Assembly: GCF_003018235.1 (NCBI RefSeq)
Contig: NZ_CP027437.1
Strand: one strand, 5' to 3'
DNA from: Escherichia coli
GTDB taxonomy: Bacteria; Pseudomonadota; Gammaproteobacteria; Enterobacterales; Enterobacteriaceae
DNA length: 64,000 bases
In this document: positions 1-64,000 of the stretch, in pieces
Position numbering within the stretch: position 1 is the first letter of the stretch
Layout of the letters: each line of letters opens with the position of its first letter
Notes under the pieces: generated by a model
What the model was told of the DNA's origin: nothing
What the model saw: only the letters and a program-made list of their open reading frames with translations
The model's database searches: none
Position numbers and translations under genes: made by a program

Positions 1-968
1 TGGACGGCAAACCGATTTATACGCTCTACATCGCGCTTTCGATCGATTTTCATCTTCATTACATAAATGATTTGATGAATAAACTTATTATGACCGCATC
101 GATCATCAGCATCCTGATCGTCTTTATCGTGCTGTTGGCGGTACATAAAGGTCACGCACCGATCCGCAGCGTCAGCCGTCAAATCCAGAACATTACCTCG
201 AAAGATCTCGACGTTCGCCTTGACCCGCAGACCGTGCCGATTGAGCTGGAACAGCTGGTACTGTCGTTCAACCATATGATCGAGCGTATTGAGGATGTCT
301 TTACCCGCCAGTCCAATTTCTCAGCGGATATCGCCCACGAAATTCGTACACCAATTACGAATCTCATAACGCAAACGGAAATCGCCCTCAGCCAGTCGCG
401 CAGCCAGAAGGAGCTGGAAGATGTGCTCTACTCTAATCTCGAAGAGCTGACGCGAATGGCGAAAATGGTCAGCGATATGCTGTTTCTCGCCCAGGCCGAT
501 AACAACCAGTTAATCCCCGAAAAGAAAATGCTCAACCTGGCGGATGAAGTCGGCAAAGTGTTCGATTTTTTCGAGGCATTAGCGGAAGATCGCGGCGTGG
601 AGTTGCGGTTTGTTGGTGACGAGTGTCAGGTTGCGGGCGATCCGCTGATGCTGCGTCGGGCGTTAAGCAACCTGCTTTCGAACGCCCTGCGTTATACGCC
701 GCCCGGAGAGGCGATTGTAGTGCGCTGCCAGACGGTCGATCACCAGGTGCAAGTTTCCGTCGAAAACCCCGGTACGCCCATTGCGCCCGAGCACTTACCG
801 CGATTGTTTGACCGTTTCTACCGCGTTGACCCCTCCCGCCAGCGAAAAGGCGAAGGTAGCGGCATTGGTCTGGCGATAGTGAAATCGATTGTTGTCGCGC
901 ATAAAGGCACGGTTGCAGTAACGTCAGATGCTCGGGGGACAAGGTTTGTTATCACATTACCCGCTTAA
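1..968 (+). CDS. cusS: Sensor histidine kinase CusS, C-terminal part (CDS enters the window from upstream; reading frame is open from base 3)
   Basis: Translation contains the HisKA phospho-acceptor motif (SADIAHEIRTPITNL) and HATPase motifs (LLSNALRYTP, GSGIGLAIV); matches CusS as I recall it; no in-frame stop upstream of 72. Confidence 0.9.
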   Translation, partial: DGKPIYTLYIALSIDFHLHYINDLMNKLIMTASIISILIVFIVLLAVHKGHAPIRSVSRQIQNITSKDLDVRLDPQTVPIELEQLVLSFNHMIERIEDVFTRQSNFSADIAHEIRTPITNLITQTEIALSQSRSQKELEDVLYSNLEELTRMAKMVSDMLFLAQADNNQLIPEKKMLNLADEVGKVFDFFEALAEDRGVELRFVGDECQVAGDPLMLRRALSNLLSNALRYTPPGEAIVVRCQTVDHQVQVSVENPGTPIAPEHLPRLFDRFYRVDPSRQRKGEGSGIGLAIVKSIVVAHKGTVAVTSDARGTRFVITLPA

Positions 969-1117
969 TTATTCAGCAAACGGCAACTTTTATAACCAGT
1001 GTAAAAATAACGTGCCGCAATAGTCATACCTATTAATGGTAAAAAGCTGTCACAATTCATAAAAAACCTTAATATACGCCACCCTAAACATAACCAGCGT
1101 TAATGTAAGGTTTTTGT

Positions 1118-3355
1118 GTGGACTGGCTTCTTGATGTTTTTGCTACCTGGCTCTACGGCTTAAAAGTAATCGCGATAACGTTAGCGGTCATCATGTTCAT
1201 CAGCGGGCTGGACGATTTTTTTATTGATGTCGTCTACTGGGTACGCCGCATTAAACGCAAGTTGAGTGTTTATCGCCGCTACCCGCGAATGAGTTACCGC
1301 GAACTGTATAAACCAGATGAAAAACCGTTAGCGATTATGGTTCCGGCGTGGAATGAAACGGGCGTCATCGGCAATATGGCCGAGCTGGCGGCGACCACGC
1401 TCGACTATGAAAACTATCATATCTTTGTTGGCACCTACCCCAACGACCCCGATACTCAGCGTGATGTTGACGAAGTGTGCGCTCGCTTCCCAAACGTGCA
1501 TAAGGTAGTCTGCGCGCGTCCTGGCCCCACCAGCAAAGCCGACTGCCTGAACAACGTGCTGGACGCCATCACCCAGTTTGAGCGTAGCGCCAATTTCGCA
1601 TTTGCTGGTTTTATTCTGCATGACGCCGAAGATGTGATTTCACCGATGGAATTGCGTCTGTTCAACTATCTGGTCGAGCGTAAAGATCTGATTCAGATCC
1701 CGGTGTACCCATTCGAACGCGAATGGACGCACTTCACCAGCATGACTTACATTGATGAGTTTTCAGAACTGCATGGCAAAGATGTTCCGGTGCGTGAAGC
1801 CCTCGCCGGACAGGTGCCCAGCGCAGGCGTCGGCACCTGTTTCAGCCGCCGCGCCGTGACCGCACTGTTAGCTGACGGTGACGGTATTGCTTTCGACGTG
1901 CAGAGTCTTACTGAAGATTACGACATTGGTTTCCGCCTGAAAGAAAAAGGTATGACGGAAATTTTTGTCCGTTTTCCGGTGGTGGACGAAGCCAAAGAAC
2001 GCGAGCAGCGTAAATTTTTACAGCACGCGCGGACGTCAAACATGATCTGCGTGCGCGAATATTTCCCCGATACCTTTTCGACTGCGGTTCGACAAAAATC
2101 TCGCTGGATCATCGGCATTGTTTTCCAGGGCTTTAAAACCCACAAATGGACCTCCAGCCTGACGCTGAACTACTTTCTCTGGCGCGACCGCAAAGGGGCA
2201 ATCAGTAACTTTGTCAGCTTCCTCGCGATGCTGGTGATGATCCAGCTTTTGCTGTTGCTGGCGTATGAAAGTTTGTGGCCCGATGCCTGGCATTTCCTTT
2301 CTATTTTCAGCGGCAGCGCATGGTTAATGACTCTGCTGTGGCTAAACTTTGGCTTGATGATTAACCGCATCGTGCAGCGGGTGATTTTCGTTACTGGCTA
2401 CTACGGCCTGACGCAGGGGCTGCTATCTGTCCTGCGTCTTTTCTGGGGCAACCTGATTAACTTCATGGCCAACTGGCGCGCGTTAAAACAGGTACTTCAA
2501 CACGGCGATCCACGTCGTGTCGCGTGGGATAAAACAACGCATGACTTCCCCAGCGTGACTGGCGATACCCGCTCGTTGCGTCCGTTAGGTCAAATCCTGC
2601 TGGAAAATCAGGTCATCACTGAAGAACAACTCGATACAGCACTGCGTAATCGCGTCGAAGGTCTACGCCTGGGCGGTTCAATGCTGATGCAGGGGCTGAT
2701 TAGCGCCGAACAGCTGGCACAGGCGCTGGCAGAGCAAAACGGCGTGGCGTGGGAGTCGATCGACGCCTGGCAGATCCCTTCATCACTGATTGCCGAAATG
2801 CCGGCCTCCGTGGCGCTGCATTATGCAGTACTGCCGCTGCGTCTGGAAAATGATGAGTTAATTGTCGGCAGTGAAGATGGTATTGACCCGGTTTCGCTGG
2901 CGGCCCTGACGCGTAAAGTCGGACGCAAAGTGCGTTACGTCATTGTTCTGCGGGGACAAATTGTCACGGGGTTACGCCACTGGTATGCGCGCCGACGCGG
3001 TCACGATCCGCGGGCAATGTTGTACAATGCGGTTCAGCATCAGTGGCTCACGGAACAGCAGGCCGGTGAAATCTGGCGGCAATATGTGCCGCATCAGTTC
3101 CTGTTCGCCGAAATACTGACCACGCTCGGTCATATTAATCGTTCAGCAATTAACGTGTTGTTATTGCGCCATGAACGCAGTTCTCTGCCGCTCGGCAAGT
3201 TTTTGGTCACCGAAGGCGTTATCAGCCAGGAAACGTTGGATCGCGTCCTGACAATTCAACGCGAATTACAAGTTTCGATGCAATCACTATTACTCAAAGC
3301 AGGTTTAAACACAGAACAGGTTGCGCAACTGGAGTCCGAAAATGAAGGAGAATAA
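1118..3355 (+). CDS. nfrB: Bacteriophage N4 adsorption protein B, inner-membrane glycosyltransferase-like (745 aa, GTG start)
   Basis: 745-aa ORF with N-terminal TM segment; size and sequence match K-12 NfrB; conserved position next to cusS and nfrA. Confidence 0.88.
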   Translation: MDWLLDVFATWLYGLKVIAITLAVIMFISGLDDFFIDVVYWVRRIKRKLSVYRRYPRMSYRELYKPDEKPLAIMVPAWNETGVIGNMAELAATTLDYENYHIFVGTYPNDPDTQRDVDEVCARFPNVHKVVCARPGPTSKADCLNNVLDAITQFERSANFAFAGFILHDAEDVISPMELRLFNYLVERKDLIQIPVYPFEREWTHFTSMTYIDEFSELHGKDVPVREALAGQVPSAGVGTCFSRRAVTALLADGDGIAFDVQSLTEDYDIGFRLKEKGMTEIFVRFPVVDEAKEREQRKFLQHARTSNMICVREYFPDTFSTAVRQKSRWIIGIVFQGFKTHKWTSSLTLNYFLWRDRKGAISNFVSFLAMLVMIQLLLLLAYESLWPDAWHFLSIFSGSAWLMTLLWLNFGLMINRIVQRVIFVTGYYGLTQGLLSVLRLFWGNLINFMANWRALKQVLQHGDPRRVAWDKTTHDFPSVTGDTRSLRPLGQILLENQVITEEQLDTALRNRVEGLRLGGSMLMQGLISAEQLAQALAEQNGVAWESIDAWQIPSSLIAEMPASVALHYAVLPLRLENDELIVGSEDGIDPVSLAALTRKVGRKVRYVIVLRGQIVTGLRHWYARRRGHDPRAMLYNAVQHQWLTEQQAGEIWRQYVPHQFLFAEILTTLGHINRSAINVLLLRHERSSLPLGKFLVTEGVISQETLDRVLTIQRELQVSMQSLLLKAGLNTEQVAQLESENEGE

Positions 3356-6314
3356 CCTTAATCGCGTCATCGGATGGTCTGGTTTACTGCTGACGTCTTT
3401 ATTGAGTACCAGCGCACTCGCAGACAATATCGGCACCAGCGCAGAAGAGCTGGGGCTGAGCGATTATCGCCATTTTGTTATTTATCCCCGTCTCGACAAG
3501 GCGCTGAAGGTACAGAAAAATAACGACGAAGCAACCGCCATCCGCGAATTTGAATATATACACCAGCAGGTGCCGGATAATATTCCGCTAACTTTATACC
3601 TTGCGGAAGCCTATCGCCATTTTGGTCATGATGACCGGGCGCGGCTGTTGCTTGAGGATCAACTGAAACGTCACCCAGGAGATGCCCGACTTGAGCGCAG
3701 TCTGGCGGCTATTCCAGTTGAAGTGAAAAGCGTTACGACTGTTGAAGAACTGCTTGCCCAGCAAAAAGCGTGCGATGCTGCGCCGACCCTGCGTTGTCGC
3801 AGTGAAGTTGGGCAGAATGCCCTGCGGCTGGCACAATTACCTGTCGCCAGAGCGCAACTGAACGATGCGACGTTTGCTGCATCGCCGGAAGGAAAAACGC
3901 TGCGAACCGATCTGCTGCAACGGGCAATCTACCTGAAGCAATGGTCCCAGGCAGATACGCTATACAATGAAGCACGCCAGCAGAACACATTAAGCGCGGC
4001 AGAACGCCGCCAGTGGTTTGATGTGCTTCTTGCCGGGCAGCTGGACGATCGGATCCTGGCGCTGCAATCACAGGGGATCTTCACCGATCCGCAGTCATAT
4101 ATTACTTACGCGACCGCGCTGGCTTATCGTGACGAAAAAGCACGCCTCCAGCGTTATCTCATTGAAAATACTCCGCTATTTACCACGGACGCACAAGAGA
4201 AAAGTTGGCTCTATCTGTTATCTAAATACAGCGGCAACCCCGTTCAGGCGTTGGCGAATTATACGGTACAGTTTGCCGACAACCGCCAGTATGTTGTTGG
4301 CGCGACGCTACCGGTGCTGTTAAAAGAAGGTCAGTACGACGCAGCGCAAAAACTGCTCGCCACCCTCCCCGCCAATGAAATGCTTGAGGAGCGTTATACC
4401 GTTAGCGTAGCGACCCATAACAAGGCTGAAGCTCTGCGTCTGGCACGATTGCTGTATCAGCAAGAACCGGCAAATCTTACCCGCCTGGATCAACTGACCT
4501 GGCAACTGATGCAGAACGAGCAGTCACGCGAAGCTGCCGATTTATTGCTGCAACGCTATCCTTTCCAGGGCGATGCGCGTGTCAGCCAGACTTTAATGGC
4601 GCGACTGGCGTCTCTGCTGGAAAGTCATCCTTACCTGGCAACTCCGGCGAAGGTGGCGATTTTATCGAAACCCTTACCGCTGGCGGAGCAACGTCAGTGG
4701 CAAAGTCAGTTGCCGGGTATTGCAGATAATTGCCCGGCAATAGTTCGCTTGCTGGGCGATATGTCGCCTTCCTACGATGCCGCCGCCTGGAACCGTCTGG
4801 CAAAGTGTTATCGGGACACGCTACCCGGTGTGGCGTTGTATGCATGGCTTCAGGCCGAACAACGACAACCGAACGCCTGGCAACATCGTGCGGTAGCCTA
4901 TCAGGCGTATCAGGTTGAGGACTACGCCACCGCACTGGCGGCCTGGCAGAAAATCAGTCTTCACGACATGAGCAATGAGGATCTGCTTGCTGCTGCCAAT
5001 ACCGCCCAGGCGGCAGGAAATGGTGCGGCTCGCGATCGCTGGCTTCAGCAGGCAGAACAACGTGGGCTGGGAAACAATGCCCTCTACTGGTGGCTGCATG
5101 CGCAACGTTACATTCCTGGTCAGCCGGAACTCGCACTGAACGATCTCACGCGCTCAATCAATATTGCGCCTTCTGCCAACGCTTACGTTGCGCGGGCGAC
5201 AATTTATCGCCAACGTCATAATGTCCCGGCGGCGGTGAGTGATTTGCGCGCCGCGCTGGAACTGGAACCGAATAATAGCAACACCCAGGCAGCGCTCGGT
5301 TACGCCTTGTGGGATAGCGGTGATATCGCACAGTCGCGGGAAATGCTCGAACAGGCGCATAAAGGGCTACCGGACGATCCGGCACTTATCCGACAACTGG
5401 CCTACGTGAACCAGCGTCTGGATAACATGCCTGCGACGCAGCACTACGCCCGGCTGGTGATTGATGACATTGATAATCAGGCGCTGATAACCCCACTGAC
5501 CCCAGAGCAAAATCAGCAACGCTTCAATTTCCGCCGTCTGCATGAGGAGGTCGGTCGCCGCTGGACGTTCAGTTTCGATTCTTCCATCGGCTTGCGTTCC
5601 GGCGCAATGAGTACCGCTAACAATAATGTCGGCGGCGCAGCGCCAGGGAAAAGCTATCGTAGCTACGGGCAACTGGAAGCCGAGTACCGCATCGGACGCA
5701 ATATGCTGCTGGAAGGCGACCTGCTCTCGGTTTACAGCCGTGTATTTGCCGATACCGGAGAAAACGGGGTGATGATGCCGGTGAAAAATCCGATGTCCGG
5801 CACCGGTCTGCGCTGGAAGCCGCTACGCGATCAGATCTTTTTCCTCGCCGTCGAACAGCAGTTGCCGCTGAACGGGCAAAATGGCGCATCCGATACCATG
5901 CTGCGCGCCAGCGCCTCATTCTTTAATGGCGGCAAATACAGCGACGAATGGCACCCGAACGGTTCAGGCTGGTTTGCCCAAAACCTGTACCTCGATGCGG
6001 CGCAATATATCCGCCAGGATATTCAGGCGTGGACGGCAGATTATCGCGTCAGCTGGCATCAGAAGGTAGCTAACGGACAGACTATTGAGCCTTACGCTCA
6101 CGTTCAGGACAACGGCTATCGTGATAAAGGCACTCAGGGCGCGCAGCTTGGCGGTGTCGGGGTCCGCTGGAATATCTGGACCGGCGAGACGCACTACGAC
6201 GCCTGGCCGCACAAAGTCAGTCTCGGCGTCGAGTATCAACATACCTTTAAGGCGATTAATCAACGTAACGGAGAGCGCAACAACGCGTTTCTCACCATTG
6301 GAGTGCACTGGTAA
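3342..6314 (+). CDS. nfrA: Bacteriophage N4 adsorption protein A, outer-membrane TPR protein
   Basis: Start chosen at MKENNLNRVIGW (signal peptide follows); overlaps nfrB end as in K-12. Confidence 0.85.
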   Translation: MKENNLNRVIGWSGLLLTSLLSTSALADNIGTSAEELGLSDYRHFVIYPRLDKALKVQKNNDEATAIREFEYIHQQVPDNIPLTLYLAEAYRHFGHDDRARLLLEDQLKRHPGDARLERSLAAIPVEVKSVTTVEELLAQQKACDAAPTLRCRSEVGQNALRLAQLPVARAQLNDATFAASPEGKTLRTDLLQRAIYLKQWSQADTLYNEARQQNTLSAAERRQWFDVLLAGQLDDRILALQSQGIFTDPQSYITYATALAYRDEKARLQRYLIENTPLFTTDAQEKSWLYLLSKYSGNPVQALANYTVQFADNRQYVVGATLPVLLKEGQYDAAQKLLATLPANEMLEERYTVSVATHNKAEALRLARLLYQQEPANLTRLDQLTWQLMQNEQSREAADLLLQRYPFQGDARVSQTLMARLASLLESHPYLATPAKVAILSKPLPLAEQRQWQSQLPGIADNCPAIVRLLGDMSPSYDAAAWNRLAKCYRDTLPGVALYAWLQAEQRQPNAWQHRAVAYQAYQVEDYATALAAWQKISLHDMSNEDLLAAANTAQAAGNGAARDRWLQQAEQRGLGNNALYWWLHAQRYIPGQPELALNDLTRSINIAPSANAYVARATIYRQRHNVPAAVSDLRAALELEPNNSNTQAALGYALWDSGDIAQSREMLEQAHKGLPDDPALIRQLAYVNQRLDNMPATQHYARLVIDDIDNQALITPLTPEQNQQRFNFRRLHEEVGRRWTFSFDSSIGLRSGAMSTANNNVGGAAPGKSYRSYGQLEAEYRIGRNMLLEGDLLSVYSRVFADTGENGVMMPVKNPMSGTGLRWKPLRDQIFFLAVEQQLPLNGQNGASDTMLRASASFFNGGKYSDEWHPNGSGWFAQNLYLDAAQYIRQDIQAWTADYRVSWHQKVANGQTIEPYAHVQDNGYRDKGTQGAQLGGVGVRWNIWTGETHYDAWPHKVSLGVEYQHTFKAINQRNGERNNAFLTIGVHW

Positions 6315-7205
6315 ATGCGTAAGTTCATTTTCGTATTGCTGACACTGCTTTTGGTCAGCCCTTTTTCCTTTGCGATGAAAGGTATTATCTGGCAACCACA
6401 AAACCGTGATAGTCAGGTTACCGATACCCAGTGGCAGGGGCTGATGAGTCAGTTACGTTTGCAAGGCTTCGATACCCTGGTTTTGCAATGGACCCGTTAC
6501 GGCGATGCATTCACCCAGCCAGAACAGCGCGCGTTATTGTTTAAGCGTGCCGCAGCTGCGCAACAGGCTGGCCTGAAGCTGATTGTCGGGCTGAATGCCG
6601 ATCCGGAATTTTTTATGCACCAGAAACAGTCATCCGCGGCGCTGGAAAGCTATCTTAATCGCCTGCTGGCTGCCGATCTCCAGCAAGCCAGATTATGGAG
6701 CGCCGCGCCTGGCGTAACGCCGGATGGCTGGTACATCAGCGCGGAAATTGACGACCTGAACTGGCGCAGCGAAGCCGCCCGTCAGCCTTTGCTAACATGG
6801 TTAAACAACGCGCAGCGGCTGATTAGCGATGTTTCAGCAAAACCGGTTTATATCAGTAGTTTTTTCGCCGGAAACATGTCGCCAGATGGCTATCGCCAAC
6901 TGCTGGAACAAGTTAAAGCAACCGGCGTTGATGTCTGGGTACAGGATGGCAGCGGCGTGGATAAACTTACCGCTGAACAGCGTGAACGTTATCTACAGGC
7001 CAGCGCCGATTGCCAAAGTTCCGCCCCTGCCAGCGGCATTGTTTATGAACTGTTTGTCGCCGGCAAAGGTAAAACCTTTACAGCGAAACCGAAACCGGAT
7101 GCAGAGATCGCCTCGCTGTTAGCGAAACGTTCCTCTTGCGGTAAAGACACGCTCTATTTCTCTCTGCGCTATTTGCCCGTTGCGCACGACATTCTCGAGT
7201 ATTAA
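6315..7205 (+). CDS. ybcH: Uncharacterised periplasmic protein YbcH (signal peptide)
   Basis: 296-aa ORF with N-terminal signal sequence immediately after nfrA, same order as K-12. Confidence 0.8.
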   Translation: MRKFIFVLLTLLLVSPFSFAMKGIIWQPQNRDSQVTDTQWQGLMSQLRLQGFDTLVLQWTRYGDAFTQPEQRALLFKRAAAAQQAGLKLIVGLNADPEFFMHQKQSSAALESYLNRLLAADLQQARLWSAAPGVTPDGWYISAEIDDLNWRSEAARQPLLTWLNNAQRLISDVSAKPVYISSFFAGNMSPDGYRQLLEQVKATGVDVWVQDGSGVDKLTAEQRERYLQASADCQSSAPASGIVYELFVAGKGKTFTAKPKPDAEIASLLAKRSSCGKDTLYFSLRYLPVAHDILEY

Positions 7206-7739
7206 ATCTCCTCCAGGTAAGTCGGGTACGACCTGGCTTACCTCTTTCGCTCTCGTCAGAATTCCATCAAGATTAATTGCTAAAAAGCGTGCTAAAGAAA
7301 GAAGATCGTTATCGGCGAACGGGCCGATCACTCATGCAGGAAGCATAGATCCTTTGAGCGGAGTTTCTGATATCTGAGGAGTGCGAAATGCAATTGAGCA
7401 GCAGTGAACCTTGCGTGGTGATCCTGACCGAAAAAGAGGTAGAGGTAAGCGTTAATAACCATGCCACGTTTACCCTTCCGAAAAACTACCTGGCCGCCTT
7501 CGCGTGCAACAATAACGTCATTGAACTCTCAACGTTAAATCACGTATTAATCACCCACATCAACCGCAACATCATCAACGATTATCTGTTGTTTTTAAAT
7601 AAGAACTTAACCTGCGTAAAGCCCTGGTCGCGGCTGGCTACCCCGGTTATCGCTTGTCATAGCCGTACACCGGAAGTGTTCCGGCTAGCCGCCAACCACA
7701 GCAAGCAGCAACCCAGCAAACCCTGCGAAGCGGAGTTGA

Positions 7740-9810
<2,071 letters not shown>

Positions 9811-10151
9811 TCAAAGCGATATTCAGCATTACTGGAATCTGCGAATTGTCGCCAGTTCGCTATGTTTAAGCCCCAGCCTGCTCAAAAAGAAATTAAAAAA
9901 CGAAAATACCAGCTATAGCCAGATTGTCACAGAGTGTCGTATGCGTTACGCCGTACAGATATTATTGATGGATAACAAAAATATCACTCAGGTAGCGCAA
10001 TTATGTGGCTATAGCAGCACGTCGTACTTTATCTCTGTTTTTAAGGCGTTTTACGGCCTGACACCGTTGAATTATCTCGCCAAACAGCGACAAAAAGTGA
10101 TGTGGTGAAGGGCAAAGCGGAAACAGATAAGACGGGCATAAATGAAGAAGA

Positions 10152-10198
10152 AATGGCGCGCCCTGCAGGATTCGAACCTGCGGCCCACGACTTAGAAG
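10152..10198. other. Prophage attachment-site copy: 47 bp identical to the 3' portion of argU (partial tRNA, not a functional gene)
   Basis: Exact 47-nt match to 52089-52135 (reverse complement of the tRNA-Arg 3' end including acceptor stem and T-arm); sequence diverges on both sides. Confidence 0.85.
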
Positions 10199-10620
10199 TT
10201 CCTAGAACGACATTTTAAGTCAACAAATTACCGCGCCATCTCTGCGCTCACACGTCCCACTACCTCAAAACATGTAAAGCCTTGCAAGCCATTGTGAGGC
10301 CTTATGTGTCTCAGTTTTGTCCCTCTTTTTTGTACTAAAAAACATAGTAATTGAGGATAAACCTCATGCTATTTTCGCTTATATGCCTCTAAAGGCATGG
10401 CACTTAAATAGATAAAAGCACCACAAAAGCATAAAAAACCACACAGTAAAACCGCAATATGAAACAATAACAGATAATTAAACCAAAAACAGATAGCGCA
10501 TTGTGATAATCATTCAATACTAAACAAAATATAAACAGTGGAGCAATATGTAATTGACTCATTAAGTTAGATATAAAAAATACATATTCAATCATTAAAA
10601 CGATTGAATGGAGAACTTTT

Positions 10621-11574
10621 ATGCGGGCGAAACTTCTGGGAATAGTCCTGACAACCCCTATTGCGATCAGCTCTTTTGCTTCTACCGAGACTATATCGTT
10701 TACTCCTGACAACATAAATGCGGACATTAGTCTTGGAACTCTGAGCGGAAAAACAAAAGAGCGCGTTTATCTAGCTGAAGAAGGAGGCCGAAAAGTCAGT
10801 CAACTCGACTGGAAATTCAATAACGCTGCAATTATTAAAGGTGCAATTAATTGGGATTTGATGCCCCAGATATCTATTGGGGCTGCGGGCTGGACTACTC
10901 TCGGCAGCCGGGGTGGCAATATGGTCGATCAGGACTGGATGGATTCCAGTAACCCCGGAACCTGGACAGATGAAAGTAGGCACCCTGATACACAACTCAA
11001 TTATGCCAACGAATTTGATCTGAATATCAAAGGCTGGCTCCTCAACGAACCCAATTACCGCCTGGGACTCATGGCCGGATATCAGGAAAGCCGTTATAGC
11101 TTTACAGCCAGAGGTGGTTCCTATATCTACAGTTCTGAGGAGGGATTCAGAGATGATATCGGCTCCTTCCCGAATGGAGAAAGAGCAATCGGCTACAAAC
11201 AACGTTTTAAAATGCCCTACATTGGCTTGACTGGAAGTTATCGTTATGAAGATTTTGAACTCGGTGGCACATTTAAATACAGCGGCTGGGTGGAATCATC
11301 TGATAACGATGAACACTATGACCCGGGAAAAAGAATCACTTATCGCAGTAAGGTCAAAGACCAAAATTACTATTCTGTTGCAGTCAATGCAGGTTATTAC
11401 GTAACACCTAACGCAAAAGTTTATGTTGAAGGCGCATGGAATCGGGTTACGAATAAAAAAGGTAATACTTCACTTTATGATCACAATGATAACACTTCAG
11501 ACTACAGCAAAAATGGTGCAGGCATAGAAAACTATAACTTCATCACTACTGCTGGTCTTAAGTACACCTTTTAA
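10621..11574 (+). CDS. ompT: Outer-membrane protease OmpT (omptin family)
   Basis: 317-aa ORF with signal peptide and beta-barrel C-terminal Phe; matches OmpT. Confidence 0.9.
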   Translation: MRAKLLGIVLTTPIAISSFASTETISFTPDNINADISLGTLSGKTKERVYLAEEGGRKVSQLDWKFNNAAIIKGAINWDLMPQISIGAAGWTTLGSRGGNMVDQDWMDSSNPGTWTDESRHPDTQLNYANEFDLNIKGWLLNEPNYRLGLMAGYQESRYSFTARGGSYIYSSEEGFRDDIGSFPNGERAIGYKQRFKMPYIGLTGSYRYEDFELGGTFKYSGWVESSDNDEHYDPGKRITYRSKVKDQNYYSVAVNAGYYVTPNAKVYVEGAWNRVTNKKGNTSLYDHNDNTSDYSKNGAGIENYNFITTAGLKYTF

Positions 11575-11823
11575 GAACGCCAACTAAAATTTCCCCGAGG
11601 TGAAAATCGCCCCGGGGAATAACTAGCCATATCAATGTAACAATTAACCCTTAAAATAAACCCAGAAGGTTATTAACTGAATCACATAGAAAACCATCAA
11701 TTATAGTGTGTATAAAATGGGCGACAGCAACCCAATTACAAATTAATGGTTCCAGAATATCACATCAAAAAACACGCTATATAATATTATAATTAATATG
11801 TAGACAACTTGTAATAAACATTA

Positions 11824-12573
11824 TCAGTCAATTGTTTTGTTTATTCCATCTGTGACGCCGATTACTTTCTCAAAATAATGAGATGGCGTGACACCATAAT
11901 AATCTTTAAATGCACATATGAAATATGAAGTACTGTTATAGCCACATTTCTGGGCTACAACATTGATAGAATAAGAGTTTGAAGTTATGAGTTTTTTTGC
12001 ATACCTCATCCTAGTGTCTCTCAATACTTCAGTAAATGACGTTCCTTCATCCCTTAATCTTTTTTTTATTAAACTTTCACTCGTATAAATCAATTCCGCA
12101 ATATCTTTTAAATGCCATTGCCGCTCAATATTAAAACTGATTATTCCAGTAATTTTACAGGTAAATGTATTTATATTTGTTAGTATAAATGAATTTACAC
12201 TTTCGCGTTTTTTGAACATGGCAAGTAAGGATATACATAGTCGTTCTTTTAACCAAAGGGAGTGTGAGTCTGCTATTTTAATCCCTTCAAACAGAGAAAA
12301 AACAAGCGATAATGGAGGTTCCTCTTCAGCAATATAGTCATTCTTATCAAGAGTAAATTTGCCAGGCAGCTCATTATTCACGTCGATAAAAAAGGATAAA
12401 CATGTTTTCTTATCTATATCAACAATTCTTAGTTTAGAGGGGCATACTGGTAACTCCCTTCTAATTTTGTCGCTTACAATAAACAATGAATTTTTTTTGA
12501 ACGAGATAACTCTCCTGTTTATAATTAAATCAAATGATTGACAGATGAAAACTACGGAGCAAACATAATCCAT
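11824..12573 (-). CDS. appY: AraC-family transcriptional activator AppY
   Basis: 249-aa ORF with C-terminal AraC HTH (…[26 protein letters not shown]); AT-rich gene as in K-12. Confidence 0.85.
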
Positions 12574-13234
12574 CTTGCACCTATCATAAAATTAAAACAA
12601 GTTGATAATAGTCAAATAACAACCAATTAAATACACAATCATAATCAGGATGATGTGCATTTATATTTTTATACACAAAATTATAGTTTGCAAATTTTAA
12701 TAAATTTCATTTAAGATTAAATTATTATATGTATATTATTTTTTATTCTAACGTATTTCAAAGTTACATTTTTCAACGCTTACTATGCTTTTTATTAACA
12801 TAAACTCACTACAACGCACCTGAAACCTCTTGCTATATATATGTCAACCGTTTGAATTTAAAATAAAAAGAGTATCATTTTTACTTGCATTTCTTATCAA
12901 GTCACATTCAACAACAGTAACAAAACATTATTAGAACCATTCAATTAACAAAAAACCAACATCCGGATTGCTTAACTTTTCTTTATTAAACGATATTGAA
13001 AATCAATTGATAAAATACATCTAAACAACTTTTTGGGGCGCAAAAGCATAACATCAAACCAACAAATAACACACCGAAAAAACTCACAATTAATAACCTA
13101 TGATATACATACTGTTTATTATGGTTGAATAAGCCACTCGATATCTGGCGTAACGGAAGTGTCTACACTGTTCAGCAGCACCCGATACTTCCATGCCTCT
13201 AGCAACAATCTTTCCTCCTCCGTTGTAATTTCCA

Positions 13235-13378
13235 GATCTACAGCATGCTGAAGTGGCGCAATATGCTCACTCTCATTTTACCCTCAAAAATCCGGTCACA
13301 TTCTGCACAGTTCAACGCATTACGTTGTAGATCGGTGTTCTGGTCATTTGTTGATACACGTACATAGCCAATAAGCAT
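13235..13378 (-). pseudogene. Truncated Gin/Pin/Cin-family serine DNA invertase (only about 30 N-terminal residues conserved, then frame decays to a stop)
   Basis: Minus-strand translation from ATG at 13378: MLIGYVRVSTNDQNTDLQRNAL… (canonical invertase N-terminus with catalytic Ser region) followed by unrelated residues and stop after 47 codons; no ORF of invertase length in 12.6-13.4 kb. Confidence 0.7.
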
Positions 13379-13439
13379 GTTAAATCCCCTTGGTAAAAGC
13401 AGGAATGATGCCATTTGCTTGTTATTTCTTCATTTTCAT

Positions 13440-13460
13440 AAACGTTGGTTTGGGAGAAGG
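13440..13460. repeat. Left inverted repeat / recombination site of invertible tail-fibre segment (gix/pix-like)
   Basis: AAACGTTGGTTTGGGAGAAGG; reverse complement partner at 15279-15300 with 15-nt perfect core TTGGTTTGGGAGAAG. Confidence 0.75.
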
Positions 13461-13926
13461 CTCTGCATTACCTGTTGGTGTGCCTGTTCCATGGCCTTCA
13501 GCCACACCGCCAACAGGCTGGCTGAAATGCAACGGTGCGGCATTTTCTGCTGAAGAATACCCGGAACTGGCAAAGGCTTATCCAACAAATAAATTACCTG
13601 ATTTACGCGGTGAGTTTATTCGTGGCTGGGATGACGGGCGCGGTATTGATGCAGGACGTGTTTTATTGAGTATTCAGGCCGGAATGCTGGAAAAGCACCG
13701 TCATCCTGTTGTCGCCAACGATGAGTATGACTCAAAAGAGGAATGGGAACTAGCGACAATCTTCAGAAGAGCATATAAGCAAGGCAGGGGGCTTGATGCT
13801 GCCGCTGCCGGAGGGAGTCTGATCCCATCACCGACACTTCATTCACGAGGGAGTATCGGTAATACTGGCGGGAGTGAAACCCGTCCACGAAATATTGCAT
13901 TTAACTATATCGTGAGGGCTGCATAA
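13441..13926 (+). CDS. Alternative tail-fibre C-terminal (variable) segment, currently in the non-expressed orientation
   Basis: Contains the conserved side-tail-fibre C-terminal motif (PWPSATPPTGWLKCNGAAF…YPELAKAYP…LPDLRGEFIRGWDDGRGID); begins exactly at the inverted repeat; the ORF-track start at 13390 is read-through. Confidence 0.7.
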   Translation, partial: NVGLGEGSALPVGVPVPWPSATPPTGWLKCNGAAFSAEEYPELAKAYPTNKLPDLRGEFIRGWDDGRGIDAGRVLLSIQAGMLEKHRHPVVANDEYDSKEEWELATIFRRAYKQGRGLDAAAAGGSLIPSPTLHSRGSIGNTGGSETRPRNIAFNYIVRAA

Positions 13927-14528
13927 TGGATAACGCCGTATTAAATAGCGAGCTTATTACCACGAAGGCGGGGAATATTACCGTCTATAACTATGATGGT
14001 GAGACGCGGGAATATATTTCTGCATCAACTGAATATCTTGCAGTGGGTGTCGGTATTCCAGCATATTCCTGTTTAGACGCTCCTGGTACATCTAAGGCTG
14101 GTTATACAATTTGCCGTTCTGTGGATTTAAAATCATGGGAATATGTGTCAGACCATCGCGGTGAAATCGTCTATAACACCGAAACGGGAGATGCCAAAGA
14201 AATCACAGCACTAGGCGACTATCCCGAAAATACAACCACTATCGCCCCGTTAACGCCATACGATAAATGGGATGGTGAAAAATGGGTGACAGATACTGAG
14301 GCACAACACGGTGCCGCAGTAGAAGCGGCAGAAGCACAGCGCCAGTCACTGATTGATGCAGCAATGGCTTCCATCAGTCTGATTCAACTGAAATTGCAGG
14401 CCGGACGTAAACCGACGCAGGCAGAAACAACCAGACTTAACGCTGTGCTGGATTACATTGACGCGGTGACGGCAACAGATACCAGCACCGCGCCGGATGT
14501 CATCTGGCCTGAACTGCCGGAGGCGTAG
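13926..14528 (+). CDS. Tail fibre assembly protein (Tfa family), partner of the alternative fibre segment
   Basis: 200-aa ORF, start overlaps fibre stop; C-terminal Tfa-type motif (…DYIDAV…TSTAPDVIWPELP). Confidence 0.75.
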   Translation: MDNAVLNSELITTKAGNITVYNYDGETREYISASTEYLAVGVGIPAYSCLDAPGTSKAGYTICRSVDLKSWEYVSDHRGEIVYNTETGDAKEITALGDYPENTTTIAPLTPYDKWDGEKWVTDTEAQHGAAVEAAEAQRQSLIDAAMASISLIQLKLQAGRKPTQAETTRLNAVLDYIDAVTATDTSTAPDVIWPELPEA

Positions 14529-14943
14529 GCCATTCAATATCTGGCGCACTGGAGGTATCAACCAGCTCCAGTGCATCCAGATAATCCAGCCACAAATTAT
14601 ATTGCGCCAGTTCCTCACCTTTCAGACGACCAATAGCGGCTTTACCGGGCCATTGTTTACTGTTCATGTATTCGTTGGCCTGGTTAATCAATAATTGCCT
14701 CTCTGATTCGGCCTGTTCAATAAGTTCCTCATGTGATGGTGGAGGTATTTCAGCCCATGTGGGAAAACCATTTTCCCCTGCAACTCGGATTTTCCCTTGT
14801 GGCGGTTCCGCCATATATTTTACAGAAATATCATCAGGAATATCTAATGCATTAGCAGGCCATGTTCCATTTACTTCATAAGTGTTTTTTAAATTAACAG
14901 CATAAAAAGCATTTTCCGAAGGGGAATAAATATATTGATTCAT
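14500..14943 (-). CDS. Tail fibre assembly protein (Tfa family), partner of the expressed fibre
   Basis: 147-aa ORF with the same C-terminal Tfa motif (…DYLDALELVDTSSAPDIEWPTPP); convergent with the other tfa. Confidence 0.75.
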   Translation of the reverse strand: MNQYIYSPSENAFYAVNLKNTYEVNGTWPANALDIPDDISVKYMAEPPQGKIRVAGENGFPTWAEIPPPSHEELIEQAESERQLLINQANEYMNSKQWPGKAAIGRLKGEELAQYNLWLDYLDALELVDTSSAPDIEWPTPPAVQAR

Positions 14944-14944
14944 A

Positions 14945-15583
14945 TTATCTTCCTATTGCGATAATCATAGTTCCATACAAACCATTTCCGGTTGATACTT
15001 TTAAGGTTACTGATGTCCTTGTTGTCGTGTACCCCATAAGTTTAAAGGTCGGAGCAGCCGTTAATGTGCCATCTGACCATAAGGCACTAACAGCCAGTGC
15101 GCCTGAAGGAAATGCAATAGGGAAATTACCTGTAGTTCCGTTAGTGTCCGCCCCATAAACATTCATCGAAAACATTTGGACAATATGACCACTTGGTAAC
15201 TGAAACCAGTTTTTGCCAGATGGAAATGCAGACATATCTGGTATCTGATTTTCCCCTGTTCCCACATTCCGTTTTGCCGCTTCTCCCAAACCAAGGTTTT
15301 CGAGAGCCGTTTTCACCGTGCCGTCCGATTTGATATCGCCAAACGGATTTTTGCGGCTTAACAGCAGCGCACGAAGCGCGGTAAGCAGCTGGTCATGCCG
15401 CCCCTTCTCCAGGCTGGCACCGGATGCCTCCACCACGCTGCAGAGTTCTTCCTGCAACATGTCAAAGTAGTCATCATCCAGATCGGTGGCAGGTGTGCCG
15501 GTCTGGGGGTTACCACGGGTAAAACCGTTCTTACCCGCGCCGAACTTATCCTTCTGCGCGGTTTTCGTGTCTATACGATGCAT
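14945..15583 (-). CDS. Tail fibre protein: constant N-terminal region (to about residue 100) fused to the currently expressed variable C-terminal segment
   Basis: 212-aa ORF directly downstream of baseplate genes; the right inverted repeat lies inside it at codons encoding [13 protein letters not shown]. Confidence 0.75.
15279..15300. repeat. Right inverted repeat / recombination site of invertible tail-fibre segment
   Basis: Reverse complement AAAACCTTGGTTTGGGAGAAGC pairs with 13440-13460. Confidence 0.75.
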
Positions 15584-15586
15584 GGA

Positions 15587-16171
15587 TTACTCCGGATATT
15601 TAAAAATTACGTAGGTATGCGAAGGGCAGAGTTTGTTAAGCACACACTCGACAACGGTGTCGCCCCAGATACGCAGTGCGGAATCACAGGGATCACCACA
15701 TGTCATCCAGGTGGTGTTGGTGGCAGCTGGCATGTTGACCTGCCAGTAATACCGCCATTCCGGCGCATTCACCGCGTCAGTACAGGCCGATGAGCAGGTG
15801 AAGGTGCTTTTGTCGTATCGCGTGATGGTGGCATCTGGTCTGCCCAGGGCAGCAAGCTGTGCAAGATAAAAATCCTCGTTGATGCCGCCCGCCAGGTTAA
15901 CCTTCGCATCCAGCCGTTGCTGACGCTGGCGAAGGGTCTGTGTCCCTGCGGGAATACATTCATCCGGCAGGCCGCACAGACGCTCCCAGCGGTTTATCAG
16001 TTCGGTGGTGGTGCGCGGATCCAGCTCCCGCATCAGGGCATCCGCACGCTGATGAACACGGGTTAATGACGGTGCTGCACCGGCAATCGCCGGATCGCTG
16101 GCTGACCACGCCGGACCGGGCGGCAACAGTGCTGACAACAGACGGATGTAATCATCGTTTGTCACGTCCAT
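15587..16171 (-). CDS. Mu gp48-like tail/baseplate protein (YmfQ-like)
   Basis: 194-aa ORF between baseplate J and tail fibre; order matches the Mu/e14 baseplate cluster. Confidence 0.65.
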
Positions 16172-17220
16172 GAAATCGTCCCCAGAACCGCCAGTTCGTT
16201 TTTCGCAATGGAGATATTGTCTGCCGGTGCAAGCAACTGATGGCTGTATTCCCCGTTCGCACCGGAAATCGCTTCACTGATACGCGACACCTTCAGCTCT
16301 CCCTGCGGATAACCATCACGCAGCAGGAACGAACGCAACTCCGCGGTAATGGCAGCCCGTATTTCTGGTGTGTCCGGCGTCACGCGGATATGAAAATCCA
16401 CTTTATGCGCCACCGGCCTGAATACATACAAATCAGAGCCTGCCACCGGGGCCAGTGGCTCAATGTGTTGTCTTGCAGCCGTTTCCGTTGATTCTTCCGG
16501 AATGGGATTAATCAGGTCACTGCTGGCAATCATCACACCGACAGTCCCCGTTCCCATCCAGTGGCGGTATGTCCATGCACGGGTAATGCCTGGCACTTCT
16601 TTAGCCCAGACGACATAGTCCCCGTCAGCCCCGCCCTGAGGCGTCCAGTAATACCGCTCAATGACGCGGGCGCGCCACGTTTCCAGCTCTTCAGTATCAA
16701 ATCCGCCTGTAAGGGTGTCAGCCACACCGGAAGACGGCAGACCATTCACCGGTGTGACCAGGATTAATGCCGTACCGTCGTCAGCGTTACCGACCGCACC
16801 TGCACTTGAGCAGGCGATCGGCACGCGCAGGACTCCACCTGAGCTGGTTGCATCAGAAGTTGCCGTGTACTGCACCAGGTCATCGCGCTGAATAACACTC
16901 CCGGCGGTCACCTTCAGGCCATCGCTGACACCTTCCCAGCGCATATACCCGCTGGCAGACGTGGCCCCCTTGCGCGGACACCGTTTCATCGCAGCATGTC
17001 GCGCCAGCCAGGACTCATCGCACAGGTCAGGCAGCATGTTCATTGCCAGATAATCGATGTAACCGTAAACCGTATGCAGCGCCGCCGCATACACCTTTGC
17101 CCGCACGTCTTCATCCATGCGCCGGAGCGTGTCGCTGACGTCCAGCCTGGCGAATAAATCGTTACGGAGCATACTGATATTTTCTGCCAGCGTCGGGCGC
17201 TGAAATTCACTGTCCGCCAT
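16162..17220 (-). CDS. Baseplate J-like protein (Mu gp47 family)
   Basis: 352-aa ORF in conserved position; overlapping starts and stops with neighbours. Confidence 0.7.
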
Positions 17221-17635
17221 GCGTTATCGCACTCCACAGATCATCAAAAGAAATCATTACCGGTCCGTCACGACGCCAGAGAGTGATACTGTTACCCAGT
17301 TCATTAATCCCGGTGCGGCGGATATCCAGATCAATACGGGACACCACGCCGTCATCAATCATCCATTGCAGGCATTCGCGGATATACCCCCTTACCGTCT
17401 GCACCAGTTGATTGGTCAGTTTGCTGCGCTGAAGCAGCCACAGTCGGGAGCCGTAACGGTCATTCTGTACCGCAGGCCAGGTATCCCCCCACCATCCCAT
17501 CGGGACGTCGGCATTGTCATCAGGTTCCGCCCGCCGCCAGGTAAACAGGGAAATCACCACGGCGCGGGTCAGCGGATCCAGCGGTGCGCTGGCGCAGGTG
17601 CGTTTACCGTTCACCGTCAGCCACACTTCCATCAT
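17207..17635 (-). CDS. Baseplate assembly protein (Mu gp46 family)
   Basis: 142-aa ORF, conserved position in Mu-like tail cluster. Confidence 0.6.
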   Translation of the reverse strand: MMEVWLTVNGKRTCASAPLDPLTRAVVISLFTWRRAEPDDNADVPMGWWGDTWPAVQNDRYGSRLWLLQRSKLTNQLVQTVRGYIRECLQWMIDDGVVSRIDLDIRRTGINELGNSITLWRRDGPVMISFDDLWSAITHGGQ

Positions 17636-18183
17636 GCCTCCATCGCTTTATCAGGTTTGTCGGTGTTACTGCCCTGACCGTTCTCTCTGTGACGATGCCC
17701 GTTATAGGCAAGCCGCATCGCTGACATGGTGGTGCCGCCGGAGTCGCACAGGTCTTTCACCTGTCCGGTCACTTCCAGGTCCATTTCAAAACGTGCCTTA
17801 GGCGCATTGTGAAACGTGATCGTTTTACCTGCACCGTCCACCACGATCCCCTCCCGGGTCAGCGTCACGGACTGCCCCTGATCGTCATAGACAGCCACCT
17901 CACCCGTCTGCAGCCCTTTCAGGCGGTAGCGACGGTCCGACACCGTAACAACCACCGCATGAGAACGGTCGCCATCCGGAAACAACACCACCGCTTCCGC
18001 ACCGCTGTTTGCCCTTGCGGTAAAACCGTAGGGTTCAAGATGTTCAACCCCGGCTTTGGGTTCACCGGCAATCAGGGACACATCCACGGTCTGACATTTC
18101 GTGGCGGCACTGATGCTTTTCACCACTGCCCGCCCAATCAGGCCGAGGAGTTGTCGCTGCATGGCTTCAATCGTCCTCATCAA
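17632..18183 (-). CDS. Baseplate spike/assembly protein (Mu gp45 / gpV-like)
   Basis: 183-aa ORF, conserved position; OB-fold-like N-terminus typical of spike proteins. Confidence 0.6.
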   Translation of the reverse strand: MMRTIEAMQRQLLGLIGRAVVKSISAATKCQTVDVSLIAGEPKAGVEHLEPYGFTARANSGAEAVVLFPDGDRSHAVVVTVSDRRYRLKGLQTGEVAVYDDQGQSVTLTREGIVVDGAGKTITFHNAPKARFEMDLEVTGQVKDLCDSGGTTMSAMRLAYNGHRHRENGQGSNTDKPDKAMEA

Positions 18184-19259
18184 AACGGGTCCTCCTGTAC
18201 TCTGGCTTTTTTCTTTTTCCGCGCGCCGGGGGCTTCGGGTTCAGGCAGATAAGCATCAGGTGGGCCGACACGGATTTCCGTCAGGGTGCCATTCTGGTCC
18301 TGAGTAAACGTGACTTCCGAGACAAGCAGTTCGGTATTGTCGAAACCACAGACCGGATCGAAGACAATCACCCGCTGGTTGGGCTGCCACAGCGTACCGT
18401 TACCCTGTCGCCAGCCCTGCACCACATAGGTGGTTTCATCCGTCCGCGCCGCCCGTTGTCGGGCTTCAAAGTCAGCACGCGCAATACAGCCTGCCCCCGT
18501 GGCCTGCCCTGTCTGCCTGATATACATCGGACGGTAACGGGCAATAAATGCGTCCTCTGTGCGGGCCCGCAGCGCGGTGGTGGTGGCCTCACCGAAATCA
18601 TCGTCGTTTCCGGCACGCTGCCCCGCCACCTGGTAAACTGAAAACCGCTCCCGGATACTCTTCTCCGTATCACAGGAAAGGATGTTTTCCCCAAGTACCA
18701 GCGCGGTATGTGCCCGCGTTGAGCCAATACCGCCAATCACCAGCCTGCCGTGCGGGTCGTCATAAGCCAGCGCCTGCTGCTGACCGAGTATTTTGTTGAT
18801 TACCTCAATCACCGTTTCACCGTGATCAGGCTGGACATCAGGAATAACACCCGACGGCGCACCGCTGTTCACCACCTCAATGCCGAAAGGCGCAGCAAGC
18901 GCCTGCGCAATCTGTACCAGCGATCGTCCGTTAAACTGTGTCGGTTCGGCTGCACAGTCAATCAGGTCAGCGGTCAGACTACGCCCAGCAATACCGGTGC
19001 TGACCGAACGGGCATCGTAACGAACGGGAGTCGCCTCCACCCAGCCGGTGATCACCAGCTCATCACCAATCAGCACCTCCACTTTTGAACCGTTTTTAAT
19101 GCGCGGCTGAAGCGTGGTGATACCCTCATCTCCCGGCCACTGGCGGGTGATCTCCACACTGAAATCCCGCGCCAGTCGTTCAACACCGGCACCGATGCGC
19201 ACCGATGTCCAGCCATTCCACTCCCGGCCATTTACCCGTAGCGTGACGTTATCGTTCAT
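18180..19259 (-). CDS. Tail/baseplate hub protein (Mu gp44 / P2 gpD-like)
   Basis: 359-aa ORF following the DNA circulation gene as in Mu. Confidence 0.6.
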   Translation of the reverse strand: MNDNVTLRVNGREWNGWTSVRIGAGVERLARDFSVEITRQWPGDEGITTLQPRIKNGSKVEVLIGDELVITGWVEATPVRYDARSVSTGIAGRSLTADLIDCAAEPTQFNGRSLVQIAQALAAPFGIEVVNSGAPSGVIPDVQPDHGETVIEVINKILGQQQALAYDDPHGRLVIGGIGSTRAHTALVLGENILSCDTEKSIRERFSVYQVAGQRAGNDDDFGEATTTALRARTEDAFIARYRPMYIRQTGQATGAGCIARADFEARQRAARTDETTYVVQGWRQGNGTLWQPNQRVIVFDPVCGFDNTELLVSEVTFTQDQNGTLTEIRVGPPDAYLPEPEAPGARKKKKARVQEDPF

Positions 19260-20632
19260 TGCACTGGCACCTTCAGAGGGATCACCGGCACAAAGCCGGG
19301 ATGCGTAATGGCATTACGCCGGATAATGTCCGCGTCACGCGCCGCGTTATCAAACCAGGTCGCCGCCAGCACCAGCGCGGGTAAAACCTCATCCGGCGTG
19401 CGCTGAATGATCCGTGCAGACTGTTCAAGGCGCGTGTTGATATCCGCATTCAGATCTGCTTTCACCCGGCGCAGCGCCAGAAACAGCGCATCACTGGTTG
19501 TACGGGACAACTCCTTATCAATTGCCGTATTCAGTGTGTCGCGAATGTCAGTCAGTTCTTCCCACGTTGGCAGGTCAACCGTGTTTTTCACCGCCGGTGC
19601 ATTGTTCAGTGCCGGATGCGTGACGGAAGGCCAGCCGGAGCTCTGCGCGGGTGTTGTTGACTGCCCCACTGCGGCATTCTGCATCACCGCAGAAGTTGTT
19701 GGCGCAGGCAATCGGGTGACGGCATACGCCGCTTCGCTGATTGCGGTCGTACGAAGGATGCTGGCAACCACGTTACGCTGCTGCGTCGCCGTGGCGGTGG
19801 TTTTACTGTCCGTTTTCCAGACGCCGCGCGGTTGCAGATCGCTGCCGAGGCTGACACCGGAAAGCGTTTTGATCATGGTGACCAGGTCGCTGGCGTTACC
19901 ATAAAGGCGTTTCCCGGTACGCCACATTTTCTGCACCTGCTCAACGAAATTTTTTCCTGACGATGGCGGCGGCAGAAGTACCGAGATATCCCCCTGCAAC
20001 AGCCTGGCAGCATCCGATACGGCAGAATCCACCACTTTCATCGCATCAGAAATATACCCAAGCATTGTGCCGGCATTACCGACGACGTCGTTCTGCACAA
20101 AATCTGCCACGCCATCGATACTGAAACCACTGAAACTGTCACTGATGCAGTCATCCAGTGCAGAACAGGATGACATCAGCGTCTGCGCCGTCGCCGCACC
20201 TGATGTGGGGTAAGAGAGTTCTCCCGCTTCGACAAACTTCAGGTCAAAGCGGACAATACGCCCTTCACTCTTCGATGTGCTGACCCGAACTTCTCCGTCA
20301 ACACAGACTTTCAGCTCACCGTATGTCGGATGGACAAGCGTGCCGGGACCGGGTTTATTCAGCGCGTCAATCAGGCGATCGCGCTGGTCAAAGCAGTCAT
20401 CTCCCACCACATAAGCCGTGATGGACGGGCGAAAAGTGATTTTCCCCAGGTCTTCGGTATAGGGTTTGTCGCGGTTCGGGTATTCATGTGTTTCCACACG
20501 GCGACCGGTTCCCGCACTTTCTTCTTCAACCTTAAACGGCACGCCGCGAAATGACGCGTCCTGAAGTCTGTCACGCCAGCCTGAAGACGACGAAAGTAAT
20601 GAAGGTCGGGTGGGAAATGAGGATAAATCCAT
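19256..20632 (-). CDS. Mu N-like DNA circulation protein
   Basis: 458-aa ORF immediately downstream of tape measure; N-terminal region resembles the Mu gp43 family. Confidence 0.6.
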   Translation of the reverse strand: MDLSSFPTRPSLLSSSSGWRDRLQDASFRGVPFKVEEESAGTGRRVETHEYPNRDKPYTEDLGKITFRPSITAYVVGDDCFDQRDRLIDALNKPGPGTLVHPTYGELKVCVDGEVRVSTSKSEGRIVRFDLKFVEAGELSYPTSGAATAQTLMSSCSALDDCISDSFSGFSIDGVADFVQNDVVGNAGTMLGYISDAMKVVDSAVSDAARLLQGDISVLLPPPSSGKNFVEQVQKMWRTGKRLYGNASDLVTMIKTLSGVSLGSDLQPRGVWKTDSKTTATATQQRNVVASILRTTAISEAAYAVTRLPAPTTSAVMQNAAVGQSTTPAQSSGWPSVTHPALNNAPAVKNTVDLPTWEELTDIRDTLNTAIDKELSRTTSDALFLALRRVKADLNADINTRLEQSARIIQRTPDEVLPALVLAATWFDNAARDADIIRRNAITHPGFVPVIPLKVPVQ

Positions 20633-20656
20633 AGACTGACCTCAAAAAGGACTGCG

Positions 20657-22564
20657 TTATCGTGGAAAACGAAAAGGGGAATACCCCACATCGTGCGTGA
20701 TTTTCATCAGGGGATCGGCTTTGCCCGGTACATCAATTATCTTCATACCTGGCGGAGCATTCTCGAACGTAACTTTCAGCTCGCTGTGCTGTGTCATGGA
20801 AGAAGATGGATTCAACAGCGGAACATTGGGTTTGTACTGACTCAGGCTGGCCTGATACTGCTCGTACTCTTTACGATCAAAAAAAGGCGTCCAGTCTGAA
20901 GCCAGAAACAGCCCTTTATTATCCAGCCAGTTAACCGTATCTTCAGGAACAACACTTTCCAGAGTATCTTTAACCGGCTCATACATCAGGGTTCCCAGAA
21001 AACCATATACCCCGGCCTTCCCGATAAAGCCGCGGCCTTTCCCCATCAATCCCGTTTCTGCCGATACCTTCCCCAGCGTACGCATCTCTCTGGTCACTGC
21101 GGTAATGGATTTGGTAACGTCAGCAACCCATTTGGTTGCCATAAACAGGGCAATCGCTTTCAGAACAGTTTCCCATCCCCCCATCGCCTGCGCCGTTTCA
21201 TCCACCACGTGCCAGACTTTTTTTATGACAGGACCTACGGTTTCCCAGTTATCAATAATGAGGTAAGCGCCACCAACCAGAAGAGCAATCAGCCCCTTAG
21301 CAGGCGTCATATTCATCACACCGCCGAGAACTTTCATAATTCTGGACAAAGAGCCTGCAGCGGCTCCCACCGTCAGTAAGGCCAGACCGATTTTAGCAAT
21401 GGTCTTAACGAGCTCCGGGGTTTCACGGACAAACGTTCTCACTTCCTCAAGGAGCGGTTTTACCGCTTCAAGACCATCATTAACCTCAGGAAGAAACGTT
21501 CCCCCCAGCGTGGAAGAAATGGCATCAAGTTGATTTTGCAGAAGTAAAAGCTGGTTTTCCGTCGTCGCTGCCCTCGAAGCATATTCCTTCTGCATCGAAC
21601 TGCCATACTGCTGGGAATCCGCAACCCGTCTGAAGTTGGTACGCAACAAATCAAGGTTAGTCAGCAGAGGTGCTATCGCGCCCAGAGACTCTTTCCCGAA
21701 CAGGGCATTCAGCACAGCTGCCTGTTTTTCTTTGGGCACTTTAGCCATCGCATCCAGTACAGACAGCATGGTTCCCCGGGCATCTTTCTGCATATCAGCA
21801 GCTAATTTCTTCGGATTGATCCGCAGAAAACGTAATGCCTGTTTCTGCGATTTTGTCGCGGAATTTCCCGCGGTCAGGGAAAGCATGAAGTTCTTGATCC
21901 CTGTGGCGGCAATTTCTGACTCCACGCCCATCCCGGCAATGGTTGCCCCCATTGCCGCGATTTCGCCGGAAGCCACACCTGCAACACCACCTAAAGGACC
22001 AATACGCGTAACAATATCGGAGATTCTCTTCGCATTCGCCGGGCCGGTATTACCAAGGTAGTTGATTTTGTCAGCCAGCCCGGCCACTTCATCCTGCGTC
22101 ATATTAAACGCAGTACGCCACTGGGCCATCATCTGCCCGGACTCTTCAGCCGTGGTATCAAAGGCCACGCCCATCTTCACCGCATCAGTGGCAAACTGCA
22201 TCAGTTCATCACGTGCAATCCCGGCCTGACCGCCAGCCGCCACAATTTCCGCGATCCCGTCTGCAGACATGGGAAGCTCAGTAGACAAAGCGCGTACCTG
22301 CTCCGTCATGGCCTTAAACGCATCCGGCGTATCCAGACCGTCTACCACTTTGCGGACATCAGCCATCTTCGATTCAAGGGTGATGGCTGATTTTACAGGG
22401 AGTGCCAGTGCCCCCATTATTGCAGTACCCGCCCCGGCAGCGCCCAGAGCAAGGCTGGAGACTTCTTTCTGAAACCCCTTAAGCTGACGCTGCATACCTT
22501 TAAGCGGGCCGGACAGCCTGTCAACGGCGGTGATGATGGCTTTCAGCTGAAAATTATCAGCCAT
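20657..22564 (-). CDS. Tail tape measure protein
   Basis: 635-aa Ala/Gly-rich largely helical protein with hydrophobic segments, located between tail assembly chaperone and baseplate genes. Confidence 0.8.
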   Translation of the reverse strand: MADNFQLKAIITAVDRLSGPLKGMQRQLKGFQKEVSSLALGAAGAGTAIMGALALPVKSAITLESKMADVRKVVDGLDTPDAFKAMTEQVRALSTELPMSADGIAEIVAAGGQAGIARDELMQFATDAVKMGVAFDTTAEESGQMMAQWRTAFNMTQDEVAGLADKINYLGNTGPANAKRISDIVTRIGPLGGVAGVASGEIAAMGATIAGMGVESEIAATGIKNFMLSLTAGNSATKSQKQALRFLRINPKKLAADMQKDARGTMLSVLDAMAKVPKEKQAAVLNALFGKESLGAIAPLLTNLDLLRTNFRRVADSQQYGSSMQKEYASRAATTENQLLLLQNQLDAISSTLGGTFLPEVNDGLEAVKPLLEEVRTFVRETPELVKTIAKIGLALLTVGAAAGSLSRIMKVLGGVMNMTPAKGLIALLVGGAYLIIDNWETVGPVIKKVWHVVDETAQAMGGWETVLKAIALFMATKWVADVTKSITAVTREMRTLGKVSAETGLMGKGRGFIGKAGVYGFLGTLMYEPVKDTLESVVPEDTVNWLDNKGLFLASDWTPFFDRKEYEQYQASLSQYKPNVPLLNPSSSMTQHSELKVTFENAPPGMKIIDVPGKADPLMKITHDVGYSPFRFPR

Positions 22565-22648
22565 GCTTCATCTCCTCATTTATACGGACGGCCTCTGCCT
22601 CCAGATCAGCAAAGTGGGAAATAGCCGTCCGGCGAAGTTCAAGGGGGT

Positions 22649-22972
22649 TTAATTTCCAGAACCACGCGACATTGTAGAATCGCTTCCGGAGGTCTCTTCC
22701 GTCTCCAAGCCGGTAAAAAAACGCATTACAATCATGCCTGCCTTGAAAATATCCAGCTTCGTCATCTGCGCTGCAGACGAGCGCGGGATCCCGGCCAGAA
22801 GCGGGATATATTTCAGCGCTACCTGACTGTCCATTTTCATACCACCATCAGGTGAAACAGAGAAAGGGAACCCCAGCGCCTCAATCTCGTCATACGTAGG
22901 CTCACGTATTTCCAGCACATGCAGTGTTTCTTTGTGGGCGATGATCGGTTTTTTAAGTACAAGCTCAATCAC
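22649..22972 (-). CDS. Tail assembly chaperone (Mu gp41-like)
   Basis: 107-aa ORF between tail tube and tape measure. Confidence 0.55.
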   Translation of the reverse strand: MIELVLKKPIIAHKETLHVLEIREPTYDEIEALGFPFSVSPDGGMKMDSQVALKYIPLLAGIPRSSAAQMTKLDIFKAGMIVMRFFTGLETEETSGSDSTMSRGSGN

Positions 22973-23325
22973 TGGTAATCCCCTTCTTCACCGTGGAACT
23001 CAAGATCAACCGTGCCTTCTTCGGCATTATGGTTCGCTTCGCCGTGCAGCCAGGCAGACGACAGTACATAGACCTGACCGTTCGCCAGCTCGGCAGTGAT
23101 GGTCATCTCATCAGACGAGGTGATTTTGCTCACCGGAAAATTCTTCGGCACCTTGAAGGTCCCTTTGACATAGGGCGCACGGTGAGTTTCCTTGCGGTCC
23201 ACTGAACCGTCCAGGCCGATGATGTCATCATTGACCGTCCTGTTCATGGGCACCTCAATGCCGCCGGTCAGCGATAGCTGCTGACCGTCAATTTTGAAAT
23301 AACAGGTTCCCCCGATACGGGCCAT
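22969..23325 (-). CDS. Contractile tail tube protein
   Basis: 118-aa ORF directly downstream of sheath gene. Confidence 0.7.
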   Translation of the reverse strand: MARIGGTCYFKIDGQQLSLTGGIEVPMNRTVNDDIIGLDGSVDRKETHRAPYVKGTFKVPKNFPVSKITSSDEMTITAELANGQVYVLSSAWLHGEANHNAEEGTVDLEFHGEEGDYQ

Positions 23326-24821
23326 TATGCAGACTCCTCTGAATACTGAAGACGGAACTGGTTAACCACGGCAAAGACACGCAACTGGTTAACATAGTCA
23401 GGCGGGAACAGCGTGTTCAGGCGGTTCGGATCGCTGGCATCACGCTCCACAACCAGGTACTGCTTAAACAGTTCGTAGTTTTCCACGATCCCCGCACGCT
23501 CAAGCTGACGGTAGGTTGCCAGCAGTTCCCCTTTGATCACCGCCGGGGTGACAATCGCCTGACCGGGACCAAAGCGGGTACCGTCACTGGCAAGCTTGTG
23601 ACGCCCGTACTTACTGGTAATGACGGATTTCAGTTTGCGCAGTACATACGCGCTGGTATGCAGTGTCTCACTGTCGAGGTAGCTGTTATCCGCAACCCCG
23701 TAAGCGTTTTTCCTGTACGTGGTGACATCACGCTGAATGCGCAGTACCCCGCTTTCGACATACGCCGTTGCCACGCCATGAGACAGCAGGGTCTGTTGTT
23801 CTGTCATCGTGAACCGTTTCCCCTTCGGCGCAGGCAGCATACCCACCATCTCACCGGTCTGCGTGGGACGTGCCGGATCGTTGCGGATAAACACCGCTGC
23901 GCGGGCGGTACGGCTGGCTGCCAGCTCGTCGGCAGGCGTCTGGGTCTCTTTTTCGTACCCCGCCAGGGTAATGTGCTGCTGGTTAAACTGGTCACCTGCG
24001 TTCACCAGTTCTGACAGTGTGCCGGCCTTTGCCGTATACACATGACCATACAGCTGACGCGCATAGCTCCAGCGACCGCTGGTATCGTTCATCTCGGTCA
24101 CCAGCGTGTTAACAGAGGCCGTGTCGTTGAACGGCAGACCGATATAATCAAACGGCTCATCCGCCATTGCAGCCACCGCGCCGGTGAGAACCGGAGCGCC
24201 CGTTCCGGCGGTCCCCGTCGCCACGGCAATCTGTACGCCCGCTGGCAGCACTTCGCCCCCACCGAAGCCGTAGTAATTGAGGCTGACAGGAATTTCATTC
24301 CCGCAAAGCCCCTTATGGCGAGCGGTCAATGTAACCACACCAGCCGAAGATGAGGCCGTAAACGGCAGGGCCGGAACGGCATTGATGGCATCTTTGATAC
24401 TGCTGGCAATCGTCGCGACGTTATCGCCGTTGGTCACCGGTGCCTGCACGCGGGTACGTCCCACATAAACATTCACCGTGCCGGTTTCGGTTGCTGCCCC
24501 GGTCACCGTCAGCGTAACTGTTGCCGCCGCGCCTGTGGATTCAGGAACGGCAATCACATACAGCTCGCCAAACGGGTCGGTCTGGCGATAAGCCTCGACC
24601 ATACGCGCCAGCTGACTTCCCGCACCACAAATCTGGCGTGCATAGTCTGCCGACGGCATCAGTACCAGACTGTTGGCAACAATCTCTGCACCGTTATTGG
24701 CATGACCAATCAGCAGCGATGCTCCGCTGTCCTGTGCAGTATTCGCCGCCTGGTTATCCATTTCCGCATAAAACAACGGAACCAGCGTATTCGACGGAAT
24801 GGTGTTAAAGCTTATCGTCAT
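23325..24821 (-). CDS. Contractile tail sheath protein
   Basis: 498-aa ORF; size and position (sheath-tube-chaperone-tape measure) typical of myovirus tails. Confidence 0.8.
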   Translation of the reverse strand: MTISFNTIPSNTLVPLFYAEMDNQAANTAQDSGASLLIGHANNGAEIVANSLVLMPSADYARQICGAGSQLARMVEAYRQTDPFGELYVIAVPESTGAAATVTLTVTGAATETGTVNVYVGRTRVQAPVTNGDNVATIASSIKDAINAVPALPFTASSSAGVVTLTARHKGLCGNEIPVSLNYYGFGGGEVLPAGVQIAVATGTAGTGAPVLTGAVAAMADEPFDYIGLPFNDTASVNTLVTEMNDTSGRWSYARQLYGHVYTAKAGTLSELVNAGDQFNQQHITLAGYEKETQTPADELAASRTARAAVFIRNDPARPTQTGEMVGMLPAPKGKRFTMTEQQTLLSHGVATAYVESGVLRIQRDVTTYRKNAYGVADNSYLDSETLHTSAYVLRKLKSVITSKYGRHKLASDGTRFGPGQAIVTPAVIKGELLATYRQLERAGIVENYELFKQYLVVERDASDPNRLNTLFPPDYVNQLRVFAVVNQFRLQYSEESA

Positions 24822-24975
24822 CGGTATTCACCTTTTTATTCACGCGCCGGATATCACCCGCTGCTTCACGGCGCAGCCAGTAGTTGTTCTCGTCAACATT
24901 TCGCCCTTCGGCGGGCAAAAGGTCGCCGCGGGCAGGGTCAGGCACTGACCGCCCTTTAACAGGTTTGACAAACAT
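24805..24975 (-). CDS. Small hypothetical protein (56 aa) upstream of sheath, below ORF-track threshold
   Basis: ATG-initiated ORF MFVKPVKGRSVPDPARGDLLPAEG… whose stop overlaps the sheath start; fills the only gap in a tightly packed operon. Confidence 0.35.
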   Translation of the reverse strand: MFVKPVKGRSVPDPARGDLLPAEGRNVDENNYWLRREAAGDIRRVNKKVNTDDDKL

Positions 24976-24983
24976 GAGGATCC

Positions 24984-25544
24984 TCAGGAAGGAAGGGTTA
25001 TTTCGGTGTGATGTTCGATATCGCCGTCAGGCCCGTTACCGGGCTCGAGATAATCAACATCAATCGCCAGCGTTTGCAGTTCATCCAGACTGTTCAGATC
25101 ATCCTGCTGGCGGGTATCGTCTTCAGTCAGCTCGCTGATGACCGAAAAATCGAACTGATAAGTCAGCTCATGACGATTCAGATCCAGCAGCGTGCCGCCG
25201 TCATAGGTAATCGGGTTACCGCACGCTTCCGGGTTCCAGCCCAGCAGGGCCTTAAAGAGCATCTGCCGGACATCGTCCACCACATCATACGAGGCAAACT
25301 GACCGCGCTCATCACGCCCGTTACTCAGTATGACAACCACGGAGAAGCCCTCTTTCAGCTCCTGCCAGTAGTCGGTCTGGCTTTTGTTTTCTCCCGGAGA
25401 GTCATCACCCGGTACCACATACGCCGCCGGGAGTCTCAGCTTTCCGACCTCCGGCAGATTTTTGAACTGTGCCGCGCCTGCCACCCGGTTTTCAAAATAC
25501 GGGCAGCGGGCACGCAGCGCAGCAATAACAGGCGTCAGTTTCAT
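24984..25544 (-). CDS. Putative tail completion / neck protein
   Basis: 186-aa ORF between head-tail joining genes and tail sheath; function inferred from position only. Confidence 0.4.
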   Translation of the reverse strand: MKLTPVIAALRARCPYFENRVAGAAQFKNLPEVGKLRLPAAYVVPGDDSPGENKSQTDYWQELKEGFSVVVILSNGRDERGQFASYDVVDDVRQMLFKALLGWNPEACGNPITYDGGTLLDLNRHELTYQFDFSVISELTEDDTRQQDDLNSLDELQTLAIDVDYLEPGNGPDGDIEHHTEITLPS

Positions 25545-26047
25545 CTGTGTCGTCGCTCCGGCTTCAGTGATTTACGCAATTCCCGCGCCAGAAAATAGCG
25601 TGTCCAGCTGCGGTTCTTTTCAAGCGCTTCCACCATGAAGTTATTACGTGGAGCCAGTCGCCAGCCGCTGCCACCGGATGCACCACGATGATGACTACGA
25701 CGACGTTTTGCTCCTCCCCGGACACCAAAAAACAGAAACGCCGGATAGAAGTCACCAGAGATCATCCGGTTCCCCTTCCCGTTGCGCTGGTTAGGGGCAA
25801 TGCGTGTCATAAAACCGGCTCGCTTTTTACTGGCTCTCGGCACCATATAACCAATCGAACGAGCCAGGCGTCCGGTCTGATAACCGGGGTTTTCACCCGG
25901 TGCCGACCGCGCACGGCGCATCACCAGCCGACGGGCATCACGCATATGACGCTGCCCAATCGTGACAAACGCCCGCCGGACACGGGCGCGGTTAAAGCGC
26001 ATCTCGGCGGGCTGCTGAACATCAACGTGAAAAAAGGGAGTCGCCAT
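25541..26047 (-). CDS. HK97 gp10-like head-tail joining protein (basic)
   Basis: 168-aa Arg-rich ORF in the head-tail joining block. Confidence 0.45.
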   Translation of the reverse strand: MATPFFHVDVQQPAEMRFNRARVRRAFVTIGQRHMRDARRLVMRRARSAPGENPGYQTGRLARSIGYMVPRASKKRAGFMTRIAPNQRNGKGNRMISGDFYPAFLFFGVRGGAKRRRSHHRGASGGSGWRLAPRNNFMVEALEKNRSWTRYFLARELRKSLKPERRHR

Positions 26048-26432
26048 TGCTGCCTCCGTGACTCTGCCTACATTCGCCCAGCTCCGTACACTCCAGCAGC
26101 AGAAAGCGCCGCGCCCCGTTCAGATCGCGCTGACGTTTCACCCGGTACACACTGTCACCGCAGACCACCTCATAATCAGCGGTGATCCCCCGGCGGTAAC
26201 GAATGGTGATGTAATGGGTGATGGCGTCCCCTGTCTGCGCGGTTTCCTGCCAGGTGGTGGCACTGGTCTGGATAACCTTCGCCCATGTCCGGAACGTAAC
26301 CGGGTATTGAGGCTCCACGCCAAAGTTATCCGCGGGCATATCCACCCGCAGGCGGATCAGGACGCGTTTATTCAGTTCACCGGGGTCCGGCAGAATGTAG
26401 GTTGCGCTGGTCTGCGCCTGACGAATTTTCAT
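26022..26432 (-). CDS. Head closure / head-tail adaptor protein
   Basis: 136-aa ORF in conserved position after the gp6-like connector. Confidence 0.5.
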   Translation of the reverse strand: MKIRQAQTSATYILPDPGELNKRVLIRLRVDMPADNFGVEPQYPVTFRTWAKVIQTSATTWQETAQTGDAITHYITIRYRRGITADYEVVCGDSVYRVKRQRDLNGARRFLLLECTELGECRQSHGGSNGDSLFSR

Positions 26433-26752
26433 TGCGGAAAGTACCTGTACGGGCCGACAAGCCAGCCAAAACTCTGCGGCATGTCGAGTTTCTCCACTTC
26501 CGTAACCGACGAGCGGTTTTCGTAAAAATGGCTGATAAGCATCAGCATCCCCAGACGAATATCATCCGGCAGGTGCAGCCCGTCCGGATCGCTCTCCGGA
26601 ATGGTTTCATCCGGTGCATAGAGCTTCCGGTTCAGATACGTTTCCGTCCGCTTTTGCGCCGCACAGGCCAGCAGTTGCAGATGGCGGTCATCAGCATCGA
26701 AATCCTCATCCAGCCGGAGTTGGGCTTTAATCTCTTCCATTGTCAGAAGCAT
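26429..26752 (-). CDS. gp6-like head-tail connector protein
   Basis: 107-aa ORF downstream of capsid gene; typical size and acidic N-terminus. Confidence 0.5.
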   Translation of the reverse strand: MLLTMEEIKAQLRLDEDFDADDRHLQLLACAAQKRTETYLNRKLYAPDETIPESDPDGLHLPDDIRLGMLMLISHFYENRSSVTEVEKLDMPQSFGWLVGPYRYFPQ

Positions 26753-26754
26753 AC

Positions 26755-26955
26755 TCAGCCCTCTTTACTGGTCGTGGCTTTTTTCTCTTTTGCCGCTTTA
26801 CTGCTTTTTGCACTGGTTCCGCGCTCTGCTAACCCGGCCTGAAGTGCAATCTCCTGCACCCGGGCAGGAAGCGCCCCATCGTCATACTCACCGGCCCGAA
26901 TGACCTCAACACGCATACCGTCCGGTGACCATTTCAGATCTTGTTTCAGGATCAT
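26755..26955 (-). CDS. Small hypothetical head-module protein (66 aa)
   Basis: ORF between major capsid and connector genes. Confidence 0.35.
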   Translation of the reverse strand: MILKQDLKWSPDGMRVEVIRAGEYDDGALPARVQEIALQAGLAERGTSAKSSKAAKEKKATTSKEG

Positions 26956-27004
26956 GATTCTTCACCCGTCAGAACAGGGGGCGCGGTTCCGCGCCCCTGA
27001 GTGA

Positions 27005-28210
27005 TTACGCCGCTGCAATCTTCAGCAGTTTGATGGCCTGCGAATCGACCAGCATCCCGCCGGTGCGCTTGGTGGTATAAAAACCGACAAACGGTTTATT
27101 GGTGTACGGGTCACGCAGAATGCGGGTGCCGATACGGTCAACGATGGTGTAACCCCGTTTGAAGTTACCAAATGCAATGGCTTTCGCATCAGCGGCGATA
27201 TCCGGCATCTGTTCGTTTTCAGCGATACCGTAACCCGCCAGAGAGGACGGCTGCCCCAGTTCCAGCCCCGGACGCCACAGATAGTTACCCTCGCTGTCTT
27301 TAAGCAGACGGATGGCAAACAGGCTGTTGTTGTTCATCATGAACTTCGCGCCAGTGCGGTGTGCCTTACGCAGCGTGTAAATCAGTTTGATAATGGCGTC
27401 TGCGGTCACCGCGGTCGCTTCGCCGGATACAATATGCTGAAGTTTGCCGAACGCCCGGACCTTGTCGGTTTCATCAGTGGATTCATACGCCAGGAACCCT
27501 TTCGGCTTCTTGGTGCCATCGCCTGAGGTAAAGGCAATTTCTTCCTGTTCGGCAAATTCGGTTGCCAGCTCGCTGTTGATCCAGGCCTCCACGTTGAAGA
27601 AGGCATCGTCCAGCATTTTCTGGGTAGCCTGCGGGTTGCCGTAGATTTCCCCCATGAGAGGTTCAATCAGCTCCAGTCTGGAGGTGGCAGTCTGGGATCG
27701 CGTATCCGTTTCCCCCACCCATCCGGAAGCCGTACCGCCCAGATTCACCAGTTTTTTGTAGTCGGAACCGCCAACGGTGATCACCGTGGCTTCCTGACGC
27801 ATCACCACTTCATCTTTCAGCAGGTTAAGAATGTTGCGATCCAGTTCTTCCGGCACGGCGTAGCCACCGTCTTCATCGGTACCCACCTGCAATGCCTTAC
27901 GCTCCAGATCGCGCAGACCGTCTTCACGGCCTTTACGTAGAAAGCCCACAAACGCCTCTTTATGCTCGGTGGCCAGTTTATTTTGCGCTCCACCTGCCGG
28001 ACGTTTCAGCTCAAGCAGCTCTTTTTCAAGGTCGCTTTTGAGATTTTCCAGCTCGCTGAGTTTCCCGTTCAGGGTTTCCACCTGCCCGGCAAGCTTGCCT
28101 TTTTCCTGCTCAATCGCATCCACGCGCTTGTCGTTCTTTGCTTTGAAGTCGTCAAACTTCTGCTGCAGCTCCTGCGCGACCTGTTCGACATCTTTAATAT
28201 CAACCGCCAT
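27005..28210 (-). CDS. Major capsid protein, HK97 fold (N-terminal coiled-coil delta domain)
   Basis: 401-aa ORF after prohead protease; N-terminal coiled coil followed by capsid core. Confidence 0.85.
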   Translation of the reverse strand: MAVDIKDVEQVAQELQQKFDDFKAKNDKRVDAIEQEKGKLAGQVETLNGKLSELENLKSDLEKELLELKRPAGGAQNKLATEHKEAFVGFLRKGREDGLRDLERKALQVGTDEDGGYAVPEELDRNILNLLKDEVVMRQEATVITVGGSDYKKLVNLGGTASGWVGETDTRSQTATSRLELIEPLMGEIYGNPQATQKMLDDAFFNVEAWINSELATEFAEQEEIAFTSGDGTKKPKGFLAYESTDETDKVRAFGKLQHIVSGEATAVTADAIIKLIYTLRKAHRTGAKFMMNNNSLFAIRLLKDSEGNYLWRPGLELGQPSSLAGYGIAENEQMPDIAADAKAIAFGNFKRGYTIVDRIGTRILRDPYTNKPFVGFYTTKRTGGMLVDSQAIKLLKIAAA

Positions 28211-28224
28211 CGTATTTCTCCTGA

Positions 28225-28911
28225 TTAGAAGTTCAGATTTTTCAGTGCATTCAGTGCAGAGCCCACATCCTCAGCGTCGCGCAGGGACAGTGCGCCATAG
28301 CCCCCGGCCATGAATGCTTTGGCCTGGGTACGGGAGAGTCCGACATCACGCAGGACTCTTTCGATTTTTTTCTGTTCGGGGATTTCCCCGCGGGCCAGCG
28401 CGTTCTTGACGTCGCTGATCCGCGCCTCGTCGTTAGACGGAAACGTCACCAGACTGACTTCCCAGAGGTCGATTTCTTTCAACAGAAAGGCTTCTTTGCT
28501 CCGGTCGTATTCCCAGTCTTTCAGGACGTACCCAATAGAAAGGCCGGTTAACGAACCGGCCTTCATGTGTGCATGTGCGCGTTTTGCGAGGGGATCATCA
28601 TCAATAAGCAACCGTCCCCTGACGTAAAGCCCGACATCGTCTTCCTTCATTTCGGTGTAAACACCGATGGGTTCATCCATGCGGTGCTGCCAGAGCAGCG
28701 CAGGTAACGCTTTTCTGTCACTCCACGCCCGCAGGGAAGCAGCAAATGCCCCGGACATCACCACATCATCGTGGCTGTCCTTTACACCAAAGACGGAGCC
28801 ATACCCTTCAAACTCACCGGAGTCACTGACAGATTTCAGACTCAGCGGTACATCAAGACGTTGTTTCGTCTGCATTGGCGTTATCCTTCTGCTTACCGGC
28901 TTTACTGCCAT
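28225..28911 (-). CDS. Prohead protease (HK97 family serine peptidase)
   Basis: 228-aa ORF between portal and capsid; protease-like N-terminal region. Confidence 0.75.
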   Translation of the reverse strand: MAVKPVSRRITPMQTKQRLDVPLSLKSVSDSGEFEGYGSVFGVKDSHDDVVMSGAFAASLRAWSDRKALPALLWQHRMDEPIGVYTEMKEDDVGLYVRGRLLIDDDPLAKRAHAHMKAGSLTGLSIGYVLKDWEYDRSKEAFLLKEIDLWEVSLVTFPSNDEARISDVKNALARGEIPEQKKIERVLRDVGLSRTQAKAFMAGGYGALSLRDAEDVGSALNALKNLNF

Positions 28912-30094
28912 CGGAGGGTTTCGTGGTCATGTTCATCGGTGTGAGATAGACATCCCCACCGGGACGCGGATTCATATCTTCCAGGTCGCGGCAGTCATTG
29001 GGAGAGTAAATTCCCCAGTTAATCCCGGTGGCGTAGGCTTCAAAACGGGACTTCATATCCCCGCGCAGTAACGCCCCGGCGTTAAATTTGGCGTAATAAA
29101 CGCCCTGCTTACTTTTTCGTACCAGTCCGGTGTTGATCCGCTGCTCAATGCGGGTCAGATACGGCACCAGTGAATAGTTGATAAATCCCAGCCCCAGCTC
29201 TTCGATATTGTTGAAGGTGGCGCGATCGGTGTTCTGCACCATGTGCAATGGCACACGGAACAGACGACAGATTTCTTCAAGCTGAAACTTGCGGGTTTCC
29301 AGGAACTGGCTGTCCTCGGCGTTCAGCGCCATCGACTTCCAGTCCAGCCCCATCTCAAGGATCATCGGGCGGTGAGCATTACCAAGCCCGGTGTGACGCT
29401 CCTCAAAATCTTTCTTCAGACGCTCATAAGCCTGATCCGACAGCGTCTGCTCTGTACGCAACACACCGGACGTCACCGCACCATTGCTGAACAGTCTGGC
29501 CCCGTGCTCTTCGGTCGCAGCTGCCAGCGATATTGCCTCGCGGGCATAGGCGATGGGATTCAGTCCCACCAGACCGTCCAGCGTCAGCGTGCGCACATGC
29601 CAGATATCTTCCTGGCTCAGTACATCCGTGGAGCCGTCCGGGAATGTGACCTGGTAAACCGGTTCCCAGCTACTGTTAAGCTTCGGTACCACACAACCTG
29701 GGTCGACGGGCAGCAGTTCAGCCACTTCGCCAAATGCTTTCACTTTGTAGGCGTAAAAGTTTCCCCGCAGGCACAGACAGGTGATCACCAGCTCCCAGAA
29801 CTCCTGCGGCGTCATATAGCCATTGGGATGCGTGGAGATCAGCTTATGCAGACGTTCGCCGGTGGCTCTCTGTTTCAGGCTGCCGTTCAGGTGATACAGG
29901 TTGCAGGGCAACATCCCGACCGACTCCGCCAGCACCCTGACGCAGGAAAAAACCGCCGTCAGTCGCATGGCCCGCTGGCTGCTGATCTGCTTTCCGGTAT
30001 AGGTGTCATATGACAGCCCGATAGCATCCGCCAGCTCTGCTGGCGTGGTCACCGGTGCGTCACTTTTTCGTTGAAATAATCCCGAAAAGAACAC
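28853..30094 (-). CDS. Portal protein (HK97 family)
   Basis: 413-aa ORF after terminase large subunit; conserved order TerS-TerL-portal-protease-capsid. Confidence 0.8.
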   Translation of the reverse strand: MFFSGLFQRKSDAPVTTPAELADAIGLSYDTYTGKQISSQRAMRLTAVFSCVRVLAESVGMLPCNLYHLNGSLKQRATGERLHKLISTHPNGYMTPQEFWELVITCLCLRGNFYAYKVKAFGEVAELLPVDPGCVVPKLNSSWEPVYQVTFPDGSTDVLSQEDIWHVRTLTLDGLVGLNPIAYAREAISLAAATEEHGARLFSNGAVTSGVLRTEQTLSDQAYERLKKDFEERHTGLGNAHRPMILEMGLDWKSMALNAEDSQFLETRKFQLEEICRLFRVPLHMVQNTDRATFNNIEELGLGFINYSLVPYLTRIEQRINTGLVRKSKQGVYYAKFNAGALLRGDMKSRFEAYATGINWGIYSPNDCRDLEDMNPRPGGDVYLTPMNMTTKPSDGSKAGKQKDNANADETTS

Positions 30095-30276
30095 TATTTA
30101 CCTCCGCCGACAGACGGCTGTGTACGGTCGAGATATCGCGCCACCAGCCACGACCAGAACAGGCACAGCGCCCCGGCAACAACAAACCCCGCCGGGGGAT
30201 AAATCAGCCAGGCACCATACGCCAGCAAAAGCGCACCCAGCACGCCCACCAGAGGCGCGAGAATCAGCATGATCAT
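30094..30276 (-). CDS. Small membrane protein (60 aa, two hydrophobic segments)
   Basis: ORF between terminase and portal. Confidence 0.35.
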
Positions 30277-30287
30277 AATTACCTCAG

Positions 30288-32021
30288 TTAAAGCGAGCGG
30301 ATCCCGTAGGACTCAATGTGATCAGACAGCGTGTCTTCTTTCTCGTACAGCATGGCTCTGCCAACCGCCATAATCAGCGCAACTGCACCATCAATTTTGT
30401 TTTCCGCCTGCTCCTTGACGGGCTTCACCACATCATCGTTACCCGGAATGGTTTTGCCGACCACGTTGCCGATACACCAGGTCATGATGGGATTGCCGTC
30501 ATGATGAAAACGCCCCGATTCAATTGCCGCTTCCAGCTCTTTCAGCGGGTCGGACATGTTGGTGTAGTTCTGAATGATGGTGATGGGGTTCAGGTCTTCA
30601 TCCGCAAGGTCATGCGACAGCCCGGTCGCCCCGAAGGGGTCGATGGGTGACTCACTGACCGGGCTGATTTTGTTCGCCGCTTTGGCCTCCTCGAGGATGT
30701 AGCGATAATCCACCTCCGCACCATCGGTAACGGTCAGAACGCCCATTTCCACCCATTTCTGAAAGCGCTCGGCTGTCCGGCGATCTTCATTTTTCTCGAC
30801 GCTGTACACCGTGTCATACGGTACCCAGAAGCGCGGAGCCACACTGTAGTAATGCGTTTTACCGTCAATCTCGCGGGTATAAAGTCGCGCCATACTGTTC
30901 ATATCCAGCTTACGCGCCAGGTCAAAGGCCAGAATGCACGGCTGCCCCTCAAACTGCTCAAGGGTCAGTGATTTATCCTCGCAGCTCTGCCAGCTCACCA
31001 GGTTGAAATACGCCGAACGCGCCGACACCCAGATATTGAGGTGTTTTGTTTTAAAGACGTTTGCCAGACGGGCGTTATTTTTCGCACGCTGCTGCTGACT
31101 TAACAAAAATTCGCGATAAACCGACACGCCAATATTTGGATTGGCTTTTTCCAGCACCTGCGGGTCGGTCCAGTCGTCACCTTCATCAACGGTATAGATG
31201 ATCCCGAACAGTTCATCGTTGGGCACCGAGCCGTTGAGCATCTCGATGACTTCCCGCCGCTTGTCGTAGCACGGCCCCTCAATGTTGTACCCGGCAGTAG
31301 TAATGGCCCACATCAGTGGCTGACGTCGCGCCCCCATCCCGGTAAGCATCGTGGTGTAAAGCGCATCGGTGGCGTGCTCGTGATATTCATCCACCACCGC
31401 ACAGTGGGGTGATGATCCATCACCGGGGTTACCGATCAGCGGTTCAAAACGCGCACCATCCTCCGGACGGTTCATGTTTGAGGCGTTAACCTCAATCCCG
31501 AACGCTTCCGTCAGCATGGGTGTGCGTTTACACATCAGTCGCGCCGGGCGAAAGACTTCCCACGCCTGTTTCTCTGTCGTGGCACCGGAATACACTTCCG
31601 CGCCAAACTCGTTATCACAGGCAAAACAATACAGGGCGACACCGGCAGAGATTGCCGATTTGCCGTTCTTACGGGGGATTTCGGTATACACCTCACGGAA
31701 GCGGCGCAGCCGGGAGCCTTTATTGACCCAGCCAAACGCGCAGCAGATCACAAAGAGCTGCCACGGCTCCAGCGTGATGGGCATCCTCTTGAATGCCCAC
31801 TCACCCTTGGTGTGCGGCAACAGCTGAATAAATTTGGCGGCCCGTTCAGCCAGGTCCTTGTCGAAGCGGTAACGAAACGACTTACTTTTTTCCGCCATCA
31901 GGTCATCAAGATGGCGCTGGCAGGCCTGAATCACAAACTGGCAGGCCACAATCTTTCCGCGAACGACATCCCGGGCATACTGATTGGCAGCATTTACGTT
32001 GGGGTAAGATTTCCGGCTCAT
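30288..32021 (-). CDS. Terminase large subunit
   Basis: 577-aa ORF with Walker A-like motif ([14 protein letters not shown]) and C-terminal nuclease region; overlaps small-subunit stop. Confidence 0.85.
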
Positions 32022-32521
32022 GATTCGATGATTTTCAGAAACGGGTTAGTGGCTTTCTTCTGCCCCGCCAGGCCAATCAGACGCTGGCGGCTGCTGGGGT
32101 CGAGTCCGAGCATTGCCCCCGTGCTGCTCATCTCGGACTCCTGTTCTTTTTTGGCGGTCAGCTCCGGGTTTTTGACCATACCGCCCATTGCACCGGTGAT
32201 GGTGTTGCCCTGGCTGGCAATATTCTTCACGGCACGTCGCCAGAACTCATAGGCCACGCACCACCGCTCAAGTACCGCCAGGTCAGTCACGCACAACAGG
32301 CCCTGACCGCAGAGTTCTTTGGTTGTCAGTTGCCACATGATCGTGGCGAGAGGGAGATCTTCTTCAGCGAACCACTCCGGTGGCTCAACACCTTTGATGG
32401 GCGTAAAAACAGGTTCATCTTTGTTCAGGGCTCGCTTGCCGGGGTTTCCGGCCAGCGCCTTGCGCGCCGTTGGCTTGGGGCGACGCCCGGAACGCCCCGC
32501 CGTTCCAGCCATATGCGGCAC
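32018..32521 (-). CDS. Terminase small subunit (P27 family)
   Basis: 167-aa ORF directly upstream of the large subunit. Confidence 0.75.
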
Positions 32522-32637
32522 TCCTGGTTAAATTTCATTTTTCGCGGGTATAAAAAAACGATGGGGCGGGCAGTCCGGAAGACATCAGGTCACAGGGATT
32601 TGACCCGCCCCTCCCCTCTGGCAGTGGGAACTGGTTC

Positions 32638-32988
32638 TTACTTCAGCCATTCACGGGCCGTCTTCGCCTTGTGGCACGGCCAGCACAGACTCTGCAGATT
32701 ACTGTCGGCATCAGTGCCGCCATGTGCTTTAGGGATGATGTGGTCAACGGTTTTCGCCTCACGCACCACACCGGCACGCAGACATAACTGACACAGGCCT
32801 TTGTCACGCTTCAGGACACGCACGCGGATAACATCCCACTTCGAACCATAACCGCGCTGATGACGAGATTGTCCTGGCTTGTATTGCTTCCAGCCTTCGC
32901 TTTTATGGCTTTCACAATAGCCTGACGGGTCAGTAGTGGTATTGCGGCAACCGCGAACGCGGCAGGCTTTTGGTGTTCGTGGCGGCAT
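32638..32988 (-). CDS. HNH endonuclease associated with terminase (cos-cleavage helper)
   Basis: 116-aa ORF with paired Cys clusters and H-N-H motif (…VDHIIPKAHGGTDADSNLQSLCWPCHKAKT). Confidence 0.85.
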   Translation of the reverse strand: MPPRTPKACRVRGCRNTTTDPSGYCESHKSEGWKQYKPGQSRHQRGYGSKWDVIRVRVLKRDKGLCQLCLRAGVVREAKTVDHIIPKAHGGTDADSNLQSLCWPCHKAKTAREWLK

Positions 32989-33040
32989 ATCTACTCCAAT
33001 GAAAAAGCTACCGGTTGATAACCGATGGCTTTGATTGTTC

Positions 33041-33412
33041 TTACCTGTTTTGAAGAATCTCCCGCTTTCTTACAATACATTCCGTCGTTTCTCTATAGCT
33101 GCACACGTGCTCCCGTGAACATTGGTATGTGTGCAATTCGCCGATGGCATCACCGATACCAGTCAGCACATCTTTTTCATGCAGAATGGTCACCTGCAGA
33201 CGGTTGGTTGGGCAGATAATGTTTGAATAGTTCATTTTGGTGTCTCCTTTGCTTTCGAGACACCAAAATCCCATCACGACACGTTTACCGCCACAAACAT
33301 TATTGCAGGCACCCATTGAATACCTGCGGGACTGATAAACACAGCCTCCTCCATACGTAGTGAAACCATTTTCATATCTCCAGTAATGAATTCTTTGAAG
33401 AGTCGCAATCAA
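33041..33412 (-). CDS. Hypothetical protein (123 aa); coding status uncertain
   Basis: ORF between lysis cassette and HNH; contains a perfect 13-bp hairpin inside it. Confidence 0.25.
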   Translation of the reverse strand: MIATLQRIHYWRYENGFTTYGGGCVYQSRRYSMGACNNVCGGKRVVMGFWCLESKGDTKMNYSNIICPTNRLQVTILHEKDVLTGIGDAIGELHTYQCSREHVCSYRETTECIVRKREILQNR

Positions 33413-33605
33413 TACGACTCACTAATGGGGAGGCATGTCCAACGCGTTGGACGAGTTGCCTACTTGATTTAGATGACACTTTAGAAGGACAGAATGCCTT
33501 CCTCACTCAAATAACATCAATTAAGGAGGTTCAACATGCTTCGTTCCAAAAGTCAGTTGACTGTAATTATTACTACGTCACCTTATGCCGAAGACCTTTT
33601 CCGCT

Positions 33606-33881
33606 TCACTTTGAGCCTGATTCACTTCTACCTGACCGGCTCGCCTCTATCCTTCTGATCCCCGCTTTATCCAGATTGCACTGCCCTAGCGCCGACAACA
33701 GACTGACATTCAAATCTAGACTACCCGCATAAGTCAGCGGTTCAGAAATGGCTGGTTGCGGGGTTTCAGCGGTCAGACTCGCCGGTAACGGTATAGCCGG
33801 AACTGGCACGTAAACTGTCCGCGAACTTTCGCAACCGGTCAGCAGCGGCAGCAGGCACAGGGCGTACAGCACAATCATCAT
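33606..33881 (-). CDS. Putative o-spanin Rz1-like lipoprotein, overlapping and extending past Rz
   Basis: Alternative frame inside Rz: MMIVLYALCLLPLLTGC (lipobox) followed by a Pro-rich segment. Confidence 0.5.
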   Translation of the reverse strand: MMIVLYALCLLPLLTGCESSRTVYVPVPAIPLPASLTAETPQPAISEPLTYAGSLDLNVSLLSALGQCNLDKAGIRRIEASRSGRSESGSK

Positions 33882-34158
33882 CCGCAACAGCCACTTTGAT
33901 ATCAGCCTGGGTTCTCTGTGACTCCAGTGCGATCTGCTGTTTTGCATGCTGGTTAGCCTCCAGAACTGTATTGACGATTTGCAGTGATTGCAGGACGTTA
34001 TTGGTAATAGCGGTTGCCGATTCGGCATTTTGTACAGCCTCATCAGCACGTTTCTTTTCGCGCTGGTATTTGCTGTGGTAGTGGTTAGCTGACCAGACGA
34101 GAGAACCGAATAAAGTCAGGAGGAAAGCAGAAATAACCAGCTTATAGCGAAGTTTCAT
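33766..34158 (-). CDS. i-spanin Rz-like protein
   Basis: N-terminal TM helix then coiled-coil region; directly after endolysin. Confidence 0.65.
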   Translation of the reverse strand: MKLRYKLVISAFLLTLFGSLVWSANHYHSKYQREKKRADEAVQNAESATAITNNVLQSLQIVNTVLEANQHAKQQIALESQRTQADIKVAVADDDCAVRPVPAAAADRLRKFADSLRASSGYTVTGESDR

Positions 34159-34618
34159 TAACCACCCCGCCAGCTTCTTTGAATTTGGCAATCAGACTAT
34201 CGATCTTGTGTTCATACTGACCGTAGCCAGCACCGGGCAATGAGGCCCAAATATTGCTGCAACGATCAATAGCCTGACGAATATCACCCCGATCAATCAG
34301 CGGCAGCGCGCCGCGTTCTTTAATCTGCTGTAACGCCACCGCATCCTGGCTTTTCGGGGAGAAATCTTTCAGTCCAAGCTGTTTACGGTAGGCGTCCCAC
34401 CATTTCGACAGCAGTTGATAACGCCCGGCGGCGGTGGATTTCAGTTTCGGGTTAAGCGTAACCAGCTTACGTGGATGATCGGAGTAATCAGTAAGCAGTT
34501 CGCCACCAACGATAACGTCATAACCATGATTTCTGGTCTTCTGCCATCCGTTATCAGTTCCTTCTGACCACGCCAGCATATCGAGGAAGGCTTTACGCTG
34601 AGGATTAAGGTTTTGCAT
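34142..34618 (-). CDS. Endolysin, lambda R-type lytic transglycosylase
   Basis: 158-aa ORF nearly co-linear with lambda R as I recall it (…QRKAFLDMLAWSEGTDNG…DYSDHPRKLVTLNPKLKSTAAGRYQLLS…). Confidence 0.9.
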   Translation of the reverse strand: MQNLNPQRKAFLDMLAWSEGTDNGWQKTRNHGYDVIVGGELLTDYSDHPRKLVTLNPKLKSTAAGRYQLLSKWWDAYRKQLGLKDFSPKSQDAVALQQIKERGALPLIDRGDIRQAIDRCSNIWASLPGAGYGQYEHKIDSLIAKFKEAGGVVNETSL

Positions 34619-34922
34619 TTTTCACCCCTGTCAGTCGTTCCCAGAAGTAAGTCAGCGCAACTGAACCCATTGCACCGCTGATCCCTGCTGTGGCGAGAAT
34701 CATGTAAATGCTAAATCCGCTTTCGATACTTATCAGGCCACCAATAACACCGGTAAAACCCGATACCACTATCTGAGCCAGAGCATTAATCCAGCTCCAT
34801 GTTGCTTTGCTCTGCTTCACATCAATCAGGTAACGGACAAGCCCGCCCCAGCACGCGAAGATCAGCAGAACGAGCCAGGACATCCCGGCAATGCTCTCTT
34901 TTTCGTGCATATGAATAGCCAT
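34605..34922 (-). CDS. Putative holin (start uncertain)
   Basis: Hydrophobic protein with 2-3 predicted TM segments immediately upstream of endolysin. Confidence 0.6.
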   Translation of the reverse strand: MAIHMHEKESIAGMSWLVLLIFACWGGLVRYLIDVKQSKATWSWINALAQIVVSGFTGVIGGLISIESGFSIYMILATAGISGAMGSVALTYFWERLTGVKNAKP

Positions 34923-34951
34923 GATTTTGCCGCCGACGGATGATCGGGACT

Positions 34952-35449
34952 CTAAATGATAGGGAACAGACTCACGGGGTAATTTAACGACAAAGCACGG
35001 AGTTGAAGATCCCCACAAGCCTGGAATAAAAAAGCCAGCGACAGGCTGGCAATGTGAGGGTAACGCAAAGTGCTTAGAAACAAAAAAAGGCCGCCATCGG
35101 CGACCTTCGAGGTATCTAGCGTGCTGGATACTTTCAGCTTCGCCTTCAATTCAGCGTTGATTTCTTTCAGGCGATCAACATCGTTTTTAAGTTTTTCAAT
35201 GTCTTGCCCTTTATTATCAAGGTCGCGCTGAAGACCTTTAATAATTTCTGTTTGGGCCGCCTGTACTTCTCGTGTCGTCTGGAGAGACTTATCAATATCA
35301 TCAACTTGGTTAATCAAGCGTGTACCGAAAAAGCCTACAACTAACATAGTTATCCCAACCATAAAGTTGAGAACCCAGACTTTTGTTCCGGAAGCAGTGT
35401 TTGGAGTTTCGTCGATAAAGTGCACCTTATGCCAGTTAAAGTTACCCAA
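34952..35449 (-). CDS. Hypothetical membrane-anchored coiled-coil protein; may be partly read-through
   Basis: ORF with one TM segment and a K/E-rich coiled coil upstream of holin. Confidence 0.3.
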   Translation of the reverse strand: MGNFNWHKVHFIDETPNTASGTKVWVLNFMVGITMLVVGFFGTRLINQVDDIDKSLQTTREVQAAQTEIIKGLQRDLDNKGQDIEKLKNDVDRLKEINAELKAKLKVSSTLDTSKVADGGLFLFLSTLRYPHIASLSLAFLFQACGDLQLRALSLNYPVSLFPII

Positions 35450-35908
35450 CGTCTGCGCAGATCGTTAGATTCGGCAACATTGTAACTGGATAAGGAATAG
35501 AAAACCTTGGAATTTTAAGAAGAAACTGATTGATCGATTATTTAACGAGCGAACACATCCATACACCCCAGACGGGTACTACGACAAAGGCCATGAAATA
35601 AGTAACTTTTGCTTGAATGTTTTGCATTTCGCTTCCTTAGCAGTCCGATAAGTACTGTCTGCTCATCCAACCTAACGAATGTAGATCAGAATGACAAGTC
35701 TTTCGCGCTAATTTCAATTTGATATCTGTTCGTAAACATGATGGCGCGAAATATTACGCATGAAGTGCTTCTACATCAACATAAAAGTTACTTTTTTTGT
35801 GTTCACAGCATGTAAAGTAAAAGCCCCGCACGATGGCGAGGCTGTTAATTCTTTGTCGACCAACAAAGCTATGGCGACGATATCAGATTTACATGAAATA
35901 TAAGCGTT
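35450..35908 (-). promoter_or_regulatory. Probable late promoter / Q-utilisation region between Q-like gene and lysis cassette
   Basis: Long non-coding AT-rich gap in the position of lambda PR'-qut; no specific site assigned. Confidence 0.3.
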
Positions 35909-36598
35909 TCAGTTCGGTTTTGCAAGACTTACGTGCAAACTTGTCGCCTTTTGTTGTGAACGTGATCGCGTTACTGAGATAAGCGCACCGCTATCGAGTC
36001 GCATAAAGCAGCTACGCATTGCCAACCAGTGAGGCAGGTATGTCTCTGTCCAGGTGGATTTCGCCACGCCAACCAGTTCCGCCAGCTTCTGGTATTCGTA
36101 GGCATCTTTCCCGACCAACCCTGCTTTGACATCCTGCGCTGCCAGCCATATCAGCTTCTTCAGGCGCTCCATGGTCTTGCCTGCCACCCTCTTCGCGCCG
36201 AGATACCCCCTGAATTCAGACCACGCCCACTGGGTGATCGCCACCTGGTATTCAAAGCTGATGTTTTCACTGTAACTCCACAGCAACCACGCTTTCTGAT
36301 GTTCTTCGAGAGACAGAACCGCGCGGCGCCATGAAGATGTTGAGAACTCAACCTGGCTGACCAGTGCAATGGATGAACCTTTTGCGTACGACTGCTTACC
36401 GGAAATCGGCGGATTATCCAGCGTAATCATCTTGCCCGTTACCTCATCCAGAATGCGCGGCTTCTTTCGTTTATATGTACCAGTATCAAATTGTGCATGC
36501 TCCAGCCAGGCTTCAAGCTGGCCTTTCGTTGCTCCGCTCAAATCAGCAGTAGCCACAATGAGTTGCTCGCGGACATACTGTAAATATTGGGTATTCAT
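35909..36598 (-). CDS. Putative late-gene antiterminator (Q-like)
   Basis: 229-aa ORF located between rusA and the lysis cassette, the canonical Q position; not similar to lambda Q, assignment positional. Confidence 0.5.
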   Translation of the reverse strand: MNTQYLQYVREQLIVATADLSGATKGQLEAWLEHAQFDTGTYKRKKPRILDEVTGKMITLDNPPISGKQSYAKGSSIALVSQVEFSTSSWRRAVLSLEEHQKAWLLWSYSENISFEYQVAITQWAWSEFRGYLGAKRVAGKTMERLKKLIWLAAQDVKAGLVGKDAYEYQKLAELVGVAKSTWTETYLPHWLAMRSCFMRLDSGALISVTRSRSQQKATSLHVSLAKPN

Positions 36599-36731
36599 GC
36601 GGCAGCTCCTTTCAGTGTTTTGGCGTAATTCTTCAGTATCCGGTAATCGGTCAAAACAGAACCGGGGAAACGATATAAGCGCAGGCGCATCCAGCGGTGG
36701 CGAAGACGTTCTGCCATATAAGACTCAAACA

Positions 36732-37094
36732 TCATTCATTCCCCAGTTCGGTGATGGTCAGCTCCAGCTTCCCACCTTTGGTAACGGGCATCTTCACAAC
36801 ACGGTAATCAACGACCTGAACATCATCCAGCCAGAAACCTGCTTTGGTGAGTGCGTCAAAAGCGGCTTTTTGCAGATTATCCAGGTCACGGCGACGGCGA
36901 TCCGGCATGTGGCACTCAATACGGATTTTCACAGGCATAGCCAGGCCGATATCCAGCATTGCGTTTTTAATGATTTGGGCGACGTTATCGCGGTATGCCT
37001 GCCCCTCTGCGCTGACGTGCGTGCGCCCGCGATTATGGCGGTAATAGCGATTATTGCTCGGAGGCCAGGGTAATGTGATGCTGTAGGTATTCAC
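36732..37094 (-). CDS. rusA: Holliday junction resolvase RusA
   Basis: 120-aa ORF, near-identical to RusA as recalled ([23 protein letters not shown]…). Confidence 0.9.
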
Positions 37095-37381
37095 GCCTTA
37101 ATAACCCCCTCTTTCAGCCAGATAACCTGTGTTCTCGCCATACCTTCCAGCGCGCATTCTTTTGCATATCCAGCGTCAACAAAATGCGTGCGACGGTCGA
37201 TCTCATCGTGACAGGCAGAACATGCAATGGTGGCAATCAGGTCTGGCGGTTTGGTACCGGTGCCACACAATCCAGCCAGCCGGATATGTGCCAGTACAGA
37301 CGTTTCAGGGTTGCCATTACATATGCCAGGGATTCTTACCTGGCATTCCCGACCACGCGCTGCTTTTCTCAAATCAGCCAT
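37091..37381 (-). CDS. ybcO: YbcO-like nin-region protein
   Basis: ORF overlapping rusA start; Cys-rich motif; matches DLP12 YbcO. Confidence 0.7.
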
Positions 37382-37541
37382 GATTCCTCCTTGCTGCCAG
37401 TCGCAACCATTTTTTATCAACCAGGCTGGCGGTATACCCTAGCAGCGTTGGTATTTCGGATGGCTTCAGCTCAGGCTTACGCTTACGACGATTTGGTACT
37501 CTGTAGATGTGTCCGTTCATGACCCGAATAAGCGGTGTAGT
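37374..37541 (-). CDS. ninE: NinE-like protein
   Basis: 55-aa basic ORF in the conserved nin order. Confidence 0.55.
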   Translation of the reverse strand, partial: TTPLIRVMNGHIYRVPNRRKRKPELKPSEIPTLLGYTASLVDKKWLRLAARRNHG

Positions 37542-37543
37542 CA

Positions 37544-37999
37544 TTACGCCTCCTGCTTGTCGCGCAGCAGCTGGAACTCGCAGCTCTGTGGAATAGTCAG
37601 GTGGCAACCAATATTCATCGCCCAGGCTTCAACCTTACACAGGAAGACATACATCTCTCCGGTATCAAGATCGGAGGTATGGCGTAACGACTGGATAGTG
37701 GTGATATCACCGGTTACGACATCAACCAGGTCTTTGGTTTCATAACCGAGATATGTGTGTTTGAGAGCATCTTTTACCCAAGCTGGAGTGGCGAACGTTT
37801 TACCCCTGCTGATGAGGTATTCACTGATTTCGCTGTACCACATGTGGCTGAGTGCATTCTGGGAAAGACTGCGTCTCTCGCGCCACGGTTTAAGCACCAT
37901 GCGAAAGCATTTGCCGTCCTCCAGATAAGGCTGGATCTGCCGACCGATAGCGGTGAAGTTACCGCGATGCAATTTGATACCATCTTGTGGGAGGTTCAC
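37544..37999 (-). CDS. ybcN: YbcN-like nin-region protein
   Basis: 151-aa ORF matching DLP12 YbcN as recalled. Confidence 0.7.
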
Positions 38000-38191
38000 G
38001 CTTCACCTCCGCAGAGATCAAACGCTGGATGCAAAATATCGCAGGTGCATTTCTGCATCTGTGAATGGAGAAGAGAGGTTGGATTGTATGTGCGCATAAA
38101 CGTCCCCGTTTAGCGCAGAAGTCACCGGAGGAGTTCAAACTCTGGTGACTTAATTATGGCAAGTTGATTGTTGAAAATCAATTTAGTGGAT

Positions 38192-38974
38192 TTAGGCGCA
38201 ATACAAAGGATCATTAGCAGCTCTAATACCGCCCTGAATCGCAAGCCCTGTATGGCAATTTGACATTGAGCATGATTGCCATCTGTGCAAGGGACCTCCA
38301 TTAATCGAAACTTCCAGCAGATCTTTATCTCCTTTCATCCTGACCCCTTCATACAACATATCAAGACGCTCAACAATCAATCCTGTTGGAGGTTCCATTT
38401 TTAGAACGAGGGCAAACTCTCCTGGCCCACGTCGTATTGTTATACGCGGGCCGGTACACTCCACATCCCAATTGTCTGATTTAGCTTTCCATTCATTTTC
38501 ATCTATCAGTAAAGTCTCCTTACCAATAGAATTACAGAAAATTCCTGATAAAAGCATCGGTCCATGTGGTATGGGTGAAGGTTTCACAGAAAGAATGGGT
38601 TGTTCGTTGACTACAATCAAATTTTGACAGTTATGAAACGTCACTCCTGCAAATTTTACTGTTATAGGCTCATTATGAAAATCAAACATTTCATTTGCAA
38701 AACCAGCCTGTAAGCACTTGGGATTTCTGTCAGCTATTTCCACTGTCTGTGCTGAAAGTCTACCACGAGCTCTTTTTTGATTGCATTGGGAGCAAAGAAG
38801 TGTCATTCCATTCGGATCATGTACTTTGGCATCAACGAAGTCAGGTTTAAAATGCTCATAATCATAAAATCCAAATCCACAAATTACACAGCCAAAGCCG
38901 CACCTTTGCCTTATCTGACGTTTTATTGTCTCAGGTATTCTTCTTGAGAGCCCGTGTTTATTAATATTGTCCAT
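38192..38974 (-). CDS. Hypothetical protein with N-terminal HNH/His-Me-finger nuclease motif and uncharacterised C-terminal domain (260 aa)
   Basis: CGFGCVICG…YEHFKPDF…HDPNGMTLLCSQCNQKR fits the CxxC…(D/E)H…N…CxxC(N/H) HNH pattern; AT-rich gene flanked by non-coding spacers. Confidence 0.55.
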   Translation of the reverse strand: MDNINKHGLSRRIPETIKRQIRQRCGFGCVICGFGFYDYEHFKPDFVDAKVHDPNGMTLLCSQCNQKRARGRLSAQTVEIADRNPKCLQAGFANEMFDFHNEPITVKFAGVTFHNCQNLIVVNEQPILSVKPSPIPHGPMLLSGIFCNSIGKETLLIDENEWKAKSDNWDVECTGPRITIRRGPGEFALVLKMEPPTGLIVERLDMLYEGVRMKGDKDLLEVSINGGPLHRWQSCSMSNCHTGLAIQGGIRAANDPLYCA

Positions 38975-39148
38975 ATGGTTAGTACGCTATAAGTTTGTTT
39001 CTATAATTTTACCACAATAGATAAGTTTGTATCAGAAATCGCTATATGGAGTGAGCGGAATATTTATATTATTCATGCAATTGCTCTCCCGTACGCAGCC
39101 CGCACTTCCGTCATCGCAGAATGACGGAAGCCTTACTAACTAGCGCCT

Positions 39149-39472
39149 TTATTGAAACAGATTCTGAGGTAAATGCGGCAATACTCGACTCCACTTATCA
39201 TCCTGCCACGGCTGAAGTTTTACATGTGCCGTTTCTCGGACGAGGATTGCTCGCGCTCTGTTGAGTATCTGGGGATATTCTTGCTCGATGGAAGTGAAGT
39301 GACCAGCTTCACCATGCTCCGCATCCTGAAGAAGATGAGTAACGTTCTGGTAGGCAATTAACATCACATTCCCTGCTCGCCATAACCAGGCGAGTGTGCA
39401 AAGTTCGTTATCAGTGAATTGTTTTGTGATTGGGGATTGTTGAACTGCTAGAACGAGAACGCCAGCATCCAT
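39149..39472 (-). CDS. Hypothetical protein (107 aa), no recognisable motif
   Basis: ATG ORF in the AT-rich cargo region between ybcK and the HNH-like gene. Confidence 0.45.
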   Translation of the reverse strand: MDAGVLVLAVQQSPITKQFTDNELCTLAWLWRAGNVMLIAYQNVTHLLQDAEHGEAGHFTSIEQEYPQILNRARAILVRETAHVKLQPWQDDKWSRVLPHLPQNLFQ

Positions 39473-39583
39473 TGGCAGTCCCTATAGTAAAACCATAGCT
39501 CAGGACGCTTCGTTCAGGATAGATAATTTTATTGTACTTACCTAACTTTCTTACTATAGCACGGTTGAAAAAGTGATTATTAC

Positions 39584-41110
39584 TCAAAAATAAACCTCAC
39601 CATCAACCATATATTTGAGAGTACTTATCGCCTGCCGGGCGGATATTGTTTTCATTAAAGGATAGTGTTTAAAAACAATGCCATTCATAAAATAGATATC
39701 ACAGGTTTTATTATCTGTATTGATTATGATTTTTTCGAATGTTTTATAGGCAAGTGTACGACATAGCTCTCGCCCATTTTTACTGGTTAAGTCAATAGCA
39801 TGAAAATCACCAAGTGAGCTCACCGCTTTACTCTTCAAAGTTTTTAATGATACAGAAGCCCTTCGTAATTCCTTATCTAATACTCTGATTTTTTCTGCTA
39901 TAGCGGTAACTTCAGGCGCAACAGATAATGCAGCAATTAAATTATTAATTTTCATATGGAGCTCAATAATTCTCAACTCTAAAGTTTCATTAGCATCTTT
40001 CTTGTTTTCAACTGGTTGGATTTTACTACAATTAAAAAGCAACTCATTAATGATATTATAATCAACCAAATCTCTCTTTATTGATGGCCTGCCACATCGA
40101 TGCAGTCTTCTCATCGGACAAACATAATAGCCATGCAAACTTCCAGATACCGCATGAACAATCATGGTATTACCACAAGCCTCGCACTTCATAACTGTTC
40201 GAAGTAGATTTATCAACATAGGATTTTTGCTACTATTGCTAATACCAAAAGGTGCCAACCGAATTTCCTGCACAGCGTAAAACAAATCATCTGATATGAC
40301 TCTGGGATAATAGCCAGCGATTTCACTTATTCCTTTACCTCTTGCACGATATGAAGGTACGCATATACCTATCAGAGCTTTATTCGCTAATAATTTTTCA
40401 ATTACAGAAGGCCCCCATGCACTTTCTTTTCCTGAGAAATTCTTTACAGCATGATCATTTAAATACTTGGCTATTGCATTCAATGAGCGCCTTTCCATCC
40501 TGAGTTTAAAAATTAGCTCAATAGTTTTCACCCTGTCGGGGTCTGGAACAAAAGCCGTTCTTTTGTCATCTAAGGAGAGCCATCTCGGACAAGACGCCGT
40601 CATAATCGTACCTGATTCCAGTGCATCCTGCCGTTTTTTCTTCCATGATAATTTAACCCGACTTGACTTTATCTCGCTTTCTTCATTTGCCCTTTGTGCT
40701 ATAAGTATGGCTTTTATTAATGAATATGGCTCATTCAAAGAGTCAATATTATAGACTGTATTGTCGCAAAGAGTTATAACATCAATACCGTGATTCAAAA
40801 TCAATTTCAGACGTTCAATCGCTTCACCGACTTTTTCTCTTGAAAGTCTGTCCAGACTTTCAACTAACAATGTAGTTCCTGGCAATATATAACCATGCTC
40901 TATAGCATCTAAAAATTCCGAAAAAGCTCCTGATTGTGCATGCTTTCCTTTGAATGCACTTAATCCTAAATCTTCATATGTTATGGTATCAAGATAATAA
41001 TCACTATTTACCTTTAACCATTCAGCAATAAGTCTTCTCTGTCGGTTTAATGAGTCGCCAGACATCTGACCTGGTGATGAAAATCGCATATATGCTATGG
41101 CTTTTTTCAT
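39584..41110 (-). CDS. ybcK: Large serine recombinase (YbcK-like, 508 aa)
   Basis: N-terminal resolvase catalytic region (AIAYMRFSSPGQ…SLDRLSR) and C-terminal Cys-rich zinc ribbon; size equals DLP12 YbcK. Confidence 0.8.
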   Translation of the reverse strand: MKKAIAYMRFSSPGQMSGDSLNRQRRLIAEWLKVNSDYYLDTITYEDLGLSAFKGKHAQSGAFSEFLDAIEHGYILPGTTLLVESLDRLSREKVGEAIERLKLILNHGIDVITLCDNTVYNIDSLNEPYSLIKAILIAQRANEESEIKSSRVKLSWKKKRQDALESGTIMTASCPRWLSLDDKRTAFVPDPDRVKTIELIFKLRMERRSLNAIAKYLNDHAVKNFSGKESAWGPSVIEKLLANKALIGICVPSYRARGKGISEIAGYYPRVISDDLFYAVQEIRLAPFGISNSSKNPMLINLLRTVMKCEACGNTMIVHAVSGSLHGYYVCPMRRLHRCGRPSIKRDLVDYNIINELLFNCSKIQPVENKKDANETLELRIIELHMKINNLIAALSVAPEVTAIAEKIRVLDKELRRASVSLKTLKSKAVSSLGDFHAIDLTSKNGRELCRTLAYKTFEKIIINTDNKTCDIYFMNGIVFKHYPLMKTISARQAISTLKYMVDGEVYF

Positions 41111-41364
41111 GGTGACACCTGCTAACGTATGCTTTTATAAACCTTAGTGGCGAGATATAATTTTTGTTTAATTTTTATTTAAAAAGACAATTAAGGTCAC
41201 ATTATCTTGAATATACAACAATAATCGTATTGCAATTTTCTTACGCCATAATCTTGAAAGCACAAAAGAATACATAAAAAATAAAGACATTAACAAAAAG
41301 CATAAAACGAGGCTCATATAAATATAAGAGCCTCCATATTTTAGTCGTTTAGAAACAAATTATT

Positions 41365-41697
41365 TTAATGTGGTGTGCTTCGTGACAATAAATTAATAAC
41401 CAACACACCGGCACAAATCAACATCATGCCTATAATGGCTGGCAGGTCCAGCCGTTGGCCGAAAAATCCCCATGACAGTAAGCTAATCAGGACAATACCG
41501 ACTCCTGACCAGATAGCATAAGCAATCCCTGTAGGAATATAAGCCAGCGTCTGAGCTAATAACCAGAATGATGCACAATAACAAATAATTGTACCAACAG
41601 ATGGCCATAACCGTGTAAAACCTTCTGAAAACTTCATTAAGGTTGTACCAATGACCTCTGCAAGTATTGCACCACCAAGATAAATATAAGGATTCAT
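41365..41697 (-). CDS. emrE: SMR-family multidrug efflux protein EmrE
   Basis: 110-aa four-TM protein starting MNPYIYLGGAILAEVIGTTLMK; matches EmrE. Confidence 0.9.
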   Translation of the reverse strand: MNPYIYLGGAILAEVIGTTLMKFSEGFTRLWPSVGTIICYCASFWLLAQTLAYIPTGIAYAIWSGVGIVLISLLSWGFFGQRLDLPAIIGMMLICAGVLVINLLSRSTPH

Positions 41698-41764
41698 AGC
41701 ATATTCTTTCCTGTTCAAACTGGAGAGAATTGTACTACAGTTTGAACTCAACTCACCTGTTTCA

Positions 41765-42067
41765 TCATTGTGTACCCATTGATGTTCTTTTATATACCCT
41801 CAATACCCGTTTCATCGCGGCACTCTGGCGACACTCCTTAAAAATCAGATTCGTGCTCACCTTTCCTTCCCGTTCTTCTCTGGTAGCGAACCGGTAATAC
41901 ACCGTTCGCCAGACCTTACCATCAACGACCAGGATTCCTGCCCGCGCCATTTTAGCCGCAGCCTGATTTATGCTGGTTACGGTTGCGCCTGTTACCGCGG
42001 CAACGTCCTGTGCACAGAAGCTCTTATGCGTCCCCAGGTAATGAATAATTGCCTCTTTGCCCGTCAT
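41765..42067 (-). CDS. Ren-like protein
   Basis: 100-aa ORF immediately downstream of P, the position of lambda ren. Confidence 0.5.
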   Translation of the reverse strand: MTGKEAIIHYLGTHKSFCAQDVAAVTGATVTSINQAAAKMARAGILVVDGKVWRTVYYRFATREEREGKVSTNLIFKECRQSAAMKRVLRVYKRTSMGTQ

Positions 42068-42765
42068 ACACTTGCTCCTTTCAGTCCGAACTTAGCTTTG
42101 ATTTCTGCGATCTTCGCCAGAGCCTGTGCACGATTTAGAGGTCTACCGCCCATGACAGGAAGTTGTTTTACTGGTTCAGGTATCGCCTCACCACGGTTAA
42201 TTCGCGCGGTCATACAGGACAGTTCATCGGCAGCCTTGCGCCGTAATTCCGCGTCAGTCAACGCATTGGCCCGCATGTTCTGATACAGGTTGGTAACCAG
42301 CCAGTAGTGCGCGTTTGATTTCCACGGATAAGACTCTGCATCCGGATACAGACCACGCTTCCGGCAATACTCGTAAACCATATCAACCAGCTCGCTGACG
42401 TTTGGCAGCCCGGCGGTAACGGATGCTTCTTCCCGGCACCATGCAACAAACTGCCCGGGTGATGGCAGAAATGGTCTATTCTGCCGACGGGCAACACGCA
42501 TTCCGGCGCTCACCTGTTCCATCGTGGTGATCCCGTTTTCCCGGAAAGCCAGAACCCACTGGCGGCGGATTTCGTTCAGTTCGTTCTGGTCACGATTAGC
42601 CAGGCTCGCCGGGAAAGTTGCCAGTAACTGGCTGAATACACCGTTGATTATCTGCGCTACCTGCTGTACCTGCGGCTTTTCGTCGTACTGTTCCGGCATG
42701 TTGTTGGCGATCCGACGCATCTGCTCACGGTCAAAGTTAATCATCTGTGCGGCGATGTTTTTCAT
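42064..42765 (-). CDS. Replication protein P (DnaB helicase loader, lambda P-like)
   Basis: 233-aa ORF following O; length and sequence consistent with lambda P. Confidence 0.8.
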   Translation of the reverse strand: MKNIAAQMINFDREQMRRIANNMPEQYDEKPQVQQVAQIINGVFSQLLATFPASLANRDQNELNEIRRQWVLAFRENGITTMEQVSAGMRVARRQNRPFLPSPGQFVAWCREEASVTAGLPNVSELVDMVYEYCRKRGLYPDAESYPWKSNAHYWLVTNLYQNMRANALTDAELRRKAADELSCMTARINRGEAIPEPVKQLPVMGGRPLNRAQALAKIAEIKAKFGLKGASV

Positions 42766-43781
42766 AGATCCACCCCGTAAATCCAGTCTGTGTTTGTCAG
42801 GTCGAGTTTTGGTTTGCTAGCTGTCACGCCTGCCTGTTGCTTGTTACGGTTGATTTCGAGTTGGGTCCACTTGTCGCGGAGTTTGGCCGGACTTAGCACG
42901 TTACCGGACCAGAAGTTGTCCTGGCATGCCCAGCGGAACAGCACGCACATGTCGCGGTGGTTACGTCCGTCACGTTCACGCATCAGGCGGATATCGTTAG
43001 CCCACCCTGCAAAATTCGGTTTTCTGGCTGATGGCGCGATGGTCTTCACCATGTCAAACATCCACTCTGCGGCGGTCAGGTCTTCTGCTGTCCCCCACTT
43101 GCTGCCGCTCTGAATTGCAGCATCCGGTTTCACCACAGGAAGATCGTTTTCTGGTTGGTCAGAGGATTCGCCAGAATTCTCGGACGAAAAAGGTTTTATA
43201 TTGTCTTTTGTTAGTTTGTCTTTTGTGTTTACCTGATTCGGGTAAACGCCTTTACCTGATTTGGGTAAACTTTTTTTACCTGATTCAGGTAAATTTACCT
43301 CTTTCAGGTAAACTTTATTTTTCTTACCTGATTCGGGTAATGTTGACCATTCACTGACCACATTATTAATGCCGGTATTCCGCCCGCTCTGAATAAAAAT
43401 CCCACGCTTTACCAGAACACTTTTTGCAGCAGAACACTTGTGCGGCAATATCCCGGTTAATTCGGAAAGTTGCTCGTTGCTAACCCAATCCAGTTTTTTA
43501 TTAAAGCCATATGTTTTGCGCATGACAGCCAGAAAGACCAGAAGCTGGTGCTGTGTTAATCCGGCCAGCATCACAGCTTCCAGCAACTCATTTGCAATGC
43601 GCGTATAACCATCATCGAGATCTGCCACGCGCGGCTCCTTTTGTGCCGCATCCGGCACTGGAAAATTGAATATCTCAGCAGTGTTTGCCATAATTCCTCC
43701 CGCAATGAGTGTGTTACGATTTGCACCTGAAAGTCGGTTCTGTTCCAGCAGACCGGCTTTCGCCATTTCTGAACCTGTCAT
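42762..43781 (-). CDS. Replication initiator O, with ori iterons embedded in the coding sequence
   Basis: 339-aa ORF; the internal repeated peptide LPESGKK corresponds to the DNA iterons. Confidence 0.8.
   Translation of the reverse strand: MTGSEMAKAGLLEQNRLSGANRNTLIAGGIMANTAEIFNFPVPDAAQKEPRVADLDDGYTRIANELLEAVMLAGLTQHQLLVFLAVMRKTYGFNKKLDWVSNEQLSELTGILPHKCSAAKSVLVKRGIFIQSGRNTGINNVVSEWSTLPESGKKNKVYLKEVNLPESGKKSLPKSGKGVYPNQVNTKDKLTKDNIKPFSSENSGESSDQPENDLPVVKPDAAIQSGSKWGTAEDLTAAEWMFDMVKTIAPSARKPNFAGWANDIRLMRERDGRNHRDMCVLFRWACQDNFWSGNVLSPAKLRDKWTQLEINRNKQQAGVTASKPKLDLTNTDWIYGVDL
43229..43341. repeat. Replication origin iterons: five ~19 bp direct repeats (TTACCTGATTCGGGTAAAC-like, each internally palindromic)
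   Basis: Copies at about 43229, 43251, 43277, 43295 and 43323, inside the O gene as in lambda ori. Confidence 0.8.
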
Positions 43782-44317
43782 ATTGCCCCCAGCATGGTGG
43801 TGACCATTGCCATCAGTGGACCAGCCAGATCCGGGTCCACTCGAAACATCGACACAATGCCTTCACTCATCTCCTTCAGTTTCTGGTGGCGTGGTGCGTT
43901 GAGAATGACCGCCTGCTTTGCCTCACTGAGTTCCTTTTCCATTTCAGCCAGCCGAGCCATGAAGCTATCCTGCTCAACTAGGTAACCGCGATATTCCAGC
44001 GGTAGTACCGCCAGAATTGCCGGGGTCAGTTCACGCACGTTATTTCTGTATTTTTCAGAATCGAATTTGTTATCGAGGAAGCGGAACAGCTTCTGGCGTG
44101 CACGGCTGACATCATCAGGGAAATCGATGGTGCCGCCGCCCTGCTCCCGATACTCATTCACAATGAGTGCGGCAACGACATCCTGATTATCTACAGCCGA
44201 CCAGGCGCGGACGGCATCACGGATTTTTTCGTGGCCTGGAGCTTGTTTTGTTTGAGAACGATTTATCACCGCAGTCGGGCTAAATCCGCTAGTCTGTTGG
44301 TATGTAAGTGGTTGCAT
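43778..44317 (-). CDS. CII-position regulatory protein (YdaT-like family suspected)
   Basis: 179-aa ORF directly downstream of the cro-like gene and upstream of O. Confidence 0.45.
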   Translation of the reverse strand: MQPLTYQQTSGFSPTAVINRSQTKQAPGHEKIRDAVRAWSAVDNQDVVAALIVNEYREQGGGTIDFPDDVSRARQKLFRFLDNKFDSEKYRNNVRELTPAILAVLPLEYRGYLVEQDSFMARLAEMEKELSEAKQAVILNAPRHQKLKEMSEGIVSMFRVDPDLAGPLMAMVTTMLGAI

Positions 44318-44386
44318 AATTGACTCCTTTAGTTTGAATTGACTGTTAAGTTGATTGCTTATTGTTAAAGAGCGTGAAATGGAAAT

Positions 44387-44617
44387 TTAAGCTGCGTTCT
44401 TTTCAGTGTGTGGAAACAACTTCGGAAGATCCGGGCGAATCTGGTATGCCTTCACTACTCCACCAGTAGCCGTAACAATGCTGCCGACATGTTCAGGGGA
44501 TACCTTTGCTTTGTTGTGAAGCCACTTATAGACGGCCTGCTGTGAAACTTCGCAGGCAGCGCCTAGTTTCTTTTGTGAACCAACGATATTGATCGCTGTT
44601 TTGATGGCTGGGTTCAT
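44387..44617 (-). CDS. Cro-like HTH DNA-binding protein (YdaS-like)
   Basis: 76-aa ORF divergent from cI with HTH (QKKLGAACEVSQQAVYKW). Confidence 0.7.
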   Translation of the reverse strand: MNPAIKTAINIVGSQKKLGAACEVSQQAVYKWLHNKAKVSPEHVGSIVTATGGVVKAYQIRPDLPKLFPHTEKNAA

Positions 44618-44721
44618 AACAACCTCCGTGGTTAATTTGAATCAAGATTAAAACCATGGTTGTTTTTAGTCAACAACCATTTTCGTTTGATGAAATAAAA
44701 CCTTGGTTGTACATTTGGACT
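44618..44721. promoter_or_regulatory. Divergent immunity promoter/operator region (OR-like) with three related operator sites
   Basis: AAAACCATGGTTGTTTT (about 44650-44666), CAACAACCATTTT (about 44671-44683), AAAACCTTGGTTGTACA (about 44697-44713) share the CAACCA/TGGTTG half-site. Confidence 0.6.
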
Positions 44722-45411
44722 ATGAAAACAACACTCTCAGAAAGACTTAAAGAAGCCAGATTAGCGCGAGGCCTTACACAAAAGGCGCTTGGGGATTTGG
44801 TCGGGGTTAGCCAAGCAGCTATTCAGAAAATCGAAACAGGGAAAGCTAACCAAACAACTAAAATCGTGGAGATCGCGAACGCTTTGGGTGTGCGCGCAGA
44901 ATGGTTATCTTCTGGCGTTGGAAATATGTCAGACAGTACAGTGCAACCAATACAAACAACTGTCAGCCATTCCAAATACTTTAAGATTGACGTTCTTGAT
45001 ATCGAAGTGAGTGCCGGGCCGGGAGTCATCAACCGTGAGTTTGTAGAAGTTCTACGCTCGGTTGAGTACTCGTTTGACGATGCTCGTCACATGTTCGATG
45101 GTAGGAAGGCAGAAAATATCCGCATCATTAACGTACGCGGTGACAGCATGTCAGGAACGATTGAACCTGGTGATCTTCTATTCGTTGATATCACGGTTAA
45201 ATCTTTCGACGGTGATGGTATCTATGCGTTTCTGTACGACGACACAGCCCATGTAAAGCGCCTGCAAATGATGAAGGATAAGCTGCTGGTTATCTCTGAT
45301 AACAAAAGCTACTCACCGTGGGACCCGATCGAGAAAGATGAGATGAACCGGGTATTTATCTTCGGGAAAGTTATTGGGAGCATGCCGCAGACGTATAGGA
45401 AGCATGGATAG
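44722..45411 (+). CDS. CI-like repressor (N-terminal HTH, C-terminal LexA/S24 autopeptidase domain)
   Basis: HTH (LTQKALGDLVGVSQAAIQKIETG) and S24 catalytic region (GDSMSG…, …HVKRL); start at MKTTLSERL chosen over the upstream in-frame TTG/ATG. Confidence 0.85.
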   Translation: MKTTLSERLKEARLARGLTQKALGDLVGVSQAAIQKIETGKANQTTKIVEIANALGVRAEWLSSGVGNMSDSTVQPIQTTVSHSKYFKIDVLDIEVSAGPGVINREFVEVLRSVEYSFDDARHMFDGRKAENIRIINVRGDSMSGTIEPGDLLFVDITVKSFDGDGIYAFLYDDTAHVKRLQMMKDKLLVISDNKSYSPWDPIEKDEMNRVFIFGKVIGSMPQTYRKHG

Positions 45412-45479
45412 TACCAATTAAAAATTATCAACCGGGCATTGTGCTCATTCAGTAAAACAACTTAATTATTCATTTTAGA

Positions 45480-46553
45480 ATGGAGAACTTAATGGATACT
45501 TTAAAATATGAGAAATTCTCTGATTTTGATCACAATGACCCATTTTTTGACTCTTTAAAAAAAGATTATAAAGAGTTTCCTCTTTGGTTAGAAAAAAAAG
45601 CCAGAGAAGGAGAATCAGCTTATGTGCTCTATGATGACAAGCATAAAATCGAAGGTTTTATGTATCTAAAAGAAAATGATGATGCAAATGACATTAATCC
45701 AGCGCTCCCACCAGGACGTCATCTAAAGATAGGAACATTCAAATTTGAATCTAAAGGCACCCTTCGCGGACAACGATTTCTAAAAAAAGCGTTTGACCAT
45801 GCATTTTCATCAAAATCTGATGATATTTATGTTACTGTTTTCGACAAACACGTCCATCTAATAAAACTTTTCCAAACGTACGGATTTTACATTCATGGTG
45901 AAAAAGAAACACATAACGGGAAAGAGTTTGTATATGCGAGGTCTTTGCATGAGCCTTATGGTGATATTTTATTAGATTACCCTCGAATAATGACATCAAG
46001 GGCCAACAAATATTTACTGGCGATTTATCCCGAATATCACACTAGACTATTCCCTGATTCAAAACTTGTAAATGAATCACCAGATATTGTCAAAGATATA
46101 TCCCATGCTAACAGCATTCATAAAATTTACATATGTGGAATGCGTTCTGTGATGGGAATGAAAAGAGGAGATATCATTGTCATCTATAGAACCGGAGACA
46201 AAAAAGGGCCAGCTCGCTATCGTTCTGTAGCCAGTACATTATGTGTAGTTGAGAGCGTAAAAAATATTTCTGAATTTTTAAGCGAAGATAGTTTTGTAGA
46301 CTATTGTATTCGTTTTAGCGTATTTTCTGAAGATGAACTCAGAAAAATCTATAAAGAACGTCGATACCCTTTCATTATAAGATTCACATACAATCTGTCT
46401 TTGCCAAAGAGACCCAATCGTGCTATTTTAATAGATCATGTGGGGCTAAATGGTTCGCGTGCATTCCGATGGAGTCACTTTAAACTCACAAATGAGCAGT
46501 TCTTAAAGATCATCGAGTTAGGCAAGATAAATGAAAGTTTTATTATCCATTAA
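45480..46553 (+). CDS. Hypothetical two-domain protein: N-terminal GNAT-like acyltransferase fold, C-terminal PUA/ASCH/EVE-like domain (357 aa)
   Basis: Pattern resembling GNAT motifs (…IGTFKFESKGTLRGQRFLKKAFDHAF…LIKLFQTYGFYIHG…); C-terminal half has a KRGDIIVIYRTGD segment reminiscent of PUA-like beta barrels; strongly AT-rich. Confidence 0.5.
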   Translation: MENLMDTLKYEKFSDFDHNDPFFDSLKKDYKEFPLWLEKKAREGESAYVLYDDKHKIEGFMYLKENDDANDINPALPPGRHLKIGTFKFESKGTLRGQRFLKKAFDHAFSSKSDDIYVTVFDKHVHLIKLFQTYGFYIHGEKETHNGKEFVYARSLHEPYGDILLDYPRIMTSRANKYLLAIYPEYHTRLFPDSKLVNESPDIVKDISHANSIHKIYICGMRSVMGMKRGDIIVIYRTGDKKGPARYRSVASTLCVVESVKNISEFLSEDSFVDYCIRFSVFSEDELRKIYKERRYPFIIRFTYNLSLPKRPNRAILIDHVGLNGSRAFRWSHFKLTNEQFLKIIELGKINESFIIH

Positions 46554-46908
46554 GCCTGAGTTTGCAGAAAAAATATTGAACGGAACAAAGCGGTTCGAGT
46601 TTCGTAAAGGTATATTCAAAAATCCGCAAATTAGCACCGTTGTTATTTATGCCACGATGCCATTAGGTAAAGTTGTTGGTCAATTCCGTATTGAATCAAT
46701 ACTAAGTGACGAACCGGAATCTCTTTGGAAAAAGACGGAAAAACACGCAGGTATTTCTAAGCAATTTTATGACTCATATTATTCAGGTAGAGAAAAGGCC
46801 TACGCAATAAAAATTGGTGAAGTGGAAAGATATAAAGAACCAATTCCTATCTCTGCTCTAGGTAGTAATATTAAGCCACCACAATCATATCTTTACCTAC
46901 CTGCGTAA
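46531..46908 (+). CDS. ASCH-domain protein (125 aa)
   Basis: MKVLLSIKPEFAEKILNGTKRFEFRK… is the characteristic ASCH N-terminal beta strand/helix signature; overlaps the preceding gene by 23 nt. Confidence 0.6.
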   Translation: MKVLLSIKPEFAEKILNGTKRFEFRKGIFKNPQISTVVIYATMPLGKVVGQFRIESILSDEPESLWKKTEKHAGISKQFYDSYYSGREKAYAIKIGEVERYKEPIPISALGSNIKPPQSYLYLPA

Positions 46909-47039
46909 GAATCCCGGCCACCGTGCCGGGTTTTCTTTTATCCCCTCCCCTCATCACATATACCGTTCAAAAAACCACCACAATCTCCCTTCAGTTATCG
47001 CTATGCGATGCAAGTCACAAAATAAACCCATCCTAAATA

Positions 47040-47130
47040 CAACCAGTTACATCTAAAACAACCAATAAAACAACTTTTGTTGTTGACGATAAAACAACTA
47101 TAGTTTTAAATAAATTCATCGCAACAACAC
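47040..47130. promoter_or_regulatory. OL/PL-like operator-promoter region
   Basis: Repeated AAAACAAC(C) operator-like motifs including the inverted repeat AACAACTTTTGTTGTT and a TTGACG -35-like hexamer; same half-site as the OR region. Confidence 0.5.
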
Positions 47131-47184
47131 AACGATACGGCAACCACCTGATTCACCGTTGCGATGACCGCTTAGATCCGCAGC

Positions 47185-47595
47185 TTGAATTTCAGCAGGC
47201 TCCGGGGAGTGCGAGGGGTGAAGCGGACGCGTGAACGTCGGTGTGACCAGCTGAAATCAACTCAACACTTCATACCTCAGTCGCTTCAACGAGGCGGCTT
47301 AGTTATGACAACCGGCGGCCATCCACCGCCTGAATACGCGCAGAAGTCTCCATATGTTCAGCAGCCCAGCTTACGGGCAGGAGTTTTTATGGTTCATCAA
47401 CATTATGGAACGCAGACCGTTAATCGAGGTGCGGTCATGCCAGGAATGCTGGTCAAACACAAAGATGGTACCTGGACTGCATCAGCTAATTTACGCGGAC
47501 GGCTTTATCTGCATCGCGGCATCGAGCGCACTTATACCCGTGATTTGCTCGTGGAAGTTTTTCTCGACGGACGCGGTAACGGCCTGAATCACTAA
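47185..47595 (+). CDS. Hypothetical early-left protein with N-terminal arginine-rich motif (possible N/Nun-like antiterminator); start uncertain
   Basis: N-terminus [15 protein letters not shown] resembles an ARM; first ORF downstream of the PL-like region. Confidence 0.3.
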
Positions 47596-47670
47596 TCCCC
47601 TTTCCTGTTTTCCTAATCAGCCTGGCATTTCGCGGGCGATATTTTCACAGCCATTTTCAGGAGGTCAGCC

Positions 47671-47967
47671 ATGAACGCTTATTACATTCAGGATCGTCTT
47701 GAGGCTCAGAGCTGGGCGCGTCACTACCAGCAGATCGCCCGTGAAGAGAAAGAGGCAGAACTGGCAGACGACATGGAAAAAGGCCTGCCCCAGCACCTGT
47801 TTGAATCGCTATGCATCGATCATTTGCAACGCCACGGGGCCAGCAAAAAAGCCATTACCCGTGCGTTTGATGACGATGTTGAGTTTCAGGAGCGCATGGC
47901 AGAACACATCCAGTACATGGTTGAAACCATTGCTCACCACCAGGTTGATATTGATTCAGAGGTATAA
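47671..47967 (+). CDS. gam: Gam (RecBCD inhibitor), short form
   Basis: 98-aa ORF starting [21 protein letters not shown]…, near-identical to lambda GamS; AGGAGG ribosome-binding site upstream. Confidence 0.9.
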
Positions 47968-47972
47968 AACGG

Positions 47973-48758
47973 ATGAGTACAGCACTCGCAACGCTGGCAG
48001 GGAAGCTGGCTGAACGTGTCGGCATGGATTCTGTCGACCCACAGGAACTGATCACCACTCTTCGCCAGACGGCATTTAAAGGTGATGCCAGCGATGCGCA
48101 GTTCATCGCATTACTGATCGTTGCCAACCAGTACGGCCTTAATCCATGGACGAAAGAAATTTACGCCTTTCCTGATAAGCAGAATGGCATCGTTCCGGTG
48201 GTGGGCGTTGATGGCTGGTCCCGCATCATCAATGAAAACCAGCAGTTTGATGGCATGGACTTTGAGCAGGACAACGAATCCTGTACATGCCGGATTTACC
48301 GCAAGGACCGCAATCATCCGATCTGCGTTACCGAGTGGATGGATGAATGCCGCCGCGAACCATTCAAAACCCGCGAAGGCAGAGAAATTACGGGGCCGTG
48401 GCAGTCGCATCCCAAACGGATGTTACGGCATAAAGCCATGATTCAGTGTGCCCGTCTGGCCTTCGGATTTGCTGGTATCTATGACAAGGATGAAGCCGAG
48501 CGCATTGTCGAAAATACTGCATACACTGCAGAACGTCAGCCGGAACGCGACATCACTCCGGTTAACGATGAAACCATGCAGGAGATTAACACTCTGCTGA
48601 TCGCCCTGGATAAAACATGGGATGACGACTTATTGCCGCTCTGTTCCCAGATATTTCGCCGCGACATTCGTGCATCGTCAGAACTGACACAGGCCGAAGC
48701 AGTGAAAGCTCTTGGATTCCTGAAACAGAAAGCCACTGAGCAGAAGGTGGCAGCATGA
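47973..48758 (+). CDS. bet: Bet single-strand annealing recombinase (RecT family)
   Basis: 261-aa ORF near-identical to lambda Bet as recalled. Confidence 0.93.
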
Positions 48759-49435
48759 CACCGTACATTATCCTGCAGCGTACCGGGATCGACGTGAGAG
48801 CTGTCGAACAGGGGGATGATGCATGGCACAAATTACGGCTCGGCGTCATCACCGCTTCAGAAGTTCACAACGTGATAGCAAAGCCCCGCTCAGGAAAGAA
48901 GTGGCCTGACATGAAAATGTCCTACTTCCACACCCTGCTGGCTGAGGTTTGCACCGGTGTGGCTCCGGAAGTTAATGCTAAGGCGCTGGCCTGGGGAAAA
49001 CAGTACGAGAACGACGCCAGAACCCTGTTTGAATTCACTTCCGGCGTGAATGTTACTGAATCCCCGATCATCTATCGCGACGAAAGTATGCGCACCGCCT
49101 GCTCTCCAGATGGTTTATGCAGTGACGGCAACGGCCTTGAACTGAAATGCCCGTTTACCTCCCGGGATTTCATGAAATTCCGGCTCGGTGGTTTTGAGGC
49201 AATAAAATCGGCTTACATGGCCCAGGTGCAGTACAGCATGTGGGTGACGCGAAAAGATGCCTGGTACTTTGCCAACTATGACCCGCGCATGAAGCGTGAA
49301 GGCCTGCATTATGTCGTGATTGAGCGGGATGAAAAGTACATAGCGAGTTTTGACGAGATGGTGCCGGAGTTCATCGAAAAAATGGACGAGGCACTGGCTG
49401 AAATTGGTTTTGTATTTGGGGAGCAATGGCGATGA
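48755..49435 (+). CDS. exo: Exo 5'-3' exonuclease (lambda Exo)
   Basis: 226-aa ORF near-identical to lambda Exo as recalled; overlaps bet stop. Confidence 0.93.
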
Positions 49436-49586
49436 CGCATCCTCACGATAATATCCGGGTAGGCGCGATCGCTTTCGTCTACTCCGTTACAAAGCGAGGC
49501 TGGGTATTTCCCGGCCTTTCTGTTATCAGAAATCCACTGAAAGCACAGCGGCTGGCTGAGAAGATAAATAATAAACGGGAGGCGGT

Positions 49587-49778
49587 ATGCACAAAGCATC
49601 TCCTGTTGAGTTAAGAACGAGTATTGAGATGGCACATAGCCTTGCTCAAATTGGAGTCAGGTTTGTGCCAATACCAGTAGAAACAGACGAAGAATTTCAT
49701 ACGTTAGCCACATCCCTTTCACAAAAGCTGGAAATGATGGTGGCGAAAGCAGAAGCAGATGAGAGAGACCAGGTATGA
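49587..49778 (+). CDS. Small hypothetical protein (63 aa)
   Basis: ORF in the exo-xis intergenic gene block. Confidence 0.3.
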   Translation: MHKASPVELRTSIEMAHSLAQIGVRFVPIPVETDEEFHTLATSLSQKLEMMVAKAEADERDQV

Positions 49779-49788
49779 CAACCACTGA

Positions 49789-50070
49789 ATGCATTTTTCT
49801 GGCAGCGGGCTTCATATTCTGTGTGCTTATGCTTGCCGACATGGGGCTTGTTCAATGACACCTCAGCAAGAAAACGCCCTTCGCAGCATTGCCCGTCAGG
49901 CTAATTCTGAAATCAAAAAAGCCAGACAGCATTTTCCGGATAAAAACGTCGATGACATTTGCCGTAGCGTACTAAAGAAGCACCGCGAAACGGTAACGCT
50001 GATGGGATTCACACCGACTCATTTAAGCCTGGCGATCGGCATGTTGAACGGCGTCTTTAAGGAACGGTGA
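49789..50070 (+). CDS. Hypothetical protein (93 aa)
   Basis: ORF in the exo-xis block. Confidence 0.3.
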   Translation: MHFSGSGLHILCAYACRHGACSMTPQQENALRSIARQANSEIKKARQHFPDKNVDDICRSVLKKHRETVTLMGFTPTHLSLAIGMLNGVFKER

Positions 50071-50168
50071 ACATGAAAAGCAAAATCATCAGGGAGCTAC
50101 AGGCTCCTTTTTTATTATTCGCATTTACCCTCAAGCGTATTAACCAACAATTCAGGGATTAATGAAAG

Positions 50169-50387
50169 ATGGCAGACATCATTGATTCAGCATCAGAAAT
50201 CGAAGAATTACAGCGCAATACAGCAATAAAAATGCGTCGTCTGAACTACCAGACTGTATCCGCAACTCATTGTTGTGAGTGTGGCGATCCGATAGATGAG
50301 CGAAGACGCCTGGCTGTTCAGGGTTGTCGGACTTGTGCTAGTTGCCAGGAGGAGATCGAACTTAAGAACAAACAATGGGGACTGTGA
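50169..50387 (+). CDS. TraR/DksA-family C4 zinc-finger protein
   Basis: 72-aa ORF with CCECGDPI…CRTCASCQ four-Cys motif. Confidence 0.7.
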   Translation: MADIIDSASEIEELQRNTAIKMRRLNYQTVSATHCCECGDPIDERRRLAVQGCRTCASCQEEIELKNKQWGL

Positions 50388-50434
50388 TGGCCTCAAAGCA
50401 GCAAATTTCAACATCGTCCAACTGAGGTGTAAAA

Positions 50435-50713
50435 ATGTTCAGAATCATTTTTCCTAACACCTGGTACGTCGACCACCACGGCACTCCCTGCAAAATCCTG
50501 CGTTCTACCCACAACAAAGTTCACTACATCCGAAAAGGCAGAACATGTATCGCCAGCATGTTCCGCTTTAATCATGACTTTGAACCTGTGAATAAAGCTG
50601 ATGCAGATCGGATAGCAGAAGAGATCGAAACGGCAGAACACATTAAGAAGTTACGTGACATGCGTTCAAAAAGCAGAGGTAACCATGGAATCATACAGCC
50701 TCACACTCGATGA
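50435..50713 (+). CDS. Hypothetical protein (92 aa)
   Basis: ORF upstream of xis. Confidence 0.3.
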   Translation: MFRIIFPNTWYVDHHGTPCKILRSTHNKVHYIRKGRTCIASMFRFNHDFEPVNKADADRIAEEIETAEHIKKLRDMRSKSRGNHGIIQPHTR

Positions 50714-51056
50714 GGCCTGTCAGTTTCTTAAGATATCCAGACCAACCGCCACCAACTGGATACGAACAGGCCGCCTACAGGCAACACGTAAAGATCCAAC
50801 CAAGTCAAAATCTCCTTACCTCACAACACGGCAAGCCTGCATTGCGGCGCTTCAGTCTCCGCTGCATACTGTCCAGGTGAGCGCGGGTGATGGCATAACA
50901 GAGGAAAGAAAATGTCACTCTTCCGCAGAAATGAAATATGGTATGCCTCGTATTCGCTCCCGGGCGGGAAACGAATTAAGGAATCTCTTGGCACAAAGGA
51001 CAAGCGGCAAGCTCAGGAGTTGCACGACAAGCGAAAAGCAGAACTCTGGCGAGTAG
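50685..51056 (+). CDS. xis: Putative excisionase (Xis), overlapping int start; C-terminal extent uncertain
   Basis: HTH-like N-terminus ([26 protein letters not shown]) immediately upstream of and overlapping int. Confidence 0.5.
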
Positions 51057-52075
51057 AAAAGCTAGGGGATTTACCTGATGTCACTTTTGAAGAGGCCTGC
51101 CTAAGATGGCTTGAGGAAAAAGCTGATAAAAAATCTCTCGATTCAGATAAAAGCCGGATTGAGTTCTGGCTTGAACATTTTGAGGGTATAAGGCTTAAAG
51201 ATATCTCGGAGGCAAAGATTTACTCTGCTGTAAGCAGAATGCATAACAGAAAGACGAAAGAAATATGGAAACAGAAAGTTCAGGCCGCCATCAGGAAAGG
51301 TAAAGAACCGCCTGTTTATGAACCAAAGCCAGTATCAACTCAGACAAAGGCAAAGCATCTTGCCATGATAAAGGCCATTCTCCGTGCTGCAGAACGCGAC
51401 TGGAAGTGGCTGGAAAAAGCGCCTGTCATCAAGATACCAGCGGTCAGAAACAAGCGAGTCAGATGGCTGGAAAAGGAGGAAGCAAAACGCCTTATTGATG
51501 AGTGCCCCGAACCACTGAAATCTGTCGTCAAGTTTGCGCTGGCAACTGGTCTGAGAAAGTCGAACATCATAAATCTGGAATGGCAACAAATCGACATGCA
51601 GCGACGAGTTGCCTGGGTGAATCCAGAAGAGAGCAAATCAAACCGCGCCATTGGTGTGGCGCTGAACGATACCGCCTGTAAAGTGTTGCGTGATCAAATA
51701 GGCAAGCATCACAAATGGGTGTTTGTACATACCAAGGCGGCTAAGCGAGCAGATGGAACATCAACGCCTGCGGTCAGGAAGATGCGCATCGACAGCAAGA
51801 CATCATGGCTATCAGCTTGTCGTCGTGCAGGAATTGAAGATTTCCGTTTCCATGACCTCAGACACACCTGGGCAAGCTGGCTGATTCAGTCAGGCGTCCC
51901 ATTATCAGTGCTTCAGGAAATGGGCGGATGGGAGTCCATAGAAATGGTTCGTAGGTATGCTCACCTTGCGCCTAATCATTTGACAGAGCATGCGAGGAAA
52001 ATAGACGACATTTTTGGTGATAATGTCCCAAATATGTCCCACTCTGGAATTATGGAGGATATAAAGAAGGCGTAA
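50912..52075 (+). CDS. int: Tyrosine integrase (lambda Int family; DLP12 IntD-like)
   Basis: 387-aa ORF with C-terminal catalytic signature (…[15 protein letters not shown]…VRRYAHL) adjacent to argU. Confidence 0.92.
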
Positions 52076-52090
52076 CTGATTGAATTGTAA

Positions 52091-52167
52091 TGGCGCGCCC
52101 TGCAGGATTCGAACCTGCGGCCCACGACTTAGAAGGTCGTTGCTCTATCCAACTGAGCTAAGGGCGC
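52091..52167 (-). tRNA. argU: tRNA-Arg (anticodon UCU)
   Basis: Reverse complement reads GCGCCCTTAGCTCAGTTGGATAGAGCAACGACCTTCTAAGTCGTGGGCCGCAGGTTCGAATCCTGCAGGGCGCGCCA: cloverleaf with TCT anticodon and CCA end. Confidence 0.93.
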
Positions 52168-52409
52168 GTTGATACCGCAATGCGGTGTAATCGCGTGAAT
52201 TATACGGTCAACCCTTGCTGAGTCAATGGCTTTTGATCTGGTTGCTGAACAAGTGAACGACCGCGTCTGATTTTCTGATTTATTTCGCTATAGCGGCAAA
52301 CAAACGTACACCGCTGCGCGTCTGAATCAAGAAAACCCGTATTTTCATGTATCAAAGTACAATTTCCCGCCCTAACGGAAAATTGTCCGATCCTATGAGA
52401 CTGGTAACT

Positions 52410-53042
52410 ATGAAACCAACGTCGGTGATCATTATGGATACTCATCCTATCATCAGAATGTCTATTGAAGTTCTGTTGCAAAAAAACAGTGAATTGCAAA
52501 TTGTCCTGAAAACGGATGATTATCGCATAACCATCGATTATCTCCGAACCCGTCCTGTTGATTTAATCATTATGGATATAGACTTGCCCGGAACAGACGG
52601 TTTTACCTTCCTGAAAAGGATCAAACAAATCCAGAGCACAGTGAAAGTATTATTTTTATCATCGAAATCAGAATGCTTTTATGCTGGCAGAGCGATACAA
52701 GCTGGTGCTAACGGTTTTGTCAGTAAATGCAATGATCAGAATGATATTTTTCATGCCGTTCAGATGATCCTCTCCGGATACACTTTTTTTCCCAGCGAAA
52801 CGCTCAACTATATAAAAAGCAATAAATGTAGCACGAATAGTTCAACGATCACTGTGCTATCTAATCGTGAAGTGACCATATTACGTTATCTGGTCAGCGG
52901 ATTATCTAATAAAGAAATTGCCGATAAGTTATTACTTAGCAATAAAACAGTTAGTGCGCATAAATCTAATATTTATGGCAAGCTAGGATTGCATTCAATT
53001 GTAGAGCTTATCGACTACGCCAAATTATATGAATTAATATAA
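52410..53042 (+). CDS. fimZ: LuxR/NarL-family response regulator FimZ
   Basis: Receiver domain (IIMDTHPI…DLIIMDIDLPG) and C-terminal LuxR HTH (LSNREVTILRYLVSGLSNKEIADKL). Confidence 0.88.
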   Translation: MKPTSVIIMDTHPIIRMSIEVLLQKNSELQIVLKTDDYRITIDYLRTRPVDLIIMDIDLPGTDGFTFLKRIKQIQSTVKVLFLSSKSECFYAGRAIQAGANGFVSKCNDQNDIFHAVQMILSGYTFFPSETLNYIKSNKCSTNSSTITVLSNREVTILRYLVSGLSNKEIADKLLLSNKTVSAHKSNIYGKLGLHSIVELIDYAKLYELI

Positions 53043-53044
53043 TA

Positions 53045-53560
53045 TTAATTATAATTGATCATAAATATCGCATCCGCTTTCGCCACACCTGGCTGAACAC
53101 CGCTGGCTAACGCTCGATAATTGGCAAAAAAGTTTAGTGTGACATTGCCATTTGCATCTACTTCCTCAGTCGGGCTCGCCTCCCCCAGTGCGAGCCGGGA
53201 GCGATCGCTATTACGTAATTCGATGGCGACGGTTTGTGCCATTGCGGGATCATCCAGAGCCAGCAGGTTGGCATCAGATGCCGGCGTTCCCGTAAATAAA
53301 ATCGCAACTGAACCCGGAGGACATCCCTCCAGCCGCAGGCTAAAAGGGACGAGTGCCGTGGTATCGCCAGCGCTCAGTAATTGTGTCGTAGGCCATCTGC
53401 CTAAATCTACCGTCTTATCCTTATCCGCTGTGTTTACGGTACAGGAGAAATCAACAACGTTACCGTGCAAATTGATATTAATCGTTCCTAAAGGGTCAAC
53501 TGCCCATCCACTGGAACTCCACAGTAGCCCGCAGAAACAGCTAAAGAGTACTCTTCTCAT
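53045..53560 (-). CDS. sfmF: Fimbrial minor subunit SfmF
   Basis: Start chosen at MRRVLFSCF (signal peptide); fimbrial subunit fold; last gene of sfm operon. Confidence 0.8.
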   Translation of the reverse strand: MRRVLFSCFCGLLWSSSGWAVDPLGTININLHGNVVDFSCTVNTADKDKTVDLGRWPTTQLLSAGDTTALVPFSLRLEGCPPGSVAILFTGTPASDANLLALDDPAMAQTVAIELRNSDRSRLALGEASPTEEVDANGNVTLNFFANYRALASGVQPGVAKADAIFMINYN

Positions 53561-53570
53561 TCTCCGTACC

Positions 53571-54578
53571 TCATTGATAATCGACGCGTAAATACCCCAG
53601 CGCGCTAAACGGCCCTTCGGTCGGTTTTTGACCGGTAATACTGATAGGCCAGGCGCGAAGTGTGACATTGGCTGCCGCAGCTGCATCCAGACGGAAAGGA
53701 ATAACGCTATTGAGATCGTTAGGCGTGATCGGCGTATCGTTCTGATCGGCCACAATAAAACCTAAATCCTGATTGTCCGACACCATCGCCTGACCAGAAA
53801 CGGCACTGGCTTCCAGACGCATTGTTAAATAAGCCTGCGCAGCAACATTCGTACATTTGATCGCAATGCTCTTGGTTTGCGGCATGACACCAGCTGGTCG
53901 ATTCCCCGGCCCTGCCGCACTAAATAACGATGCGCCGATATCACCAAAATCAAATTCAACAATTTGCCCGGCATTTAATTCGCAGTTTTGCGGTACTTCA
54001 ACCCGGCCACCAAAACTAATGGTATAAACAGGTGTAACCAACGGATCGTTAGGCGTTGATGTCACATACACGGTAAACATCACCTGTCTGGGGATCTCCA
54101 CCATGTTAATAAAGGGACGAATAACCTTTAAACGAAATATCAAACGAGAATCCATCACCCCGAACGGAAGGTTTTGCGAAACGTTAGGATCTGTTCCCAT
54201 ACGGATATAATTTTGCGGGGGAAACTGAATATCCATCACGCTATCAACCAGACTCATCGCACCTAATAGATAATCATTTAATTTCATATATTTATAATTA
54301 TCGATAGTTTCCTGAACAATAAAGTTGGTGACATAACTACGGTATGTATAATTCACCAGCGTGCCGGGTGGACAAATTGCTGACACACCTACCCAGCCGG
54401 ATTTTTCCGGTAAAACAACAATCTGGCCTGGCTGGTTATTGGTGCTATTAAAGACATTTGAGAGATCATAGTGTTCATCTTCTGCTACGCCAGTACTATT
54501 TGCACAAACAGTAGCCCAGGATATGTTTGCCAGACACAAACATGCCATTGCCAATAATAATCTGCAGATTATCTTCAT
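53571..54578 (-). CDS. sfmH: Fimbrial adhesin-like protein SfmH
   Basis: 335-aa ORF with signal peptide, FimH-like position. Confidence 0.8.
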   Translation of the reverse strand: MKIICRLLLAMACLCLANISWATVCANSTGVAEDEHYDLSNVFNSTNNQPGQIVVLPEKSGWVGVSAICPPGTLVNYTYRSYVTNFIVQETIDNYKYMKLNDYLLGAMSLVDSVMDIQFPPQNYIRMGTDPNVSQNLPFGVMDSRLIFRLKVIRPFINMVEIPRQVMFTVYVTSTPNDPLVTPVYTISFGGRVEVPQNCELNAGQIVEFDFGDIGASLFSAAGPGNRPAGVMPQTKSIAIKCTNVAAQAYLTMRLEASAVSGQAMVSDNQDLGFIVADQNDTPITPNDLNSVIPFRLDAAAAANVTLRAWPISITGQKPTEGPFSALGYLRVDYQ

Positions 54579-54590
54579 TGATAATTTCCT

Positions 54591-57200
54591 TTATGAGCCA
54601 GAATGTGTGCAAACTGCCGAAATAACAGTGACGGCTTGCTGTAAGCTTTGCTTCGGCAATACATAGTGCGCAATGCAGCGTGAGTTCGCGCCGTCTCCCC
54701 ACTGAACCAGTAATTCACCAGACAATGGCGCACCACTTAAATAAACTTGCCCGTCATCACCCACCATACTGGTTATTCCGGTACTGTTTTCCCGTACCAG
54801 TGATCCAAACGGCACCGGTTTTCCGCCCTGGGTAACGGTAATGAGCGCCCGCACGCCTATGCGGGTATCAAAATTGGCACGAACCAACGCGCCTTGCGTC
54901 GGCACAACGCTGCTAATATTTTTTTCAACATCGATGGAATTCCCCATCGTATTGGTATCAAGCGCGATACGGTTATACCGATAAACCGTGGCATACGGCA
55001 TCACCGCATAGCCGCGCCAGTCGGTTAAAATTCCAGTTTGATTTTCAATGCGTACACCGCCTGCGCCTGGCGCTTTAATCAAAACATTGGTATCCCCTAA
55101 AGGCTGGCTCAGCGTTATACCATTTTCATGCCCGACCACACCGCCAGACAGCTGCCAGTTAACGTCATGTTGATCGCGGTCGTAGTTATACCCGACCCCC
55201 AGCGTACCGTAAGCGGCCTGCCAGTTTGCCGTGGCGCTGCCCGTATACCCATTATTCGAGGTATCGCCCTGGCTTACGTGATAACTCAGGTTGTGGCCTT
55301 CCAGTAAGGTCCCACCAACGCCTGCCAGCCAGCTATTTTGCCCGTTGCTGTTACGGTTGGCGTTAAAGGAGGCATAAGCGCGGTCGAGCGCATTTTCCCG
55401 GGTGTAGCGACGTTTGGTCAGAACATTGAAAGGCACTGAAACATTAAGTCCGACAATACGTTCGTTATCGGGGATCCCTACAGATTCATTCCACGAAAAT
55501 GAGAGTGAATAACTGATGCCAACCCAGCTGCTGGTATACCCCACCTGATACCAGGTATCTGAATCCGAAGTATTCCAGTATTTTTGATGGGTACCAGAGA
55601 TATAAAGCGAGCCAAAGTCATTAAGTGATTGTGAAATATTTAACTGCAAACGGTCTTTACGGCTAAAGCGTAAATTGTGGTAATTCACGATTATCGGTTC
55701 ATCGCGATGCTCACCGTCATAATCGTAATCATATTCGTACCCCTCCATTCGACGATACGCAACATCATCAAGGGTATAAAAACCTTGTGTCGAATAGCGG
55801 TAACCCATTAACTGAAAATTGGTGCCGAAAGTGTTCATTGATTTCGCATAGAGGAAGCGAATGGAATCCCCCTCATGACGACTGTCGTCGGCTAACTGAC
55901 TGCGCGCATGCGTTACATCCAGCGACACTGCGCCCCAGTTCCCGAGGTTGCGCCCCAGCCCTAACAAAAAGGCGGTGTAATTGGCAGATAATTGCGTCCC
56001 GCCGTAGGCAGTAAATTCCTGTGGTAAACCGCCGAGTGCCGTACCCTGAAAAAAGAAAGGCGATGATTGCTGACTATTACCGCTACGAAAATCGCCCGCC
56101 GTCAGGTCAAATTTGAAACGCCCTTCGCGTTGTAAAATTGGCACTGTTGAATACGGAATCGTGTAATTCTGCTGATTACCATCGCGCTCGTCGATGGTGA
56201 CGTCCAGATCGCCATTTGAAGATGTCGGGTGCAAATCTGTAATTTCAAAAGCGCCGGGGGAAACATAGCTTTGATAGATAATAAAACCATTTTGCCGAAT
56301 CGTTAGCTGGGCCGCCGTACGGGCAATCCCACGTACCGTTGGGGCAAACCCTTGCTGGCTATCAGGATACATATTATCGGAAGAGTAAAGCCGTACACCA
56401 CGAAATCCAACGCCATCGAAAATATCACTTCCTGTATTGCCGTCTCCCATTACCAGTTCACTTTTCAGCGGAATAATGGCGCGCTGTACCCAGGTGCCAA
56501 TATTATTCCACTGTTCTGAATGATATCCATTTCCGCGAAAATAGTTCCAGGAACCATTGTTGCGTAAACGCCACGGGCCAATATTAATCCCGCTGAGCTC
56601 ACTAAAAAAATAGCTATCGTTACCATTACCTCTGTTACCGGTGAAATTATAATTCAGGAGTAAAGCAGGAATACCTTCATCCCACTCTTCAGGCGGAATG
56701 TAACCGTGAGCGCTACTCAACAACGCTATCTGAGGAATAGTGATGTTCAGGCGCATCGCTGCAAAATCAAAGTTAATTGTGGCATCAGGTACAGCTTTCA
56801 GTAAATTAATGCATTTATTATTTTGCTGCTGGGCTAACTCGGGGAATGCACTGCTATTAAGGCCAATTCGTTCAAGGAGTGCCTGATTAAAACAAGGCAT
56901 TAACCCACCTGATTTATCACCTGTATTTACTGTCGTCGATTCAAATACGATATCCTGTGAACCAATGAACTCATCATTACGCCAGAGATCCACCCGATAC
57001 ACGCCTGCAGGTTGATGATTACCTCTCTCAAAGCGCGATAAATCAGCAACGGATGTGCCATTCTCTAATAAAAATGCCGGGTTGAAATAACTTTCCGCAT
57101 AGCTTAAAAAGGAGGGTAAAATGGCAAGAGATGAATAACAAATTCCGGCCAGACACCAGGTATACCTCTGCGGAATATCCGTAGTAGTGGGTATTTTCAT
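54591..57200 (-). CDS. sfmD: Fimbrial outer-membrane usher SfmD
   Basis: 869-aa ORF, usher size and position. Confidence 0.88.
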
Positions 57201-57230
57201 AATTAGCTCTGATATTGTCAGATGATTCGG

Positions 57231-57923
57231 TTAGTTTAAGTTCACTTCTCTGACCGGGGTTACTGAACCATAATCATTAACGGTCTGAAATTTCAGCTTT
57301 CCCTGCACTCCTGAGGGTAAGGGAATTTGTGAATTAACTCTGGGTGCAGCCATAGCATTCCCCAGTTTTTGGCTGCCCACTTGCAAGTTAACCAGGGTGA
57401 CATAAAAAGGTGATGGATTATGAACATTGATATAGTTACCGGATCGCGAAAACTTGAGTGTGTCCGGCGCTTCTGCGGGTAATTCTTGTAATTGAATTGG
57501 ACGGAGAAATAATTTCATGCGCGATAAAATCGCCAGTTGCAAAACATTCCTGCCGTTCAATGCATTTTTATCTACCGAAGGGATCGTCTTAACATTCATC
57601 CAGAACAGAGACTCACGATCTGCCGCCAGCGGTGGACCGGTGTAAATAATACGCAAAGTATTTTCGCTTTTGGGTTCACTAACAAACAGTGGCGGTGTAA
57701 TGATGAATGACTTTTCTTTTACACCGCTGCTGTTTTCAATCCACGAATTGACCAGAAAGCGCTCATTGGTATGGCTATTTCTAATCCATACTGCAGTCTG
57801 TTTAGCATCAGCGGGATAAATAATACGCGTGGCACCTAATGCGATCCCTCCGGCAGCATGGGCGCTGGCCGAAATGATTAAATAAAATATAATGAGCATC
57901 AATAACTTTATTTTAGTCATCAT
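57231..57923 (-). CDS. sfmC: Periplasmic fimbrial chaperone SfmC
   Basis: 230-aa ORF with signal peptide; PapD-like chaperone position. Confidence 0.85.
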
Positions 57924-58142
57924 AGTTAATACGCCTTGTGTATTCCTGACGGCAAAAATAAGAATTATAAAGAAATGATTGCTTTGGTTTCTTACAACAC
58001 ATCATTCCCTTTTCATTTAATAAAGCGGCATGATACAAAGTGAACATGATTTCGATTTACATTGCCACCATACCGCTTCTGACAACCGGTACATTACTTT
58101 GTTATAAGACGTGATATATAATTCAAAACAACGTGGTTTTGA

Positions 58143-58685
58143 TTATTCGTATCTCATAATAAAAGTCGCGTCAGCATTTGCTTGCCCTGCTGATGCACTT
58201 GTACCGGTGCCTTTATAACGTGCAGAAAAATGAAGAACGTTGGTCCCGGGGATCAAGTTCTGGTTGGTTGAGAAGCTATTCCCATCAGGTTTGAGAATTG
58301 CGGATGTATTATCAAGTATTTCAATACCGACACCCGTTGCTGTTGTTGTATTAGTACTGGATGCAATGGCCAATAAATTATCATTGATTGCATCCGCCTG
58401 ACCAGAAAATGCAACGGCAGCATTAGCGGCAACGACAGGATCGCAGTCGTTCAACTGTATAGTGAATGGAATTAATGCAGAGGTATTACCAACAGCATTG
58501 AAAATATCGGTACGATATTGACCGAGTGTGACAACCTGGTCTGCCGAGTCAGTATTCACTGAACAGGCAGCATTCACCAGTTCGCCCTCAAAGTGAATTG
58601 TACCGCCATCTACAACGGCAGCATAACTACCCGTAGCGGCGAATAGTGCGGCGGCCAGCGCAGACGAAATAAATCTTAATTTCAT
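58143..58685 (-). CDS. sfmA: Type 1-like fimbrial major subunit SfmA
   Basis: Start at [16 protein letters not shown] (signal peptide); FimA-like. Confidence 0.85.
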
Positions 58686-59155
58686 ATATATTCCTTCAAT
58701 CTCATTTATCGACTCCACATCCGTATATAACCGATTACTTTATTTAAGACACTGATAGTAGTAAATTCCTTTTTATCCTCTAAGAATGTCTTAATTGAAA
58801 ATATGCACTCTATTCTAAAAAATAGAGAGCCCCGTTAGATGAATACTTCCGCGCAAAATATATTCAACACAAATATAGACCTGAAGCGGTAAATTACCAG
58901 GCTGAAAATTCTTTTTATATTGTCAGGTATTTCTTAAATTATCTTAATCCTTTGACAAGGAAATAAGTCAGTTCCAGATTTACAACGCCATCATGGACGA
59001 AAAATGAAGCTTTCAATCTCAGCGACAGTACGCCTCACCTTCGCACGAGGTCGCTTCACGCGATAAATCTGAAACGAAACCTGACAGCGCGTCCCGCTTC
59101 TGACAAAATAGGCGCATCCCCTTCGACCTACGTAACAGATGGAATCCTCTCTCTG

Positions 59156-60022
59156 ATGGCAGCAAAGATTATTGACGGTAAAACGATTGCGCAGCAGGTG
59201 CGCTCTGAAGTTGCTCAAAAAGTTCAGGCGCGTATTGAAGCCGGACTGCGGGCACCAGGACTGGCCGTTGTGCTGGTGGGTAGTAACCCTGCATCGCAAA
59301 TTTATGTCGCAAGCAAACGCAAGGCTTGTGAAGAAGTCGGGTTCGTCTCCCGCTCTTACGACCTCCCGGAAACCACCAGCGAAGCGGAGCTGCTGGAGCT
59401 TATCGATACGCTGAATGCCGACAACACCATCGATGGCATTCTGGTTCAACTGCCGTTACCGGCGGGTATTGATAACGTCAAAGTGCTGGAACGTATACAC
59501 CCGGACAAAGACGTAGACGGTTTCCATCCTTATAACGTCGGTCGCCTGTGCCAGCGCGCGCCGCGTCTGCGTCCCTGCACCCCGCGCGGTATTGTCACGC
59601 TGCTTGAGCGTTACAACATTGATACCTTCGGCCTCAACGCCGTGGTGATTGGCGCATCGAATATCGTTGGCCGCCCGATGAGCATGGAACTGCTACTGGC
59701 AGGTTGCACCACCACCGTGACTCACCGTTTCACTAAAAATCTGCGTCACCACGTAGAAAATGCCGATCTATTGATCGTTGCCGTCGGTAAGCCAAGCTTT
59801 ATTCCCGGTGACTGGATCAAAGAAGGCGCAATTGTGATTGATGTCGGCATCAACCGTCTGGAAAATGGCAAAGTTGTGGGCGACGTCGTGTTTGAAGACG
59901 CGGCTAAACGCGCCTCATACATTACGCCTGTTCCCGGCGGCGTTGGCCCGATGACGGTTGCCACGCTGATTGAAAACACGCTACAGGCGTGCGTTGAATA
60001 TCATGATCCACAGGGTGAGTAA
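59156..60022 (+). CDS. folD: Bifunctional methylenetetrahydrofolate dehydrogenase/cyclohydrolase FolD
   Basis: 288-aa ORF matching FolD as recalled. Confidence 0.93.
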
Positions 60023-60023
60023 C

Positions 60024-60236
60024 ATGGCGACATTTTCTTTAGGTAAACATCCGCACGTTGAGCTGTGCGACTTGCTGAAACTGGAAGGCTGGAGCGAAAG
60101 CGGCGCGCAGGCGAAAATCGCGATTGCCGAAGGCCAGGTGAAAGTCGACGGTGCGGTTGAAACGCGCAAACGCTGCAAAATCGTTGCCGGGCAGACAGTG
60201 AGTTTTGCAGGTCACAGCGTACAGGTTGTTGCCTGA
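60024..60236 (+). CDS. ybcJ: Ribosome-associated S4-like RNA-binding protein YbcJ
   Basis: 70-aa ORF starting MATFSLGKHPHVELCDLLK. Confidence 0.85.
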   Translation: MATFSLGKHPHVELCDLLKLEGWSESGAQAKIAIAEGQVKVDGAVETRKRCKIVAGQTVSFAGHSVQVVA

Positions 60237-60343
60237 TCCCTTTCCCGGCCTGTAACAACAGGCCGGTTCTCTTTTCAGACTTTTGCCCTCTACGCCCCGT
60301 TCATCCATGCTGATAGCATCGACATTTTGCCGAAGTGACCATC

Positions 60344-60865
60344 ATGCCAACCGTTATTACGCACGCCGCCGTTCCCCTTTGCATTGGTTTAGGGTTGGGT
60401 TCGAAAGTCATCCCTCCGCGCCTGTTATTTGCCGGAATCATCCTGGCGATGCTGCCCGATGCCGACGTCTTGTCGTTTAAATTTGGCGTTGCTTACGGCA
60501 ATGTTTTTGGTCATCGCGGGTTTACCCATTCGCTGGTGTTTGCGTTTGTTGTCCCGCTGTTATGTGTGCTGATTGGGCGTCGATGGTTCAGGGCTGGGCT
60601 GATTCGCTGCTGGCTGTTTTTAACCGTCTCGTTGCTATCGCACAGCTTGCTGGATTCGGTAACCACTGGCGGTAAAGGGGTTGGCTGGCTGTGGCCGTGG
60701 TCAGATGAACGCTTTTTCGCTCCCTGGCAGGTGATTAAAGTCGCGCCGTTTGCATTGTCTCGTTACACCACGCCGTACGGGCATCAGGTGATTATTTCTG
60801 AATTGATGTGGGTGTGGTTGCCGGGGATGCTACTGATGGGAATGTTGTGGTGGCGCAGACGATAA
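60344..60865 (+). CDS. ybcI: Inner-membrane protein YbcI (metal-dependent hydrolase-like)
   Basis: Multi-TM ORF starting MPTVITHAAVPL. Confidence 0.8.
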   Translation: MPTVITHAAVPLCIGLGLGSKVIPPRLLFAGIILAMLPDADVLSFKFGVAYGNVFGHRGFTHSLVFAFVVPLLCVLIGRRWFRAGLIRCWLFLTVSLLSHSLLDSVTTGGKGVGWLWPWSDERFFAPWQVIKVAPFALSRYTTPYGHQVIISELMWVWLPGMLLMGMLWWRRR

Positions 60866-60900
60866 CCGGATGCGAAAACTCGCATCCGGTAATAGCGCAA

Positions 60901-62286
60901 TTACTTACGACGCCAGGTGGTCCCTTGCGGGCCATCTTCCAGCACGATCCCCATCTCGTTAAGACGGTCACGCGCCGCATCTGCCGCCGCCCAGTCTTTC
61001 GCTTTACGGGCATCCAGACGCTGTTGAATTAACGCTTCAATCTCAGCCACTTCACTGTCGTCTGCCTGCGCACCGCTTTGCAGGAACGCTTCCGGTTCTT
61101 GCTCCAGCAGGCCCAATACAGCGGAAAGTTTACGCAGATGAGACGCCATTGCATTCGCCGCTGCCATATCTTCTGCTTTCAGACGGTTCACTTCACGGGC
61201 CATATCAAACAGCACGGAATAGGCTTCCGGGGTGTTGAAATCGTCATCCATCGCTTCAATAAAGCGCGCTTCAAACGCTTCGCCACCGGCAGGCGCAACG
61301 GTTTTATCTGTGCCGCGCAGCGCAGTGTAGAGGCGCTCCAGCGCCGCACGCGCCTGCTTCAGGTTCTCTTCGCTGTAGTTCAACTGGCTGCGATAGTGGC
61401 CCGACATCAGGAAGTAACGCACGGTTTCAGCATCGTAGTATTTCAGCACATCGCGCACGGTAAAGAAGTTACCCAGCGATTTGGACATCTTCTCGCGGTC
61501 AACCATTACCATCCCGGAGTGCATCCAGTAGTTCACATACTGACCATCATGTGCACAGGTGGACTGCGCGATTTCGTTTTCGTGGTGTGGGAACATCAGG
61601 TCTGAACCACCGCCGTGGATATCAAAGTGGTTACCCAACTGCTTGCAGTTCATTGCCGAACATTCAATGTGCCAGCCTGGACGGCCCGCGCCCCACGGAG
61701 ACGGCCAGCTCGGTTCGCCCTCTTTCGACATCTTCCACAGAACGAAGTCCATCGGGTTGCGTTTGTCGTCGACCACGTCAACGCGCGCGCCTGCCTGCAG
61801 CTGGTCGAGATCCTGACGCGACAGCACGCCATAAGTCGGATCGGTCGGGACGTCGAACATCACGTCGCCGTTGTCCGCCACATAAGCGTGACCTTTGGCG
61901 ATCAGTTGTTCAGTGAGTTCAATAATTTCTGCGATATGGTGCGTCGCGCGCGGCTCCATATCCGGGCGCAGAATGTTCAACGCATCAAAATCTTTGTGCA
62001 TTTCGGCGATCATGCGATCCACCAGCGCCACAAAGCTTTCGCCATTTTCATTGGCGCGTTTGATGATTTTGTCGTCGATATCGGTAATGTTGCGCACATA
62101 CTTCAGCTTATAGCCGAGGAAACGCAGATAGCGCGCAACCACGTCAAAGGCAACAAAGGTACGCCCGTGACCGATATGACAGAGATCGTAAACGGTGATT
62201 CCACACACGTACATGCCGACTTCCCCGGCGTGAATAGGCTTAAATTCCTCTTTTTGGCGTGTCAGAGTATTGAAGATTTTTAGCAT
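60901..62286 (-). CDS. cysS: Cysteine--tRNA ligase
   Basis: 461-aa class I aaRS with HIGH (CHIGHGRT) and KMSKS (KMSKSLGN) motifs. Confidence 0.95.
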
Positions 62287-62459
62287 CGAAGATTCCGTTT
62301 AGACATGTGTGGGTAATTGAGTTGCGTATAATACCCATATTTCCCGCGCGAATCAGCATACATTGCGTGATGATCCGATCGTGCGGTTATGCTATAACAC
62401 CACCCTATATATGACCCGAACCGGGTTGAAGCACCAATCAAACGGAACAGGATGCAAAA

Positions 62460-62954
62460 ATGGTTACTTTCCACACCAATCACGGCGATATTGTCATCAA
62501 AACTTTTGACGATAAAGCACCTGAAACAGTTAAAAACTTCCTGGACTACTGCCGCGAAGGTTTTTACAACAACACCATTTTCCACCGTGTTATCAACGGC
62601 TTTATGATTCAGGGCGGCGGTTTTGAACCGGGCATGAAGCAAAAAGCCACCAAAGAACCGATCAAAAACGAAGCCAACAACGGTCTGAAAAATACCCGTG
62701 GTACGCTGGCAATGGCCCGTACTCAGGCACCGCACTCTGCAACTGCACAGTTCTTCATCAACGTGGTTGATAACGACTTCCTGAACTTCTCTGGCGAAAG
62801 CCTGCAAGGTTGGGGCTACTGCGTGTTTGCTGAAGTGGTTGAAGGCATGGACGTGGTAGACAAAATCAAAGGTGTGGCAACCGGTCGTAGCGGTATGCAC
62901 CAGGACGTGCCAAAAGAAGACGTTATCATTGAAAGCGTGACCGTTAGCGAGTAA
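62460..62954 (+). CDS. ppiB: Peptidyl-prolyl cis-trans isomerase B (cyclophilin)
   Basis: 164-aa cyclophilin fold ([14 protein letters not shown]). Confidence 0.93.
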
Positions 62955-62956
62955 TC

Positions 62957-63679
62957 GTGGCGACACTCTTTATTGCAGATCTTCATCTCTGCGCGGAAGA
63001 ACCGGCGATCACCGCCGGTTTTCTGCGTTTTTTAGCGGGGGAAGCCCGCAAGGCCGACGCGCTGTATATTCTTGGCGATCTGTTTGAAGCATGGATTGGC
63101 GACGACGATCCCAACCCACTCCATCGCCAGATGGCGGCAGCGATCAAAGCGGTGTCCGATTCCGGCGTTCCCTGTTATTTCATTCATGGCAACCGTGATT
63201 TTCTGCTCGGCAAACGCTTTGCCCGTGAAAGCGGCATGACGTTATTGCCGGAAGAAAAGGTGCTCGAACTGTATGGTCGTCGGGTGTTGATTATGCATGG
63301 CGACACGCTGTGCACCGATGACGCGGGTTATCAGGCTTTTCGCGCCAAAGTCCACAAGCCGTGGCTGCAGACGCTATTCCTCGCCCTGCCGTTGTTTGTG
63401 CGCAAACGCATTGCCGCGCGAATGCGAGCGAACAGCAAAGAAGCCAACAGCAGTAAATCGCTGGCGATCATGGACGTTAACCAAAACGCGGTGGTCAGTG
63501 CGATGGAAAAACATCAGGTGCAATGGCTGATTCACGGGCATACCCATCGCCCGGCAGTACATGAACTTATCGCCAATCAGCAACCTGCTTTCCGCGTCGT
63601 GCTGGGTGCCTGGCATACGGAAGGTTCAATGGTGAAAGTCACGGCGGATGACGTTGAGCTAATTCATTTCCCGTTTTAA
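62957..63679 (+). CDS. lpxH: UDP-2,3-diacylglucosamine hydrolase LpxH (GTG start)
   Basis: 240-aa calcineurin-like phosphoesterase (DLHL…GDLFE…GNRD…HGHTH). Confidence 0.92.
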
Positions 63680-63796
63680 AAAACCCGCAACTTTGCTGAT
63701 TTCACAGCCACGCAACCGTTTTCCTTGCTCTCTTTCCGTGCTATTCTCTGTGCCCTCTAAAGCCGAGAGTTGTGCACCACAGGAGTTTTAAGACGC

Positions 63797-64000
63797 ATGT
63801 CTTCCCGCAATAATCCGGCGCGTGTCGCCATCGTGATGGGGTCCAAAAGCGACTGGGCTACCATGCAGTTCGCCGCCGAAATCTTCGAAATCCTGAATGT
63901 CCCACACCACGTTGAAGTGGTTTCTGCTCACCGCACCCCCGATAAACTGTTCAGCTTCGCCGAAAGTGCCGAAGAGAACGGTTATCAGGTGATTATTGCG
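63797..64000 (+). CDS. purE: N5-carboxyaminoimidazole ribonucleotide mutase PurE, N-terminal part (runs off window end)
   Basis: Translation MSSRNNPARVAIVMGSKSDWATMQFAAEIFEILNVPHHVEVVSAHRTPDKL matches PurE. Confidence 0.9.
   Translation, partial: MSSRNNPARVAIVMGSKSDWATMQFAAEIFEILNVPHHVEVVSAHRTPDKLFSFAESAEENGYQVIIA

Follow-up and report, generated by a model that had tools for sequence, protein, structure and literature searches.

GevT/GevA (PDC-M11), a GNAT-EVE and ASCH gene pair in the repressor operon of an Escherichia coli prophage and a candidate exclusion module

Here, we describe a compact pair of overlapping genes that lies directly behind the repressor gene of an Escherichia coli prophage, within a 64,000-nt stretch of contig NZ_CP027437.1 (assembly GCF_003018235.1; hereafter, the window). 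By sequence comparison, this cassette is the GevT/GevA pair, which is also known as PADLOC system PDC-M11 and as the prophage GNAT-EVE + ASCH operon. The initial annotation of the locus had regarded such a pairing as undescribed, a claim that has to be withdrawn: finding the pair is no discovery, as it appears in PADLOC, in two comparative-genomics papers, including that of Bell et al. (2020; PMC7641849), and in a named GenBank record (PV340567.1). New in the current work are the boundaries of the module, a survey of the slot that it occupies, a structure-based domain assignment, the conservation of the GKER motif, and a link to ASCH deacetylases. A vague association of GNAT and ASCH domains is thereby turned into a sharp hypothesis, in which an acetyl writer bearing a dead reader domain is accompanied by a live ASCH eraser. 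In addition, the cassette is placed in hotspots known or suspected for anti-phage genes, approximately 5% of complete E. coli genomes carry it at a position where lysogens are predicted to express it constitutively, and relatives occur in very distant temperate viruses.

A named copy of the cassette is carried by phage PhiR47_2 (PV340567.1), where DNA that is 99.4% identical over 1589 nt is annotated as encoding a GevT toxin and a GevA antitoxin; GevT is 100% identical there (via tblastn), and the two-gene order, the overlap, and the prophage setting are the same. These 'toxin' and 'antitoxin' labels are the depositor's annotation. Bell, Wolf and Koonin (2020, PMC7641849) noted that the GNAT-EVE + ASCH operon is common among beta- and gamma-proteobacterial prophages and predicted that it acts as a toxin-antitoxin system. 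For this operon Bell et al. cite Iyer et al. (2013), who, in the report given there, proposed DNA base acetylation; Bell et al. also suggested that prophage GNAT-EVE proteins may shield phages from restriction-modification (RM) systems, and in other proteins modified DNA bases are ligands of EVE and related PUA-like domains (PMC7641849). In PADLOC, PDC-M11 is one of 145 'guilt-by-embedding' candidates and is marked 'unvalidated'; the initial label of a candidate prophage defence system is a fair one. The literature searched yielded no experimental paper or published mechanism for GevT, GevA, GNAT-EVE, or PhiR47, and no paper behind the PV340567.1 annotation; DefensePredictor and Rousset 2022 make no mention of GNAT or ASCH systems.

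The cassette consists of two plus-strand open reading frames, at 45480-46553 (357 aa) and 46531-46908 (125 aa), that share 23 nt. These are real genes and not chance reading frames, because both match PADLOC and PHROG profiles and GevT has many relatives. Specifically, gene 1 matches PDC-M11A (2.1e-133; residues 6-356 on profile positions 10-356 of 357), gene 2 matches PDC-M11B over its full length (6.8e-52), the pair matches PHROG 6345 (1e-186) and PHROG 3136 (1.3e-57), and 1425 GevT relatives were found at E<=0.001 among 50%-identity representatives. The AT-richness noticed at the outset is borne out by a GC content of 0.35 for the cassette versus 0.46 upstream, 0.51 downstream, and 0.49 for the whole window; along the sequence, GC is 0.33-0.37 over 45400-46800 and 0.45-0.55 on either side. 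The open reading frame first proposed for gene 1 stands, but its length of 357 aa probably does not: the true start is probably the ATG at 45492 (Met5), since a GGAG lies 6 nt upstream, RefSeq uses this start, the PHROG alignment begins at residue 5, and DNA homology with diverged copies starts exactly at 45492. We thus place gevT (PDC-M11A) at 45492-46553, encoding 353 aa, with the ATG at 45480 as the alternative. Its last codons overlap the beginning of gevA (PDC-M11B; 46531-46908), which encodes a 125-aa ASCH protein of the GKER class, in a dual-coding stretch of 23 nt (ATGAAAGTTTTATTATCCATTAA; 46531-46553).

The upstream gene of the operon (44722-45411, plus strand) encodes a 229-aa cI-type repressor with a helix-turn-helix (HTH) and an S24 peptidase domain; it matches PHROG 4 ('transcriptional repressor'; 8.6e-73) and PHROG 6201 ('CI-like repressor'; 2e-46) and is named 'S24 family peptidase' in RefSeq, so the pair does follow directly on a cI-type repressor, as first annotated. 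A cro-like gene (44387-44617, minus strand) diverges from it; both RefSeq and the record of the 99.4% identical phage list it as Cro/transcriptional regulator. The interval between the two (44618-44721) is the probable OR/PRM-PR region, and the palindrome that it contains (ATGGTTGTT-N7-AACAACCAT, with 9-bp arms, 44656-44680) is a putative operator. An 80-nt spacer (45412-45491, plus strand) carrying the Shine-Dalgarno GGAG at 45482-45485 separates cI from gevT, and the terminator scan found no terminator-like site there. A strong intrinsic terminator-like site (46913-46940, plus strand) follows gevA and falls within the conserved module boundary; it comprises six G-C pairs (CCCGGC-CACCGT-GCCGGG, 46913-46930) followed by TTTTCTTTT. 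Further downstream, the probable OL/PL region (47040-47115, plus strand) holds an operator-like palindrome (AACAACTTTTGTTGTT, 47069-47084) and a TTGACG at 47083-47088. We infer this assignment from the GTTGTT/AACAAC half-site common to this palindrome and that of OR, from its position ahead of kil-gam-bet-exo, and from its retention in a related locus (L054) whose repressor is similar; the promoter scan did not call the probable PL. The prophage itself is lambdoid and sits at the argU tRNA site.

The same scan found 6 sigma-70-like sites versus 8.0 expected in shuffled sequence, and because this is no excess, we claim no internal gevA promoter; Rfam gave no match within or near the cassette. 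The arrangement is best explained by a promoter-less cassette that brings its own terminator and rides in the repressor operon. Since the pair lies 3' of the repressor on the same strand and before OL/PL, with a terminator closing the unit, lysogens should express gevT and gevA. Both the initial placement in the slot of rexAB and the suggestion of co-transcription with cI fit this anatomy, as judged from the terminator scan and the limits of the module.

These limits were defined against three diverged copies that stand behind other repressors (L028, L037, and L054), with which homology runs from 45492 to 46934 at 69-74% nucleotide identity. On this comparison, the mobile module (45492-46934, plus strand) extends exactly from the start codon of gevT to the terminator. 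The pair is present in 274 of 5426 complete E. coli genomes, O157:H7 strains among them, and the copies are >99% identical across all 274. We further collected 84 loci, a redundant set of mostly enterobacterial origin that comprises approximately 26 distinct pairs at 95% identity; the taxonomic spread given here is based on phage collections and on Bell et al. In all fetched loci, except where a contig end cuts the pair, a GevA-like reading frame follows a GevT-like one with an overlap of 23-35 nt; the 23-nt version is present in most related loci and is also annotated in SopEPhi, Lj965, and psiM100. Computation shows in this conserved overlap the signature of translational coupling between gevT and gevA.

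A survey of the cI-proximal slot, as called for by the initial annotation, showed that in 59 of the 84 loci, a number that includes many near-identical E. coli copies, the pair directly follows a phage repressor gene of the same strand; these repressors form four sequence clusters. Another 18 loci have the order repressor, one unknown gene, pair, and integrase. Among the sampled phage loci, mostly enterobacterial, the module usually occupies the repressor operon, where it follows one of several repressors of distinct sequence. Elsewhere, the pair neighbors tail genes or a topoisomerase; in Lj965 it adjoins the terminase genes, directly after a phage tRNA cluster; and in SopEPhi it lies between gpA and gpQ, which is the P2 old/tin locus, a validated anti-phage hotspot (PMC9122126). 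Where other E. coli prophages share the flanks of the slot, it is empty or filled with a BamE-like lipoprotein or a SIR2 protein, the latter being the PADLOC defence candidate PDC-S25; the flanks as such are present in 2209 E. coli genomes. In one E. coli genome (H9), IS1 interrupts gevT while gevA is intact. Truncations of gevT in two further loci (L026 and L003) were considered as toxin decay and rejected: they consist of scattered single-base indels, in L003 accompanied by frameshifts in many neighboring genes, and are not counted because the indels are probably sequencing errors.

No domain was recognized in GevT by Pfam, and a single-sequence PDB search returned nothing usable; for want of a Pfam match, the domain assignment required a family alignment (9 sequences) and a structure model (AlphaFold2 (AF2); pLDDT 93.1, pTM 0.90). 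Computation shows GevT, as modelled, to be a GNAT acetyltransferase domain (approximately residues 1-152; 45492-45947) fused to a non-catalytic, ZmASCH-like nucleic-acid-binding barrel of the PUA-like ASCH/EVE type (approximately residues 165-353; 45984-46550), in agreement with the two halves suggested in the initial annotation. The barrel lacks the GxKxxExR octapeptide. Residues E61, Y113, and E145 of GevT are invariant. GNAT motif A is divergent, with K-G-T-L-R-G in the alignment where Q/R-x-x-G-x-G/A is expected, and the NCBIfam matches include no GNAT-toxin family. A profile-profile comparison aligns the GevA family with the GevT C-domain over the full length, weakly (22% probability, P ~1e-3); the shared topology is suggestive and not proof of paralogy. 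Taken with the separate ASCH gene, the GNAT-like domain and its C-terminal EVE (PUA-like) fusion reproduce the composition of (PIN)-GNAT-EVE + ASCH operons, in the PIN-less form that belongs to beta- and gamma-proteobacterial prophages.

GevA is an ASCH protein, as first proposed, with matches to Pfam ASCH (3.2e-8) and to the ZmASCH structures 5GUQ/5GUS (8e-16); by sequence, ZmASCH is its closest solved relative. Residues G18, K20, E23, R25, Y40, T42, Q118, and S119 are invariant in the GevA family, and the first four are kept in copies from a Salmonella P2-like phage, a Lactobacillus prophage, and an archaeal virus. Computation shows, at the level of aligned residues, that GevA retains the GxKxxExR motif of ASCH catalysis as well as those residues with which ZmASCH contacts nucleic acid. 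ZmASCH itself binds single-stranded nucleic acids, both ssDNA and ssRNA, and cleaves ssRNA but not DNA in a Mg-dependent manner in vitro, with Y47 and S128 needed for binding (PMC5615036). More recently, 19 ASCH proteins, ZmASCH included, were reported to deacetylate tRNA ac4C in vitro; ZmASCH strips E. coli tRNA of its ac4C34, tRNA deacetylation strictly requires the octapeptide Lys and Glu, and ZmASCH is inactive on the free nucleoside and does not lower ac4C in vivo (preprint 10.64898/2026.02.27.708502). GevA-like proteins are also found alone, as chromosomal orphans. ZmASCH, which among the close relatives of GevA is the only one studied biochemically, is such an orphan, without a GevT neighbor; it was considered as half of a Zymomonas Gev pair and rejected, as the 375-aa protein encoded upstream is dissimilar to GevT and drew no match in PADLOC.

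We tentatively favor, at a level of belief just below an even call, a toxin-antidote module that is expressed in the lysogen and excludes other phages, in which GevT would acetylate RNA and GevA would reverse or block this modification. GevT would be the toxin; its barrel would dock on RNA, most likely tRNA, and the GNAT domain would use acetyl-CoA to acetylate a base or an aminoacyl amine, thereby blocking translation. GevA would be the antidote and most likely an enzymatic one, hydrolyzing the acetyl mark as ASCH proteins do with tRNA ac4C, and it may in addition occupy the same RNA site. The two proteins would be balanced in the lysogen until an infecting phage upsets this balance, whereupon GevT would arrest the cell and the superinfecting phage would be excluded by abortive infection. 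The writer and eraser idea of the initial annotation is now better founded, as GevA has the catalytic Lys/Glu/Arg octapeptide and the preprint supplies ASCH ac4C deacetylation, with the mechanism itself an inference.

Hints that GevT is the toxin come from the GevA-like orphans, from ZmASCH existing without GevT, and from the H9 genome with its IS1 in gevT and intact gevA. Expression in lysogens and an exclusion role are supported by the absence of a terminator before the pair, the strong one after it, and homology that begins at the ATG, as well as by the frequent repressor neighbors, the old/tin location in SopEPhi, and the alternative contents of the slot. Several observations stand against this explanation, including the divergent GNAT motif A, the absence of an in vivo effect of ZmASCH on ac4C, and the occurrence of the pair outside repressor operons (near tail genes, the topoisomerase, and the Lj965 terminase). 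Furthermore, ac4C occurs naturally in tRNA as a benign mark, so that there is no evident reason for its deposition to be toxic.

An unlikely but serious alternative is that GevA neutralizes the GNAT toxin stoichiometrically, by binding GevT or masking its RNA site, with no hydrolysis involved and with the conserved GxKxxExR residues serving RNA binding only. The ZmASCH-like fold common to GevA and the GevT C-domain, together with their weak full-length profile-profile alignment, makes competition for one ligand plausible, and translational coupling would fix the stoichiometry. Single-chain ASCH-PIN-like-GNAT-EVE proteins also exist, which suggest control in cis and, by the same token, tie a catalytic-type ASCH domain to GNAT-EVE; moreover, the counterparts of Y47 and S128, which ZmASCH uses to bind nucleic acid, are conserved in GevA. 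As a crude test of binding, read from pLDDT and pTM, we modelled a GevT-(GGGGS)6-GevA fusion with AF2 (20 paired rows plus unpaired rows), in which both parts fold (pLDDT 90.6) but the pTM falls to 0.69 from 0.90 for GevT alone; because this is approximately the value for an unplaced GevA, no confident interface is indicated, and we do not count the model in favor of a complex. The catalytic Lys/Glu dyad, invariant from E. coli to an archaeal virus, argues against a purely binding role.

We give slightly less credence to a function outside defence, whether as an addiction module that stabilizes the prophage or as a lysogenic-conversion pair of writer and eraser that adjusts the acetylation of host RNA or tRNA in favor of the lysogen or of the expression of phage genes. 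Toxin-antitoxin pairs carried by mobile elements frequently act as stabilizers, and not all morons expressed in lysogens are defensive, as the BamE-like lipoprotein in the same slot illustrates. The location of the Lj965 pair right behind phage tRNA genes would suit this reading, and >99% identity over 274 E. coli genomes fits recent prophage spread and not diversifying selection. Set against this are the recurrence of the pair in two anti-phage hotspots (the lambda rex position and P2 old/tin), the SIR2 defence candidate in the same slot elsewhere, and the embedding of PIN-fused relatives in RM/BREX-type loci, a kind of embedding by which the PDC set was derived and an association also noted by Bell et al. 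(PMC7641849).

It is improbable that the cassette acts on DNA, with GevT acetylating a DNA base or targeting modified nucleic acid and GevA reading or regulating the outcome, so as to shield the phage against host restriction or to label DNA; this proposal is ascribed by Bell et al. to Iyer et al. (2013) and is taken further in their own paper. It draws on the reported suggestion of DNA base acetylation and on the anti-RM role (PMC7641849), as well as on the binding of modified DNA bases by EVE/PUA-like domains and of ssDNA by ZmASCH. The cassette, however, is wired for the repressor operon of the lysogen, whereas anti-restriction is required early in lytic growth; the nearest ASCH relatives act on RNA or tRNA, ZmASCH does not cleave DNA, and the PIN-like, RNase-type domain fused in relatives points to RNA. 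Finally, reversed roles, with GevA as an ssRNA ribonuclease effector and GevT as its regulator or sensor, would accord with the Mg-dependent ssRNA degradation by ZmASCH in vitro and the conservation of the implicated residues in GevA, but are very improbable given the chromosomal GevA-like orphans, the lack of a GevT-like neighbor for ZmASCH, the intact gevA where IS1 breaks gevT, the depositor's naming of GevT as the toxin, and the fact that an effector is not normally the downstream, translationally dependent gene.

Returning to the toxin-antidote reading with RNA acetylation, the pair can be set beside several known systems. In position and wiring—3' of the repressor, on the same strand, and before OL/PL—gevT and gevA resemble rexA-rexB of lambda and sieB of P22 and Rac. 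The rexAB genes of lambda are co-transcribed with cI, and RexB is a membrane protein, unlike the Gev proteins, which have soluble enzyme-type folds (modelled or by homology). At E<=1, PADLOC returned only PDC-M11 models, the folds are GNAT, PUA-like, and ASCH, with no homology to RexA or RexB, and the resemblance to rexAB is positional only.

GevT shares its predicted GNAT fold with the toxins of TacAT, AtaRT, KacAT, and ItaRT, and the translation apparatus or tRNA is a plausible target in common. Their antitoxin is an RHH/DUF1778 DNA-binding protein whose gene precedes that of the toxin; the toxins acetylate the aminoacyl-tRNA amine and, to our knowledge, carry no RNA-binding barrel. In contrast, GevT carries a PUA-like domain and its partner is an ASCH protein encoded downstream; the Gev pair thus lacks the upstream RHH/DUF1778 antitoxin of GNAT toxin-antitoxin systems.

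Among ASCH proteins, GevA shares with ZmASCH the G-x-K-x-x-E-x-R octapeptide, Tyr40 (Tyr47 in ZmASCH), and Gln-Ser 118-119 (127-128 in ZmASCH), whereas Lys53 of ZmASCH corresponds to Gly46 and ZmASCH is an orphan while GevA is paired with GevT. On this basis, GevA has the ASCH fold and octapeptide of the GKER class. YqfB, the N4-acetylcytidine amidohydrolase chosen as comparator in the initial annotation, turns out to be the wrong one, as it belongs to the GK[T/S]R class, with Thr24 where GevA has Glu23, and acts on the free nucleoside (preprint 10.64898/2026.02.27.708502).

The proposed logic is most like that of DarT-DarG, as the gene for a transferase toxin would be followed by that for a hydrolase that removes the mark. 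DarT ADP-ribosylates DNA and DarG is a macrodomain hydrolase, whereas the Gev chemistry would be GNAT acetylation, probably of RNA, combined with an ASCH domain. A bolder possibility, which we regard as doubtful, is that reversible RNA-base acetylation finds in Gev its first use in a toxin-antidote or phage-exclusion module, with a dead ASCH-like reader guiding GevT to place an N-acetyl group on a tRNA or some other RNA and its paralogue-like, catalytically active partner GevA erasing the mark. If the writer and eraser mechanism is true, it would give ASCH domains a biological role and add RNA acetylation to the chemistries of phage-host conflict; the Gev module would then be an RNA counterpart of DarT-DarG, distributed from lambdoid and P2-like phages of enterobacteria to Lactobacillus prophages and an archaeal virus.

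The gevTA pair, which the initial annotation did not recognise as a described system, is already described, catalogued and named. Both proteins match profiles of the PADLOC candidate defence system PDC-M11 (GevT, PDC-M11A, 2.1e-133; GevA, PDC-M11B, 6.8e-52); the PDC systems are 145 untested candidates nominated through "guilt-by-embedding" in BREX, DISARM and type I RM loci (10.1101/2024.01.29.577857), and other authors have termed them unvalidated. Bell, Wolf and Koonin, who attribute an earlier description to Iyer et al. (2013), reported that operons of (PIN)-GNAT-EVE proteins almost always encode an ASCH protein and that the PIN-less GNAT-EVE form is common in beta- and gamma-proteobacterial prophages; they predicted a toxin-antitoxin system, no component of which had been experimentally characterised at that time (Bell et al., 2020, PMC7641849). 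The cassette occurs at 99.4% identity in eight isolated E. coli lambdoid phages, in one of which, PhiR47_2 (PV340567.1), the genes are annotated "GevT toxin" and "GevA antitoxin". Among 5426 complete E. coli genomes it was also found in 274, including O157:H7 strains, always single-copy, chromosomal and at least 99% identical, and one O157:H7 strain appears with PDC-M11 in a 2026 preprint. One E. coli genome match (NZ_AP022351.1, 2035652-2037855) has an IS1 inside gevT and an intact gevA. A literature search for experiments on the pair found no reporting paper, and "candidate prophage defence system" remains a reasonable label.

In the window, gevT (45480-46553, +; 357 aa from the upstream start) and gevA (46531-46908, +; 125 aa) overlap by 23 nt and follow a cI-type repressor gene on the same strand (44722-45411, +; PHROG 4 "transcriptional repressor", 8.6e-73). 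Their GC content is 0.33-0.37 versus 0.45-0.55 on either side (cassette 0.35, upstream 0.46, downstream 0.51), which confirms the AT-rich, overlapping two-gene unit first noticed there. The true gevT start is most probably the ATG at 45492 (353 aa), because a GGAG lies 6 nt 5' of it, RefSeq places the start there, the PHROG alignment of the 357-aa product starts at residue 5, and homology with diverged copies begins precisely at that base. A terminator scan found no terminator-like site in the 80-nt spacer between cI and gevT; a strong one (46913-46930, six G-C pairs followed by TTTTCTTTT) lies directly 3' of gevA, and the palindrome AACAACTTTTGTTGTT beyond it (47069-47084) has a half-site in common with that of the cro-cI interval (44656-44680). 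The layout therefore parallels lambda cI-rexA-rexB-terminator-OL/PL, which bears out the proposed rexAB slot, and the region of the downstream palindrome is probably OL/PL.

A cro-like gene (44387-44617) diverges from the repressor and is followed by a YdaT-domain cII-like gene and then O, P and ren, the immunity region being of the Rac type (YdaS/YdaT-like); kil (47389-47595), gam, bet and exo lie 3' of the pair. No N-like antiterminator gene was found between the probable OL/PL and kil (47110-47389), a leader of roughly 280 nt with no convincing ORF, and the early-left operon runs straight into kil-gam-bet-exo. The 99.4% identical copies have excisionase and integrase genes 3' of exo, so an argU-type tRNA-Arg gene (anticodon UCU; 52091-52167, -) probably marks one end of the prophage and its attachment site. 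Across the repressor region from this tRNA gene there is a match to the Hfq-binding sRNA isrJ (RF01393; 35820-35893, -; 64.9 bits, gathering score 37). A second AT-rich stretch (about 40000-41700, GC 0.30-0.40) contains an emrE-like SMR efflux gene (about 41365-41697, -) and encodes a YbcK-like protein, both calls transferred from the annotation of a 99.4% identical phage.

The domain calls made at the outset held for both proteins. GevA is an ASCH protein (Pfam PF04266, 3.2e-8) with clear homology to ZmASCH of Zymomonas mobilis (PDB 5GUQ/5GUS, 8e-16). Its octapeptide GxKxxExR (G18-x-K20-x-x-E23-x-R25) does not vary within the family, the copies in SopEPhi, Lj965 and psiM100 included, nor does it in ZmASCH; GevA also retains the key ZmASCH positions Tyr40 (Tyr47 in ZmASCH), Thr42, Arg25 and Gln118-Ser119, with Gly46 at the position of ZmASCH Lys53. 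For GevT, a Pfam search of the whole protein gave zero matches, and an AlphaFold model built from an alignment of 53 relatives (pLDDT 93.1, pTM 0.90) has a GNAT-like domain followed by a PUA/ASCH/EVE-like barrel. In the GNAT domain, E61, K79, K84, Y113 and E145 are invariant and motif A is divergent. The C-terminal domain, labelled EVE by Bell et al. (PMC7641849), looks nearest, within the superfamily, to the ZmASCH branch; it lacks the octapeptide but retains the conserved Tyr (Y232), and therefore looks like a reader or docking domain. In some GevT relatives the GNAT domain is preceded by a PIN-like domain, and in some there is also an N-terminal ASCH domain whose octapeptide is intact. Longer single-chain relatives, P0205 (615 aa) and P0185 (504 aa), have PIN-like-GNAT-EVE and ASCH-PIN-like-GNAT-EVE architectures; the extra ASCH domain keeps GxKxxExR, yet is not GevA-like by BLAST. 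A crude GevT/GevA fusion model, run for direct binding, gave a pTM of 0.69, close to that expected with GevA unplaced.

Module boundaries and genomic slots were compared across 84 loci (the window, annotated genome and phage hits, metagenome contigs and 80 IMG/VR contigs), a highly redundant set of about 26 distinct pairs at 95% identity, mostly enterobacterial. Wherever the locus is not truncated by the end of its contig, the GevT-like ORF is followed by a GevA-like one that overlaps it by 23-35 nt; the annotations of Salmonella phage SopEPhi, Lactobacillus prophage Lj965 and the archaeal virus psiM100 all give exactly 23 nt. Diverged copies that lie behind different repressors are homologous to the window at the DNA level from 45492 to 46934, from the start codon to just beyond the terminator; the mobile unit is therefore the two genes plus terminator, without a promoter of its own. 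Low GC moves with the module (0.37-0.39 versus 0.47-0.52 in other enterobacterial loci).

A phage repressor is the immediate same-strand upstream gene in 59 of the 84 loci, and these repressors form four sequence clusters (three S24-type, one small HTH-only type). Eighteen further loci have the order repressor, one unknown gene, GevT, GevA, integrase, resembling the cI-integrase hotspot of K139-like P2-related phages (Rousset et al., PMC9122126). The gene between repressor and GevT in two P2-related layouts (L059, 3895-4971; L062, 4217-4996) encodes an unknown 359-aa or 260-aa protein, neither with a PHROG match, the 260-aa one with a weak DUF3644 match in PADLOC; at another locus (L006) a DUF3644 gene follows the pair. 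The SopEPhi pair (L095, 3444-4908; GevT 44% identical) lies between gpA and gpQ, an interval that is the validated P2 old/tin anti-phage hotspot (Rousset et al., 2022, PMC9122126). Exceptions to the repressor setting include a tail-gene neighbourhood, a topoisomerase neighbour and a terminase-adjacent site in Lj965. The Lj965 pair (L094, 2807-4902) comes straight after a cluster of phage genes for four tRNAs (Ser, Glu, Tyr, Phe), two genes ahead of the terminase genes, a suggestive neighbourhood given that tRNA is the proposed target. In psiM100, a Methanothermobacter virus (L096, 2536-4381), the 492-aa GevT relative ORFD begins within the annotated "inserted fragment IFa" and runs past its end, and the GevA relative ORF5 shares 41% identity with its E. 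coli counterpart. At an AT-rich locus of 54% identity (L078, 6572-7154, -), opposite-strand ORFs of 94 and 98 aa after the pair resemble, on visual inspection, a small toxin and an HTH antitoxin. Querying E. coli genomes with the two flanks joined matched 2209 genomes, with the flanks within about 850 nt of each other in 828. Three example genomes had an empty slot, a BamE-like lipoprotein gene, or a gene for a 533-aa SIR2 protein (PADLOC candidate PDC-S25, ThsA-like SIR2 similarity), and the gevTA cassette sits behind two different immunity alleles in E. coli, with the cro-OR-cI N-terminal segment swapped and flanks 96-98% identical; the slot is thus a variable cargo site whose occupants include defence-type genes.

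Biochemical precedent comes from ZmASCH, which binds single-stranded nucleic acids and cleaves ssRNA (Kim et al., 2017, PMC5615036). In a 2026 preprint, 19 ASCH proteins including ZmASCH stripped ac4C34 from E. coli tRNA in vitro, with the octapeptide Lys and Glu/Thr essential; ZmASCH did not act on the free nucleoside and was without effect in vivo (10.64898/2026.02.27.708502). ZmASCH itself matches the PDC-M11B profile (3e-29; L088, 3825-5447), no GevT-like partner was found at this Zymomonas mobilis locus, and its upstream neighbour is a 375-aa protein with zero Pfam and PADLOC matches.

The analysis itself establishes folds, motifs, coupling, placement and distribution, whereas toxicity, substrate, eraser step, trigger and exclusion phenotype are inferred. 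On these grounds gevTA is most economically read as a writer/eraser toxin-antidote pair whose target would be RNA, probably tRNA. The GevT barrel would dock and GevT acetylate, GevA would hydrolyse the acetyl mark or compete for the site, and translational coupling would hold the two in balance until infection by another phage upset it, with cell arrest and exclusion of that phage as the predicted outcome. As a reversible RNA-acetylation toxin-antidote system, this is possible rather than probable. That GevT rather than GevA would be the toxin is hinted at by the depositor's naming in PhiR47_2, by orphan GevA-like genes, and by the single genome with IS1 in gevT and an intact gevA. gevTA remains of interest for its mechanism and because the writer/eraser hypothesis is open to direct test.

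Among known systems, gevTA is a member of PDC-M11, GNAT-EVE+ASCH and GevTA, in practice the same entity. It is like RexAB and SieB in position only, and unlike the GNAT toxin-antitoxin systems TacAT and AtaRT, for which antitoxin type and gene order both fail. YqfB, the comparator offered in the initial annotation, does not fit, the GevA octapeptide having Glu, not Thr. The proposed logic is like that of DarT-DarG; chemistry and folds differ, and a reversal step is predicted for gevTA.

Follow-up and report, generated by a model that had tools for sequence, protein, structure and literature searches.

The question raised by this locus is whether the gam gene of a lambdoid prophage of Escherichia coli can give the long form of the Gam protein (GamL) or the short form (GamS) alone, and, if the latter, whether a reading frame has been lost. 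The DNA analysed, referred to herein as the window, is a stretch of 64,000 nucleotides from contig NZ_CP027437.1 (NCBI RefSeq assembly GCF_003018235.1), numbered from its first letter. The initial annotation claimed that the sequence upstream of the gam ATG resembles the N-terminal extension of lambda GamL at the DNA level but is out of frame with this ATG, that the extension frame is disrupted, and that only the 98-aa short form can be made; a pairwise alignment with lambda gam was proposed as the check. The gene and its translation signal are located as follows.

47671-47967, + strand: gam, encoding a 98-aa host-nuclease (RecBCD) inhibitor, the equivalent of lambda GamS (ORF list, PF06064, PHROG 259).
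47659-47664, + strand: Shine-Dalgarno sequence AGGAGG, 6 nt upstream of the gam ATG (47671).

The predicted 98-aa product was compared with family profiles and solved structures. The Pfam profile PF06064 (Gam) gave 214.3 bits against a cut-off of 25, with residues 1-98 aligned to positions 1-98 of the 98-position profile; PHROG 259, likewise a profile of 98 positions, matched with E=3.6e-60, and the PDB entries 5mbv_A and 2uuz_A matched over all 98 residues (E=1.1e-60). These two solved Gam structures, 5MBV and 2UUZ, represent the 98/99-aa short form. With the full-length profile match, the structure match and the operon position all in agreement, the predicted product is a member of the Gam host-nuclease inhibitor family. 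It is identical to residues 41-138 of lambda Gam, corresponding to GamS, at 95 of the 98 positions (97%), and the gene shares with that of lambda GamS the length of the product, the start context (Shine-Dalgarno plus ATGAACGCT...) and the place directly upstream of bet and exo. The differences are three conservative replacements (L22I, S61A and R81Q), one more T in the spacer upstream of the gene, and AGGAGG in place of AGGAGT, the Shine-Dalgarno sequence of lambda and most of its relatives, from which it differs by one substitution. The GamS dimer acts by DNA mimicry and blocks RecBCD's DNA-binding site sterically (PMC5218532), and, on the basis of the 97% identity to the Gam present in the RecBCD-Gam cryo-EM complex (PMC5218532), we infer that the product of this gene binds and inhibits RecBCD. 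As judged from its sequence, the gene is an intact and ordinary lambda-type gam, which should work like the well-studied GamS.

Pairwise alignment of positions 47540-47990 with the lambda genome (J02459) showed that the similarity to lambda starts abruptly at the stop codon of the upstream gene kil (TCACTAA; TAA at 47593-47595) and goes on through gam at about 98%, while no lambda homology was found in this alignment on the 5' side of the kil stop codon. Between the kil stop and the gam ATG, the window carries four substitutions and a 1-base insertion relative to lambda; the inserted base is an extra T (GCCATTTTC in the window against GCTA-TTTC in lambda), and the spacer is 75 nt in length compared with 74 in lambda. 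The elements of this region are listed below.

47389-47595, + strand: kil, a cell-division inhibitor gene of the phi80/KilR type, 68 aa (PHROG 294), not homologous to lambda kil.
47580-47696, + strand: remnant of the lambda GamL frame, lying between TAA at 47577-47579 and TGA at 47697-47699 and +1 relative to gam (translation).
47596-47670, + strand: kil-gam spacer of 75 nt, read as non-coding; DNA counterpart of lambda GamL codons ~16-40, off by one base.
47614-47616, + strand: TAA that closes the gam frame 18 codons before the ATG (translation).
47654-47657, + strand: run of four T (three in lambda), which by its one base of extra length puts the GamL frame out of step (alignment).

The type of kil turned out to be of importance for the long form. 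The kil gene of the window matches PHROG 294, 'Kil protein for bacterial septation inhibition', with E=2.5e-38; the identical 68-aa product in E. coli O104:H4 was named 'phage encoded cell division inhibitor protein' by PGAP, and a kil of this type is entered as 'phage phi80 Kil homolog' in the record of phage Perceval. The ATG of lambda GamL is located 46 nt inside lambda kil, the first ~15 GamL codons being within that gene, and of the 40-codon extension only the last ~25 codons have a DNA counterpart in the window. Because the kil herein is a different, non-homologous allele, the lambda GamL start codon is missing. The remnant frame at 47580-47696 contains no ATG, GTG or TTG upon translation, and the ORF list includes no ORF in that frame. 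The gam frame itself is interrupted 5' of the ATG by two stops, the kil TAA at 47593-47595, which is the first in-frame stop on the 5' side of gam and coincides with the start of lambda similarity, and the TAA at 47614-47616; between the latter and the ATG at 47671, neither ATG, GTG nor TTG was found in this frame by translation or in the ORF list.

With the in-frame GamL start absent and the frame shifted, only the 98-aa protein can be made. The long form is thus ruled out twice and independently, once by the absence of the GamL start codon along with the different kil, and once by the frame shift due to the extra T. Compared with lambda GamL (138-aa ORF, J02459 / NC_001416), the window shares the DNA for about the last 25 extension codons, with four substitutions and one indel, but lacks the in-frame start that in lambda precedes the GamS ATG by 40 codons; stops close the frame, which is displaced by +1, and the lambda-equivalent frame ends at the TGA at 47697-47699 instead of being continuous from the extension into gam, indicating that the gene of the window is not a GamL. 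The initial annotation was therefore right on the resemblance, which extends over the 75 bases before the ATG and covers the last ~25 codons only, on the lack of register with the ATG, for which the proposed alignment identified the extra T at 47654-47657 as a single 1-base insertion, and on the 98-aa form with its AGGAGG site as the sole possible product, given the stops at 47593 and 47614 and the absence of a start after the second stop. We consider the spacer to be non-coding intercistronic DNA, which would resemble lambda only through a segment common to lambdoid phages.

The term "disrupted" used for the extension frame implies in addition that something was lost, and this point was examined with two sets of gam loci from IMG/VR. 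The first set consists of the 80 loci closest to the Gam of the window, and is biased towards identical Gam and partly overlaps the second; the second set is unranked, being collected with the exact first 26 bases of gam, and gave 120 stretches, of which 118 were usable. The frequencies of loci given here are taken from the unranked set only, and the percentages are rough since IMG/VR is redundant for E. coli isolates. No in-frame extension was present in 86 of the 118 loci (73%), including 60 with the kil type of the window and the 4-T allele and 21 with lambda-type kil and the 4-T allele; loci with phi80-type kil and the 3-T allele are likewise without the extension. The 40-codon ORF of lambda is kept in 31 of the 118 (26%), and one locus carries an extension of 55 codons. 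When both overlapping sets were taken together (192 loci), the kil stop and the gam ATG were 73, 74, 75, 76 or 77 nt apart, most often 75 nt, and the single-base steps in length fall in two runs, a C-run just 3' of the stop and the T-run that precedes the Shine-Dalgarno sequence. The exact 75-nt haplotype of the window is the commonest of 46, being found in 29 of the 192 loci. Several loci with 100% identical Gam carry unrelated DNA upstream, up to the Shine-Dalgarno sequence. Such length variation in steps other than multiples of three, together with mosaicism whose junctions lie at the Shine-Dalgarno sequence or the kil stop, is as expected of an intercistronic spacer and not of a coding extension.

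The same state was found beyond the close relatives. In a homologue search against 5.8 billion proteins, the Gam homologues listed at 72-90% identity (Salmonella, Citrobacter, Raoultella and E. albertii) are all 97-100 aa in length, and calls of 138 aa occur, among the homologues listed, solely for alleles with an identity of 97% or more to the query. In the loci retrieved from two divergent lineages, the DNA 5' of gam is unrelated and has in-frame stops at a distance of 9-93 nt; in Salmonella, it is unrelated to the lambda extension except for the Shine-Dalgarno region, and in one lineage of E. coli, in which the end of a RecE-like gene overlaps gam, an in-frame stop lies 9 nt upstream. The short-only state is therefore the commonest configuration among related phages and not a lesion: the frame is indeed out of register with gam, as the word "disrupted" says, but the loss that it implies is not in accord with a state held by the majority of sampled loci and shown exclusively by the divergent homologues.

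As a separate observation, a gam of 82% identity occurs on hundreds of contigs (loci L207-L209; E. coli, GCA_032238995.1 and others) directly behind a gene for a RecE-like Exonuc_VIII (more than 684 aa), with an overlap of 23 nt; bet (RecT family) and a YqaJ/lambda-exo gene come next, a gene order that indicates an operon with both a RecE-type and a lambda-type exonuclease.

Short-form gam is also well represented in annotated genomes. At least 80% of the kil+spacer+gam query was found in 2157 of 5426 complete E. coli genomes (~40%), and part of it in 3224 of the 5426. In the finished genome of O104:H4 FDAARGOS_349, kil and spacer are base-for-base identical to those of the window and Gam is identical, the RefSeq entry being WP_000995433.1, a 98-aa 'host-nuclease inhibitor Gam family protein'. 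The Shiga-toxin phages (933W, VT1-Sakai and Stx2 phage 86) and the prophages of E. coli O104:H4 and O55:H7 share the 4-T spacer allele and the 98-aa Gam; the Stx phages, however, carry lambda-type kil and thus retain the GamL ATG out of frame, whereas the window, with its phi80/KilR-type kil, has no such ATG. For Stx2-converting phage 86 (NC_008464, locus L205, 562-714), a 50-codon 'gam alternate', which begins at the lambda GamL ATG inside kil and stops out of frame within gam, is annotated beside the 98-aa 'gam'. Since this annotation describes the out-of-frame ORF, the frame break is already on public record, and the short-form arrangement is already known and annotated as such in thousands of genomes.

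A rival explanation holds that GamL is a genuine, distinct isoform of the lambda lineage, so that the allele of the window represents its loss or non-acquisition with a phenotype, such as the potency of RecBCD inhibition or the host range, and the homopolymer serves as an on/off toggle. Gam has been described as two isoforms, both active from plasmids, and GamL was slightly better than GamS in some K. pneumoniae strains (PMC5218532; PMC11610958), so that the extension may have some meaning in lineages like that of lambda. The 40-codon frame is open in about a quarter of the sampled loci, and a slight synonymous excess is detectable in it: among 11 distinct variants from open-frame loci, the ratio of synonymous to non-synonymous changes in the non-overlapping part of the extension is 6:5 when read in the GamL frame, compared with 1:10 and 3:8 for the two alternative frames, a skew that is not significant after allowing for transition bias, and the positive control, gamS, gave 54:112 and is itself only mildly skewed. 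This excess gives a weak hint of coding constraint. Against this explanation, the extension is absent from most sampled loci and from all the divergent homologues, the family profiles and the solved RecBCD complex need only 98 aa, and indels that are not multiples of three have been tolerated repeatedly in the spacer. The first 15 codons, moreover, overlap kil in another frame, and their conservation is therefore explained by kil. Primary evidence for the production of GamL in infection was not found in the accessible literature, which contains secondary statements only. On balance we regard this explanation as improbable. The same low likelihood is given to its more specific form, that the 40-codon extension is a young, lineage-restricted isoform switched on and off by single-base changes in the two spacer homopolymers and by exchange of kil, with the window in the 'off' state and some effect on the antagonism of RecBCD (or SbcCD/Kiwa).

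An error of sequencing or assembly in the homopolymer, with the open GamL frame of lambda as the true sequence, was rejected as having a negligible chance: single-base homopolymer errors are common in some assemblies, and odd 171-aa Kil-Gam fusions are seen in low-count, assembly-derived clusters, but the identical haplotype recurs as the commonest one, the 4-T allele is present in most of the independent loci sampled, the finished O104:H4 genome agrees with the window, and even with three Ts there would be no GamL since its start codon is missing with this kil. Equally far-fetched, and also rejected, is a longer Gam made by recoding, either by stop read-through from kil or by a programmed frameshift in the spacer, for although kil and gam share a frame with 78 nt from stop to ATG, and one locus with both stops mutated has a 122-codon extension, read-through would have to pass two consecutive TAA (47593 and 47614), neither a known slippery heptamer nor a stimulatory structure could be recognized in the spacer, in which the sole hairpin is weak, and the Kil-Gam fusion variant is a singleton.

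Fused frames as such were also met with. In locus L004 (IMG/VR UViG_2713896771_000008), a singleton, both intervening stops are mutated to give the 122-codon in-frame Kil-Gam extension, and in three small clusters of 171-aa proteins (P0002, P0009 and P0010) the reading frame of lambda-type kil shifts at the end of the gene and continues into that of GamL. Kil-Gam fusions are rare, and the majority, found in run-level assemblies, may reflect errors in homopolymers.

The spacer was also inspected for RNA structure, as another possible cause of the conservation of this DNA, and one element was detected by the terminator scan.

47620-47647, + strand: weak terminator-like hairpin, GCCTGGCATTTCGCGGGC, with a 5-bp stem including one G-U pair, followed by GATATTTTCA.

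The G+C-rich stem-loop spans 47620-47637, and its RNA fold has an energy of -9.5 kcal/mol (z = -1.9; 9 of 200 shuffles were as good), the lambda equivalent giving -11.7 kcal/mol (z = -2.6). At the hairpin, the spacer haplotypes include changes that keep a pair (C/T opposite G) as well as changes that break one, with no clear covariation. The accessible lambda records carry no terminator annotation at the spacer, a literature search for tL2 or a terminator here gave nothing relevant, and an Rfam scan of 44300-48100 returned sub-threshold chance matches only. We take the lambda tL2 terminator cluster to lie between bet and ral, and the spacer hairpin is a possible counterpart.

Downstream of gam, the operon continues with the two recombination genes, identified by annotation of near-identical loci.

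47973-48758, + strand: bet (Red beta, 261 aa), the next operon gene after gam.
48755-49435, + strand: exo (lambda exonuclease, 226 aa).

The order kil-gam-bet-exo, with intD downstream, corresponds to the Red region of the lambdoid early-left operon. The site of integration of the prophage in the E. coli chromosome is argU/DLP12, as indicated by intD at 50912-52075 and tRNA-Arg(tct) at 52091-52167 (- strand); beyond the tRNA are the host fim/sfm genes and folD, and on the other side of the prophage are replication genes, ren, emrE and ybcK. The last three of these (40000-44400 in the window) are likewise carried by DLP12, the cryptic prophage of K-12, of which the prophage of the window is a fuller relative, with kil-gam-bet-exo still intact.

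A separate feature of the prophage is a two-gene cassette on the + strand, 45480-46553 (357 aa) and 46531-46908 (125 aa, ASCH domain), placed between a CI-like S24 repressor gene (44656-45411) and kil, i.e. at the position of lambda rexAB. The cassette matches the PADLOC candidate defence system PDC-M11 (A, E=2e-133; B, E=7e-52) as well as PHROGs of unknown function, and a strong terminator-like hairpin is located on its 3' side (46913-46930). The slot is empty in the O104:H4 relative and filled in O55:H7 CB9615. No N-like gene was found between the repressor and cargo genes and kil (~46931-47388). Within this interval, a candidate pL-type promoter, TTGACG-17 nt-TTAAAT at ~47083-47111, was recognized by eye but not called by the automatic scan; on both sides of it are AACAAC/GTTGTT inverted repeats, possibly operators. 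If this promoter is real, gam is the second gene of a transcript with a leader of ~270 nt.

Taken as a whole, the locus is very probably an ordinary lambdoid prophage gam, encoding the 98-aa equivalent of GamS behind a non-coding spacer, in the commonest configuration of such genes. According to this explanation, a pL-type promoter upstream would drive the expression of gam, the strong Shine-Dalgarno sequence of the gene itself, at 6-nt spacing, would serve for translation into the 98-aa protein, and the ensuing inhibition of RecBCD would protect linear phage DNA and allow recombination by Bet and Exo. The 138-aa GamL ORF of lambda would then rest on two lineage-specific accidents, a kil of lambda type that provides the ATG and a spacer length that keeps the frame, neither of which holds here because the kil allele differs and the spacer has one more T. 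For a standard Gam, the finding carries little biological weight; for annotation and cloning it is a caution that the 138-aa GamL of the lambda reference, open in about one in four sampled loci, is not conserved in the family, and that the 98-aa form should be taken as the functional unit of the Gam family.
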